From: Diplonema japonicum
Taxonomy: Eukaryota > Protista > Euglenozoa: Diplonemea
Direction: 5' to 3'
Assembly (NCBI GenBank): GCA_964019335.1
Contig: OZ025720.1
Location: 1-64,000, forward strand
Length of the DNA: 64,000 nt
Of the stretch, positions 1 through 64,000 are shown one piece after another. Both the position numbers and the translations under genes were made by a program. Position 1 is the first letter of the stretch; the number at the start of each line of letters is the position of its first letter. Below the pieces are notes generated by a model. The model was not told the DNA's origin. It did no database searches and saw only the letters and a program-made list of their open reading frames with translations.

Positions 1-1909
1 CGGGTTTGCGGGGGTTTGCGGGTTTGCGGGTTTGCGGGTTTGCGGGTTTGCGGGTTTGCGGGTTTGCGGGTTTGCGGGTTTGCGGGTTTGCGGGTTTGCG
101 GGTTTGCGGGTTTGCGGGTTTGCGGGTTTGCGGGTTTGCGGGTTTGCGGGTTTGCGGGTTTGCGGGTTTGCGGGTTTGCGGGTTGCGGGTTTGCGGGTTT
201 GCGGGTTTGCGGGTTGCGGGTTTGCGGGTTTGCGGGTTTGCGGTTTGCGGGTTTGCGGGTTTGCGGGTTTGCGGGTTTGCGGGTTTTGCGGGTTTGCGGG
301 TTTGCGGGTTTGCGGGTTTGCGGGTTTGCGGGTTTGCGGGTTTGCGGGTTTGCGGGTTTGCGGGTTTGCGGGTTTGCGGGTTTGCGGGTTTGCGGTTTGC
401 GGGTTTGCGGGTTTGCGGGTTTGCGGGTTTGCGGGTTTGCGGGTTTGCGGGTTTGCGGGTTTGCGGGTTTGCGGGTTTGCGGGTTTGCGGGTTTGCGGGT
501 TTGCGGGTTTGCGGGTTTGCGGGTTTGCGGGTTTGCGGGTTTGCGGGTTTGCGGTTTGCGGGTTTGCGGGTTTGCGGGTTTGCGGGTTTGCGGGTTTGCG
601 GGTTTGCGGGTTTGCGGGTTTGCGGGTTTGCGGGTTTGCGGGTTTGCGGGTTTGCGGGTTTGCGGGTTTGCGGGTTTGCGGGTTTGCGGGTTTGCGGGTT
701 TGCGGGTTTGCGGGTTTGCGGGTTTGCGGGTTTGCGGGTTTGCGGTTTGCGGGTTTGCGGGTTGCGGGTTTGCGGGTTTGCGGGTTTGCGGGTTGCGGGT
801 TTGCGGGTTTGCGGGTTTGCGGGTTTGCGGGTTTGCGGGTTTGCGGGTTTGCGGGTTTGCGGGTTTGCGGGTTTGCGGGTTTGCGGGTTTGCGGGTTTGC
901 GGGTTTGCGGGTTTGCGGGTTTGCGGGTTTGCGGGTTTGCGGGTTTGCGGGTTTGCGGGTTTGCGGGTTTGCGGGTTTTGCGGGTTTTGCGGGTTTTGCG
1001 GGTTTTGCGGGTTTGCGGGTTTTGCGGGTTTTGCGGGTTTTGCGGGTTTTGCGGGTTTTGCGGGTTTTGCGGGTTTTGCGGGTTTGCGGGTTTGCGGGTT
1101 TGCGGGTTTGCGGGTTTGCGGGTTTGCGGGTTTGCGGGTTGCGGGTTTGCGGGTTTGCGGGTTTCGCGGTTTGCGGGTTTGCGGGGTTTGCGGGTTTGCG
1201 GGTTTGCGGGTTTGCGGGTTTGCGGGTTTGCGGGTTTGCGGGTTTGCGGGTTTGCGGGTTTGCGGGTTTGCGGGTTTGCGGTTGCGGGTTTGCGGGTTTG
1301 CGGGTTTGCGGGTTTGCGGGTTTGCGGGTTTGCGGGTTTGCGGTTTGCGGTTTGCGGGTTTGCGGTTTGCGGGTTTGCGGGTTTGCGGGTTTGCGGGTTG
1401 CGGGTTTGCGGGTTTGCGGGTTTGCGGGTTTGCGGGTTTGCGGGTTTGCGGGTTTGCGGGTTTGCGGGTTTGCGGGTTTGCGGTTTGCGGTTTGCGGGTT
1501 TGCGGGTTTGCGGTTGCGGTTTGCGGGTTTGCGGGTTTGCGGGTTTGCGGGTTTGCGGGTTTGCGGGTTTGCGGGTTTGCGGGTTTGCGGGTTTGCGGGT
1601 TTGCGGGTTTGCGGGTTTGCGGGTTTGCGGGTTTGCGGGTTTGCGGGTTTGCGGGTTTGCGGGTTTGCGGGTTTGCGGGTTTGCGGGTTTGCGGGTTTGC
1701 GGGTTTGCGGGTTTGCGGGTTTGCGGGTTTGCGGGTTTGCGGGTTTGCGGGTTTGCGGGTTTGCGGGTTTGCGGGTTTGCGGGTTTGCGGGTTTGCGGGT
1801 TTGCGGGTTTGCGGGTTTGCGGGTTTGCGGGTTTGCGGGTTTGCGGGTTTGCGGGTTTGCGGGTTTGCGGGTTTGCGGGTTTGCGGGTTTGCGGGTTTGC
1901 GGGTTTGCG
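1..1909 (+). repeat. Tandem 8-mer array (GCGGGTTT)n, telomere-like, G-rich strand on +
   Basis: About 1.9 kb of cgggtttg units with homopolymer-length variants (a 9-mer TTTTGCGGG block at ~976-1077) and an abrupt junction with unique sequence at ~1910. The long ORFs over it are repeat artefacts. Confidence 0.95.
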
Positions 1910-2063
1910 AGCTTTAGAATCGTTGGTACCTCCCTCACCCCCCTTTGCCCCCCCTGGGATGCCGGCGGTAGGGCGCACCTCGGCGTTCATCCCCTCTCCT
2001 CCCCGTGTTCAGGGTTTCTGGGGCAGGGCCGCGCCTGTCTTCAACCCGGGGGGTGTCCGCCAT

Positions 2064-2522
2064 CTACCAGTATGCACCCTTCCCCTTTTCTTTTTTTTTT
2101 TCTTCTTCAACTATGGCAGGGTCGGCTGCGGAGGTCTCGGTTGCGGCAGCGGCGTTCGGGGCGGCAGGGGCTGCAGCGGCGGCCGTGGTTGCAGCAGGGG
2201 CTGCTGCTCTCTTGGTTGGACCCCCCATCCTCCCGCAAGAGCCTGTCCGTCGTCTCCGGAGAGAGGGGAGGTCCCCTTTTCGTACGGGCACCACGATGTG
2301 AACCTGCCACACCTTCTCAAGGGATTCCTTGAGAGCTTTGTCGTCTCGAAGAAGTCAAGGCAGGAACCGCACCTCCTCCGCGTTCTTCTTGTTGCGAGAC
2401 TTCAACACCTTCATCGCAAAGGTACCTCCATCCACTCTCCTCACCTCCTTGTACGCCAACCTCTGTCCGACGGACCCGAGGCGCTCCCTTTGCACGTACT
2501 TTTGAAGTACCGACGGATCCAT
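2064..2522 (-). pseudogene. Degenerate protein kinase N-lobe fragment
   Basis: The minus frame from ATG 2522 reads MDPSVLQKYVQRERLGSVGQRLAYKEVRRVDGGTFAMKVLKSRNKKNAEEVRFLP*LLRDDKALKESLEKVWQVHIVVPVRKGDL. This matches decayed subdomains I (LGxG), II (AMK), III (E) and V (HIV...GDL). There is an in-frame TGA at 2355-2357 and no HRD or DFG motif. Confidence 0.6.
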
Positions 2523-3603
2523 ACTTTGCTGTTGTTAATGTTCGCCATGTGGAAAGAGAGCGGGTATGCTGTGGTGTCGTCTTTGAATTTAAGATTCTCT
2601 GCTGGACACAAATTAATCAACAAGTGCATAAGCAGCGGGTTCGCGGCAACTCATCACCAATCATCAAACTCAAGTCGGTGGTTTCTAGTTTTTGTACCCT
2701 GGCAAGAAAAGTGAAAACCAATGGAATCAAAATTGAAAAATTGATCACCGCATTCAGGTCGATGGCTTCTAGTTTCGGCTGGGGTTGAGATGCATACCGC
2801 ATGCATTAGGACACGACGCGGAATGTAGAAGAAGCACAGTCAAGGAGACAGTAGGGCGCACCAACACCGGCCCCTGAACCTCTATATTATTTTCTTTTAT
2901 AGCTTACTTCTTTTGTCTTCGTTCACTCCATGCAACCTAAGCCCTTTAAACGCATACAGCTAAATACGACAGAATTTCAAGCATCAACAGCACTCATTCT
3001 GCATGCGGGTATCTTCGTGGCTTGCAAGGTCAGCTAACGGCTTGTCGCGCTTCTTTTACCATCTCCGCATGTTCAAATGCCTTTTCTTGCTGAAATGGTT
3101 GCGAAGCTGTCGAAAGTGGATATCAATAAAAAAACACAATCTCAAAATACTGTTAAGGTAATGGTGCAAGGCTTTTTTTTTTTTTTTGTTACAAATATTT
3201 ATCTTTCAAATTATAACTATATGCAAACTTGTGCCGAGCAAAAAACCTTCGCAGCTTTTAAAAACCTTTTTTGCTCGTGCGAGCAACAAAAACATATAGT
3301 CATAAAGAATTATTTTTCTTTTGCTTATAAAGATAAAGAAGAAAAGGGTCTCGAACACCATGCACTTCATTTCCCTTTTTACGTCCCGGAATTTAGTACT
3401 CAGTAGGCTTCAATGGAAAATGCAAAAGGTGACCCCAAGCAAAGAAAAAACGAGAAGTATGAAAACATTAAAAAATCCCATTTCAAAGGACCAAAGCATA
3501 ACGTGGCACACTGCAAAAATGGCGCTCTGCTTTGCTTCTATAAGACCACTTTGAAAGGATAGTCACAGCCACGAGCCGTTGAGGGCAAAGACCACACTGT
3601 ACA

Positions 3604-5019
3604 CTACACCCACTGACTACCGAGGCCGGACCTCACTATTCGGTGGTATGCTGATTCGAGGGTTTCATCTGTTTTGCAGAAGCAGAATCTCGCAAGGGAG
3701 TCTGTAATGTGCCTGTGCTCAGGAGCGTAGAAAGCAGATGCCGGAATGGCGGTCACCTTTGTTTGTGTTAATAAGAAAATACAACATACCCCCGCTTTTT
3801 CCGTAAGGATTCTGCACACGGCGAAGTCACGTCTCTCAGGCAGTGGGAGGTCTTCCGGTGCGTGCCACATAGGGTGCGGGTGCTGCATGGCGATCTTCGT
3901 TGTATCCGTAAGCATGAAATACCCCCCTTGAGGGAGGATGGGCTCCAACGACGCCAGACGCAGAAGCCCGGCAAGCTTGTCACGTTTTGCCTTCAGTGTA
4001 TCTCTCAAATCATCGAAGTAATTTATTTTCACGGCATGGTTCATGGCGTTGGCTGTGGCCACTTGCAGCACAGATGGCGTGCAGAAGTTAGACGCCTGGT
4101 GCACCCGCACCAAGGGTAGGATGAGAGGAGACGGCCCAAACACGTACCCAACACGCCACCCAGTTGCGGAGAAGGTCTTCCCTGCGCTGTAGATGGAGAG
4201 AGTCCTGTCCCACATCCCTGGCAAGGAGGCGATTCTCTCGTGGGTGCCCTCGTACACCATGTGCTCGTAGACCTCGTCGGACAGCACCACCACCTGGGGG
4301 AACTTCTCGAGCACCTTCGCGATACCGACCAGCTCTTCTTTGCTGAATACCTTGCCCGTCGGGTTGTGCGGTGTGTTCAGCACCAGCAGCTTTGTCTTGT
4401 CGGACAGCGCCGCTTCCAGCTCAGACAGGTTCAGCTTCCAGTCTGCACTCCCCGTGGCCCAATCTGCACGGAGGGGGACACCCTTGGTGGTCGCCCCCAT
4501 GAGGTCCGTCGCAATCTTCGGTGCATCGAAATATGGCTCGATGCACACTACCTCGTCGCCGGGGTCCACCAGCGCCATCACTGCGCTGAAGATGGCGTTC
4601 GTGGCACCACCCACAACGGCGACTTCTGTATCCTTACAGATATGCCTCTCGAACAGGTCGGTGTAGTAGGAGGCAAGGCAGCCCACAAGCAAGGGGTGCC
4701 CCGCAGGCCGTGTGTACTGGTTGTGGTCTGAGCTGATGGCCTCGTGCGCCGCATCCTTCACAAAATCAGGGATTGGGTAGTTTGGGAACCCTGCACCAAG
4801 ATTGATGGCATTGTGCTTAATCGCTAGATCTGTAAACTCTGCAAAGACGCTTGGCTCGACAGCCGCCATCCTCACACTTGACAGCGGGCTCATAAAGCTG
4901 TCTCTGTTAGCGGGGCGCACGATGGTCGGGTCTGATTCATAAAGGATTTTGTGATCGTGCACATGGCGCAGCTGCTGCAAGGCTTTCCCTTTTCCCTTGA
5001 GACGACTGAAAACGCTCAT
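3604..5019 (-). CDS. Class I/II PLP aminotransferase (kynurenine/glutamine transaminase K-like), probable mitochondrial presequence; 1 intron (3757-3789)
   Basis: Motifs INLGAGFP, NTPHNPTGKVF, SDEVYE and SAGKTFSATGWRVG (PLP lysine). Removing the 33-nt GTATGT..AAAG intron restores EKAG|VTAIP. A long pyrimidine tract plus AG precedes the start on the minus strand. Confidence 0.93.
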   Translation of the reverse strand: MSVFSRLKGKGKALQQLRHVHDHKILYESDPTIVRPANRDSFMSPLSSVRMAAVEPSVFAEFTDLAIKHNAINLGAGFPNYPIPDFVKDAAHEAISSDHNQYTRPAGHPLLVGCLASYYTDLFERHICKDTEVAVVGGATNAIFSAVMALVDPGDEVVCIEPYFDAPKIATDLMGATTKGVPLRADWATGSADWKLNLSELEAALSDKTKLLVLNTPHNPTGKVFSKEELVGIAKVLEKFPQVVVLSDEVYEHMVYEGTHERIASLPGMWDRTLSIYSAGKTFSATGWRVGYVFGPSPLILPLVRVHQASNFCTPSVLQVATANAMNHAVKINYFDDLRDTLKAKRDKLAGLLRLASLEPILPQGGYFMLTDTTKIAMQHPHPMWHAPEDLPLPERRDFAVCRILTEKAGVCCIFLLTQTKVTAIPASAFYAPEHRHITDSLARFCFCKTDETLESAYHRIVRSGLGSQWV

Positions 5020-5030
5020 TTTATGCATCA

Positions 5031-5100
5031 CTGGGGAGTATTAAGAAAAGACGAAATAAGAAAAAAGAGATGAAGAAAGGAAATAAGGAGAAAAAGAAAA
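5031..5100 (-). promoter_or_regulatory. Polypyrimidine tract plus AG, putative trans-splice acceptor (representative example)
   Basis: About 60 nt of T/C on the minus strand ending in CCCCAG about 11 nt before the ATG, with no upstream coding exon. Confidence 0.6.
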
Positions 5101-6568
5101 AGGGGGTGGACTTTAAAGAAGAAGAAAAGAGGGGATGAAAAGAAGGAGCAGAAAGACCCGACGCGCAGAACGCCTTGCTCTTAGGGGAGGTGGGTAGAAA
5201 GGTGATTGAGCCAATTTCCTTTTTTTCTCTTTTCTTTTTAAACCCCCTCCCTGCAACAAGGATACCGCAGCCAGCTGTCACTTTTGTTTCTCCTTTTTTT
5301 CGTGGCCATCCTTGCTGAGAGCAGCTGGCTATATCACGGACTTGGGCTAGCGGTACAAGCTTGCCACGAGGAGGTAGGTAATTTTCTTCATTCTCTTTTT
5401 CTTCTCTTTTTTAAAGCATAGGACAGGAGTAGGGGTGTCACACACAAATATCACTCAGCACACTCGTCATGAGGACATGGACTGAACGGAGCAGGCTCGA
5501 GACGCCACCGCCGACGAAGTTTCGGAGGAGTTTCTTACGAGTTCTTCTTGTTGCCGCTCGGTTTTCTTTCTTCAACTTTTTTAAGAAAGAGAAAACCTTC
5601 CGGCTGGAAACACAACTTACACAAATTACACACAGTTGCCGGGTTTCTTTTCTTTTTAGATCTTTTTTTCTTATTCCTTGAATAAGAAGGGAGAGAGAGA
5701 GAATATCAAAAAAAGGGGTAAACAAAACGCAAATTTTACATGCAAACAAAGGAGGGGGGGGGGGGGGGGGGGGGGAAACATGAATTATGGTATTATGGTC
5801 TGAAAAATTAAATAAAGAGGAACCTGGCCGTTGTTTCGTACACGCCTGGTATGAAACTTCCTGAAACCTGTAAACACGTTGCCAACGCTCCCTTGTTAGA
5901 CAAGTCTAAGACTCGTTATTGAAAGAAAGAAAAAACTGATGACATGTTCCAAATATTTTTTTTTATTAAAAGAGACCTTTTCGGGAGAAACAACCTGGAA
6001 AAGGTTATTCATCACCTTTATCAATCACAACGGCAAAGGAGAGGGAAGAAAAGTGTTTTTCTTTTTCTTTTAAAGGTCTCCTTTACTCATTTGTCCTGAT
6101 AGATATTATTGTCTTTTATTCCCGAATTGAACACTCTCTTTTTGAAAATAATTACCACGATTTTCTTCCTTTTTTAAATCTCATTTTTAAACAATTCAAA
6201 CATTATGATTTTCACACATTCACTATGAGATTTTTGGTTTTACAAGAAGAAACAAAAAACAACCCTAATTCCTCCTTTTTTTTTCACTCCCCTTGTTTCT
6301 CTCCCTTACTTGTTATTTTCCATTTTTCTTTTCGTTTCCGAACAAAAAGCGACAAAAAATAGGAAGTAAAAAAAAAAAAAAAAAAAAAAACATAACTCGT
6401 CGTTTTCGCGGAAGAGTGCATCCCCGCTAGATATGACTCAGGCGCTTAGAACACAGCAACATTAGTACATTGGACACCACACTATTGGAACAAGGGAGCA
6501 GAGCATTCATATAACGGACATTTTTTATTTGCCGTAAGACTATGGTGTTGATGAAAAGGGGATAAGGT

Positions 6569-7882
6569 TCATACCTGAACGCCAGGGCGCATGGAGCCGC
6601 CCTGTCCGAACGGCCACGCAAAGCTCTTGATGAACTCCAAGAGGCAGCTGAGGGAAAGGAACATGCGGCGAGGGGTGCGGGCACCAGCGAAGTTGCCCTC
6701 AAAGAACACGACCTCCTCCTTCATGACCATTGCGTCCCAACCCACTGCCGTCAGCCACTTGTGCTCGATGCCCTTGTGCGCAGCAACAGCCGTAGCGCAT
6801 GCCTCTCTGACGCCTGCCATTTTCGTACCCACAAGAGGCGCGTCCATGGTGGCGAAGAAGGGGCTGTACCATGCGGCAGGTGCAATGATCTCTTCACTCT
6901 CCACTTCCACGCAGTACCCCGCCCTGCAGCTGTGCGAGCTGTCTGTAGTGCAGTCAGTCCACAGCAGGCAGGAAAGCACCTTCACGTCGTCATCAGGCGT
7001 CCTCACCGTCACGATGTCCAACGAGTGCACACCCAGCTCCTTCTTCGGGCGCACCATCTCCAGCACCATTGCTTCCTTCCCGACGTAGTGCTCCTCTAAC
7101 TGCTTCGTGAGCTCTTCGACGTTCTTGTACTCCTTCCCGTATGTCCAGAAGGCGTCACCGATACCAAGGTAGGAATCCGGCAGCTTCACGACAACGTCGC
7201 ACGTGTCAAGCGGGTAATTCATCGTCAGCTTGCCTTCGTCCCACCTTCCAAGCTCCCTGGGCAGCCTACCATCAACGCTCGTGAGCGAAGCTCTCCAGAA
7301 GTCCTTAGTCAGAATAGTGTCCTTCCAGGTGTGATCAATGGCATCCTTATTGGTTCCCACGAGGTAGAACTGGCCCACGTACATGCTCTGTTTCAAGTAA
7401 CAGTCCCACAGGAAGGAACCGATGAGGCTCTTGGGCTTAACGAAGAACACACGACCAGGACCGGCCATGCTCCAGTCAGGGATGAAGTACGATTCAACGA
7501 TTTTGTAGCATACAACGAGAGCGATGCCCACGGGCATGATAGGGAGGAAACACGATAGCGCAAAGCCGGGGACAGTACCATACCACAGCATATTGTGCTT
7601 GAAAGTGTAGTAGGTGTAAGCAAAAGGAGACGTGACAAGTGCCCAGTAGTGCAGAGCCACCGTCATGAAGTATCTCCAAGCGCAGTCCCCAAGAGAGAAC
7701 CAGTTTGCCTTGGGCGCGTTGTTGCAGTTGTGGTAAAGCTTTCCGGCAGTTATGTTTGTCGTGTTGTGAATATCAAATTTCGCCGATGTCTCGCACATTT
7801 TCGGGGAGCTCTCGGGGGTGATCCCCTGTTCACTGACAGGGGAGGGGGGCACTGCAACGCTACGGCGGGTGACAGTACTCAT
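6569..7882 (-). CDS. Membrane-anchored ATP-grasp ligase resembling the sugar-transfer-associated (ATPgrasp_ST, alpha-L-glutamate ligase-related) family
   Basis: N-terminal hydrophobic helices, then VVKLPDSYLGIG, HSLDIVT and AHxxxxxxWLTAVGWDAMVMKEEVVFFEGN, matching the family C-terminal GWD...EGN signature. No intron needed. Confidence 0.72.
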   Translation of the reverse strand: MSTVTRRSVAVPPSPVSEQGITPESSPKMCETSAKFDIHNTTNITAGKLYHNCNNAPKANWFSLGDCAWRYFMTVALHYWALVTSPFAYTYYTFKHNMLWYGTVPGFALSCFLPIMPVGIALVVCYKIVESYFIPDWSMAGPGRVFFVKPKSLIGSFLWDCYLKQSMYVGQFYLVGTNKDAIDHTWKDTILTKDFWRASLTSVDGRLPRELGRWDEGKLTMNYPLDTCDVVVKLPDSYLGIGDAFWTYGKEYKNVEELTKQLEEHYVGKEAMVLEMVRPKKELGVHSLDIVTVRTPDDDVKVLSCLLWTDCTTDSSHSCRAGYCVEVESEEIIAPAAWYSPFFATMDAPLVGTKMAGVREACATAVAAHKGIEHKWLTAVGWDAMVMKEEVVFFEGNFAGARTPRRMFLSLSCLLEFIKSFAWPFGQGGSMRPGVQV

Positions 7883-7964
7883 CTTTATTCCTTTTTCTTT
7901 TTTGTTGATGTAACCTGTGATGTTGTACATAATATTCCCGACATCAACAAAACGTTGTCATGCT

Positions 7965-8745
7965 CTAAATAGAGGTTGCGTTCTTGAGGTAGTACAGCCC
8001 GTAAACGAAAGCACCGGTCCACGTGGAACAGTAGGACAGGTGGGTGAGAGGCATCACTTGATGGTCGACGTAGTCGCGGGGGTCGCGACCTAATGGGAAG
8101 AAGGGTTGATCAGGCAGGTCGTGCCAATCAAGCAAGTCAGCGTAATAAGGCAGAAGAGTGACGCCTTCTTTGATTTCATTGTCCCGCTTGTAGTGTTCCC
8201 ACATGGCTGCCGCATTAGGACGTGGGAATACTCGGTCCCCTGGCAACGAAGGGTACTTCGCATTCGCCCCCTTCTCCCGCACCATGACCGTGATATCACC
8301 AACACAGGGCCACTTGTACAACGTCTTCCTGATATCCTCCAACGGGCTCGTAGGGACCTGCCCCCTGTTCACAAATAGCATGTCACCTTCTCTTGTCAAA
8401 AAGGGCACGTACACCGTATACACGGATTGGCTTTTCTCTATTTCCCCCTTCGCTGTTTCTATAGGCTTGCGCGGCCCCACCGCAATGAACTCATCATTCT
8501 GCATGATGCCACTAATCCGCAGCATGCAAAGGTCTTTCGGGTGCTCCCTAGGCAGCACTGTATTCGGTGGCTCGTTCACTATTCTCATGCGTTGCATAAT
8601 CAGCTCCCTCTTCCAAAAAAATCGGTTCACTTGCCACACGCTCAGCAGACCGGTGGTGCCTATCTGTGGTGTGTCATGCATACATTGTATTACATACCAG
8701 GCCGATAGTGAATATCTTCCCTGCCCCAAACTTCTTTCGCGCCAT
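7965..8745 (-). CDS. SURF1: SURF1/Shy1 cytochrome c oxidase assembly protein; 1 intron (8664-8697)
   Basis: Spliced N-terminus MARKKFGAGKIFTIGL|IGTTGLLSVWQVNRFFWK; motifs WQxxR, VNRG and HLSYCSTW. The spliced length is divisible by 3. Confidence 0.88.
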
Positions 8746-8834
8746 TTTTTTTGGTTCGTTCTGAGTGATCAACAATGCAGACAAGGTACAACAGATATAC
8801 GAGATCGATACCCCAGAAGGAGTGACTGTAAATG

Positions 8835-10721
8835 CTAAAGTGTGGATTTCCATTTGGGAACTCGGCTCTGCCGCGACTTGCCGCTGGATGGTGGTATTGC
8901 CGGGAGTGGGTCAGACTCCGCGAATTGCTTGCTTTTACGCCTCAAAGACTGCTTGCGGTGTTCGGATGGAGGTGCATTACTTGCGGTGTTCAACGACTGC
9001 TTGCGGTGTTCAGTTGGAGGTGCATTACTTTGAGACATGGAGCGCAGTCTCTCATTCCTTTTGTTCATATGCTTCATGAATGGTGACGGCGACGGTGGCG
9101 TCATGGGCTTAGCCAGATCAGACTCGAACAGTTGTTGCTCCGGTCCCTCTGTATCAACCTCAATAATCGATTTCTTGACCCGTACCCCTTGTTCTGTTCC
9201 CTTCATTGCGGTGGCCTTCTCTGACTCAGTTCTCAAACTTGTTCCGGATCCGTTGTCCAATGAACCCCGTCCCGCAAGGTTGGGCAATGCTACTGCAGAC
9301 CGTGCTTGCTCTTGCACGCACGTATCTTCATATTGTTTCTCGCCTTTACTCTGCTCTTCTAAATTCAGTTTAGCCACTGTGGCTCTCTCATTCATTTCTG
9401 TTACATGAAGCTCAGGGATACTAATCTCGACAGTCTCGACAACCGCCTCACAACTACGCTCCTGCTGCCCCTTTCTGTCTGTCAGCAGCATCTTCTCGCA
9501 CTCCTGTTGCCCTTTGTCTTCGTATTCAGTAAAAGACTGTTGAAGTTGTGAATGATTACGCCAACTCTCTTGTTTTATTTTTCGTCTCTCAACTGCCACC
9601 TCAGCAGTCACCTCAGCCTGCACCCCAACCTCAGTAAACCCAGTAGGACCTCTTTTTGGCAATGTGAACACTAAATCTCGAAGAGCAGCAAAGTTGTCGC
9701 CTTCTGCAGATGCTTCAATGCCAAGGTGCGCCAACATCTTAGCAATAGAACTGGCAGTCGTGCATTCCTTCTTTTCTTCCAAAAGGTTCTCTTTTGAGAT
9801 CTTCCAAGTACCTTGCGACAGTCTCCTGCTATTGCGCCTCTCTGCTTCGGTCATCATGCTCGTAACTTCGCTCAAGGATCGCATCAGTGGCATCAATTTA
9901 CCTACATACAGCTCTACGATACTGCCTAAGTCTTGGTGGCTAGTCCGTACTCCCTTCAAGTATGCTGATATCCTTCCGAAATTCGGATGCATATGCGTTT
10001 GCATTAAGGAGGGCGTGGTGACCATCGATGCAGTTCCGGAGCCAAGATCGCGTATTCGTTCCTCGAGGAGCTTGATGCGTGTGTGAAGCTCGTCATTCTC
10101 TCGCCGCTCGCAGCATGTTGTAATCGTAAGCAGGTCGGCACGCTCCTTGTGCTTGACAGTCACAGCGGAGTTGGGCTTCAGGAATGACTCAAAGCACGTG
10201 CTGCAAGTGGTTGTTGGGTCGTTCCTGGTTCCTACTTTCTTCTTTGACTCTGGGTCCATGAGCTCGTTAAGGAGTTTGATATGCGCCATACGGATGTCCA
10301 TCAGTAGTGCTTCCCTGGACCTGGACGACGCTTGCTGCTCTTCGAACAACTGTGTCGATAGCTTTGCGCACGTCTCCTCTCGTTCTCGCTTCTCGAGAAG
10401 CAGCCTGTTTATGAGGGTCCGCAACTTTCGGATTTGCATATCTTCCCTCCGCAGCACAAGTGCAAGCTCTTCATCGCGCTTGGACAACAGCTCTATCAGC
10501 ACATTTTTCTCTCGTATCTCATCGCTGATAACGGCCTCCAACTCTATTTCACTTGTGGCTGTAACAACTGAGCTTCGCCTCCTGTTGATCTGCGACGTTA
10601 GGACACTCTGTGTGTCCTCGCACATTTTTATCTTCTCATTCACCATAAATGTCTGTTCATCAAATACTGCTTGGCTCGACAAGGTACCTTTTCTTTTGAA
10701 TTGCAACGTTTCTTCCAGCAT
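8835..10721 (-). CDS. Hypothetical coiled-coil protein (628 aa)
   Basis: Long open frame in the cluster orientation with heptad-rich segments and a 16-aa internal duplication near the C-terminus. Confidence 0.75.
   Translation of the reverse strand: MLEETLQFKRKGTLSSQAVFDEQTFMVNEKIKMCEDTQSVLTSQINRRRSSVVTATSEIELEAVISDEIREKNVLIELLSKRDEELALVLRREDMQIRKLRTLINRLLLEKREREETCAKLSTQLFEEQQASSRSREALLMDIRMAHIKLLNELMDPESKKKVGTRNDPTTTCSTCFESFLKPNSAVTVKHKERADLLTITTCCERRENDELHTRIKLLEERIRDLGSGTASMVTTPSLMQTHMHPNFGRISAYLKGVRTSHQDLGSIVELYVGKLMPLMRSLSEVTSMMTEAERRNSRRLSQGTWKISKENLLEEKKECTTASSIAKMLAHLGIEASAEGDNFAALRDLVFTLPKRGPTGFTEVGVQAEVTAEVAVERRKIKQESWRNHSQLQQSFTEYEDKGQQECEKMLLTDRKGQQERSCEAVVETVEISIPELHVTEMNERATVAKLNLEEQSKGEKQYEDTCVQEQARSAVALPNLAGRGSLDNGSGTSLRTESEKATAMKGTEQGVRVKKSIIEVDTEGPEQQLFESDLAKPMTPPSPSPFMKHMNKRNERLRSMSQSNAPPTEHRKQSLNTASNAPPSEHRKQSLRRKSKQFAESDPLPAIPPSSGKSRQSRVPKWKSTL
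8948..9030. repeat. 48-bp imperfect tandem duplication inside a CDS (SNAPPxEHRKQSL)
   Basis: gactgcttgcggtgttc..ggaggtgcattactt occurs twice, 48 nt apart. Confidence 0.8.
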
Positions 10722-10776
10722 TTTGGTACCTACATGAAGTTTCAGAGCGTTAACTGAACTAACATTCTTTTTAACA

Positions 10777-10947
10777 TTAATGTCTAGAAGTAGTCAGGGG
10801 CTCCTCAGCGACGCCCGTGACCAGCGGGTACAGTACCACTCCGTGTGCTGCCGCGATCATAGATCCGTAAATTATAACATTGTTATCAAGCATCACCCCC
10901 ATGCACAGGGCAGCAATAGTCAAAGCTATTGCAAATAACAGATTCAT
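10777..10947 (-). CDS. 56-aa two-helix membrane microprotein (not in the ORF track)
   Basis: MNLLFAIALTIAALCMGVMLDNNVIIYGSMIAAAHGVVLYPLVTGVAEEPLTTSRH*. It is preceded by a pyrimidine tract plus CAG and fills the gap between two genes. Confidence 0.6.
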   Translation of the reverse strand: MNLLFAIALTIAALCMGVMLDNNVIIYGSMIAAAHGVVLYPLVTGVAEEPLTTSRH

Positions 10948-10988
10948 ATTTGCTGTAATGCATGAGAGAAAAGTACGAAGAACAAGAA

Positions 10989-13900
10989 CTAGGCAATATC
11001 AGTCGTGTCACAGTTCCGAACGGCGTACAGCAGCTGCCTTCTCATCGTCTCGATGCTGCAATAATGTATTGAGAGGTGGTATGTACATACCTAGAGTACG
11101 GGGGCAAGCAAATTAAGGAGCTGCACGTGTGTGCTTCAGGCAGTCCATCCCTCGGTTCGTCGATGCTATCTATTGACAAGGAAGCTGCTTTACCCAAAGG
11201 TAGCCTGGGCCTTCCGGTAACAAATCTCAAGAAGGCTTGCAGGTCAGCTTGTGTGAATGATTTCACAGACATCCAGAAATTGTCAACAACATTACTATTC
11301 TTGAGCTGCTTTCCATAGTGTGCATGTTGCATGAGCATTGCAACATCGATTTCCCTTTGGCCGCACACCCGCTCCTCAAGGTCCGAAGCGGTCAAAACTG
11401 TGAGTACAGCTCTGGGCAACACCTGCAGCATGCCTTCCTTCATGCTTTCAACCTGTTTCTTGCCTTCCGTCTGCTTATATTTTCGTGCCAGGTCAACGTA
11501 CATGCCCTTATTATCCAATGTAACCTTTTTGTGCCTCCCATCAGGGACCAACTCCACAGAGGAGTCTCCAGGGACATCAATGCTAAAAGTTAAGCAGAGG
11601 GCGTCGAAGGATTCGGCACTGTATGTGACAGGATTAATGCTCTCTATCCACTCCAGTGTTTTAAAAAACTGCTCATTGTCTGCCTTCACATCGACAGGCT
11701 CACCAGTGAGTTGCCGCCAGATGCTTGAATGAAGGTCCAGAGCAAGGAGGTCGTCGCTGCGTACACAAACGGCCATTAGCTGTGGCGGATTGCTGTGTGA
11801 TCTAGTGCATACCCTTCCCAGACACCGCAGCATAGCGTGGTCGGCCGCAGAGTTGTTCATGGGACTTATGACGCATCCATCGGCCTGCTTCGTGAAGAGT
11901 GACATGCTGTGCATAAGCTCCGATGCGATGGCAGCAAGGGCGTCGCGGAAGATACCTCCTTGGTCGATGCCTGCCTCCCCGACAAATGCAACTCTAAAGG
12001 GGGGGTGCCTTGTCGCCATCAACATAGGTGGGTGGTCATCAAGCTGCAGGTGCAGCTGCCCCAGCAGTGTATCCTGCACCCCTGCGTCGGGTCGCTTAGC
12101 ACTATGCCTGTCCAACCTCACTTGAATGGGCTGTTGCGGCTCCTTGGGTGCCGTCAGGAAGTTTTCCAACACGTAGTCTTTGGTTGTTTTAAGGAACATG
12201 CATTTCAATCTGTTGAAGTGATTTGACCTTCTTGTCATTTTCATACTTGTTAACAGCCATTGCAATGAAACTCTCTTCCGGGGGAGCGTCAAGCCCCAGA
12301 CATGGCAGCGCAGGGAGAAGCACGCCGTAGTTTAGCGCAAGCACGACGTTACTGTACCTGCTGTCTTCATGCTTCTTCTTTCCATCCAACTGAGTTACAA
12401 CCGTTTTCAACATGCTTATCATAATAGGAGGAAGGTCCCCAGGGGAGAGAGCTGGAGGTCCATTGCTGTAGGCATCCTCGATCCGTGCTTGTGTGCTCAT
12501 CGATATCAAATCAAGAGGGCTGTTACCCATATCAGTGGAATCATCAACTTCAACAGCCCAGACAGCTGGGATGGAGAGCCCCTTCTCAAGGCACTCAGCC
12601 AGATGGGAAAGCGCACAGTACAGCTGTGAACGGTTACAAATAACTCTTAAACACATACAGCAAAGGGTATCCCATGTTCTCGGCTGCCTTCTGGGACTAC
12701 CTTGCATATGGTGGCGCTCTGCATATCAACCGCCAGCATGTGGTCCGCGATCTGTGTGAAGCACGGTTCAAGGACGGCCTTGTAAACATACTATGGTGTA
12801 CATGTTCCCAGCCTTGCTCGTACACTCGTACCACCTTGGGACATTGTGCGTGTTGCTCTTACACGAAGCCACTATTGTCCGAATGTCATTGCTGGTACTA
12901 ACACTTAGCTGTAGTTAAGTGTGGTTTGAGGTTTGCAGCACAGCATACCTGATCTAATCCTTTGGGCGTTTTCAGGGAGAGTGGAGTGTCACGCTGCTCC
13001 GCCTTGTGCGAGCTGTTGGTAAGGATGTCACTGACATCGTTGTACTTTCCGAAATCCTGCCGCTGTGACGAAGTGCTGGCCATCTCCAAGTGCGGCCGCA
13101 CTCTGTTCGATGCCTTAGGTACCCACTCGTCGTGAACTGAAGGAAGGCCTTTGCAGGTTACGTACACTGTACCTTCACGTATGGCCAAGACAACGGCTTC
13201 ATACCATTTCCCTGACTTGTCCATCTTATCCACAAGCTTCCCCATGTACCACTTGCACCTTGTGTCCATATTGCGTGGCACGATCACATCATCGATGCAG
13301 TAGTTCCGTTCTAGCAGTAACGATCTTACCAGGTACAGGACCTCCGCCTCCGCTAGAGCAACCTTTGAAAACTGCTTATTGAACAGCACTAACTCACTGG
13401 AAGGTGTCAGAATTGTCATGTGCTCTTCGCAGTGGTATCTGATAGCACCGAAGCACCGCCAGTTCGTTGCAATACTACCCTTGTGGCCGCAGCTGAGCAG
13501 ACGCGACAGACAGCGGATGATCCGCAGCCTTTTGGACCTGTGGCAGTGCATGTGGATAGCCCACGAGAAACTTGCAAGGATGTCCTCATTCTCGATGAGT
13601 AAGTGCGGCTTGCTGTTTATGAGAATCTCTAATAACTGCAGTGACAGCTCGAACCTTGGCGTTGCGTACTTTGTGCCTTGAGATGCAGTAGGTGAAACCA
13701 AGAAAGCAAAGGTGTCGAGAGCCAATGACACAATGTTGCTTTCGTCTTGGCTGTCAATGATGCCATTCACAAGGTTTTTCACGGGGTACCACTCCTCTTG
13801 CTCAGACGTGGCGTTCAACGTGATGGTGTCCAACATCAGTAGGAGTTCCTCGTAGTTGTCGATTCTGTTATACTCATAAGCAGACCGCAACTTCACCAGT

Positions 13901-16900
13901 AGGCACCTCGCGGCGCTGATGGTTCCAGCTTCTAACCACAGCAAACACCAAGACCATGTGCAACCGCTGTCACGCAGTTTGGCCTGTGCAGGTTCTTCGC
14001 TGTCAGAGCACAGCTCTTGCAGATATAGCGTGATGGCCTCCTTTTCAGGCTCTTCCACCAATACTTCCGCCTCGTCATCTTGATTGACACTTTCTGGCCT
14101 TTCATGCTCGTTTTCGTGGATATCACTGACCCGCTCAGAACTCTCGCGCACCAAGGGCAGCTGCCCAAATGTTGTCGCCACCACAGTAAGATCTAAAGAC
14201 CTCACGCTAACGGTATCGGGTGCTTCAGGTTCAACTTTCATCGGCTTCTGTACTTCCCAGTTCTGTTCCTCCAAGTGTCTAATGCACATGTCCTTCTTAC
14301 TACAGAGTTGTGGGAGTGTCATACCCACAGACAAGGGTTTGGAAGCCAGAGCAAGGACATCCTCAAGGGACCTATCAGGCCAGTTATTGCTTACAAGGGT
14401 GGTTGCAGCTGTAACGCTCGTTTGAAGCAGAGCAGCGAGCAAACAAGCACTTGGAAGCAACGCCTCTGTTTCTTTGGATGGTATCTTGTATTCGTCCTTG
14501 CCATGGCTTAGGAGTGAGTTGATACCGAGGGAGTCACCAGTAAGACCAGCCTTCTTGAACTCGGGAATAGACTTAATCAGGTCGTAGCAAAGGAACAAAG
14601 CAGCATCTGCAGCTGCTGCGCACGCAAGTGGGGGCGACGGGTCGTATGGCGTGACTGAGTCGCGATTGACCTCCAATTCACGCTCCCGGCCACTGTCACA
14701 GAGCACCACACGAAGGTGCTGCTCGTCACTCATGTCACGTACAATACACTTTTGCGATGTACCATACGAAGGTTTATAAATACAACGCGTTCCACGTGTT
14801 AATGGAAGGGTGCTGCACCCGAGCACTGTCAGAGCTGTGAACGTAGCGATGAGCTTTGTTCCGTTGTTCCTTGCATCCGCCCTGAGAGACTCTAAATTAC
14901 GTGGCGACCTGTGTAAGGCGGTCAACAGTGGTGTCTCCAGATACGGTGCCCACGCTTCTGAAGCACCTAACCCACGCAGCAGGCGTATGCACAGCAATGC
15001 TATCGCACTTGTGTCGCTTGTCTTGTTTACAAACGGTGCACCTTCTGAAGCACCTCTTATGAGGAGCTGTATTGTCGAGTTAAGTAGTAGCGATGCGCTC
15101 AGTGCGTCATAAGCGGAACTAGCATTCATGCCGTCTTCCTGTTGAAGGTCTTCAATGTGTATGATGGCTAGGTCGGGTAGCTTTGCTTCCGGACTGTGTG
15201 CCAACTGGTGCTGCGGGCCTACTCTCGTCAGGATAATGTATAGCACCTCTAGCACTGCTTCAGATGCACGGATCCCATCAGCCCAGCCACCCAGCGTCTT
15301 GATTAGCACGCCATACAGCACATCGCTCCACCCTGTCCGCGCCAGTTCTTCAATGGTTCTTGAGAGGCAACCTGGGCCAGCTGCTTTCAAGCAGTTATGA
15401 ATGACACCAATGAGCTTGAGGAGCCATGTATCGTGACCTTCGGTCAAACAGTTCAGCGCGTGATCTTTAAGCACTGTTAGGCATTGCTCTGTGAGGACGC
15501 ACGGTTCCTCCATTGCTACTTGCGTCCATTTCTTGAGAACAGCCCATGCCTGCTTACCAGCCTCACACCGAATGATCATGTGTCTGCTGCGATCTGTAGT
15601 CGACGCATGCACAGATCTGACATCAAACATCCATGTGTCAGGCGATATCAGCCACTGTACCTTGCAAGCATATTTCACCAGCACGCACGGCGTCAGGGAG
15701 CTCACGTGCACGGGCTCCATGAAGCCGAAAAACTCACCGTTCAAAGTGTAGAACAAGTAAGGCGTTCCATCAGACATGCAAACACCACATCCAACCACAT
15801 CGTTCAAGCGATACCTCGGGAGGACCATGAAACTGTCGCTGAACGTCTTCACCCCACCGTTGTTTTTATACAGATAGTGTTGCGAAAGAGGGTCTCCACA
15901 GAGTCCTATGCTAATCCCTTTCACAAGGCGGTGTGAACATTCAGTGAATTTGACCTCGAAGTACCATATGCGCTTGGCAGGCTCATTCTTGAAGTACCAT
16001 GGCTTCGTGAGCTGCACAACGCACTTCCCTTTCCGCACCTCGTGAGAGTTCCACAAGAAAGCACTCGAAACGCCCCTCCCGTCGTGCCGCACAGTTGCTT
16101 GCGTCCCGTCGACACTAAGGTGCCAACTGTCCACGTCTTCCACTTTGATCATCTTCGGCGACACAGACTGGCCGGGGATGTAGAACAACTTGTCCTCAAG
16201 AAACAGATTGGAAGCTACCGAACTGGACAAACACGCCTCCTGCAGAAGCGACACTGCAGGGATTGTTCCAGATAGGAAGGGGATGTCTTCCGCCGACCAG
16301 TTTAGGGATAATACACTCAATACCAGAGCCTTCACGGGGGCGGAGTCAATATCAGCTGCCACACTCAGCAAGTCTTGAACCAAGTTATATATGTCCTGCC
16401 TCACAGCCTTCATCAACACATCGCCACTACAAGTAATGCCTTCTGAGAATGGTGCATTTTCAAGTGCTTCCGTCAGTGTGTCTGTGACTGCTTGCAGCAT
16501 GAAGCACCCTCCTTCTAAAGACACGTTTCTTGTCCAGAGTGCCGCCTCAGCTTGCAGCTGCCGAAGACTGTATAAACCCCGCGACCTGCACCTTGCTTTC
16601 TCCCGTTGCTTCAGCAGCATGTTGGTGATGCTCTCGATGCTCTGTTCGCTGAAAACAAAGCTAATTATCTTAGTCAATACCACGTCAAAAGTCACGCTCG
16701 TGTGTGATGGTATAGGAGACATGGAGTGCAGCAGGAATTCTGTCTTTCGCGTGACATCAGCAATTCCTTGGATGCTGAGGGACTGGATCTTCAGCCTCAT
16801 GTTAATGAGGTAGTTTAACGCCGACCACGTCACTGAGCTGACAGTGTAACTGCACAAATGCTTCGCAGCGCAGAAAATAATGCGCAAGATAAGCTCTGTC

Positions 16901-19900
16901 TCCCCGTCACCCGAGGGAAGGGAATGTGAACGGAGGAAGGAGCGCCATTCTACTGAAGATATAACTTCCGCCTGCCTTTGTGATTGTGCATCTGTGGAAG
17001 GTACTGCCTGTTGCCTTTTCGTGCCTTGGCTAACTTCTAAGTACTTGTGGAGACCGCCCCTAAATACTAAGTTATCAGGACAGCCTTCTTCGATCCCTGC
17101 CTTAATCATGACCTTTGCAATAGAGGCAGAAGCGTGTGTAAGTGCTAACATCACGTCGTGAAGCCAACCGAGCACAAACCTCGGCCTTGATGTCACAGCT
17201 TTTGCAGTGAACGCGTACCCCCACCCTGTGCGGGCTAGCTCGTTGGGTCTGCTTCCAAAGCCCAGCGAACTGTTCCTTGTTGAGCCTTTAGCAAACACGT
17301 AAGCTGTATTTGCTGAAAGGTTGAGCTTCATCTGCGACAAGCTGTCCTTCAGAGTGCGCACATTGTAGGTCTTCTCAACAGGGTCTACGTACAGCACCAC
17401 CAGCTCATCGCGCGAGTCCAGCTTACTGCCGTTGTCGAAAGTGATCGTAAGCTTCGAAGTGCCTTCGATACACACCGTGTCACAAGCATCAAGACGGTAA
17501 GGGTGCGTGCTGGAATGCCCTTCACTGACGATCTTCACTTTCTCTGCTACTTCCGCTATGAAAGCCCCACACATACCCAACCCCACAGCTGAGAGCTTCT
17601 CCCTGAACACATTAATCTTTGTTCTCAGTAGCGATAACGTATGCTGAACTTCTATCGAGTCTGTGCTGAAAGGGTCCGCTTCGATGAGCAGTATCAGAAG
17701 CACTGCCTCTCTCAATGCTTGGCCTGTGAGGCCGTCTGCAAGCTTGGCAGTAACAGCGACACCGCTAGACGTGTCGATCACAGTGGAGGCTGCCTTTTCG
17801 AAAACGCAAGCAGCGGCCCGTAAGAGGACTCGTGTCCACTCCGTAAAGGCAACAGTGTCTTTGGTGTCATGGGCATGCACTGCTATTGCTATTTGAAAAG
17901 CTCTCAGGTGTTCCAGAATAGGCTGAACATTAGGTGTTGCGCTCTCAGTAATGTGTGCCTCCAGTCCTTTCGTACATAGAGCTACTAGTTCAGAGGCGTA
18001 ACTTCCAATCCCCGTCTGCGACAGGAGATGCTTCAACACTGCAGCTGCTTGCACGCCGGTCTTGCAATGAGCAGCCAGCTCCGGAGTCAAAGGGGAACTT
18101 TCAAGAAGGCAGCTGACTAAAGCAGCACTTCTTTGATGTTCAGTTTTGAAGACTAGCCCCACACAAGTGTTGATGCAGTCCTTTACAAGTTCTCCAACCG
18201 GGAGCAGTGAGTCGCTGAAAGATTCTCTTACTGAAGCCAAAGTGGACAACAGGCAGGTTTGGATGCCTTCAGGCAGCACGACATCATTACAAGGAAGGCG
18301 CAATTCCCTCTGCGATACATTTACCGTGGCTGCTTTGAGGAGCACTAAGCAGGAATAGGCATCTGTTTCTGTCTCGGCTTTGACAAGAAATTCAGATAAG
18401 AGTGCGATCGATCCCCCTATTGATTTGGTAGTATTTTCCCATGGCGTGCGGCCAAGAAGCGACAGTAAAGCAAGATAGCGCAGCATCTGCCACGACAGAT
18501 CACCGCAAGTTCCCCTGGCACAACTCATATCCCGCAGCACTGATTTTGGTAATACGTGCTGCTGCGATGTGACAGTGGAGAGAACAGCTGTCCTGTTGCA
18601 AACATGCAAAAACTCAGAACCTTGCAACGACGTGACACCCTCTGGGATGCTTGAGTAACCCTCAGATACTAAACAGCCTGACATGTCGTACTCGGATGCC
18701 ACTTGGCGGTAAAAAAAAGGTTGCAAGATGCACAGCCTACCTTCCGTGTATACAACCGATGCTTTCGTGAAATCTGTAACTAGAGGAAAACGCCGCTGGC
18801 CATTTCGGAAGTGGTACTTTAGTGGAAGCTCTTCAGTAGCAGGGCACGCCACCCACTCACCACCTTTGTACAAAGTGTCATCGACAGGCTTCAGGTGGAG
18901 CCCGTTAGGACCACTGTCAAAAAGGCGGATGCCCATCCCCTCGCTAACCTGCCAATGTGCCCACAGCAAGGGGTACACAGGAGAGACGGGAAGGGCTTGC
19001 TCCATTCCTGCCACGATTTCATGCTGCGTTCTTGCATGCTTCCACACTCTCACTTCTCTCATGCTCCCGTGTAGCTCGTACCCTAGTACTACATTGTACC
19101 CAGAGAGCTTTGGCCGTGCTGACAAGTCGTTGGTTCTCCGCTCCCTGTCGGAGAACAGATCGCTGTACCTGTTGCTGTCCTCCTGTGCTGCGTCAGCTGC
19201 AATATTCGTCTCGGTTTTCACTCCATTGATGTAGACGCTTGTTGCGAGGCCATCGTAGGCAACAGCGATATGTACCCATTCCGCAAGAGCGGCCCTGCTA
19301 TCCAGTCTGCCTACTGTACCGTCAGCTCCTTGCCCGCCTCCCCCTTTCCACCCGCCTGCTACATAGCTGCATCCGTTAGTCCCATTCCCTGATCCCACAG
19401 TAACATGAAAGTGCACTGCTTGTGATCCTATGAAAATCAGGGTTGTGTTGTGCAAGGATCTGAATCTCACCCATGCTTCGAAGGTGATAGGTGACGAGGG
19501 AACGAGCGACGGTACTTTTGCCTCTGCGGATGTCATGCCACCTTCGAAATCAAAAATCTTCCGTGAAACACGCGACTCTTGGTATAAATCGCACTTAGCG
19601 CTGGCGGCAAGTGTGGAAGTCTGGACAGTGTAGCAGCACACAGTAGGGTCGCAGGTGTTCTGTTTGAGAATATGCCGCCTGCTAGCAGCATCCAGGGCGG
19701 CCGGTAGGTGTTCCAGCAAGCCTGCGGATATACTCCTCCCTGTCTCATTCTCTTGCAATCTGTGCTGCACGTCATCAGCGATGAGGTCGAAGGGCACGTT
19801 TCGCATCTGCATCGTCTCCATGATGCCATCGATGTCGGGGATGTGGTCCTCTAGAATGGAGAGGAGCGTAGTGACGTTTGCATCTTCTTCGGCCTTCAAA

Positions 19901-20907
19901 ACAGACCCAAGAGAGGACGTGACTAGCAGCAAACTTTGTCCGTCGGTCGTGAGGTGTACATGGCCATGTGCAGGGGGCGCCTCAACTCCCGCTGGCCAGT
20001 TGACGCTCGTTAGCTCCACTGTGCCGTCGCCTATAGAAGCCTTTGCAAGTTTCCACGTGTCACCCATCCCCACTACGTACAGCACGCCACTAACATACGC
20101 CACCGATGTGAAGTATTTCATTGGGTTCACAACTTCCAATAGCGTTCCTTCGCTACTCCCATGTATCTCCCAGAACGAATTCTTTCCTACCGCGTAGCAC
20201 ACTTGCAGTTCATGCACACGCGTAATGTCGATAACGTCTTCTTCCTGTTTGATGTACTGCTGCACCCGTGCTCCTTCGTACGACACATCCACCAAGGCAG
20301 TTCCTGCCAACGCTGCATCGAGGTCCTGGGTGATCGGGTCCAGCACAGCACTCAGATCAATGTCGTGCAGAGCTGTTTGCTGGACGTCTGCCACGATGCG
20401 CAGCGCGTCAGGCAAGCTGTCCTTTGCGAATGCTATTCTTACTAACGTGGAGAGCACTATCACAGGGTTAGGGTATGATGTGATGCAGCGGTGCAGGAAA
20501 GTGCACACTGCAGCAGAGAGAGTGCTTTTGTTAAGAATGGTGGAAGAGGTGAATGGGGGGATCAAAGACAGCAGCGCATTGAGCGGCTCGAGGATAGCGT
20601 CAAAGGCGGCTGTGTTGCCTATGGACATGGCCAACATAATCACAGAGGTGATACTCAGGACGCTTGCCTGAAGGCTGGGATCGGTCACTGTGTGTGTAGG
20701 GGCGTCTTCTTGGGTACGCACAAGGGGAGTTGGCACCTCTTGAGGCGCTGTGCGGCAGCTATTCATTTCTTTCTTCAAACCTTCCAGCCGCTTCACCAGC
20801 ATCACATTATACTCGAGGCCTACACCCGTGGTTCCTACCTTGCTCGTACTTTCCTCTATCGGCTCCAACTCGCATTCCAACCCATTCCCCCACAGTGCCC
20901 CCTGCAT
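10989..20907 (-). CDS. Giant HECT E3 ubiquitin ligase (~3,230 aa) with LamG-like, SPRY and Tudor/MBT-like domains; introns 12909-12948, 12752-12791, 12624-12658, 12210-12246, 11780-11812, 11056-11090
   Basis: LamG (FEAWVR..WVHIAVAYDG..VYING..GSMREVRVW), SPRY (WYFEVKF..NDVVGCGV..FYTLNGE), Tudor-like (GKWYEAVV..HDEWVP) and HECT (FVGEAGIDQGGIFRD..LRFVTG..LPEAHTC..LPPYSS..LLYAV). Six introns join three ORFs into one frame of 9,699 nt. Confidence 0.9.
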
Positions 20908-22134
20908 CTTGCTCAATACATCTGTCTGAATTAAGATCTCGGAAGCAGTAGACTATACGAAAAAAGGAGAAAGAGATACTCGGAGGGGGTCCGTGCATGA
21001 CACATAACACAGTTGAACAAAAAGAAATCGTTACGTGCCAGATTTACCTACCGCTTGGTCTGTCAGTAAAGCTTGAAAAACAGGTATTTTTTGGGATATT
21101 GCCCTTAATCAGGGCACGCCCGACTCTCAAAGACAGATGGCGGGCTCTCCGCTGTACCTGGAATTCTCTCGAAGAGGCATTTGAAACAATCCGGTGGTTT
21201 CTTTTATTGTAAGTAATAGAAGTCACACGAAAAACCAGTGCCAGATAAATAATGGTAAAAAATAATTGCGTGGCATGTGGTTCACACATCCCTCGCCGTT
21301 GTAACCTTTTGGGCGGGGATGAGAACATAGCAAAAAAACAAACAAACAGAAGCAAAAACCACCACCACGATAAAGAAGAGAGTTAGCAATGATGCACTTT
21401 AAAAAAGAATGCTCTATTTCCCCTACTGAATAATTCGAGAGGATTAGACTGGCTTGCAGCAGCCCACTACTACTTCAAAAGGTTTTTAAAGTCTTATTTT
21501 AGGTTTCATTCTTTTTCTTGTCACTTAGCCTTGATTTGTTAAAAAAGAAAAGTAAAAGAGGGGGGGAGAAAAGGGAAAGCCGAGCTAAAAGCAGCACCCC
21601 TTAGGTGCCGTGCGGGAAAGAAAGAGAAAAGTTAATTTAAGGTAAGGAGGCCAGTGTTAGTGGCCCCCTGTAAAAAAAAGATAAAAGCAGTGAACAGGGA
21701 TGCTCATTATTCATGACGAAACTCACTACTGTCTGATGCGGGGCTTTGCCAAGGATGGATACACCTGACGAGAACATGTAGAAGGTTCAGCTCGGGGAAA
21801 GAGCCTAAGTGGTCATAGAGATCACCTCGCTCTGATAGCAGAGCTATCGTGCTGCTTTTTCTTACTTTATTTTTGCTGCAGCATTTAGTTGAGTGGCCTT
21901 CAAACAAAGAAAAAAAAATGGCCATACTTTTCCAAAACTATGACAAAATAATAGAAACATTACATAACTCAGAAACATCTATCCGGTTCTCCTCCCTTTT
22001 TTATTTTCGTTCTATTAAAATCTCCATATGGGATTCTCTGTGTTTGCTTGGATTATTGTTCGGGAAGGCATTGAGGGAAACAGGTCATATCGTCACGCTA
22101 TTCAGAAGCATGGAGCACTGGCGCTGCTTACTCT

Positions 22135-23687
22135 TCACGCAGCAGTACCATAGTTGGTGATCGGGCCGGGTGCCTGAGGGTAGTACGTGTGTGGCTGTGT
22201 CTGTGGGTGTGTGTAAGTGAGAAGTGCAGCAGTCATACTGGTTGGGCGTGTCCCACTTCTGCGTAAGGAGGCTTGTAACCAAACCGCTTCTGCCCTAGCA
22301 GCAGAACAAATGATAGTGCAATAGCAAGGATCAGGATGCCCATGGTGAGTGCCCACGAATCCACGGCACCATCCTTTAGAGTGTTGCAGACAGGGCTTTC
22401 GATGGTGTCGACGAACTGCGTCAAGATACTGCAGTTGGCAACAGGGTATACGTGTGTCGTGATATTGTTAAACGAGGGTACATAAGTAGTGATGTTGCCC
22501 ACGATCTGCTGGCTGGCTGTTCTGATGCTGCCTGCAGCACAGGTGGTCGCACACATTCTCACAGTGCACTGTGCAGGTGTACTCCCACATGTTGCGTAGG
22601 CAGGGTCTGCTGTGTCTACTGGAGACGAATTGTCCAAAATGAGCTCAATGGTATCGAACGCTTTCGGGGAGCATGACAAGGGGCAGTTGTACAGCCCATT
22701 GCATGCGGCATCGCACACCCTGTTTGTGAACGCTGTCTTTGTCTGCTCCGTGTTCGTGATCATCTCGACCAGCCCGGTGGTCGCACCTGGGTTGCACCCC
22801 AGCTTGCTCTCAATCCTGTCCTGCAGATACCCTGTCGTTGTGTTGTAGTTATCGCAGACGTCGGTCATCACCACCCCGCTGACCTGGTACACTACGACGA
22901 CGATGCAGAACAGCAAGCCGGCCATAGACAGCATGCTCATCGCAATGCTGGGAAGGCAAGTTTTGATGTTGCACAGTGCGACTATGCTGCTTATTATGAA
23001 CACGAAAAGCATCGCGCAGCAAATGCCGATCGTGACATAGTGCCTCGAGTACCACTTCTTGTGGTCGTAGTTGTACATGTCGTTCACGCCGTCTGTGATG
23101 TCTTCTGTCTGGTTCTTTGCCGTCCACGCCGCATCTTGGATCTCCTGCCTGACAGCGTCTGAGGTGTCCAAAGGGCTGAGCGCGTTGTACTCTATGACGA
23201 TGGTGTCGGCTGCGGTGTCGATCTGCTTCGCAAAATTGTCTATGTCTTCACCAAGGTCTTCCACACCGTCCTTCAGGTCCCTTGATCTCACGAGGATTAC
23301 GATGGTCAAGCCTGCTATCAACACTGTTCCGGCAAAGATGAATAGCTTCAAAGAGCAAGTCTCGCACGAGGAGTACCCAGAGTGGGGCTCGTTGCTTGGG
23401 CAGCAGCACCCTTCACTCGGCTTCTTCCCCCCACAGCAGTTGCAACACCTTCTTGCACATCGAATAACGGGCAAGATGATAAGGAAAAATAAGAGCCCTA
23501 TTGCAGCTGGCCATAGCGTCCACCCCACGGATTTGTAGTAGTCCTCGCACTGGCTGCTTATACTACCCGTACAAGAACTGTCCGACGTTTTGTTGAAACA
23601 CACGCATTCTTCCAGATCACCGTCTCTTGAAAACATATCACCAAACACACCTGTAGCACATAACAGGAACGCTACAAGAGTACGCAT
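22135..23687 (-). CDS. Signal peptide plus ~5-TM Cys-rich membrane protein with tweety/prominin-like topology; 1 intron (22201-22238)
   Basis: Signal peptide, TM-CCxCC-TM, helical ectodomain, TM pair, DVC motif, Cys-rich ectodomain and a final TM. The stop in the ORF track lies inside the GTATGA donor. Confidence 0.7.
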
Positions 23688-23763
23688 ATTTATTTACGTT
23701 TCACTTACCTAACATTACTATTGTACAGCAGTGATGCAAAAGGAGAAACACTAACGTAACGGT

Positions 23764-24911
23764 CTACGCATCTTTGATCATTTTCGCATCGTTTCCCTGC
23801 GCCATCTGTAGGTGTTGACACTGCCCGTAGATCAATACCTGTTGCTTGGTGGCGTTCTTCGCCCAAAGAGAGGCGAATACATTCTGCTCGTACAGCAGTG
23901 CAGTGCGGGGAGTGAGGATTTCTGCTGCTGCGATAATGTCTTTGCAGCCCCTTACTGCTTCAGGTGGCGAATCCAGGAAGTTGGTTTTGACAAAGGACAG
24001 TGCCTCACGGTATGTATCACCCTCTGTGACAGTGCGGTCCACCATGCCGAATGCAGAAGCGTCCTTCGGGGAACATGGCTTTCCTGAGCACAGTAGCAGG
24101 ATGGCAGCCCTCCTACCTACCAATTTCGTGAGCCTTGTGCCACCGCCCCACCTGTGCATATGTTGCCGCTGTATATGAACATACCCTGTAGACAGGCCCA
24201 TGTGCGTGTGGGCGAAGTGGATGTTTCCACTTTCGCTGATAATTCGGAAGTCGCACGCAAGTGCAAGCTCGGCACCACCACCCACTGCTCCCCCCTCTAT
24301 CGCTGCCACAGTAATGCACGGCAAATTGTGTAACTCTAACAGCAGGGTTTGCATGTATCTGCACATTCTAAGCCCCCGCTCTGCGGACAAAAGATGCTTC
24401 GTAGCAAGCTCTGCAGATGGTCATGGGAACATTTAACATACCTGCATGTGCACCAGAGCAGAACTGGACACCCGTGCCTCTCAGCACAACAGCGATGCAT
24501 TCAGGGTGCTTGTTTATTTCTCTGATAGCGTCCTCCAACATGCACATCATCCTTGCTGTCATCGTATTAGCATCTTCAGGGTTGTCGATCTCGATCGTGA
24601 ACACACCAGGCACTCCGGTATCTTTCACCAGTTTAATATTCCCTCCGTCGTCTATGCTGCTCAACATGTTCCTCCCCTCCATGAGGAACACTGTGGTGGG
24701 GTCCTTGGGCGTCGTCTCTATTTGCTCGTTCTGCTTCCGCTCTTCTTGCAAGGCTTTCATCATCGCAATTTCATCTCTTTGTAACTGCGTTGTGTTGCAT
24801 TGCCGCGTGTAAGAAACATACTTCGGGGGGTGCTGAGACCTGTTTTGGTGTCGCTACTGTGGTTTTGTACCACCTTGCCGCGCGGTACAAGCCGCCTGCC
24901 GCTCGCTTCAT
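23764..24911 (-). CDS. Crotonase-family enzyme, ethylmalonyl-CoA decarboxylase (ECHDC1)-like, probably mitochondrial; introns 24785-24821, 24411-24441, 24152-24184, 23806-23838
   Basis: FCSGA, AAIEGGAVGGGAELALACDFRI and GLSTG|WGGGTRL after splicing; Arg/Ala-rich N-terminus. Confidence 0.85.
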
Positions 24912-25000
24912 TTTAATGCCTTTTATGTACAATTGAGAGTTGCAAGATGGTTGAATAACTTACATGAGCACTGCATCAAATTGCAGCACTAAAAGTAGTC

Positions 25001-26279
25001 TCATAAAGACATTTCTCGGAGCCTGTCAAGTTCTTCCTCTAGGCTCAAGCGGCGTTGCACCACCTTGAACCTGTTGTAGGACAGACGGCGGGGGCTGTTC
25101 GACAGGGAACGAGACCTGCCGCGTGAACTCCTGCCGTGTCTATTGAGATGGTCCTGCAGTTCAGCTCGGTAGGTGCCATGCGTTGGGACAAGGGATCTGG
25201 CACCGTTCGGCGTGGTGATCTGCAGCCACCCATCACGTGCCGTGCCCCATACACCATCGTTGTTGCTCAGTACTGTGTTTACGTTCACGCTCACCCTGTC
25301 GCCTTTCTGTAACACCCTTATCCGTGTCGAGTCCAGGTTCGGCTCGCTCCTTACTGTCAGCCCTGTCACGCAAGACTCTAGTGTTTGTTCATCACCGCGT
25401 GACCGCCTAGTAGATTGCCCCGGCGACGGGCTGCGTGACAGCCTTGCGTAAGGACTGCCCGTTCTTTCGCTCGTAAGCACCCGTGTGTGTGGTGATATCT
25501 GTGTGTTTTGTTTCAATGGCACACGGTAGTACCTGTGGTTGGAAAGTGCAATCCTTCACACGATATACGCGTGCCCTCCGCTGTGCCCTCTCCTTCGCAG
25601 CATCATTGTACAGGCGGTTGTGCATTTCCGACTTGTATTTCTGTGGACAGGTCGAAAAGAAACTATAAAGCGCATACAGGTTTGACGGTGATGTGAGGTG
25701 GTGACGGCTCTTCTACCTTAGGAGGTGTGCACTCTGAGAATGTGTGGAGTGTGGCAGCTTTGACGACATACTCTCGCAGGACCTTCTTGTGTTGAGATGG
25801 TCCCACACCCGGCGGCCAGACCCCTCAATAAGATCCTTAGTGCGCTCAGAAAGGGCGGGCGAGAAGCTAAAACTTTCGTATGTAGGTGGTGGAAGGGATG
25901 ACTTCCGCTCTCGATTTTTAGGCGACCAAGACACCCGCTTTGTCTTTAGAGGTGCAGGGGATACTTGCAGCTCGTTCTCCTCGCTCATCTGCCTCCTGTG
26001 CTCGCTGATCAACGCACGCGCAATACTGTTCCTGTCCCTCACATCGCTGTCGGCATGCAACCGCTGCCACACATCCTCTTCACTCTCCTGTGTACTGACC
26101 TCTCGTTCTTCGACTTCCTCCTCCTCGTCATCATCATCATCATCATCGTCATCGAGGTCCGCAGTCTCTGCAGGCACCACGTCACCCTCACTCACAGGCA
26201 GTGCTAGACTGCACAACGGAGCGATACTATCGGGTAAAGCTACAATTCTGTCATCATGAAGTGCTTCGGAAGAGAGCAT
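25001..26279 (-). CDS. Low-complexity protein with xTFxPxI-type motifs and a C-terminal SH3b-like domain; introns 25734-25771, 25641-25677, 25499-25532
   Basis: Three ORFs join in frame (1,170 nt). LTVRSEPNLDSTRIRVLQKGDRVSV..W....GW resembles bacterial-type SH3. Confidence 0.68.
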
Positions 26280-26366
26280 GGTGTAGCTGTAATAACTAGA
26301 AAGTCGAAAAGAGAGTGCATTCATGTAAAAGTTAAAAACTGTCATTAAAACTTAAGTTAAACGCCC

Positions 26367-29328
26367 TCAGCCAATAAGTTTGTCAATGTAACGTGTCGTC
26401 ATGTGCTTGTCTCTCACCTGCTTCGCTAGGTTTGTGACCACCTCGCTGTTCACTTCACGGACTTTCTGCAGACATCCGCAAGCTGCCTCCTTGAGCTCAA
26501 CATTTGTATCGTCCATGTGCAGGAGGAGAGTGGAGGCCCACTCTGACACCCGGCTAGTAGTAAAGGCTTGAGCGGCGTCTTTGGTAAGCCGGCCTTCTAG
26601 TAGATCCGTGAAGATTACGTTCAGTGTATTCGCAGTGATGATGCGCACCACGTCGTTGCTGTCGTCCAATCTGAGCATCAGCTCCTTCATGCCCTCCACG
26701 GCCTCCTGCGTCCTCATCGGCAGGCGTATCGTGTATGGAGACATCTTTACTACAACAGCTCTCAGTTCTGAATCATCGGAGTCGAGCGCGTTCTTCCACG
26801 TGTCCACAACAGACGTCAGCAGCTCTTTGCCCTCCTCTGCCTCCTTCTTGCCCTCCTCTGTGTCGAGGTCTGCCTCAGGTTCCCACAATGTGTTTGGTAC
26901 GATGTTTTGTACCAGCAAAGCCGACAAACAGCCCAGAGATGCTTTTCTGAAGAGGTGCGCTGCCCCGCCCACATGCCACCTCCCGTTGGGCACGATGATG
27001 ACAAGCAAAATCTGTTCGATCTGCTTCGCGGGGATCACGACGTCGAGTTTCTATGAAAATTTACCAACCCTACCACAAGCAAGACATACCGTCAGTTCCA
27101 AGACAAAATCGTTCAGAGTGGTGAGGTACTTGAGCTGCCCACGTGCATCCACGTCGTACCGCACCTGTTGGCGTAAGGTTCTGGGGTGTTGCATACATTG
27201 TGAAGGTACGAGAGGAAGATGTCAATAATGTTTGTGGTGTACTTCTGCAGCATGGGACCGCCATGCTGAATGAGCATGGTGAGCACAGGGAGGGGAACGT
27301 TCTTGATGTCCTCAATGGAGCGCAGGAAGTGCTTCATGTACAGACCTATATCTGTGCCAGAGAGTATGTTGTTCAGCTTCGTTAGAACCTTCTGTGATTC
27401 GGCAACCACCTTCACGTCGACACACGTCTGCATGTCGAGGAGCGTGAAGAAGAGGTAGAAGTCCAGTGGTGTCTCTTCCGTTTCGTACCCCTCCTGCGCC
27501 ACGTCCTTGTACGGTTTGATAAGCTTGAACTTCAGCAGCAAGTCTTGGAACACATCAATGAGGCTGGCCAGTGCCAGCAGCTGCTCTGGGGCTTCAATGT
27601 CCACGACATCGGAGGAAGTCACGGCTTGGGTGATGACGCACGCCTGCTCCTCTGTTAGCTCTGCGGAGCCCATCAATAAGTACTTAAAGGCTATCAAGAT
27701 GTTAATTTTCGTGGTGTTGGCCGTGGTCGAGAAGATGGTGAGCGTCCTCCGCCTGATCTCACGGTATTCCACCTGTTGCATTGAAACATGACTTGCAGCA
27801 TACCTCATCCTGGTCGGCAGCCTGCTCACGGACCTCGAGGTCACCCGCGGCAGATTTTGTCAGCAACAACGGGATGTAGTTGCCAGGATTATGAAGCTTT
27901 CCGAGCAACGCCAAACAAAAGTAGGCTTCATTCTTTATATGCACGTCGTCATCACGGAGTACCTTGTACAAGGCGTCAAGGATGCCTTGCATGTACTGCA
28001 AGGCGTTTCCTTCTATGAACCACAAGGTCATGATCTGGCGGTGTTGAAGAAAAGGACACAAGAATGGACATACCAAGGTCCTGATAGCAGCAGTCCTCCT
28101 ATTCACGTTACTGTTAGAAATGGTCCATTCTAACGCCACGATATCCTCAAGCACGGAAGGGATGAACGTGCGACAGCACTGCAGTTCGTGTTTTGCATTA
28201 ACATGGTATACCTCGGCTATCACTAGTCTGGCTCCAAGGGGCGGCCTGTCTGATAAGTCGGTGCCAGCGAAGCTGGACTTGATGGGCATGGTCATGTCTG
28301 GGTAGTTGTCGTCTGCGTACCATTGGATGTCTTTCAGTGTCACCCGTCGGCTTTCGAGGTTGATGCTGTTGTCCTCGTTGTCCATCTCGTAGAAGGCAGC
28401 AAGCCCCAAAATAATCTGCCGTGCTTTTTCCCTCACAGGCTCGATGTCATCTGTCATTGCTAGCAGTACAATAGGCACGAAGTGTCTGTGCATGTCTATT
28501 CTGTCTGTCGTCTCCATCATCCAGTCCGCCACAACATCTAATGTCGCCTGCCTAACGCTCTCGCTCCTGTCACACGCCAATGCCTTGAGAAAGGCTTTCG
28601 TCGTGAGCATGGCATTGGGTTCATCTCTGAAGTCGTAGATGATGTCGGTCTGTAGGTGTTGAGTGTGATGGAGGGACATACTGCACCGTTCTTCACTAGC
28701 AAGCCAAAGGCCTTGATACTTGCCATCCTTACCTTCCACTGCTTCACGCGCAGGTTGGGCTTCATGGCCTTTGCAATGTCGATAGCAACCATTTTCGTGT
28801 TTTCTCGCACCGCGTTGCAAAGGTGTGTGATGCAATCGCAGCATGCTATCTTCATGTCCGGGTCCGCATCCTTGACACAAACCTTCAATACAGCAGCAAA
28901 GTAGTCAAGGAATCCCCTCTTGGCTATGTCGTGAGGGAAGGCCTGTAGACACGAAACGAGAACTTCAACAAGCTCTAGCCTGACAGGCTCCGCTTGCTCG
29001 ACCGCTGGCTCGTTCGCTAGTCGCGCCACAACAACGGGAAGAACCCACTCCATGCATTCATATTGCAAGCATTTCAGGATATCCTTCACCATGATTGCTG
29101 CGTTCTCCCTGTGCCTGTCCCGCTTGTCGTCAAACATCTTCAGCAGTGGCTTGATCAACTCACTGGCGTACACGGTTTTCTCTTCTTCATCCTCCAGTCC
29201 ATCGAAGTTCTTTTGCACTCTAAGGAAATGAATGTCAACTATGTTACACCATACCTCTGCAAACCCTTCCATCTGATGTCTATCCGCGCATCCTGCAGGC
29301 AGTTAATGTCGTGCCTTACGGTTTCCAT
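26367..29328 (-). CDS. DNAAF5: HEAT-repeat dynein axonemal assembly factor 5 (HEATR2)-like; introns 29220-29254, 28650-28681, 28179-28211, 28035-28073, 27773-27803, 27165-27196, 27051-27089
   Basis: N-terminal RHDINCLQD, EQAEPVRL, HEAT repeats and C-terminal LLLHMDD..K.A. Seven introns give one 906-aa frame. Confidence 0.8.
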
Positions 29329-29403
29329 TTCCTGTAGTGCTGATAATATACATGAAATTAAAGATGCGGACAACTACATTACTACATAACTTGTACAGAT
29401 CTA

Positions 29404-32400
29404 CTACAGGTTTCTCGCAGGAGTGGACATCAGGTCGTCGTCCTCCTGCAGGAGCATCATTAGCTCGCTTGGCTTGTCAGGTAGTGCTTGGTGTATCTCC
29501 CGCAGGGGGGATGACGTGGCGAAAGACAGCTCACGGCATACCCTTTCCAATTCTGACGATTTTTCCTTCAGCTGCTCCTGCAGCGCCCTAGCTTGGAACG
29601 CTGCCTCCTCATACTGCTGCTCTAAGGTCAGCAGCCTTGATGAGTCGTTCTCAAGCTTTGCCGTTAACTCCACAACATGTTTTTCGGTGTTCGTCAACTT
29701 CTGTGTCGCATCTTCGTTGCACCTTTTCATCGTGTCGTACTCGCGTGATTTCTCTTCCATTTGACTATTCACTGCCGCTTTCTCTGTTTCAAGCATGTCC
29801 GCTCTCTCCCGCTGCTCGCTCAGTATTTTCTCGGATTTACTAACCTGCTCTTGTACCCTTTTGAGCTCTTCCGTTTTCGCTTCAAGTTCTTCCCTCACCG
29901 TTTCTAGTGCATGGATGTGCCCCTCATTCTCTCTCTCAAGGTCTTCGATAGCACTGTTCATAATGAATGCTTCGTTGAGTTTGTTCTCCAACAGTTCTAT
30001 GCTGCTGGTGAGATGTTCTTCCTGTTCCTGCATTCTCCTCTTTGCACCAAGTAATTCCGCGTTACTCGCAGCAAGCTCCTCTTGCAGGTTGTGTTCCCGT
30101 TCTGCAACCTCAGATTGCTGCTTCTTCAAGCTGCTCAGTGACTGGGAACCCTCGTCAGCAGCTGCTTGGAGGGTGTCCCTCTCCGCAGCTAGCTCTGTGC
30201 ATATTGCGCTGCAAGCAACTAACTGTTTCTCGAGCTCTGCTGTCAATACAGTCTGCCCCTGGGCGGCTTCTTCAGCAGCACTGACTACCTCAAGCAAATC
30301 TGCAACTTTGAAATTGCTATTTGCTGCTTGTTCCTCCGCCTCTGCCACCCTTTCCTCAGCAGCGGCAGCATCTTCCTCTAAAGTCATAACAGCGGTCTTC
30401 AACGCGTCCATTACCTTCCTCTGCTCTTGCGCTTCTTCTTCCTGTTCGGTGATGCTCTTTTGCAACTCGGCATTGGCGATTCTAAGCCCTTCCTCCACCA
30501 ACTGCATGTTGGAATAGTCTGTGTTCTTGTCGTCGAGTGCACTAGTGACGGCTTCCAGCTCTTCACGTGTCTTCTCACACTCCGTGTTCTGCACTTCGAT
30601 GAGTTCCAGCAGCCGTGACGCCTTGCGTTCCGATTCAGCTGCCTCATTTATCTTTTCTGTAAGCGTTTCTTCCGTTATTTCCAGCTTCGCTTGACACGAA
30701 CGTAGCTCCTGTTGAAAAGCAGTAGAAGACTCTTGCTCTTCAGAACGAACCTCCTCCGTCGCACGGACCCTGTTCTGCAGGTCTTGTACCTCCTCGAGGA
30801 GTTTTGCTTCCTTCTTCACTAGGATTGAGTACTCACCTTCCACCTTCTGTGCGTCGCGCAACTCGTTTTGCAACGTCACAATCTTCTCCTCAGCCGCTCT
30901 TAACTCGGCTTCAACAACATTGCCGGCCTTCTGCTCTTCCTGCACCTCACCGTTCAGAGCTTCTATCTTCTGCTTCAGTGCTGCCTCCTCTTCGTAAAGC
31001 TTGGTAAGCTCTACACCATGGGCATGCAGGTCTTGCTCTGTTACTGATAGTTTACCACGCAGCTGGTCTGCCTCCGCCGCTGATTGCTGTACCCTCGCCT
31101 CCAACCCCAAAATCTCAGCTTTTGCGCCCGCTGCTTGACCTTCAAGTTGTGATCTTTGCTGGATAGCCACTTTCAGATTCTCCTCGCATTTCTTGATCTT
31201 TTCGTTAGCAGCAGCCAGCTCTTGGACCAACGTCTCGTTGTACTCGTTGTCCTTAGCCAAGTTTCTTTCGAAATCCTCTTTTTGCTTTGCAAGCTGCACC
31301 TTGTCCGCTTCTGCCTTGTTGAGTACCTCCTGCAGTCTCGAGTTTGCGTTGAATATTTTGTTCTCCACATCTACATTCTTAAGACACGCCTTGCGCAACT
31401 GCTGCTCGAGTGTATCTTTCTGCTCTTTAAGTTCTTCGACCACCTTATCATGTGCATCTGCTGTCTTTTGCAGAACTTCGTTAGTTTCTTCTAGTGATCC
31501 TATGCGCTGGAGCGACACAGCAAGATCCTTCTCGAGGCTCACAAAGTCGTCTAGCTCGGTTGCAGGATTCGTGTTAGTCCCTATGCTAACGATCCTATCA
31601 AAGGCTGACGCACGCTCCAAGACCAAGGGTCTTGCAACAGGCGTACGTAAGATAGCGGTGCTCCCCTGCAGCGGTGTAGGCGGGGCACATGTGATGAGCG
31701 TATGCTCGTGATGCTCAAGCTCCTTTGTCGGACCACGCAATGTTGAGAGAGTGCTAGAGGTGCTGATCAAGTTGATAGGTCTGAACACTTCGACGCTGCC
31801 GGCGTCCTCCCGGCTAGTCTCGCTTCTACGTTCGCTGCTGCCATCGTCATGCCCACTGGCACTCTCCTTCTTGCTTGTATTATCTCCCTCTGCGATTTCC
31901 TGGTCTGCCATTAACACATCGGTTCCCACCCCGATGCTAACAAGCTGCACGACTTCCTCCTCCTCAAGTGGCTCGATCTTGCTCTTAGTCTTTGTCTCGG
32001 GCTTGGGCTGGGGTTCGGGTTCGGGCTCGGGCTGGGGTTCGGGCTCGGGCTCAGCTTTGGTCTGTTGCGATTCGCGCATCTTCTCGAGTTGCTCTTCCAG
32101 CTTCTCAAACAGAGAATCGTGGATGCCTGGATGTGCGTCCTTTACTGGAAGCTGTTCTTCATGTCGCTGCAGGAAGCATGACGAGGCGACAAGCTGCGCC
32201 CCGCTGCGTGCGTGGGCCTCCTGAAGCTGCTTGTGGTACTCACCCTGCTTCATCAAGCTTGCCTCCATCTCTTGTTTGAGCTTGTCCACTTGCTCTTCAG
32301 TAGCATTCTTGTCTTGTCTGAGGTCTGCGAGTGCATCCCTGAGTTCTGCTGACGTCTTCAAAAGCTCTTGTATTTCATACTGCTGCTGTTGGAGCGTTTT

Positions 32401-35400
32401 GGTTTGTTCTTCTTCAGCTTCTTCGTGTAGCTTCATCAGCTCACCCTCCTTCTCGCCAGCCTTTGCTGAAAGCTGTTTTAGCTCCTGTTTCTTTGTACTC
32501 AGTTCGCGTTGCTTGGACTCAAGGAGCTCATCTTTTGCTGCCAACGCATCTTCTTTGTTTCTAAGCAGCTTTTCAAGGTCACCTTGTTGCTCCTTTGCGG
32601 CGGAAAGCTTCTCTTCTGCAGCTGCGATTGCTTCCTTCGCGTGATTTAGCTGTTCCTGCAGATCTGCGTGAATCATCACCTTGGCAGTGTTTACTTCCTT
32701 CTGAAGTTCATCTACCTGCTGCTGCGCTGTTGCCAGCTGCTCATCGGCAAGCTCCTGCTTGTGTGACGCCTCTATCCTCATTGCAGCTTCCTCGTGAAGC
32801 ATGTCCTGTATTCCCGAGAGCTCTTCCAGCTGCTGCTTTGTCTCCCTTAACTCCGTCTCTGCATTCGTCCTTCTGTCGTGCTCAAGGGCGAGGCGCCTCT
32901 TCGCGGCAGTAGCGTCATCCTGCGCCTCTACGAGCTGCTTACCTAAGAATTCTTGTGCCTCGCGTGCCTTTTTCAGATCCTCCTCCAGCGAAGCATGCTG
33001 TCTCAGGGTCTTCAGCTCTTCCTCATCTTGCGCAATGGCAGCGCAAAGCTCTTCCACCTTGTCCTCCAGCGCTGTATTTGACTCACATTTCTGGTGCAAC
33101 AACTTATCTTGTTCAGCCAGCCTGTCTTGTACGATGGACAATGCTTCCTTCTTCTCTCTCAGATTATCGTCTAACAAGTTGTTTTCATTCTGTGAGAGCT
33201 CTAGTTGCGTCTCGAGACTTTTCTTGCGCTGCTCTGCTAATTCTAAGTCACTTCTGAGGTTCTCTAAGCGCGAGCTCTCCTCTTGAGCAGACGATTCGTA
33301 CGACGCTAGCTCATCCTGCGACGTAATAATAGTATGTTTGCTAGCATACCTTTTGGCGAGAGGCTGTTGCCTCTTGCTCCGCCATCTCTTTTTCAAGTTG
33401 CAACCTGCATGATATCAGTACTACTATACTAGTTGCATACACTCTAGACTGTAGATGCTCAATTGCATGATGATTATCAACGGTGTCTTCGCAGCTTGAG
33501 ACAGTCATGTGCTGTTCGCTGACAAGGGCAACTTCGTGCTCTTCCTCAGACAAGACCTTTGCCAACGCTGTCATAGGTGTTTCCTCAAAGTCCTCCTCCA
33601 CCACTCTGGTTGGTGTGTGGCTGATCAGAGTCAGAGAGCTGCTGACTAGTTCTATGCCCCGAGGTTCTTGCGCCTGAGGAAGTTAATATTGTGGCGAGGA
33701 GCATACAGAAGACTCAGCGACAAGTGACGCCAGTTGCGAGCTCTGCTCTTGCAACACAGCAGCGGGTTTGGCTACTCCCAACGCCCCCTCTTGCACCAGC
33801 AGCTCACGAGGAGGGGAGGGTGGGTCAACAGGGTTGGGTGGGTCAACCACCTGCACGGAATGCGATTCTTCGGACGCCAGACAGGTGCTGCTCTTTGAAA
33901 TTGTTTGCATTTGCTGTATTTGCAGTTCTTGCTTTTCCTCATCAGAGGGTTCAACTTCATGTACGGTACGGTAGACGTGGCCACCAGTTATTATCTGTTG
34001 AAATTGGAATATTCGCAGTAAAGTACATCCATACCGTGGTCCACTGACAATCCACAACATGCTCTTCATCAAGAAGCACGCGAGAAGGACACCTGTAAGA
34101 GTGAAGCACTGACCAGTACTTCCCAAGCAGCTTGTTCCTTGCTTGCTGGCTCAACAGGTCCACCTGCAAAGATGAAAGTAAAAGAATGAAGTGCACACCT
34201 TCAGTCTATTGAACGCATCGCTCATGTGTGCCTGGCGCTCTTCCAACTCTTTAGCCCTGTTCTTGAAAGCCTCGCTCTCTTGCTGAGCTTCAGCAATAGT
34301 ATCATGTAGGGAAGAGAGGCTCTCCAGTTCGCTTCTCATAGTGTTCAGCTCTTCTTTCTTTGCAGTGGACTCATCTTGCAATTCCATGACTTCATTTCTT
34401 TTGGCAGACAACTCTTCTGAGGTTCTTGCGTGTTCAGCAGCAGCCTCGTCAAGTGCGGCTGATGTAGCAGCCTGCTGTGTTCGTGCGGCATCAAGTTGCA
34501 AACGAAGGTGGCTGACAACAGCGGCGCTGCAAGTAGCGCGTTCATCATGCTCTTGCTGTATGATGTCGCACCTCTTTCTTTCTTCACTGCTGCCTACCGT
34601 CTGCTGGTTAAGTGTAATCTCTTCGATTGCTAATTTCATCTGCACGTTGTTCTTTGCATCACTTGTGTCGGCAAGCTCCTGCTTGACACCTTCGAGCTCT
34701 GCTTTCAGTGATTCTAGCTCCTTCTCTTTTGTACGTTCTGCCAGCGTTGCAACGTTTAACTCTCCGTTCACTGCTGCAAGCTCGGCGGTTTTGTTTTCTA
34801 AATCCTTTGCCTTCTCGTTCAGCAGCTGTTCGCTGTCTTCGATTTTCTCCTTCGAGATGTGCAGTTGATGCTCTGTGAGATGCAGGGTGTGCTCGGCCTC
34901 AATCTTTGCCGTAGTCTCCCGATGAAGTGCGTCCTCATAGTCCGCTTTCAGCAATCCAAGCAAGTTTTCAGCTTCGGTCTTTTCCTCGCTCCTTGCCTTT
35001 TTGAGTCTCAAGTTCTCCTGCCTCCTCGCTTGAAGCTCACGTGTCTTCTTAGAAAGCTCTGTTTGTGTTGCTTCGAGCTGCTCTGTCAGGGTCCTCAATC
35101 CCTCACGCAAGTTCATGATGTCGTTCACTTGCCTACCGCACACTTTTTCTGAGAACATCGTCTTCTGCTTCAGGATCTCCGATGCCTCGTTCGCTTGCTT
35201 TATCTCATTCCTCACTTTTTCCTTCTCCATCATAGCTGCTTCCGACACCAGCTTATGTTCAGCCAGTTTAGCGTCCAAGTCCGATCGCAGCTTCTCTGCT
35301 TCTTGGTGCATGTCGCTCACCTTAGACATATGCCACTCGCGCTTCGCGCTGTCTGACGCCATCAGGTCGTCGATCTTGGCATGTAGCTGCATATTCTCCT

Positions 35401-38400
35401 CTTCAGTCTCACGCAGCTGCTCCCGCAGTGCTTCGAGATCCATTTTTAGGTTTTTAATCTCGCTCTCATCAAGGGCATGATCGTGTGAGCGTTGTTCCTG
35501 CATGCATGCGTAAAATGCCTCGACCATACCGAAAGGTGCACCTGCACCCTCAGGTGTTCCAGCTCGTGTTGCGTGCTTCGCTCGTTTTGTTCAGCTACTC
35601 GCATCGCGGCACGTAGCTGTAGAGAGTGTATAAAGGTGCGTACCCAGTGCATACCTTAAGTGTCTCTGTCCTGTCTGCTACCACAGGATCACTCCTGCCT
35701 GATACTGTCTCTGCGTACTCACCATCGCCAGAGGCAATCTCAACAAGACCGCCACCAGTGTGCGACAAGAGTTCTGCGGACTGCTGCTGTATTATCTCCT
35801 CCAGCACTTTGATACGTGCATTGAGCTCGTTGTTCTTTCTCTCTGCTTCAACCGAGGTGGTGGTCTGCAGCGTGGCTTCATGCTCTAGTGCCCCTACTTT
35901 CCTACTCTGCGTCTCGATCGTGGAGTACAGCTCTTGTATTCTTTCGGGCCCTTTACATAATTCTTTTTTCATTGCTGCTTCTCTGTTATTTGCGATTTGT
36001 AACTGCTCCTTCTGCCGTTCCACCATGGTCGTCAGCTCGTCAATTCTGCTCTGCGCAGCGGACTCTGCTTCGGACTGTTCGTCAGGAGTGTACGCCAGGT
36101 CGGCCAGCGTCTCCTTACGTGTCTCAGCGCCTTCTTTCCTGGGTTGCTGCATGTGCTCCTGCGTGTCACTGGCGTCTGTGCCATTCTTCAGTGTTGTGGT
36201 CCTTAGCTGCCGCTGCTGAGACTCAACAATGCTCTCGAGCTCTTTAATCCTGCCACCGTCGCTAGCTGTCTGTACCTTGAGCTCGTCCCGAAGCTTCTGC
36301 TCTCTTTCGCTCGCCTTCTGAAGCTCCTCAAATCGCGATTCGAGCAAGGCATCAAGCTCAACCAAGCGCCTCTGCAGATACGGTGAAGCTGCCTCTCGTG
36401 TTTCAGGTAAATCTTCTTCGGTGATCCGAAGAGCTTGATCTTTCTCTTTCAAGGCCTCATTCAACGCTTTTATCTTCAGCTCCTGCTCAGCAAGCTGCTC
36501 CTGGAGCGTCCTGGTAGTATCGTCTCGCAGCTGTTCTGCGGCCAGTAGCTGAGGGCTCTCGGTGTTTGACAGTTTCTTCACGCTGTCCGACCCTTCTAGC
36601 ATGCGGATTTGGTTTGCCTGTGAAGCAATGACCGTTTCCAATGTCGTTACGTGTTCCTTGTGCTCTTTAATTGCGTCATCGCCCAGCGAACCATGTTGTG
36701 CAGCCAACTCCTTAGCTTTCACCTCCACAAGTTGATCGAGCTCAGCTAACTTGCACCGTAGGACATCTTGACCGGGCTGGTTGCCCAACTGTTTGGCCTG
36801 CGACTCAATTACTGCCTGAAGCTCTGCGGCTTTTCGCAACGCCTGTTGGCCGATCTCGATCTCTTTCTGCAGCTCGCACTCTTTCTCATCTGCCTCTTGG
36901 AGCATGCGCCCTTGCGATTCCACGATCCCGTCTAGTTCCACCAGTCTCTGCTGTAAGTACGGCGACGTCACGTGTGCTTGTTCTTGCTCTCCCGGCCTTG
37001 CGTTGTCGTGGACTGCGAGCTGCCGCTTCTGAGATTCGATTACACTTTCAAGCTCTTTAATCTTGCCGCTGCCACCAATCTGAGCCGAGCTGAGCTCTTC
37101 TTGAAGTTGTTGTTCTCTTTCGTTGGCCACTTCCAACAGCTTTGCCTGCGTTTCTGACAGCGTTCCTAGTTCAACAACGCGCTTTGCTGTGTCGTCTTTC
37201 GTCACCTCAGAAAGCCTTCGTTCCTTCCTTTTCAACTCCTCACCCAGCTCCTTTACCTTCTGTTCTTGCTCTTGTTCCGTCGCTTCTCTGCTCAGTGCCT
37301 CTGAAGAGAGTCGCTGCTGCAGTGAATCGATGATGCCCTCTAGCTGCTTGATATGTTCTTCGTTGTTCTCCCGTGTATCGTGACTATGCGCTGAAACCAC
37401 ATCTTGAGAGGCACTGTCTTCAGTTTTCTTGTATTGTCTTTCAAGTGATGCAAACTGCTCTTTCTGTGTTTCGATGACATCCTCTAGTTGTTTGATCCTT
37501 TCTTCTTGCAAGCTCTGATCCGATGAGGTTTGCTTACGTAAATGTGAACCCCCTTGCTGCTCTATCATGCTCTTATCATGCGTTTCCTGCGTCACTGTGT
37601 GCGACCGTTCAGCAGCTCCGGATTCTTTCATTTTGTTTTGCACCTCGAGTAGCATAAGCTGCTCCTTCTGTGCTTCAACGACATCTTCTAGCTGCTTAAC
37701 CTTTTCTTCTTGCAAGCTCTGATCCGATGAGGTTGGCTTACGTAAATATGAACCTCCTTGCTGTTCTATCATGCTCTTATCATGCGTTTCCTGCGTCACT
37801 GCGTGCGACCGTTCAGCAGCGCCGGTTTCTTTCATTATGTTTTGCGCCTCGAGTAACTGTAGCTGCTCGTTCTGTGCTTTAATGACATCTTCAAGCTGCT
37901 TAACCTTTTCTTCTTGCAGGCTCGGGGTTGTTGTTTCAGAAGGGCTTCCTATTTGCATTTCCCTGCTACGTGCTTCTTTCGTAACAACATCTTGTGAACT
38001 AGCTTCATGTGGCTTAGCATCTTGCTTGTGTTGCATTTGGCCGCTTCGATCTGAAACCTGATGCCTGCTCAAACTAAGCTCACATTGCTCTTCGCCCAAC
38101 GAGTCTTCAGCTCTCTCACTCCTCAGCTTGTCAAGCTCTTCTTGGAGCTCCTGCTGCTGCTTTGCCTGTCTTCCCACCAGACCGTCAAGCTCTACTATTC
38201 TCTTTTGCAAAGCAGAATCGTCTGCAATAGGAGTCAGTGGCGTAGGTGGTGAAGCTGTGTACGTAGCTTGCGGGCTCCTTGTGGCAGGCGTGTTCGCTTC
38301 AGCAACCTTCAACTTGTTTATTTCTTCGATGAAACTAGATTCCCTCTCCAAAGCTTGAAGAAGTTGCTGTGCCTGATCCTCCACAGTCTGGCTCAGCTCG

Positions 38401-39353
38401 CTGACTCTCTGCTCTAGTATAGGAACCTGTTGCGACTGGTGGTCAAACTCAGCAATTCTGCTTCGAAGCTCAAGAAGCTCACTGTTCGATGCCTCAGTTA
38501 GCGCCACCTCATCAGACGATTTAGCCAGATTCTCGTTTGCAGCACGGAGCTTGTCATTTATTCTAGCCAACTCTGAAGCCTTGGGACTCATGGCTAGGAC
38601 CTCCTCTCGTGCATCTTTCTCCAGTTCAAGCTCGTCACTCAACTTGTGACACTCGGTCAGCAGCCATGCCTTCTCTTCGTCTTGTTTGTGTATACTTTGT
38701 TGCAGGGATATGATTCTCTTGTCAAACAGGGTCTGCGGCACTTTGCTCGCCAGCTCGTCTTGCAGCAATTGAATCAGTTCGTCTTTTTCGGACAAGTGCT
38801 TTTCCAGAGCTCGGACAGCAACGAGCAGCTCAGACGTATGCTGGTTGCTGCCCTCCGCCTTAGCCAGCGCTGCATTGATGGAGCCCAACTGCATGCCTAT
38901 CTCGTCGGTTTGCAGTCTGAGTACGTCACGCTCAGCTAATGCTTCCTTGAGCTGCTTTTGGAGATCCTTTTCGGAAGAAGTGGAGTCGCTGCCTGTACCA
39001 GATACATGTGGTACCTCCCCAGCTAGTTGTGCTTCTAAGGATTCAACCCGTGCAAGAGCCTTGGTCAGTTTGTCTTCCAAGTCTGTCACTTGATTGCCCT
39101 TCTTGGGCACCCCTAGCAGGCGACGTTCGGCTGCACGCTTCTCGATACTCAGGATATGCAGCTCCGCCCTTAGCTTATGGATCTCCGTGCCCTCGTCCAT
39201 TCCTAGCTCCCTTTCTCTTTCTTGTTCCCTTATCTTTTCTCTTTCAAGACTCTGCCTTGCCCTCCTGGCGCTCACCTGCTGGAGGGGCTTCGGGGGCCTC
39301 GGCGGCGATGTGCGTGGGGAGTTGAGAATCGGCACATTCCCCACATATGCCAT
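29404..39353 (-). CDS. Giant coiled-coil cytoskeletal-type protein (~3,230 aa); introns 35617-35654, 35498-35529, 34164-34198, 33995-34034, 33674-33706, 33405-33440, 33316-33349
   Basis: The successive ORFs from 39.4 to 29.4 kb join into one frame of 9,702 nt, with E/Q/K/L-rich heptads throughout. Confidence 0.8.
37450..37922. repeat. 204-bp (68-aa) tandem repeat, ~2.3 copies, within the giant coiled-coil gene
   Basis: tgcaagctctgatccgatgagg occurs at 37507 and 37711; the peptide SLQEEKVKQLEDV..TSSDQ is repeated. Confidence 0.88.
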
Positions 39354-39583
39354 AGTAACCTGCAACAAAGTAAGCGATGAACAGGAGAACAATTGAAGTG
39401 AGTGGTAAGAAAGTGAAAAGAAAAAGAGGACCGGTTTGTGAATGGTTAAAAGCTTTGTCAGCTAAACACGTCGGTTCTCTTTCGTAATAACACAGACTGG
39501 TTAATCCAAAAGAAGAATAAGATAATCTTGCCGGGAGGTATGTTACACAAAGATGGCATTCTCGAAAAGAAAAAAAACTAGAC

Positions 39584-41629
39584 CTAAAACTGGTACAGAT
39601 TGCTTTCATCTACCTTGTTAAGGGAAGTATTTTGCCCAATCTGCCACTGTAGTATCCGTGCCTGCGAAGTGTGCAAACTAACACAATATACCATACCATG
39701 AGGTCTTCATCCGCCTTGAGCATGTCTAGCGTGAGATGATCGCCTGTGATCGGGTCGGTGCTGCCCACCTGTTTGAGCCACAGCTCAATGGTCTCTGTGT
39801 TTTCTCTCTTTTCTTTCTTGTTCTAATACCTTTTTCAAAAACCTTTCCAGAAGGCGCACGCATGGGATGCCTAAGAAAATGTCCGTTGATGGCACAAGCG
39901 AACTCTGCAGGTGCACTGCTGCCTTCTGCGGCGGCGGCAACCCATACTTCTTGAGCCTTCTTGGGGAGTGTAGGTGGTTTGATGGGATTTTGCGTTGTGT
40001 CTGCCATGACAGAAGGCTTCGGCATCGGAGTCGACAGAAGCGACGGTAGATCGCCAAGCAACCGCAAATCCTTAGATTCTTCTTGTTTACTGGACTCTCT
40101 GTCGGCTTCTAACGACGCCATGCGCCTGTCGAGTTCGTCCGTCACGCAATCAATGTCACCGCTCACTGCTATGCTCTTCGGCGGTTCCCTGCGCTGTGCC
40201 TCGCTGTTGATGGACACATCGAACAGATTCCCAAGCAAGTCGAAGCTCACAGCGTCCTTCGCAATAGGAATGTGTGTGCTCCCGCTAGCAACCAACCTGA
40301 GAGAGTTTCGTAGATAAATACTATACTTTGCACATACTTCCACAGTTTTACAGCTGTCTCATTCGGCAAGGCTGCCAGCACCTGACCTGTTGTCCGCAGG
40401 ATGGTAGACGATTTGCAGATCTCCGTCACCACGATCCCTTCAGGGAGGTTGTGCTCACCGCACAGCGCGTCAATGTTCACGTTGTAGTGGAAGAGGTACG
40501 CGTACAGCTCAAGGTGTTTTATCACGAATTCCTAAACAAAAGTAGATAGGCGTCTTCTCCATACCTTGATGGGCAGCCCCAGCAAGATGCAGGTAACGAT
40601 ATTAGAGACGCGTAGCTGCGTGGCACAGCCCATGTGAAAACTTCCGAAGGCAAGAACCTTAAGCGAGTGTGTAATACCTAAGATTCCGGTGTATGTGGTA
40701 TGGTGAGAAAAAAACATACCAACAGCAAGAACAGGAGTGATGGGATGCACCACCTCAGAGGTGGTGAGGTCGATGCATCGCGAGATTTCATCGATGCACA
40801 ATCGGATGTAGGCAGGAATGCAGGAGGTGAGGAAGTCAGTTGAGATGAGCAAGGACTGCCTAAGGGCTGTAGCCGTGAGGCCCTGAGATGAGAACGTGTA
40901 AAGATTGAAAATGGCAACAACGAAGGAAATGACTGCAGTGTGAACGGCATTAGGCATCACGGATGAGGAGGACTTATTGGCAGCTGCATTCAGGTACCTC
41001 TGCAGTGCCCCCGACACGGTGGACACCACGTTGTACTTCTGGATGAGGTCGATGAGGCTGTCGATGCGCTCCCTTAAGGTCTTGACATCTCGCGACTCGA
41101 CATCTGCTAGGTCGGCAATCGCCGTGCAGCAGTTCGCAACGATCTCAGGTTCATAAGACGGCACTTTGCATATTTCAAGTAGCAAGTCAATGGCAAAGGC
41201 CGTCTTCCCGTTCGCGTACTCCACTACCTCCAGCCCCCGTATCCTGTACCCGAACACTCTCATCATCAACACCAGCATCGTCGAATGCAGCTTCCCCAGA
41301 GCCGTCCCGAAGGACTCCGATGCTTGCTCCCTCTCCTTCAGCGTGTTCTCAAACCCCACATCGATAGTCTTTATCACATCGTACAGATCGTCACGCCCTG
41401 CCTTGTACCGCGCAAAGGTCGTTAGGGCAGCTAGTGCGCTCGTCTTGTTCTTCAGCGACGAGTCTGTGTTAAGTACAGTCACCAGCCGCCTATTCAACTT
41501 CTTGAACTCCTCGAAATGCTGATTGCACAATAATCTTACGTTCGAAATATCCTGCGCGGCTGTGAGCGTCTTTGCCAGCATGCTCGAGCCCAATTCTTCG
41601 CATGCCGCAGCATCCCGTAGGATATCCAT
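39584..41629 (-). CDS. Helical-repeat protein with a C-terminal U-box (E3 ligase); introns 40678-40719, 40532-40564, 40297-40337, 39795-39829, 39662-39696
   Basis: Spliced U-box PAEFACAINGHFLRHPMRAPSGKVFEK|ETIELWL..DPITG..L; the spliced CDS is 1,860 nt. Confidence 0.82.
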
Positions 41630-41701
41630 TTGCTGCTGTCGAATACTTGTAAAAAAGCAAAGAAAACTACAAAAAAAAAGGGGCACGTAATGAGAGATGG
41701 T

Positions 41702-42430
41702 CTATTCAAGTTCAGATTCTAGTTCAGTGCTGAGAGAAGGCATGCGAGGCAGATCGACAGGCAGAGGCAGCTCCCTGACAGCGGTGCGTGAGCCCTTCTT
41801 GGGCACCTTGAGGAGCCTGCCTGTCCTTGGAGTAAGGAGGTGTACAGTGGTCTTAAGGGTCCCGCCAGGTGTCGACATGAAGGCCACCTGAGGGTCCCGT
41901 GCTGGTGGGGCGACATAGTCTGAGATGGGGCCGCCCTCCCACAGCCACTCCACGAAGGCAGGCCATAGCAGGGTAGGGTGATCTGTGGCTCTGCTGACGT
42001 CAGAAACACTGATAGTGATATGCTGCAAGTCTTGTACCTCTGTGCAGGACCTGGCGAGCATCACCAGCCGCACGATGTAGGCACGTTCGCATCCTGCCCC
42101 GTAAGAGCTTAGGACTTTGTAACCCACACCCTTAGTGACATGCCTCACCTCTGTCACCATGCTTGGATCATTATCCTCTAGCCACCTTAAGTCAGTGATG
42201 ATCTTCACACCCAGAGCGACACATACAGCAAGCTGCGCAGACAGGCAGCCACCATCCCTAGCCAGAACAAAGCAGTGTGTCGCCCACCTGGCCCTCTCGA
42301 TTACCACGTCTACTGGGTATTGCTCCCCATAGTTCGACACTGCAATTCCAGCACCGCACCTCTCGGCAGCCTCGATACACGCTCTGACATCAGGCATGTC
42401 ATCGGCCTCACTGAAAAGCAAGATGTGCAT
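41702..42430 (-). CDS. BRCT-like domain protein
   Basis: ATHCFV..LAVCVALGVKII..WLED fits the BRCT C-terminal pattern. Confidence 0.55.
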   Translation of the reverse strand: MHILLFSEADDMPDVRACIEAAERCGAGIAVSNYGEQYPVDVVIERARWATHCFVLARDGGCLSAQLAVCVALGVKIITDLRWLEDNDPSMVTEVRHVTKGVGYKVLSSYGAGCERAYIVRLVMLARSCTEVQDLQHITISVSDVSRATDHPTLLWPAFVEWLWEGGPISDYVAPPARDPQVAFMSTPGGTLKTTVHLLTPRTGRLLKVPKKGSRTAVRELPLPVDLPRMPSLSTELESELE

Positions 42431-42497
42431 TATTATTATGTGTAACTAGGAATATGGTACACCCTAACAAAGATGGGAAGAAAATACTCTACTACAA

Positions 42498-43877
42498 TTA
42501 TCTATTCTTCCTGGCCAAACGGATGTCCCATAATTCCTCTTTCATCTCAGCTCGTGCCTGCAGCTCTGCCCTGAGTGAGACGTGGAGGTCCCTATTTTCC
42601 ACTTCTAATGAGTGTTTAGTCCGCTGCAACTGCTCCTTAGCTACCTTTAGTGGTCCATACGACTTTTTCAACTTCCTAAACAAAGCCCTCTCGTCTTCTG
42701 TGAGACCAGTGTGGTAGTGTATCGCAGCAAATCCCTGCAACTCCTCCTCTTGCACCGTTGTCTCGTGCACCATCTTGATGCCGTCCAGCTTCCTAATGGC
42801 GTCTTCGACTGCTATTTGCAATTTTTCGTGCAGGAGCTTTTCGCCTTTGTGGTCAAGCCTCAAAGTTGTGAGGTCATTGGTCTGAATGATGTTGGTATCG
42901 GCGACGGTGAGGAAGGGGGCGAACGGAGGGATACAGTGTGCCAGTTTAGTGATGCGGGCGTCCAGCTCGATGGCCACTTCAGCGATCTCGCCAACGTGGT
43001 CGGCGTCCGTGCCTGAAGGGGGCTGCGGGCTGGGAGGGTCGTGGAAGGCTTCCCCCTCAAGTGCCTGAGCAGACTGCGACCTGAAAGCAGTCTCGACAAG
43101 GTCGCACGACCTCCGTAGCCACCTGAGAAGTGGGAGGTTAACCTCGGATACGTTGCAACCAGCTTCGATCTCACTGCGTATGTTTTCTAGTGCCGCCCGC
43201 ATGGTAGGCAGCTCGTTGTTCGCCTCCACAAGGTCGTCGGTCACCTTCGCCACAAGCACATCCAGTTCCATGCACGTGTGCACCCTCCCCTCCACAATCA
43301 CTTCAAGGTCGTCTTTCACGGTAACCGTCTCTGCAGCAATCTTCGCGTTCTCCTCAGTGCTTCTCGACAGCATGTTGTTCAGCAGAGTGCTCTTCTGCTG
43401 CTCTTCTGCAATACTTTTCGTCGTTATATTTATCTGCCTCAGCAAACTGCTGACCTTGTCTTCCAGTGCGGTCTTGTGCCTGTCAAGTATCTGTTTTTCG
43501 GGTATGTGTTTAGCTTTCTCCGCTTGCATTTGTGCCGTCAGATTGTCCAACCGTACGCTCAAGCCACGCATCTCTTCTAGCTGTCTTGTGTGTGCTTGGG
43601 TCTTCGCTTGTAATGTCATGCGCAAGGTTGCTTCTTCTTCCTTTGCCTGTCGTTGTGCAAGGCCATTATTTATCTGTGTTAGTTAACCGTATGTGAAGCA
43701 GCACACCTGATGGTTCCGCAGCCTGCTTTGTACAGCGTCGTGCGTGCGGCTCAACCTCAAGAGTTCATTCTGGAGATTGTCTACCATGGCACCAGTGACT
43801 GCTTTCTTCCTGACAGAGCTGCGGATGGTGTCAACATCCCGCGACAGCCACCGCAGGTTGGGGTCCAACGTGTTCAT
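42498..43877 (-). CDS. Coiled-coil hypothetical protein; 1 intron (43674-43706, GTGTG donor)
   Basis: Two ORFs join in frame through a 33-nt intron that contains a stop. Confidence 0.72.
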
Positions 43878-43990
43878 TGCTCCTGTGTTGTGGTGGTGAT
43901 GTTGGTGGGTAAATGCGCTGCTGGGAATGAACGTAACTTACAACTCAAATCTACGGGGCCACCTTCCAAGAGCAACACCCTGCAGTTATA

Positions 43991-44281
43991 TTATGTAGAC
44001 ACGCTCTTCAGCATTGAGTCAAAAAAATATGATCCTGTAATGTGCCCCGTCTCTCTTATCGCTTCCACCTTTGTACCACTGCTACTGTTGCTTATACTCT
44101 CTACCTCCAGCACCTTTGGATCCGGCTCCTCGTCTACCCACTCCCAGGGGGCCATTCGATACCCTCCAGGAAGCATGGGGCCTTTGTAATCCTCTGGTGG
44201 TTTGCACACGCACATCCCAGTCGGTTCGCACACATTGCTATAAATCACACCGCAGTCAAGACATCTCACAGATCGTGTCAT
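43991..44281 (-). CDS. Small Cys-rich hypothetical protein (exon structure uncertain)
   Basis: MTRSVRCLDCGVIYSNVCEPTGMCVCKPP..; preceded by a pyrimidine tract plus AG. Confidence 0.45.
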   Translation of the reverse strand: MTRSVRCLDCGVIYSNVCEPTGMCVCKPPEDYKGPMLPGGYRMAPWEWVDEEPDPKVLEVESISNSSSGTKVEAIRETGHITGSYFFDSMLKSVST

Positions 44282-44387
44282 CTTCCTATGGGGGGTGAAC
44301 GCCAAAAATGGGACAAGTACTTTGTTCTTTTCTTTGGCTATATTTCTTGTTCTTTTCTTTTTTTTTTTTTTTTTTTTTTCAAACGGC

Positions 44388-45345
44388 CTAGCAATCGGCG
44401 GTCTCTATCAAGGCGCTCAGGAGTACTGCAGCAGTGTATATGCCTACCACGAGGAGTACAGCAACCCAACAAGCCAACGGACTGCTTGAGGGATGCAGCT
44501 TCGGTGTCCCAAAGCGGCTGATGCTCGCGGTGGCTGCCGAGGCTTTTGTGCAGGCCTGTTGTGCGTTTCTTTCGTTGTTGAATGCATACTTGTATAGAGA
44601 TAAGTATTGTCATGAAACAGAATAGACAATGAACACCAATGATTGTGTAAAACATGGTGCTCGAAGGTACGTTCTCGTACGGCCCACGTGTGTCCTGGAT
44701 TCGGACTCTGGCTACAATCAAATAGATCATCTGCGGAACAGTGAAGATGAACACCCTGACAACACACAGCATGGCCCCGAAGGCATGCAAGAACCTTGGG
44801 TAGTGCTTTGTGACAGTCGCTTCGTCAGACTGATGTGCCCTCCATTCCATGATGGCACGGAGCAGCCATTGTATCTCATAGGCAGGGAAGAGCAAACAGC
44901 ACTTTAGGTTCATAGGCCACATGAACACGGACTGCGAACCAAGCAGCTTTCCGAATAAGAACATTGCGCAGTCCGAAGCCGCAGCAATCAGCAATGGCAC
45001 CAAGCCCACGAGGGTAGAGCATTCCGTGAAGAAATACCCAATACCAATAAACGTAAAAGTGGTGTCAAGCAAGTAGCACAGTATGCTCAACACCATCGTC
45101 ACCATGCTGCCCATCCCAACCACGTGCTCCCCACAGCAGTCGTCTACCCCATGCAGCGGGACATGATTACTGCCAAACTCGTCTTTGTACGGCTTCATGT
45201 TCCATGTGATAGGGCTGCCTACCTCTTGTGCAAGATCTTCACCCTGTACACCACGTTCCTCCTCTTCCTCAAGTTTAATATCAACATCGCTTTCTTGGAC
45301 CACCTCAAGCTCTTGCTCTTCCACTTCTTCTTGCCCAAGAGTCAT
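44388..45345 (-). CDS. Multi-pass membrane protein, possibly XK-related; 1 intron (44556-44589)
   Basis: Acidic N-terminus, about five hydrophobic helices and a TVPQ motif reminiscent of the XK-family xxPQ. The family assignment is weak. Confidence 0.6.
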
Positions 45346-45414
45346 CCGCCTGATGTGGTTTGTTTCAATACCGCACTCGCGACGTATTCTTTTTCTCAAC
45401 TGTCTATTCTTTTT

Positions 45415-48400
45415 TTATAGCAAAAATCTAGGATCTACAGCCTGTCTTGATAAGGACAGTAAAGATGCTCTGGTCCTGACAAGCTTGCCTAGGTAGTAGC
45501 ACAGCATTACGAGTAAGATAGCAAGCCAAGGACTGTTGGGGGTTTGGTTTCAACTTCGTGTACATACTCTTCCAACAAGGAGTCCAGCGCAATAAATACC
45601 ACCATTTCGGACAGGTGCAGCATCCCCTGTGTGGTGTGTTGTTTATGTTGCACTTGCATACGTCAGCCCCTGCAAGGGTAGCGACAGATGCCCACCCAGG
45701 CCCTAGGTTGACAAGTGGCTCTGCGTACAACTGAATAGCATTGTCAGAAAGAGGGACTTGTGCCATGGACTGTGCTTGTGCCTGAACAAAACTCAGAGGC
45801 TGCAAGGGATAAGGAGGCGGAAGACCCAAGAATGACGATGGTGCCATTGTGAACTTCAGCACAGCCTCGCTGACAGCCTTGTCAAGGTTCTCTTTAATTG
45901 TTCTTACTCGTGCTTCTTGAACTCCTGTGGTCTGCACGTGCTGATGAGTCCCCCTCACAGTCACTCCGTGCAATCGTTCAAAACACCTCCTGAAGGTACC
46001 TTTCTCCCTTCTTAAGGTCTTCGCATGCTTCTCAATCGGCACATCCAGCAACGCCCTTACATCAGCTCCTTGTTGCTTCGACAGGAATATTTCAAATTTC
46101 CTCTTCACAGGAATGTACATTGGCTGCATTGATATGGCTGCCTGCTGCACCTGCCACTCCACAAGCGACATTTCGGCATTGTCACACCCTTCCACAGGCG
46201 CCTGTTTCCTGCCATTTAAGAAGTACCCCCACCTGGGAAGGGGCAGCAGCAGAATTGACACATTGCACTGTGCCAAGAGGTCTTCGAACCTTGACAGAGG
46301 GTTTTCGGGTAGAACAAAATGATAGCATGCATTAAGTAGGAACCATATAAGGCTGGAGAAGAAAGCAATAAAGCCTGTGATAGCAACGCGCAGGATGGGG
46401 TGTGTCGCGCTTTGGAAGGAATAAGTGTTCACGTCCGATGAGCTTGAAGAAGTCTCATACGGCACACCCCAATTGGCTCTGTGCCTGTTCGTGAGATCGG
46501 GGTCGGCGACAGCAAGTGTATCGTACCCAAGCCCCACGTACAACCACATCAACCACACGAGGCACCAGGTTGTGTGCCATGACCTCGTAACTGATAAATT
46601 GTGGAATTCATTTGCCACAAGGACCCTGCGCCACATGCTGATAGGCGTTTCGTCGTTTGTGCTCCTGTCCATACCCTTCGGCGTTTCCCAGTCCAGCAGC
46701 ATCACCTTCATCTTGCACTGGCGGTAGTAGACGAGCCCCATTGCCACAAGCTTTGCTACCAGCATGGACACCACAGCACCGTAGAATGGACCTAGCTTGT
46801 GTGGCAGTGCACGCGTCACCTGAGTTTGGCTCGTGCTGTGCTTGTACTGCACATAATAGCCACAACACCCAAGCCATATCACTAGAATGAGAAAGTTCCC
46901 CATGATGTTGCACAGCGTCCCCAGCACAGTGAACACCAGCTCGTAATCCATTAGCCGCGACAGGTTCCCAGAGTAAGTCACCGTCACTCTTGCAGGTTTG
47001 CCGTCAGGAGTCACCCACGGAGCGCAACGTGTTGGATGCGCACCATTATGTGGGCTTGAAAATAGAACAGCTGCAGCACCAGGTTGCATCAGTACCCACC
47101 TACCATCCTCAGTAGTCTGCAGCAGCATTCCATCGTATCTGTTCCAGCACGGCATCCCCATAGGTGTCTCGTAACCGGTTACGTACTCCCCAGCAGCTTC
47201 TATGTCCCCCGTCACGTGAAGAGACCCTGCAGGAGGCGACTCCTGTCTTCTCCGCGTGAAAGCCAAGCACTTCAGCAAACTGAGCAGCAGTGATAATGCT
47301 GCCAGCACAACACAGACGCCAATCAGAGCTTGTGATGTCTCTTGCGTTGCACCTTTCCAAAGACCGTCAATGTGCACCCTCCGCTTCCCTTCGCTCACAC
47401 CCACAGCATCAAACTCCAGAACGAGCACGGGATGTAATATGCTCCCATTGCTGTCCACCTCGACCTCGAAGCTCAAGTCCGACGCGTACCTCACGTACCC
47501 TGCTGCAGAGGCGGTGTCTATTGTGTAGAAACGCTTGTGCAGCACTCCACCTATGCTTACTGGGATTGGGAAAAGTGAATCGAGCCCCTCACCCCCTGCG
47601 AGGAACAGCTCGAAAGTGAGTGTCGTGTGGTTGACAAAAGCCGCGGGGTCAAGCAAGCAGGATGCACCGCCCTGCACACCGGACTTTAGGGTGTGTGTGA
47701 AGGTGGTGAGCGGAGTGTCACACGGGAGGAAGTAATCAGCAAGCTTGAATACACCCAGATAAGCGCCCTGCTCATTCCACTTCATAACGTACAGCGGAAG
47801 GGTGTTAGCGGGATTTAGAGTTACGGTGAATGGGTATACGGGGTACACCCATGGGGATTCTGCACGTGACAAGGCGGTTAGTGTACTACAGGCGGATAGT
47901 TGGGGGTCATGCTGTTGGAAGGCACACCACGCCAGGAGTTCTGGACACAGCCCACGCGAGGTGCACTTTGCAGTTGCGTCATTGATGCCACTCTCTATGA
48001 GGGTGCTTGTCGTCAGCAGGCCCCCTAGCTGCACGGTGGATTCCTTTTCATAAACCGCAGTGCACCTGGTTCCCGTCAAGCTGTACCCCTCACGGCACGC
48101 ACAGACGAGACGGCCTGCAGTGTCGCTGATGAAAGACATGCCAATAGGGCACTGTACCTCTTCGTAGCACATTACACTAGGGAGGCTAGCCCCACTGATA
48201 TCGGCAATCCCTTGGAAACCAGAAGGGCAGCCGCATGTGACGTTGCTCTGTGGCAGGACAAAAGGGATGTTCGGGGCAGCAGCGTTGCACTGCACACATC
48301 TATCTTCCACAGACAAGCTGCCATCAGGGCACACAACGCAGCGACTGTAATCCCCAGTCGACCTGTATGAGTACCAGCTGGAGCATGTTGTATTTCCAGT

Positions 48401-48448
48401 TGGGACGGCAGCTGCTACCGACAACGCTACCTGTAGCACGTGCAACAT
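45415..48448 (-). CDS. TMEM67: Meckelin (TMEM67/MKS3)-like ciliary transition-zone protein; introns 45627-45661, 45533-45567
   Basis: Signal peptide and Cys-rich domain, DWETPK, ISMWRRVLVANEF, FEDLLAQCNVS..GYFLNGR. Splicing restores the last TMs and the terminal VDPRFLL*. Confidence 0.88.
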
Positions 48449-48558
48449 CTCATCTTTTATTTTACTGGCTTGCGGTAGCTACGGTGTTGCAAGACGAGAC
48501 TAAGAAAGAGGGAACCAACAAAACGAACTGAACGAACTACAAGAAAGGGATAGATGTC

Positions 48559-48962
48559 TCATGCGTACTTCCTGACAGTGGCGGCTGTCTTCTTTGGGTC
48601 TTTCTTCGCTTCTTCGACCGCCTGTGGTCTGGTATAATGTGCTTGTTTCCATACCCGTTTTGCCATTTCATCCTTGACACCCTCCTCGAAGCCAGCATAG
48701 TCATTCTGTTCGTGTTGCTGAGGCACTTTACGCATACCTCCCCTGTGAAGACCTTTGTACCCGTGAACGGGCTGCCATCTTCGCTTACCTTCTTCCAGCA
48801 TGCCCAGCCAATAGCACCCGCCACGCAAATTGCAAGCATCGCAGTTAAGATGCCTGCGATCACCACGTTATCCTGGCTAGGCGACGAAGGCCAGTCAAGC
48901 CTCGTCGCGGGTTTTTCCGCCATAGCGGCGTGCAGCATCAACAAACCAATCATGTGTCTCAT
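48559..48962 (-). CDS. Small type I single-pass membrane protein (112 aa); introns 48706-48737, 48622-48654
   Basis: Signal peptide, one TM (VVIAGILTAMLAICVAGAIGWACW-KK) and two GTATG..CAG introns. Confidence 0.7.
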
Positions 48963-49231
48963 TGTGTCTTTCTGTTAGTGGGGTTAGCGGAGGGGATTTC
49001 GAATGCATGTTATGCTACGACTCAGAATCCAAAAATGTCCCAACAGGAGGGTCTCTCCAGAGCAAGAACCGATTTAGCCATTTTCTGGCCCCAAAAACGC
49101 AAAAACCTGGATAAAAGCAAGACACACCCCTGTTCGGAAAAAACTCTTTTTTGATTTGAGGTAAAAGGTTAAAAACAATTCGTAAAAAAAAAAAAAGAAA
49201 AAACGCTTTTTTTCTCTCTTTCTTAATATAT

Positions 49232-50041
49232 TCACCTGCCGTATTGAACCGCGCAGACAGAGATGCCGACAAAGGAAAGCAACAACGCGGACTGCACGGC
49301 CACAAACCCACTCCATTTCTTGACCGACTTCCCCAAAGGGGCCAACACACCATACGGCCACTCATTCGTGAGACTGTGGTTGAAGTGAATCCAGCCGACG
49401 TACATCGAGGCGTAAGTCACGATGGCCATGACTGTCGTGGATATAGAGGGAAGCGTGGCCTTCAAATGCATGGCATCCTTAACAAACAAAACGTCAGCAA
49501 GTGCCAAGAAACCAGCAGGTACATGAAGCCAGAGCATCTGCTCCCTGAAAGGGATGCCTTTGGACCTCCACACGCTACATGACTCCAGGAAATCCTTACT
49601 CCAGTGCACGAGTGTGAAATACTGCACAGTGACAAAGATAGATAAGCCGCCAATGATGGTGGAAAGGGCGTGGGTAGTGTGGTGGTACGGAGATATGAAA
49701 TGGATGGCCTGCAGAGCGAGGATCTGTCTGGTGAGGAAAACCCAACGGCCGAAGCGGCGCTGCACACGCCACATAACCATGTCGTCCTTGCTGGGCATGG
49801 GGGCTGCGTACATGTGCTGGTAGAGCACTAAGCCACTCAGTGCGGCGCACATCATTCTTCCTGTATCATTCCCTGCTGAAACCTGGATGTTGGGATCACC
49901 AATGACAGCCCCGGCAGTGTGATAAATACCAGTCATGACAGGGATCGCGATCGCATCTGCTGTTAGCATCCACCGCATGTTCTTCTTCTCTTCCTCATCC
50001 TGCTTCACATACCCAGGGTACAACCAGTTTTCAAGGACCAT
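49232..50041 (-). CDS. FAR-17a/AIG1/ADTRP-like multi-pass lipid hydrolase
   Basis: FGRWVFLT (catalytic Thr), WLH (His) and WPYGVL motifs with multiple TMs. Confidence 0.75.
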   Translation of the reverse strand: MVLENWLYPGYVKQDEEEKKNMRWMLTADAIAIPVMTGIYHTAGAVIGDPNIQVSAGNDTGRMMCAALSGLVLYQHMYAAPMPSKDDMVMWRVQRRFGRWVFLTRQILALQAIHFISPYHHTTHALSTIIGGLSIFVTVQYFTLVHWSKDFLESCSVWRSKGIPFREQMLWLHVPAGFLALADVLFVKDAMHLKATLPSISTTVMAIVTYASMYVGWIHFNHSLTNEWPYGVLAPLGKSVKKWSGFVAVQSALLLSFVGISVCAVQYGR

Positions 50042-50183
50042 TTTCTTTTTTCTTTCGTTGCGAAGTGCTAAGATCCTGCGAAGAATAAGTTAAAAATCCT
50101 TTTTTTTTTCTCTTCGAAAATTTTGCAGACTCCCCTTTTTTCTTTTTAAACTACGAAGACACTTTATTATAGCTAAATAATAA

Positions 50184-51307
50184 CTAGAACAAGTCCTTCT
50201 CGTTCTTGAGCTTCGCCTTCTTCCATGTGGGTAACGCGTTGAACTCCTCGATGGTGATGCCGAAGACCTCTTTGAAGTCGTCCGCCGTGAGGTATGTCTC
50301 ACGCTTCATGACGTTGATGTCCTCTCTTGTGAGCTTTGTAGTCGACATTCGAAGCTCCTCATAACTGTACTGGACTTCGTCACCGGTGGGAACGTTCTTC
50401 CTTTTCTCGAGTACCTTCTCCCATTCCGCCATCTCCTTAAGTCTTTTCTCTTTTTGTTCGGGGGTTTCCTCAGGGAGCTTTGGCTTTTTGTCTTCTTCCT
50501 CATCACTGTCATCTGGCATGGGGGGGTTGCTCCCATCGTCGCTGTCCGGTGGGGGAGGGTCACTGCCATCTTCATCACTGTCTGGCGGGGGCGGGTCACT
50601 ACCATCGCTGTCCGGTGGAGGAGGGTCACTCCCATCGTCGCTGTCGGGAGGGGGAGGGTCGCTGCCGTCTTCATCACTGTCAGGCGGGGGCGGGTCACTG
50701 TCATCATCGCTGTCCGGTGGAGGAGGGTCACTCCCATCCTCGTCGCTGTCAGGAGGGGGCGGGTCTGACTCTTCATCTGCGTCCACAGCATTAAAGAAGC
50801 CTTCCTTACGGAGCCGTTCCTTCTCCGCCTCCTGTTCGGCCATTCGTTCTGCTCGCTCTGCCGCTCTGTGTTTCGTGCCGTTGCCATCATCGTGGCATAC
50901 CTTTTGTCTTTTTTGTCTTTGAAATCGGTGGTTCGCTTTTTTTTCGATTCCCGCGCTTTTTGCTTACGGCGCACCTATTGAGGTGAACCACAACACAAAC
51001 CATACCCTCTTCGCTGGGTCGAGCAAGGTGATGATCACGTCATCATGCTCGCCCTCCACCAGAAAGCTTCCTTTGTACGTTAGAACCTTTCGAAACTTCG
51101 CCGCATTCAACGCTGCGACTATACGGCCCCCGGCACGCTGGCGCACGTCTTCGTCCTGTGAGACTTTTCTATTCAAACCCCTCCATACCATACCATCCTC
51201 AGCATCCCGAAAGAGGCACCTCCTGAACCTGACTCCTGCTCCATAACCCTCTCCACCTCCTCTATCAAGGCGTCCATCTCTCTCTCCTCATCGTTTCCAG
51301 TGGCCAT
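50184..51307 (-). CDS. Costars domain + acidic/proline repeats + villin headpiece fusion protein; introns 51156-51193, 50975-51005, 50866-50900
   Basis: Spliced ASFGMLRM|DEDVRQRAGGRIVAALNAAKFRKVLTYKGSFLVEGEHDDVIITLL (Costars) and C-terminal RETYLTADDFKEVFGITIEEFNALPTWKKAKLKNEKDLF (headpiece). Confidence 0.85.
50495..50780. repeat. Tandem 30-36 bp coding repeat (DSDEDGSDPPPP), ~8 units
   Basis: Seen directly in the DNA and in the translation. Confidence 0.9.
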
Positions 51308-52242
51308 TTTCCTAGGTGACCAGAACCTGCAGTTGTTGTTTACTAAGAAGAGAAGGTGTTTTGATATGCATTGAAAAAGTCACTATTTTTCTTCTTTCTT
51401 TTTTTTGGGGGGGAAAAGAGGGCGCATGGCAGTACTACAGCTCAGCTCCTGATACATTGCAACTCCTCCAGGTGCAGGCACCCTTCAAGGGTCCTACCTA
51501 GTAAGCTGGACAAGTACCGTTCATCCATCGCACCGTGGACCAAGGCTGTGTGAGCCAGGTCCTTTGTTTCGCGTCCTTGTAAGAAGAAGAAAAGTAAAGA
51601 AATCAAGATTATAAAAGCGGGAAGGGCTCCTTTCTTTCTCCCCCCCCCTATATCTAAAGCATGTCAAGCAAGGCCTAAAGGATGTTCTGAGAACAGTTTA
51701 CTGCACTGAGTTTTCTTCTTCCTCTTTGTGCCGCGCCGGCTATTGTATCGGGTTGCTAGTCAAACTCTCAGCATAGGGGTTGATTCTATAGTACACGAGT
51801 ATATCCTTGTACGCGGGTAGAGTCCCTCAGCAATCCCAGGGGCGCTTGTGATTAATAAAAAGTATCTTTGTGTTGGAGAGTCTACACAAACACCTAGCCT
51901 ACCTAATAAGTGTGGTAGGACGCAGGTGGAGAGAGAAAAGCGAAGAATAGGGGTGGGGGGGGGGGGGGGGGGGATAGAAGAGGGAGAAAAAAAAATACCG
52001 CTTCAGATACTGAACCGAATTAATCTTAACCATCAACAGACTGATGACATGCTACCTGCGTCCCGATGCATCGGATTACCGGGGAGAGGAGGGGAAGGGA
52101 GAAGCGATTAATAGATGCGGCGCCAAACTCAAAAAAAAAAAAAAAAAGGTGTAGTATGTGACAGGATCGCCTTAACGACGATGAACTCATCTAGTGTTTG
52201 ATCCCTTCTGTCGAAAAAAAGGTATGTAGGCCCAGTCCCAAT

Positions 52243-52282
<40 letters not shown>

Positions 52283-53195
52283 CTCTTTTTTTTTCTCTCT
52301 CTTAGCAACAGCAAAAATTCATTCTTTTTACAATTATTTCAGTTTCAAGCAGGAAAAAAAGAAGGGATGGAAGCCCTCCCCCCCCCCCCCCCCACCAGAG
52401 CATGTGCAGCCGGTGTCCATGACGCATTTCCAAAACTTAAGGGTGGCCAGGTTGGGCACTCCCGAAACTACTGGGAAAAAAGTTGTCTCGATTTTAGTGG
52501 TGCCATGCAGTATGTGATACAGCGGCCACCCTTGTGAAACTTCGCCCCGAAGCCTCCCAAGTCCCCTGTGGTCCCGTAGAAAGTAAAAGTGGAGAGGTAA
52601 AGAAAGCTTGGAAATTGAAATAGGGAGAGGGGCCACAGAAGCAATTAAACACCAACTAGAGAGTTGTGGGAGGCTTGCTTCACTGGCACGATGCCGCGGG
52701 GAGGCTACTTGCCTGACCTGGTGAAGCCACCTCCTTGTTCGATGTAATGGAATAAGGGACTCTCCGTTGAGGGCGATGCTAACTGGCGCCACGCGTAGGG
52801 TGGGCTCTCCACCCCCGTCCAGGTTTCCCCACGTGTACGGCTTTAGAACGAGAGTTTCCCTTTCGCTTGTGTTTCTCCAAACCACAATTACCAGGAACCA
52901 CCACAGGGAGGTTGGAAACATTGGTCCCCCAAAAAAATCAAGGGGGTTTTTGCGGGTCAATAAAAACAATGGGGGGAAGGGGAAGATATCATTGTCGTGT
53001 AATAATCTTCGCTTCTCAGTGTTGTCGTTGTATTCTTATTCTCAAAAAAAAAAAGGGGGCAAACCTTTCTTCTTCGGTCCTTGGTGGCTAAGATAGAGAT
53101 GGGGGGACGGGGGGGGATATATTAACTCCTGGTTTGGAAAAACCCTGAGCAATCTTTTTTTTTTTTTTTTTTCTTCTTTCTTTCTCTTTCTCCCT

Positions 53196-53757
53196 TTAAT
53201 TGTCAGATTCGTTTTCAATTGCGGAGAAAATAAACTCCAAGTTCGCCTCAAACTCCTCGGCGTTGATGACACCTTCAGAACCAACCTGCTCGATTATGGC
53301 GAGAGTGGCACGGGGTTTCTATTTTTTTTTTTTTTTTTTCCCTCAGTATAAAACACACCCCTCTGTTCGAAGGTGAAATGCATCGTTTTAGCGTCCGTCT
53401 TGTGATGAGAGCCTCATCGTTGCTCATCGCGTGGAATAAATAGTCGCATTGCTCCTTTCGGAACATTCTTTCTTGGAACAAGCGCACGGCCCCCGAAATG
53501 TGATCCCACAGCCTTTCCGAAGGCCCTCTGCTGTGCTTCAAAGTAATGACACACGCAAGGAGCTTCACATAGCCAGGGGGCACATTACTCTTCTCGAGAC
53601 ATGCCTTTGCAATGTCATACTCATCGGTGTCATCCATGGTACTGTATTTCTCAAATGTTTTCCTTATGCTGCGCATCTCGTGAGCCACTCTTACCTCATG
53701 CATTTCGTGTGAATCACTGGAGGCGAGCGGAACAATTTTGCTTTTACTAGAACCCAT
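53196..53757 (-). CDS. Predicted N-myristoylated, degenerate EF-hand protein; 1 intron (53319-53358)
   Basis: MGSSKS N-terminus. The spliced C-terminus contains GSEGVINAEEF (EF-loop-like). Confidence 0.68.
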
Positions 53758-54346
53758 CATACATCACAGCTTGCGGGGTTCGGGTGTGTTGTGTGACCTT
53801 TTTTTTTTTTTTTTTTTTTTGCCGAATGAAAAAAAAAAAAAAAAGAAAATCGCAAAAAAAAAGGGGGGTATAAATAAATAAAAGCAAGGCACAAGGAAAA
53901 TAAGAACCAGAACTAGAAGAAAAATAAATAATCAAATAATAGTGTGTGGAGAAGAAGGGAAAAAAAAAAAAAAAAAGAGAGAGAGAGAGGGAGTCGACCT
54001 TGGCGGTTTGCGGCGAAAAATAATTTTCGCCCACCAACATAGATTTTTCTTTTTTTTTTTTTGGTCGGGGGAAAAAAAGGGGAGTGTTTTTTTTTTTTTT
54101 TTTCTCTCTTTTTTCCAGCATCAGATCTTTATTGCGTTTTTTTTTTTTTTTTTGAGATAATCATAAGAAACAAAACAAACCAATCGTGTTTGAACAGTGT
54201 TTTTATTTGGGGGGGAGGGCTTTCTCATTATCGTAAAAACTATTTTAAAAAAAATAATAGCTATTTACTGCCAACAAGTAATGACTTTACCGTTACCCCG
54301 AGAGGATGGTAAAGCATTATTTGGCGGTAGGTAAGTGGTTCTATTT

Positions 54347-54828
54347 CACACTCTGAAATTACTTCACCACGAGGGGCACAAAGGGGTGACAAGGGGTACA
54401 ACAAGAGAGGGGTTACAATACAAGTTGTTTTTCCTCCTTTTGTTGACTAAGAGCTGCCGCTGTCGCTGGCATTGCCACTGTCACCATCTCTAATCAGGCC
54501 TTCTCATGCCTGGCGCGGCCACCCGTTTCTCACTTTTTGTTTCTGCTTCACCACCTGCTGACTAAATAGAAAAGTTGAAACTGAGAACAAGGCCTAGCCA
54601 AAAGTGGGCAAATTAGGGGGAAAAACTAGTCCAACTTGGAACTGAGCCGAGGCAAAAGTTGGCCAATTGAGCTGAACCCGGGGCGAAATTGGCAAACTGA
54701 GAGGAAAAAGTTGCCCCTTCTGGGAACTGAAGGCAAAAATTGGATTCATATTATTTACCGGAAACTCCTATTACAGGAAAACAGCTGTGAAGTAATGAGA
54801 TTTAGCGTGAAGTAATTTCAGAAGAGTG
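54347..54828. mobile_element. Non-autonomous DNA transposon (MITE) with ~21-22-bp CAC...GTG terminal inverted repeats
   Basis: Left CACACTCTGAAATTACTTCAC (54347-54367); reverse complement of right (54807-54828) CACTCTTCTGAAATTACTTCAC. Flanks are TATTT and AATTT, the interior has degenerate repeats, and there is no ORF. Confidence 0.75.
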
Positions 54829-55626
54829 AATTTAAAAAAAAAAAAAAAAGCTGGTACTTAGCATTTGTTTATACAACACGGTACAAATCCTGAGAATAAC
54901 AGTTTTTTCTTTTTTGCTCTTTCAAGAAACTGTGCATGTACTTTGCCAAATACAACAATAGAAAAAAAAAAAAAAAAAAGGGCGGAAAATTAAAAAGCTT
55001 TTTTTTTCTCTTTTTTTTTTGAAAAAAATATTGGGTAAAAAAAAAAAAAAAAAATAGATAAAAGATAGATCGCGCATAGACTGGCGCTGTAAGGCACGTA
55101 TCCTATTCCACATCTCTTTACATCGAGAAATGTTAAAAAAAAAATTGCATGTTTTCCTTGCCTTCCCTTCCCCCCCTTTCCGTTCCTCCGAATCTTCTGT
55201 ACACAACCGGACTGAAGTACTTATAAAGAAAAAAAAGGGGGGGGGGAATTCATTCCACCAATCGCAATTCAGTCAATCTTAGAGAACAAAAAAAAAAAAA
55301 AAAAAAAATCATGTATCCCGTAGCAAAATCAGTTCAATGCTCTGAAATCGAACGGGCTCATGGACACAACGAGTGCTGTTACTTCGCGGGAAAGCGAGCA
55401 ACTTAAACGGGTTATGCCCATCATAGCCCGAGGTGAAATCTGGCACTGATTGCAATACGGATACTATTTTTCATTCAGAATAGGGATACCATTGCAAGAT
55501 AAAAGCGACAAAGGTTCCAGGTTGGGGCTGTGGGCTGGCCAAGGTGCCCTATTTGGCTTCAGAAAGAACTTGTATCTATGATATTCCCTACTTTTTCTGC
55601 ACTTCTTATTCTTTTGAGAATTGATA

Positions 55627-55666
<40 letters not shown>

Positions 55667-56250
55667 CCGACAAGATACCGACACCTGCTGCCCAGCAAGG
55701 GCAGTGGTGCCATGTATCGTTGTACATTACAAGGGATGGGGGGGGAGAGAAAGAAAGCGCTTTTTTTTTTTTTTCTTCTTTGAAACAGAAATTAAGTACC
55801 GTCATTTTGGAAGATATTCGCACGGGTATACCTGGTGCCGGGTGGGTGCAGAAATCATTCTTCGTTTCCCCCCCATCGCGGCCCTCCCTATAGGGAAAAG
55901 ATCATGATAAATATTCCTAAAGTATACCCACGTTAAAAAAAAAAAAAAGAAAAAAAAAAGAGAGAGAAAAAAAGAAGAAGAAAAATATTTGTCTCACCAG
56001 TTACCCCGCAACGCATTCTTTTATTGATTGAAAGAAAGAAAAAGTTTTTAAGGGGGGGGGAAGAAAAAAAAAACTCCGGCGCGCACGGTGAAAGCCCCCC
56101 TTTTTTTTGAGGCATAAGCAGCGGAAAAAAAAAAGGGCTTTTTATGAACAAGCTATTTTTCCTTCTTGTTTTCGAATCATTGTAGGCAGACCCTTTTGGT
56201 TTTCCCCCTCTTTTCTTTTCTTTTTTTTTTCTTCCCGTTCTCTTCTTCCT

Positions 56251-56739
56251 TCACAAGGCTCCTTCATCCTCCATATCCTGCTTTTTTTTCCATTTTTTTT
56301 TCCCCCATATTTCTTGTTCCATCCATACCATGATGACCATCGCCTCACGATGCCCTATGGGCACAGTCCCAGGGAGGGAAATACTGTCATCAGTAAGCTC
56401 GCGCGACCGATTGAGTCTATTCTGCTGTCTAAAAGTGTCCGCCACATTCCTGAGGGACAGATTGTTGACCAAGTTACTGTCAGACTGATACAAAACAACC
56501 TTTTGACAGAGTGGGCACTTCAGCTCCCAGCACCCATCGCCCTCCATTGCCCCCGCGCAACAGGAGAAGTAGCACGAGAACCTCTTTTTTGTCTTCCTTA
56601 GCCTAATCAGTGACTTTGTGCAGACAGCACAGAAACTGTGCGAACAAGGGAGTATCACAGGGAACCTGTAAATATCCAAGCATACAGCACATGTCAGTTC
56701 CGCCTCCAACCGCGACTTGAACTCACTGCTGCCCTGCAT
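56251..56739 (-). CDS. C3HC4 RING finger protein (TRIM-type RING); probable intron 56278-56328
   Basis: ELTCAVCLDIYRFPVILPCSHSFCAVC...CPLC..NLSLRNVAD. Confidence 0.82.
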   Translation of the reverse strand: MQGSSEFKSRLEAELTCAVCLDIYRFPVILPCSHSFCAVCTKSLIRLRKTKKRFSCYFSCCAGAMEGDGCWELKCPLCQKVVLYQSDSNLVNNLSLRNVADTFRQQNRLNRSRELTDDSISLPGTVPIGHREAMVIMVWMEQEIWGKKKWKKKQDMEDEGAL

Positions 56740-56981
56740 TAGGTGTGTGTCCCCCCACACGTTCCACCAACATGTCTACAGCCCCTGGGGTTGTTCGGTT
56801 ATTCAGTGCATAAAGGAATGAATAGAAAAAAGTAGGGAGCCATACAAGAAGAGGGATGTTGCGGGGAAGGGGCAGGTGACAGTTTACAAGATGAGTTTAA
56901 CAGAAAAGAAGAACAAAAAAAAAGAAAAAGAAAAAACAAGAAAAAAAATGGGATCTACGGAAAAGAGAAGGAATTAAAAAG

Positions 56982-58473
56982 TTACACAGAGACACCCCGT
57001 GTCGTTCTAAAGGAGGAGCTCATGACCACGGGAGGCGGGTGGCCGGTGTGGCCTAGCTCGTATGCGCTCTTAAACGCCTGCCGCCTCTCCATGAGGGACG
57101 AATCAATAATATTGCTGTTCATCGGGTGAAGAGGTTTGGGCTCTGCTGGGCCCAAGGGGGCGGGCGATGAAGACAGAGGGAGGCCATCCTTTGGGGGAAG
57201 CGGTTCATTTGGCGGAGCAGGGGAGTCGAAAAGCATGTTAGGCTTTCCCTTGAAGTCGTTCTGGAACCTGTTGCCGAAGGCTTCTATGTCGAAGAAGGTG
57301 TCCCTGCTCTGTTCGGGCTGCAGGGGCTGGATGGGTGGGCCGGGCGTGGGTGCGGGCGACCCCACCTCCCCCTTCATGTCAGGTGTCATGACGCTTTGCG
57401 CGTTCCTGAACGGCAGCTCGGGCAGTTCATGATTGATGTTAAAATCTTCCAGCAGCTTCCCAATGTCAAAGGTGGCAGGCATGTCCCGCCCGTTGAACCC
57501 TGCTGTGGCCAGGAGCTCCACCGCCCTAGAGTCAATGTACTCCTTCCTCCCCCCCTGGGGGTAGGGCACTATGTGCCGCGAATCCGCCCGAGGTGCGGGC
57601 GAGGCACGTATTTCCCGTTCCTGTGGCATCACGCGCGAAGGCAGTATCCGCACACCTTCCATGTTGCGCTGGGCGGTTTTCAGAAATGCCGGCTGCCGAG
57701 GCGGGGCTGGGCTATCGTCCCACTCGTCCCTGTCCCCTATAGGCACAGGGTGCCGCACGAGTTTGCCCGACATCTTGCTGGATGTCCTCCTTGCACGTGG
57801 AGGGAGCTCCCTCGCATAGTGAAGGGGCGTCCTGTCGGGGCCGACAGCTAAGGGTTCCTGCTGCTGTATCTGCTCAATGCCGACAGACAGATTGCGAACA
57901 GGCGATGGCGGTGTGGAGGAGGCAAAGGGCAGGACGACCGGTGAGGCGCCGACACCCGTGTCGATGCGGTGAGCCATGGGGGTGTCGAAGACGGCACCCG
58001 AGGGCACGATGATGGGGGAGCACGCGACACTGACCTGCTTCGGGTGCGGCGTGGGAGGTGCCAGTGCAAGGGAGGAACGTCTGACCTCCTGTTCGGGAGG
58101 TGGGGGCGGTGGGGGCAACTTGCTCATGTCAACCTCCAAGATGTCGGGCTCAAAGCTGGGACCCTTGTTGTTCAATATCTCTTGGAGACTGGGCTGGGGT
58201 ATTTGAGGAGCTGCGGGTTTAGGAAGTTGTGGCTGTTTGGGGATGGGTGGGGCAGTGTCCTTCTTTCGAGCAATTTCCTCTCGCCTCGCATCGAGCCTTT
58301 TCTTGCTTTCTTTCCTAAGCGTCGACTTGCTACGCTTCCCGATACATGCACCGCACTGTTGTTGTTACAAGTAGCTGCAAGTATCTACATACCTTGAACC
58401 CACTCTGTCTCATCAGGCCTTCCTTGTTCTTGCTCCCGCACACGACGCACATGGCGCCACCGGGACGGCTCAT
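56982..58473 (-). CDS. Proline-rich protein with an N-terminal CxxC...CxxC putative zinc finger; 1 intron (58356-58392)
   Basis: MSRPGGAMCVVCGSKNKEGLMRQSGFK|CGAC joins in frame to the 397-aa ORF. Confidence 0.72.
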
Positions 58474-58541
58474 GTTCCTAGCCGCCTGTCATGAATGTTG
58501 TGGTTTGAATAATAACACTCGTTATATTGTTGTTTCATTTT

Positions 58542-58763
58542 CTATTTCGCTTGGGCCTTGCTGTTGTTTGTACACGGGAACGCGTACTTCCCAACAGCAC
58601 CGCCACTCACAGAGCCTGCTGCTGCGAAGATCGGCGCACCTATGATGCCGCCCAATGGCACAGTGATGTACCCAGCCAAGGCACCAACGGCAGCACCGGC
58701 AGCAGCACCCTGCTGCTCAGTGTTGAGGTAGGCATCACACGAGTTGCTGAAAGGATTATACAT
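58542..58763 (-). CDS. 73-aa glycine-zipper microprotein
   Basis: GAAAGAAVGALAG...GGIIG...GSVSGGAVG GxxxG repeats; it fits between neighbours in the cluster orientation. Confidence 0.65.
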   Translation of the reverse strand: MYNPFSNSCDAYLNTEQQGAAAGAAVGALAGYITVPLGGIIGAPIFAAAGSVSGGAVGKYAFPCTNNSKAQAK

Positions 58764-58857
58764 ATGTGTAAACCTTATTTTTTTGATGAAGGTTCACTGG
58801 GGGATAGCGATGGCCTGAAAGAGAAAAAGTAAAAAGTACAATATTGTGTCTATGTGG

Positions 58858-60665
58858 TTACAGGATCCCCTGCTGCTTGGCAGCTGTGAATGCGGGTTTA
58901 AGATGCTCGGTGACGTATTTCTAAGAGGGGAGATGGCAAGGGGGGGCGCAGGCATACTTCATAGTTCTTGACCTTTTCCTTCAACGTCTTGACAGAGACG
59001 TCCTTCGTGCGCATCTCGCTGTTCATCCTGGATAGTACGTCGTTGTGAGCTGCTTGCTGCCTTTGCATCTGCTCTTTCAGGTCCTCTATTTCCATCTCCA
59101 TATTCCCATTCAGCCCAGTCGTCCGCACCACTTCGTTCGTGAGCTGTGTCCTCTCGAGCCCAGCCTCCGCCAGGAGGTGTTTGTTCTTGATCACCTCCTC
59201 CGAGCACCGCCCTATCTCGTCTCGAAGGTCTTGGATGGTCTTCTTGTGTCGATCGTTCTCATCTACAGCCTCTTCGACTCGTCGGCAGTTGTCCTTTTGT
59301 ATTGCTATCGCCTTCGATGTTTGTGCATCGAGGTCGCCTGTAAAGCCGTAAAACAGAATAAATCGGCATTTTTTCATACCCTCCAGACCGCACACCCTGT
59401 CCTGCAGGCTGGCGATCATCATCTTCTGCTCGTTCGCTTCGATGAGCTGATTCTGGGCAGTCTGGTTCACATGCGTGAGCTTCTCCTCCACCACGGCCTT
59501 CGACGCCTTCACCTCGTCCAGCAGGATGGACGAGCGACGCTCCATGCGCACCGCTTCATCGTAGTCACACTGCAGTTTGCTGAGAACTGTGACAATGATT
59601 AAAGATGTATGGCAGCATACCCTTCTCGTTCTCTGTGTAATACCCTTGAAGCAGGTCGTACTTCTCCGTCGCAATGCACAGCTCGTTCTGCACCGCTTGT
59701 AGCTGCTGGCGCATGCCCCCTGCTTCCGCCTCCGTTTTTTGCCTTCCCACTTGCAAGTTTTGCAGCGCATTCTGCAGCTCCTGCACGGTGACCCCTAACT
59801 GCAAGACTTGCTCTTGCTCTCTTCTCCTTCCCAGATGCTCAGCTTTCAACTCGGCTGCAAGCCTCGCCTCTTGCTCGACAAGGCGTGCGTGCTGCACCTC
59901 AATGGTGTTGTATGTCTCCACTGGGACCATTCGGGAAACCTCGTCTTGCGATATTTTAAGTTGTTGTTTTGCTTCCTTCAGACGCTCGCGGATGGAGTCG
60001 ACCTCGTTAGCAGGCACGGACGAGGCGAGGCGGCGGATGAACTCTTTTCTATCTTCTTCGTGCTGGTCGCTGAGCTTGTTCAGCTGCATGTTGTGTTCCT
60101 CTTTAAGAGTGTCAATCCTGCGACGCAGTACAGCAACCTCCTCGGCGTGGCTGGTTTCAAGAGACCAGCGTTCCTCCCTGAGGCGGTTGCGCTCTTCACG
60201 GCCTTCCTTGCTCTGCTGTTCCAGCATGTCGGTGCGGAGCTGTGCGGACTCCCGCTGCAGCTGGAGGGAGGAGTGGAGTGCTTCATTGTGTTCGCACTGT
60301 AACCTGTCGTAGTCTTCCTTCGGCACACTGTGTGTGAGCTTTGACTCGGCTGAGATGCGCATGCGCCGTTCTTGATCGATCTCCCTGCGCAGCCTGTCTG
60401 TCTCGTGGCTCCTGGTGTCGAGTTCCACACCAAGCTCCGTGATCCTGTGGTTCTCGGAGGCGATTATGGAGGCGTGCTTCATGTTCTTCTCCTCCATTTC
60501 CTTGAAGTAGGCGGCGATCTTGTTGATCGTGGTATTTGCATCCTCTTCGTCTGTCGTGCCGGGACTCCTCTCGTACACAATGCTCTGTGTTGGTGTTGGT
60601 GTCCTCGATGCTTGTGTCCTGTCTCCTCCCACGAGGAATGACGGTGGTCGTGTCACACCTTCCAT
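58858..60665 (-). CDS. Coiled-coil protein; introns 59587-59620, 59338-59379, 58921-58957
   Basis: ORFs join to one frame of 1,695 nt. Confidence 0.78.
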
Positions 60666-60892
60666 CGAGGTTACTGGTGTAGGGTGCCTCCAAGGGATTT
60701 CGTTACAAAAAAAAAAGAAAATATCGAAAAAAAGAAGGGGGGGGGGAGAGAAAAAAAAGAGGGGGCTAAACTAAAGCAACCCCTTTTTTTTTTCTCTTTT
60801 TTCTTTTCTTTCAGAGTGGCGTCCCAGATGCAAAGCAAAGGCACATTTTTTTTGATATTACTAGAACGGAAAAAAAGAGGTGGGACAGAAAC

Positions 60893-60936
<44 letters not shown>

Positions 60937-62026
60937 AAGAAAGAAGAAACGATAAGAGAGATAAAACCGGAGAGGAAGAGGAAACCTAAGGAAAAGAGAA
61001 AAAAAGAAAAACGAACAAAGAAATGGCGTATTAACGTGGATGGCAGAGTTAGAAGGGAGGGGGTCAAAACTGTCCGCAATGGTATTTTCTTCAGTTTCTT
61101 TTTTGAAAAACCCAGAAATCTTTTGAAGACGAAAGCCGAGGCTTGTTATTCACTTTATCACCGACTTTTTTCCAAATGAAGAAAAAACCCAAAAGAAAAC
61201 CATTGTGGACTTTAAAAGTATTTCTCTACCCCCCCAGGGGCACGAGAAGACGGGAAGGGGAACAAAAGAGGAACTACTCAACTCGTTGGTTCTTCTCACA
61301 GGTTAAAAAAAATCAGATCTTTTACCGGGTAGGTACTAATAAAAAAAAAATCATTTATGAGTACATGTCTTTGTGTTCACACGAGCAGAAAAAATATTTG
61401 AAAGCTGCAAAATGCTTTTTTCTCCCGGCACACGTTGCATATAGTAATAGAGTCATTTTTTAACAAAAAATAAAAAAAAAAGGCTTTCCACTTCGTCAGA
61501 ATTACCAGTTGGCTCATCCAAAGAGGTAGCTAGTGGGATGGAGGGGAGGGCATAAGGGTGGGTAAGCTTCTGTAAACTGGTTATTTTCTTTCCTTTTTCT
61601 TATTTTTTTTTTTACTTCTTTATGTTCTCCAGGTTTAGTAATCAGGATTCAAATTCCCATTCCCCCCCCCCTCCCCTCCTCCTCTTTCTTTTTGCAAATT
61701 GTAAAATCTTTTTTTTTTTTGAAAAGAACTGGTTTTTTTTTTCCAGTTCTTTTATCTACTTATATCTTCTGAACAAAAATATAAAAAAAAAAACCCCCCT
61801 CAACTAAGGAAATATTTTTCCAAGTCTTTTTCCAACAACAAAAAAAAAAAAAAAAAACCACCTAAAGTATCGTTATCCCCTCTTCTAATCATTGCGGCCA
61901 GTTATTTTAGGCCTTTTTATATAGCTAGAGGGGAAAAGGAAATGTCGGAAGGTTTTTCTTTTTTTTTTGGGAAAAAAAAAAAAAAAAAAAAAAAAAAAGG
62001 AAATAATATATTCCATCGTCCACCCA

Positions 62027-63442
62027 TCACTCTGAGGAGCTATCATCGTTCTCCAACATTTTCTGTTCGGCACAACCCAGCGTAGGCCTTACATTGAGGT
62101 CCCGCTTTGCCAAGGTACGACGCTCTTTGGCGTCAATGATGACCACGTGCATCCTCCTGCCCCGTTCCTGTTTTTTTTTTTTTTTTTTTTTTTTTTTTTC
62201 CCCTTCAAATACCTTGTGCATTCTCGTGTACAATTTTGCGAACAAAGCCCGCCTTGCCATCTCCCAAGTATTGTCGATGAAGAAGTAAATTGTTTGGTCC
62301 GCCCCGTCCTCGCCCTCTTCAATCATGACATGCTTCAGGTTCAAGGGCTCGGCGAACCTCTCAGCAAGCTTCAAATGCAGCCTCTCTGCACGCATCAACG
62401 CATCAACATCCTGCACCTCCCGTTGCATATTCACATCCTTCCACGACCAATGCCCTTTATGATTCTTCTCAAGCCACGCTGCGACTGCCTTACGCGTCTT
62501 GGGAATGGGGTTGGTGTTCACAGCAGGGGACACAATATGTTCGGAAAGCACGTTGATGGGTTCCGCGGCGGATAAAACATTTTCATCGACAAGCTGCGCG
62601 GCGTATTTTTTGTTCGCTTCGAACGCCGACATAAGCATCACCTTGGATATACCAACATAGGCTTCTTCTGTGGTAGCTGATTGAAGTGTTTTTGCGTAGA
62701 GTTTTATGCCGTCTTCGTAATTGGCTGTCCGGCAAAGTTGTATAGTTGTGAAGGGAACAGCGTGCGCGAGAAGCTCCTTCAAATCGTATTTAATGAGCTG
62801 CCGACCGGTTTGGTGAACACTGTCACTTGAGCATTTCATGAGCTCGTTGACTGCTGGGATCATTTCTTCCTCCTCGCCGCGCATATGTTCTTCGTACTGG
62901 TGGACCATGGTGTGGAGTTGCTTGAGGGTCGTTTCGTCGACTCCGAAGGACTTTAGCTTCTGTACTAGTAGCTGTCGTTTGTTAACTGCTTCTAAGTGAG
63001 AGTCGTCGTGGGTTGTGATCGCCTTCACGTTCTTCTTAAGGTACGGGAAGAATACGTCATCTTCATGTTTCGTGTGTAGGTCGATGAGCCGCGAGGTTTG
63101 TTCAAACAGTTTAACACCCTCTACAACTGTTCGTGTGTGGGCGAGAAGTTCCAATGCCTTGCTCATTCCCGCCTTGATGGCGCGGTGTGTTAGGATCATG
63201 AAGTCCACCGGTGCCATGTGCAGGCCAGCAGTCGATGTTACTAGCGGTTGCGGGTTCTCGCCGAGGTATGCTTCCTTCGTGACGGCCCAGTTCCGTATCT
63301 CCTTCAAGGCTTCCAATGGGTTGTCGCCCACCTGCATCGTGTTCAGATGCTGCCTCAGCTGGTCTAGTAGTACATCCGTCACGCTCTTGTCATCCTTCTC
63401 GCGTGTCTGCGAAGCAGATTTGCTTCGTTTTTTCATCTGCAT
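62027..63442 (-). CDS. Hemerythrin-like (HHE cation-binding) domain protein; 1 poly-A intron (62168-62212)
   Basis: H..HTKHED..FFP..H..HMRGEEE..P metal-ligand spacing. The poly-Lys stretch in the ORF track is an in-frame GTATTT..CAG intron. Confidence 0.8.
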   Translation of the reverse strand: MQMKKRSKSASQTREKDDKSVTDVLLDQLRQHLNTMQVGDNPLEALKEIRNWAVTKEAYLGENPQPLVTSTAGLHMAPVDFMILTHRAIKAGMSKALELLAHTRTVVEGVKLFEQTSRLIDLHTKHEDDVFFPYLKKNVKAITTHDDSHLEAVNKRQLLVQKLKSFGVDETTLKQLHTMVHQYEEHMRGEEEEMIPAVNELMKCSSDSVHQTGRQLIKYDLKELLAHAVPFTTIQLCRTANYEDGIKLYAKTLQSATTEEAYVGISKVMLMSAFEANKKYAAQLVDENVLSAAEPINVLSEHIVSPAVNTNPIPKTRKAVAAWLEKNHKGHWSWKDVNMQREVQDVDALMRAERLHLKLAERFAEPLNLKHVMIEEGEDGADQTIYFFIDNTWEMARRALFAKLYTRMHKVFEGEKKKKKKKKKQERGRRMHVVIIDAKERRTLAKRDLNVRPTLGCAEQKMLENDDSSSE

Positions 63443-64000
63443 TCTTTTTTTTTTCTTCCTTTTTTCTTTTTATGGTGGGCAAAGCGACCACTCCCCCCTT
63501 GTGATGGATGGTGATACACAGGCGAACGAGAATAATAATAACAGTAAATAACGGGGGGAATACCCGAGATGAAAACTGTCATAAGACACCACGCCATACA
63601 GCGAATGAAGTATGAATGTTGAAAGAAGGGGGAAGGGGGAGAGGAGGGGAGGCAAGGGGAGGGTAATGCACAGTGACAAGGTTGTACAAATAATCAGAAG
63701 GGGGGAAGAAGAAGAAGAAAAAAAAAACGATCTTCCCACGACCACTAACATATTCGCTTTCTCTAGCCCATTACAAAATTCGCACTGAATTTAAATAATG
63801 ATAGGATATAAGTGCTATGGAAGGAAAAAAAAATAAAAATAAAAACAGAGGAATGCATTGGGACCAGTTAGTTAGTGACAATCAGCAGGGAAGGGGGAGG
63901 GAGGGAGGGCCTCAAACTCAACATAATCTTCCTTGAAAGCAGTAGGGAAAAAAAAAAACTTAAAAAGTAACGTTGCGTATCACGGACTCATAGATTCTTT

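Follow-up and report, generated by a model that had tools for sequence, protein, structure and literature searches.

The left end of scaffold C73

The DNA analysed here (64,000 nucleotides of the Diplonema japonicum genome, called the window below) is C73:1-64000, and its base 1 is the start of C73, a scaffold of 484 kb that carries arrays at both ends. At this left end lies one tandem array with a period of 8 nt, for which Tandem Repeats Finder (TRF) gives 239.2 copies with 97% matches and 2% indels (Table 1). This agrees with the original prediction of an array of about 1.9 kb of a G3-containing 8-mer at the window start. From base 1 the + strand reads (TTTGCGGG)n; the G-rich strand is the + strand and points inward, as had also been predicted, and the strand that has its 3' end at the left terminus of C73 reads (CCCGCAAA)n. 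The periodic match stops at position 1909 (...TTTGCG). No A is found between 1 and 1903 of the array, and the 33 variant units in it all depart from the standard unit in T-run length (2-4) or G-run length (2-5). One of these variants, TTTTGCGGG, forms a near-continuous run at 976-1082.

Table 1. Features at the left end of C73 (coordinates are those of the window).
Feature	Position	Strand	Basis and remarks
Terminal array (TTTGCGGG)n, left telomere of C73 (probable reading)	1..1909	+	TRF; dp350 probe matches; census of ends
Spliced leader fragment, 17 nt, CCAACGATTCTAAAGCT	1910..1926	- (sense)	Abuts the array directly
Member of a subtelomeric repeat family, ~290 bp	1928..2218		Local blastn; distal side cut short here
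Kinase-like N-lobe fragment with in-frame stop (probable)	2230..2522	-	Translation, motifs judged by eye
Class I/II aminotransferase, first intact gene next to the telomere	3604..5031	-	Pfam PF00155, 2.2e-56

The 17 nt that follow the array correspond, in antisense, to the 5' part of the spliced leader. The array meets a spliced-leader copy at nucleotide 19, and it is here that a truncated sequence headed by a spliced leader was capped. The element behind it shares 75-90% identity (local blastn) with subtelomeric loci of C6, C16, C17, C20, C30, C59, C76, C80 and C93. The C59 copy of this element is truncated at a different point, and there the array sits directly on it.

A pseudogene had been predicted beside the array, and for this claim the outcome is mixed: the kinase-like translation does contain an in-frame stop, whereas a Pfam search of the small ORFs adjoining the array, this one included, gave no significant match. 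Judged by its translation, the feature is probably the pseudogene remnant of a kinase-like N-lobe. The aminotransferase, whose best homologues come from diplonemid-like transcriptomes in EukProt (at most 83% identity), is transcribed toward the chromosome end. The same direction holds throughout the window: its real ORFs of 250 aa or more number 20 and are all encoded on the - strand, which means that they are transcribed toward the array, as had been noted from the start. The region 1840-4840 is present in 14 sequencing runs from 7 studies.

The unit of the array was at first not recognised as a described telomere. It is in fact identical to the 8-nt unit of the D. papillatum telomeric repeat, represented by the 26-nt oligonucleotide dp350, CAAACCCGCAAACCCGCAAACCCGCA, which is named "telomeric repeat" in that species (Valach et al. 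2023, BMC Biol 21:99, Additional file 1, Table S2; PMC10161547) and detects its PFGE-separated nuclear chromosomes on Southern blots (PMC10161547). In the window, the 166 exact matches to dp350 are confined to 17-1907 and to the - strand. The Southern signal in the congener is therefore wet-lab evidence for the repeat that is independent of sequencing. In the D. papillatum paper the repeat serves only as a probe and its polarity is not treated; strand polarity, overhang, telomerase and junctions are absent from the main text and the supplements searched (PMC10161547). Telomeres are not mentioned in the main text of the D. japonicum genome paper (PMC13598402), our literature search returned nothing that links diplonemids with telomerase or telomere polarity, and a 16-mer of the repeat was not found in the literature searched. 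The repeat unit is thus already known as a probe, and the inversion of its polarity appears to be unreported.

Scanning metagenome and prokaryote genome collections with the repeat yielded only short unrelated microsatellites. One of the loci (L049) is bacterial and has no match to the D. japonicum genome, and two others (L161 and L167) proved to be the two sides of one bacterial repeat.

Arrays of one polarity at the ends of the assembly

The genome in which we took a census of ends amounts to 62.5 Mb in 132 sequences, with a longest sequence of 1,191,308 bp and scaffold gaps of 200 N. An exact 32-mer of the repeat occurs 5552 times in it. Ordinary telomeres at other ends, which the original prediction suggested looking for, were not found: (TTAGGG)4 has zero occurrences in the whole assembly.

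We fetched 58 scaffold ends, and 46 of them carry an array in which the 5' end of the G-rich strand is outermost, none carries an array of the opposite direction, and 12 have no array. A single polarity at 46 of 46 array-bearing ends (p = 1.4e-14) supports the earlier suggestion of a non-canonical chromosome end with reversed polarity. Accordingly oriented sequence is read on the + strand, TTTGCGGG at left scaffold ends and CCCGCAAA at right ones. These 46 arrays measure 27-1903 bp (median 284 bp), the window array being the longest (1903 bp in this census), and 1858 of their 2023 units (92%) are perfect. Retroelements lie proximal to the simple repeat, which is outermost at each of the 46 capped ends.

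A pattern census, which counts each array once at its inner junction, gave 143 matches for the observed polarity. Among C1-C75 it places the arrays on the + strand at contig starts and on the - strand at contig ends (about 62 ends), and genome-wide arrays occur at more than 100 ends. The mirror-image search of the whole genome, in which a C-strand tract of 24 nt or more had to give way to other DNA, gave, against these 143, only 21 matches at about 14 sites, all of them short tracts (24-40 nt). Where the tracts have small coordinates or belong to contigs of known length, they are close to contig ends and, with a single exception, point outward.

Four arrays lie inside scaffolds (one in C20, two in C30 and one in C64) and could be taken as an interstitial satellite or a chromosome-fusion scar at which contigs merely break, a reading that the original prediction had included. 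All four abut N-gaps and follow the same polarity rule, which identifies them as contig ends joined by Hi-C. Interstitial arrays would moreover be expected in both polarities at contig ends, whereas one was found in 46 of 46, and nine scaffolds among C1-C75, including C73, are capped at both ends. With arrays found strictly at contig ends or N-gaps, we give this explanation practically no credence. The fold-back end that had also been proposed finds no support either, since the contigs start in the array and are not palindromic.

The N-gap joins of array-bearing ends are located at ~401.2-401.6 kb in C20, ~334.6-335.1 kb in C30 and ~165.9-166.1 kb in C64 (L061-L063), and in C30 two telomeres face each other across the gap. 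Each of these three scaffolds probably joins two separate chromosomes, or else reflects telomere clustering in the Hi-C signal.

Nanopore sequencing mis-calls telomere repeats, and the 8-mer could on this account be a J-modified TTAGGG called wrongly; more generally, a sequencing, base-calling or assembly artefact, including flipped ends, might have produced the pattern. The present assembly consists of HiFi circular consensus, not of nanopore reads. It was built for strain YPF1604 from PacBio HiFi data (102x) with hifiasm and YaHS, reaches QV 59.4, and is reported as 62.30 Mb in 118 chromosomes with a longest scaffold of 1.19 Mb (PMC13598402). A nanopore or base-J mis-call of TTAGGG is unlikely in view of the HiFi assembly and of the fact that the repeat works as a Southern probe. 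The proportion of perfect units, the presence of arrays at more than 100 ends and the chromosomes detected by dp350 in the congener also speak against an artefact, and because the junctions between array and unique DNA lie inside contigs, scaffolding cannot flip the polarity. The base-calling artefact considered in the original prediction is therefore very unlikely at QV 59, and we hold an artefact of any of these kinds to be highly improbable.

Contig starts, junctions and subtelomeric elements

At 25 of the 46 array-bearing ends the contig starts exactly at GGGTTTGC (p = 1.3e-11), and at 36 of the 46 it starts within the G-run. Reads that stop where a natural 5' end has been processed would produce such a preferred first base, which recalls the human C-strand with its precisely defined 5' end.

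The inner junctions comprise 46 different sequences and all 8 phases of the repeat. Among the partners are an apparent truncated coding sequence (left end of C12) and the shared subtelomeric element, whose cut lies at one point in the window and at another at the left end of C59. The array is thus joined directly to unrelated unique DNA in all phases, as would follow from de novo capping of eroded or broken ends. These junctions indicate erosion or breakage followed by de novo addition of repeats.

The preferred start also bears on the possibility that the arrays are only subterminal, the true terminus (canonical repeats, heavily modified DNA, a hairpin or a protein-linked end) being systematically missing from the HiFi data. 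Euglenozoan DNA carries base J, and the 12 of 58 scaffold ends that have no array would also suit this possibility. Base J does not stop the PacBio polymerase. The contigs terminate within arrays of only 27-1903 bp at a strongly preferred nucleotide, which fits natural ends and not random loss, and the assembly offers no other candidate terminal repeat, (TTAGGG)4 included. We therefore consider a missing terminus quite unlikely.

Several families of dispersed elements were observed near the ends. The full 39-nt spliced leader (...CCAACGATTCTAAAGCTACAGTTTCTGTACTTTATTG) has 225 occurrences in the genome, dispersed and with differing upstream sequences. The copies that we inspected, such as those in L076 (C5:1-2000), L083 (C2:998951-1000809) and L063 (C30:333000-336500), head retroposed units of ~150-200 nt plus poly(A) and are not tandem SL RNA genes. 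They lie on the - strand near contig starts and on the + strand near contig ends, so that their sense strand points to the nearest telomere. The poly(A) of these units adjoins the array at the AAACCCGC phase, as though the TTT of a nicked G strand had served as primer.

A second family is a 37-nt module, CCAATTTTAAAAAACCAAGTGATTGCTTTATTTCTCG, which in every copy leads, at one and the same phase, into a G-strand tract that begins with TGCGGGTTTGCGGG; this tract is usually 8-26 nt long and gives way to differing unique DNA. The module was found at 16 loci (L104-L119, for example C6:1781-1803 and C71:482118-482308), which without exception are subtelomeric and share the orientation of the arrays; two of the copies stand in head-to-tail tandem. 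It could represent read-through of a template boundary in the telomerase RNA, a terminal retroelement tailed with the repeat, or copies made by break-induced replication. Distal to the module in the C6, C16 and C17 subtelomeres (L092, L094, L095) lies a degenerate TG-rich tract of ~200 bp (TGTGCG/TGTCTG-like), whose TG-rich strand runs toward the chromosome end, a strand bias opposite to that of the terminal array.

A probable telomere of inverted polarity and its proposed maintenance

The original prediction had proposed a search for TERT, and such a search led to a 1083-aa ORF at C41:533009-536260 (L120:2009-5260), albeit with marginal scores. The ORF holds a Telomerase_RBD domain (residues 325-431) followed by RVT_1 (695-797), which is the correct domain order. 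Telomerase_RBD scored 28.4 bits in the genome scan; on the ORF itself the values are 23.8 and 24.2 bits, both domains being just under the Pfam cut-offs. Homologues are detectable only in diplonemid data sets, where both Pfam domains are precomputed, and a comparison with solved structures found no sequence similarity. Going by its sequence, this candidate is a very divergent telomerase (TERT) that is intact and conserved across diplonemids.

We were not able to single out a telomerase RNA locus among the 249 genome matches of at least 12 nt that a template search with one of the eight repeat phases produced. These matches are mostly subtelomeric repeat families or coding sequence, and the candidates that we inspected are of the same kinds. 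An identical isolated 21-nt tract, GCAAACCCGCAAACCCGCAAA, was seen in two unrelated contexts, C61:449,493-449,514 (L088) and C45:533,198-533,216 (L087). The C45 copy is ~11 kb from the right end, and the C61 copy is interior and outside any long ORF; the latter may be worth a look as a candidate template of the telomerase RNA.

We think it probable that positions 1-1909 are the genuine left telomere of a small diplonemid chromosome, with reversed polarity and a C-rich 3' strand, and most likely made by telomerase. As read from the assembled ends, its polarity is the reverse of that of every characterised telomere, and in place and behaviour it appears otherwise to be an ordinary telomere. The C-rich (CCCGCAAA)n strand would run 5'->3' toward the end and carry the terminal 3'-OH, and the G-rich (TTTGCGGG)n strand would have its 5' end at the terminus, preferentially as 5'-GGGTTTGC. 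Since polymerases extend 3' ends only, the template must in this model be G-rich and its product CCCGCAAA. The 3' end would be extended by the divergent TERT encoded on C41, reverse-transcribing a G-rich RNA with about 1.5 copies of UUUGCGGG; this template would contain about GGGUUUGCGGGUUUG, the synthesised unit would be CCCGCAAA, and the variants in T-run and G-run length would come from slippage on the template. Telomerase is our choice of maintaining enzyme because a TERT candidate is present and has homologues in diplonemid data sets.

We know of no precedent for a C-rich 3' telomeric strand, and the prior for such a strand is accordingly low. Our opinion is evenly divided on the more specific proposal that diplonemid telomerase copies a G-rich template and adds C-rich CCCGCAAA, that the overhang and the end protection would be on the C-rich strand, and that the 5' end of the G strand would be precisely processed. 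In some arrays a single variant unit also recurs almost without interruption (TTTTGCGGG at 976-1082 in the window, and a run of nine in the C64 array), which speaks against a single fixed template. Such runs argue mildly for recombination, rolling-circle copying or a second template allele.

The same runs would suit terminal arrays that are inverted as described here and are maintained without telomerase, by recombination, break-induced replication, rolling-circle copying, or a retroelement reverse transcriptase acting with an RNA tailed by (UUUGCGGG)n. Such maintenance would also be in keeping with the abundance of spliced-leader-headed retroelements that point toward the ends, and with the 37-nt module and its G-strand tract, whose 16 subtelomeric copies have differing proximal flanks and fit break-induced replication or a repeat-tailed retroelement. 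Against it stand the intact TERT gene, conserved across diplonemids, and the short (median 284 bp) and homogeneous arrays. The 46 unrelated junctions in all phases would moreover need an activity that seeds repeats independently of a template, not homology. On balance we regard maintenance without telomerase as rather unlikely, and prefer a telomere that is probably made by telomerase.

It is instructive to set these ends beside known systems. With the canonical (TTAGGG)n telomeres of kinetoplastids and vertebrates they share a short tandem repeat at the ends with uniform polarity relative to the end, a G/C strand asymmetry with G3 tracts, a TERT gene and the capping of broken ends. They differ in the 8-nt unit with an internal GC, and in that the 5' end of the G-rich strand lies at the terminus and the 3'-ending strand is C-rich. 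What is expected of a simple-repeat telomere is thus found as regards the array (46 of 58 scaffold ends), its uniform polarity and the presence of TERT, whereas a G-rich strand running 5'->3' toward the end is not found in the assembled ends.

De novo telomere addition, as in ciliate macronuclei, Plasmodium and nematode chromatin diminution, offers a second comparison, with direct joins to unique DNA, truncated genes or repeats, and all phases at the junctions. D. japonicum likewise has many small chromosomes and no obligatory subtelomeric element. It differs in its reversed polarity, and in that there is no evidence in it for programmed or developmental fragmentation.

Telomere-targeted retroelements (Bombyx SART1/TRAS1, Drosophila HeT-A/TART and the Penelope-like Athena) are, like the elements described above, concentrated at ends in a fixed orientation with telomere tracts between them, and in D. 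japonicum the poly(A) tails adjoin the repeat at its AAACCCGC phase. Here, in contrast, the terminus is always the simple repeat, and the elements carry the cell's own spliced leader at their 5' end. A retrotransposon telomere of the Drosophila type has no terminal simple repeat, and all 46 capped ends have one.

All telomerase-based telomeres characterised so far have, to our knowledge, a 3'-ending strand that is G-rich, a bias kept even at the retroelement ends of Drosophila. A G-rich 3' strand is presupposed for the binding of the G-overhang by POT1/CST-type proteins, in the G-quadruplex and t-loop models, and when leading and lagging strands are assigned at telomeres. An inverted polarity at the assembled ends of a high-quality assembly would surprise specialists.

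That truncated genes are capped directly points to a highly dynamic karyotype, made up of more than 100 small chromosomes. Diplonemids belong to the most abundant protists of the sea, and D. papillatum can be cultured and transformed and is genetically tractable, which makes the question of polarity directly testable. If the inverted polarity is true, diplonemids would be the first lineage of eukaryotes to depart from the rule of the G-rich 3' telomeric strand, and diplonemid telomerase, its template and the end-binding proteins would need re-examination. An opposite polarity in a whole eukaryotic class would make that rule contingent, not mechanistic.
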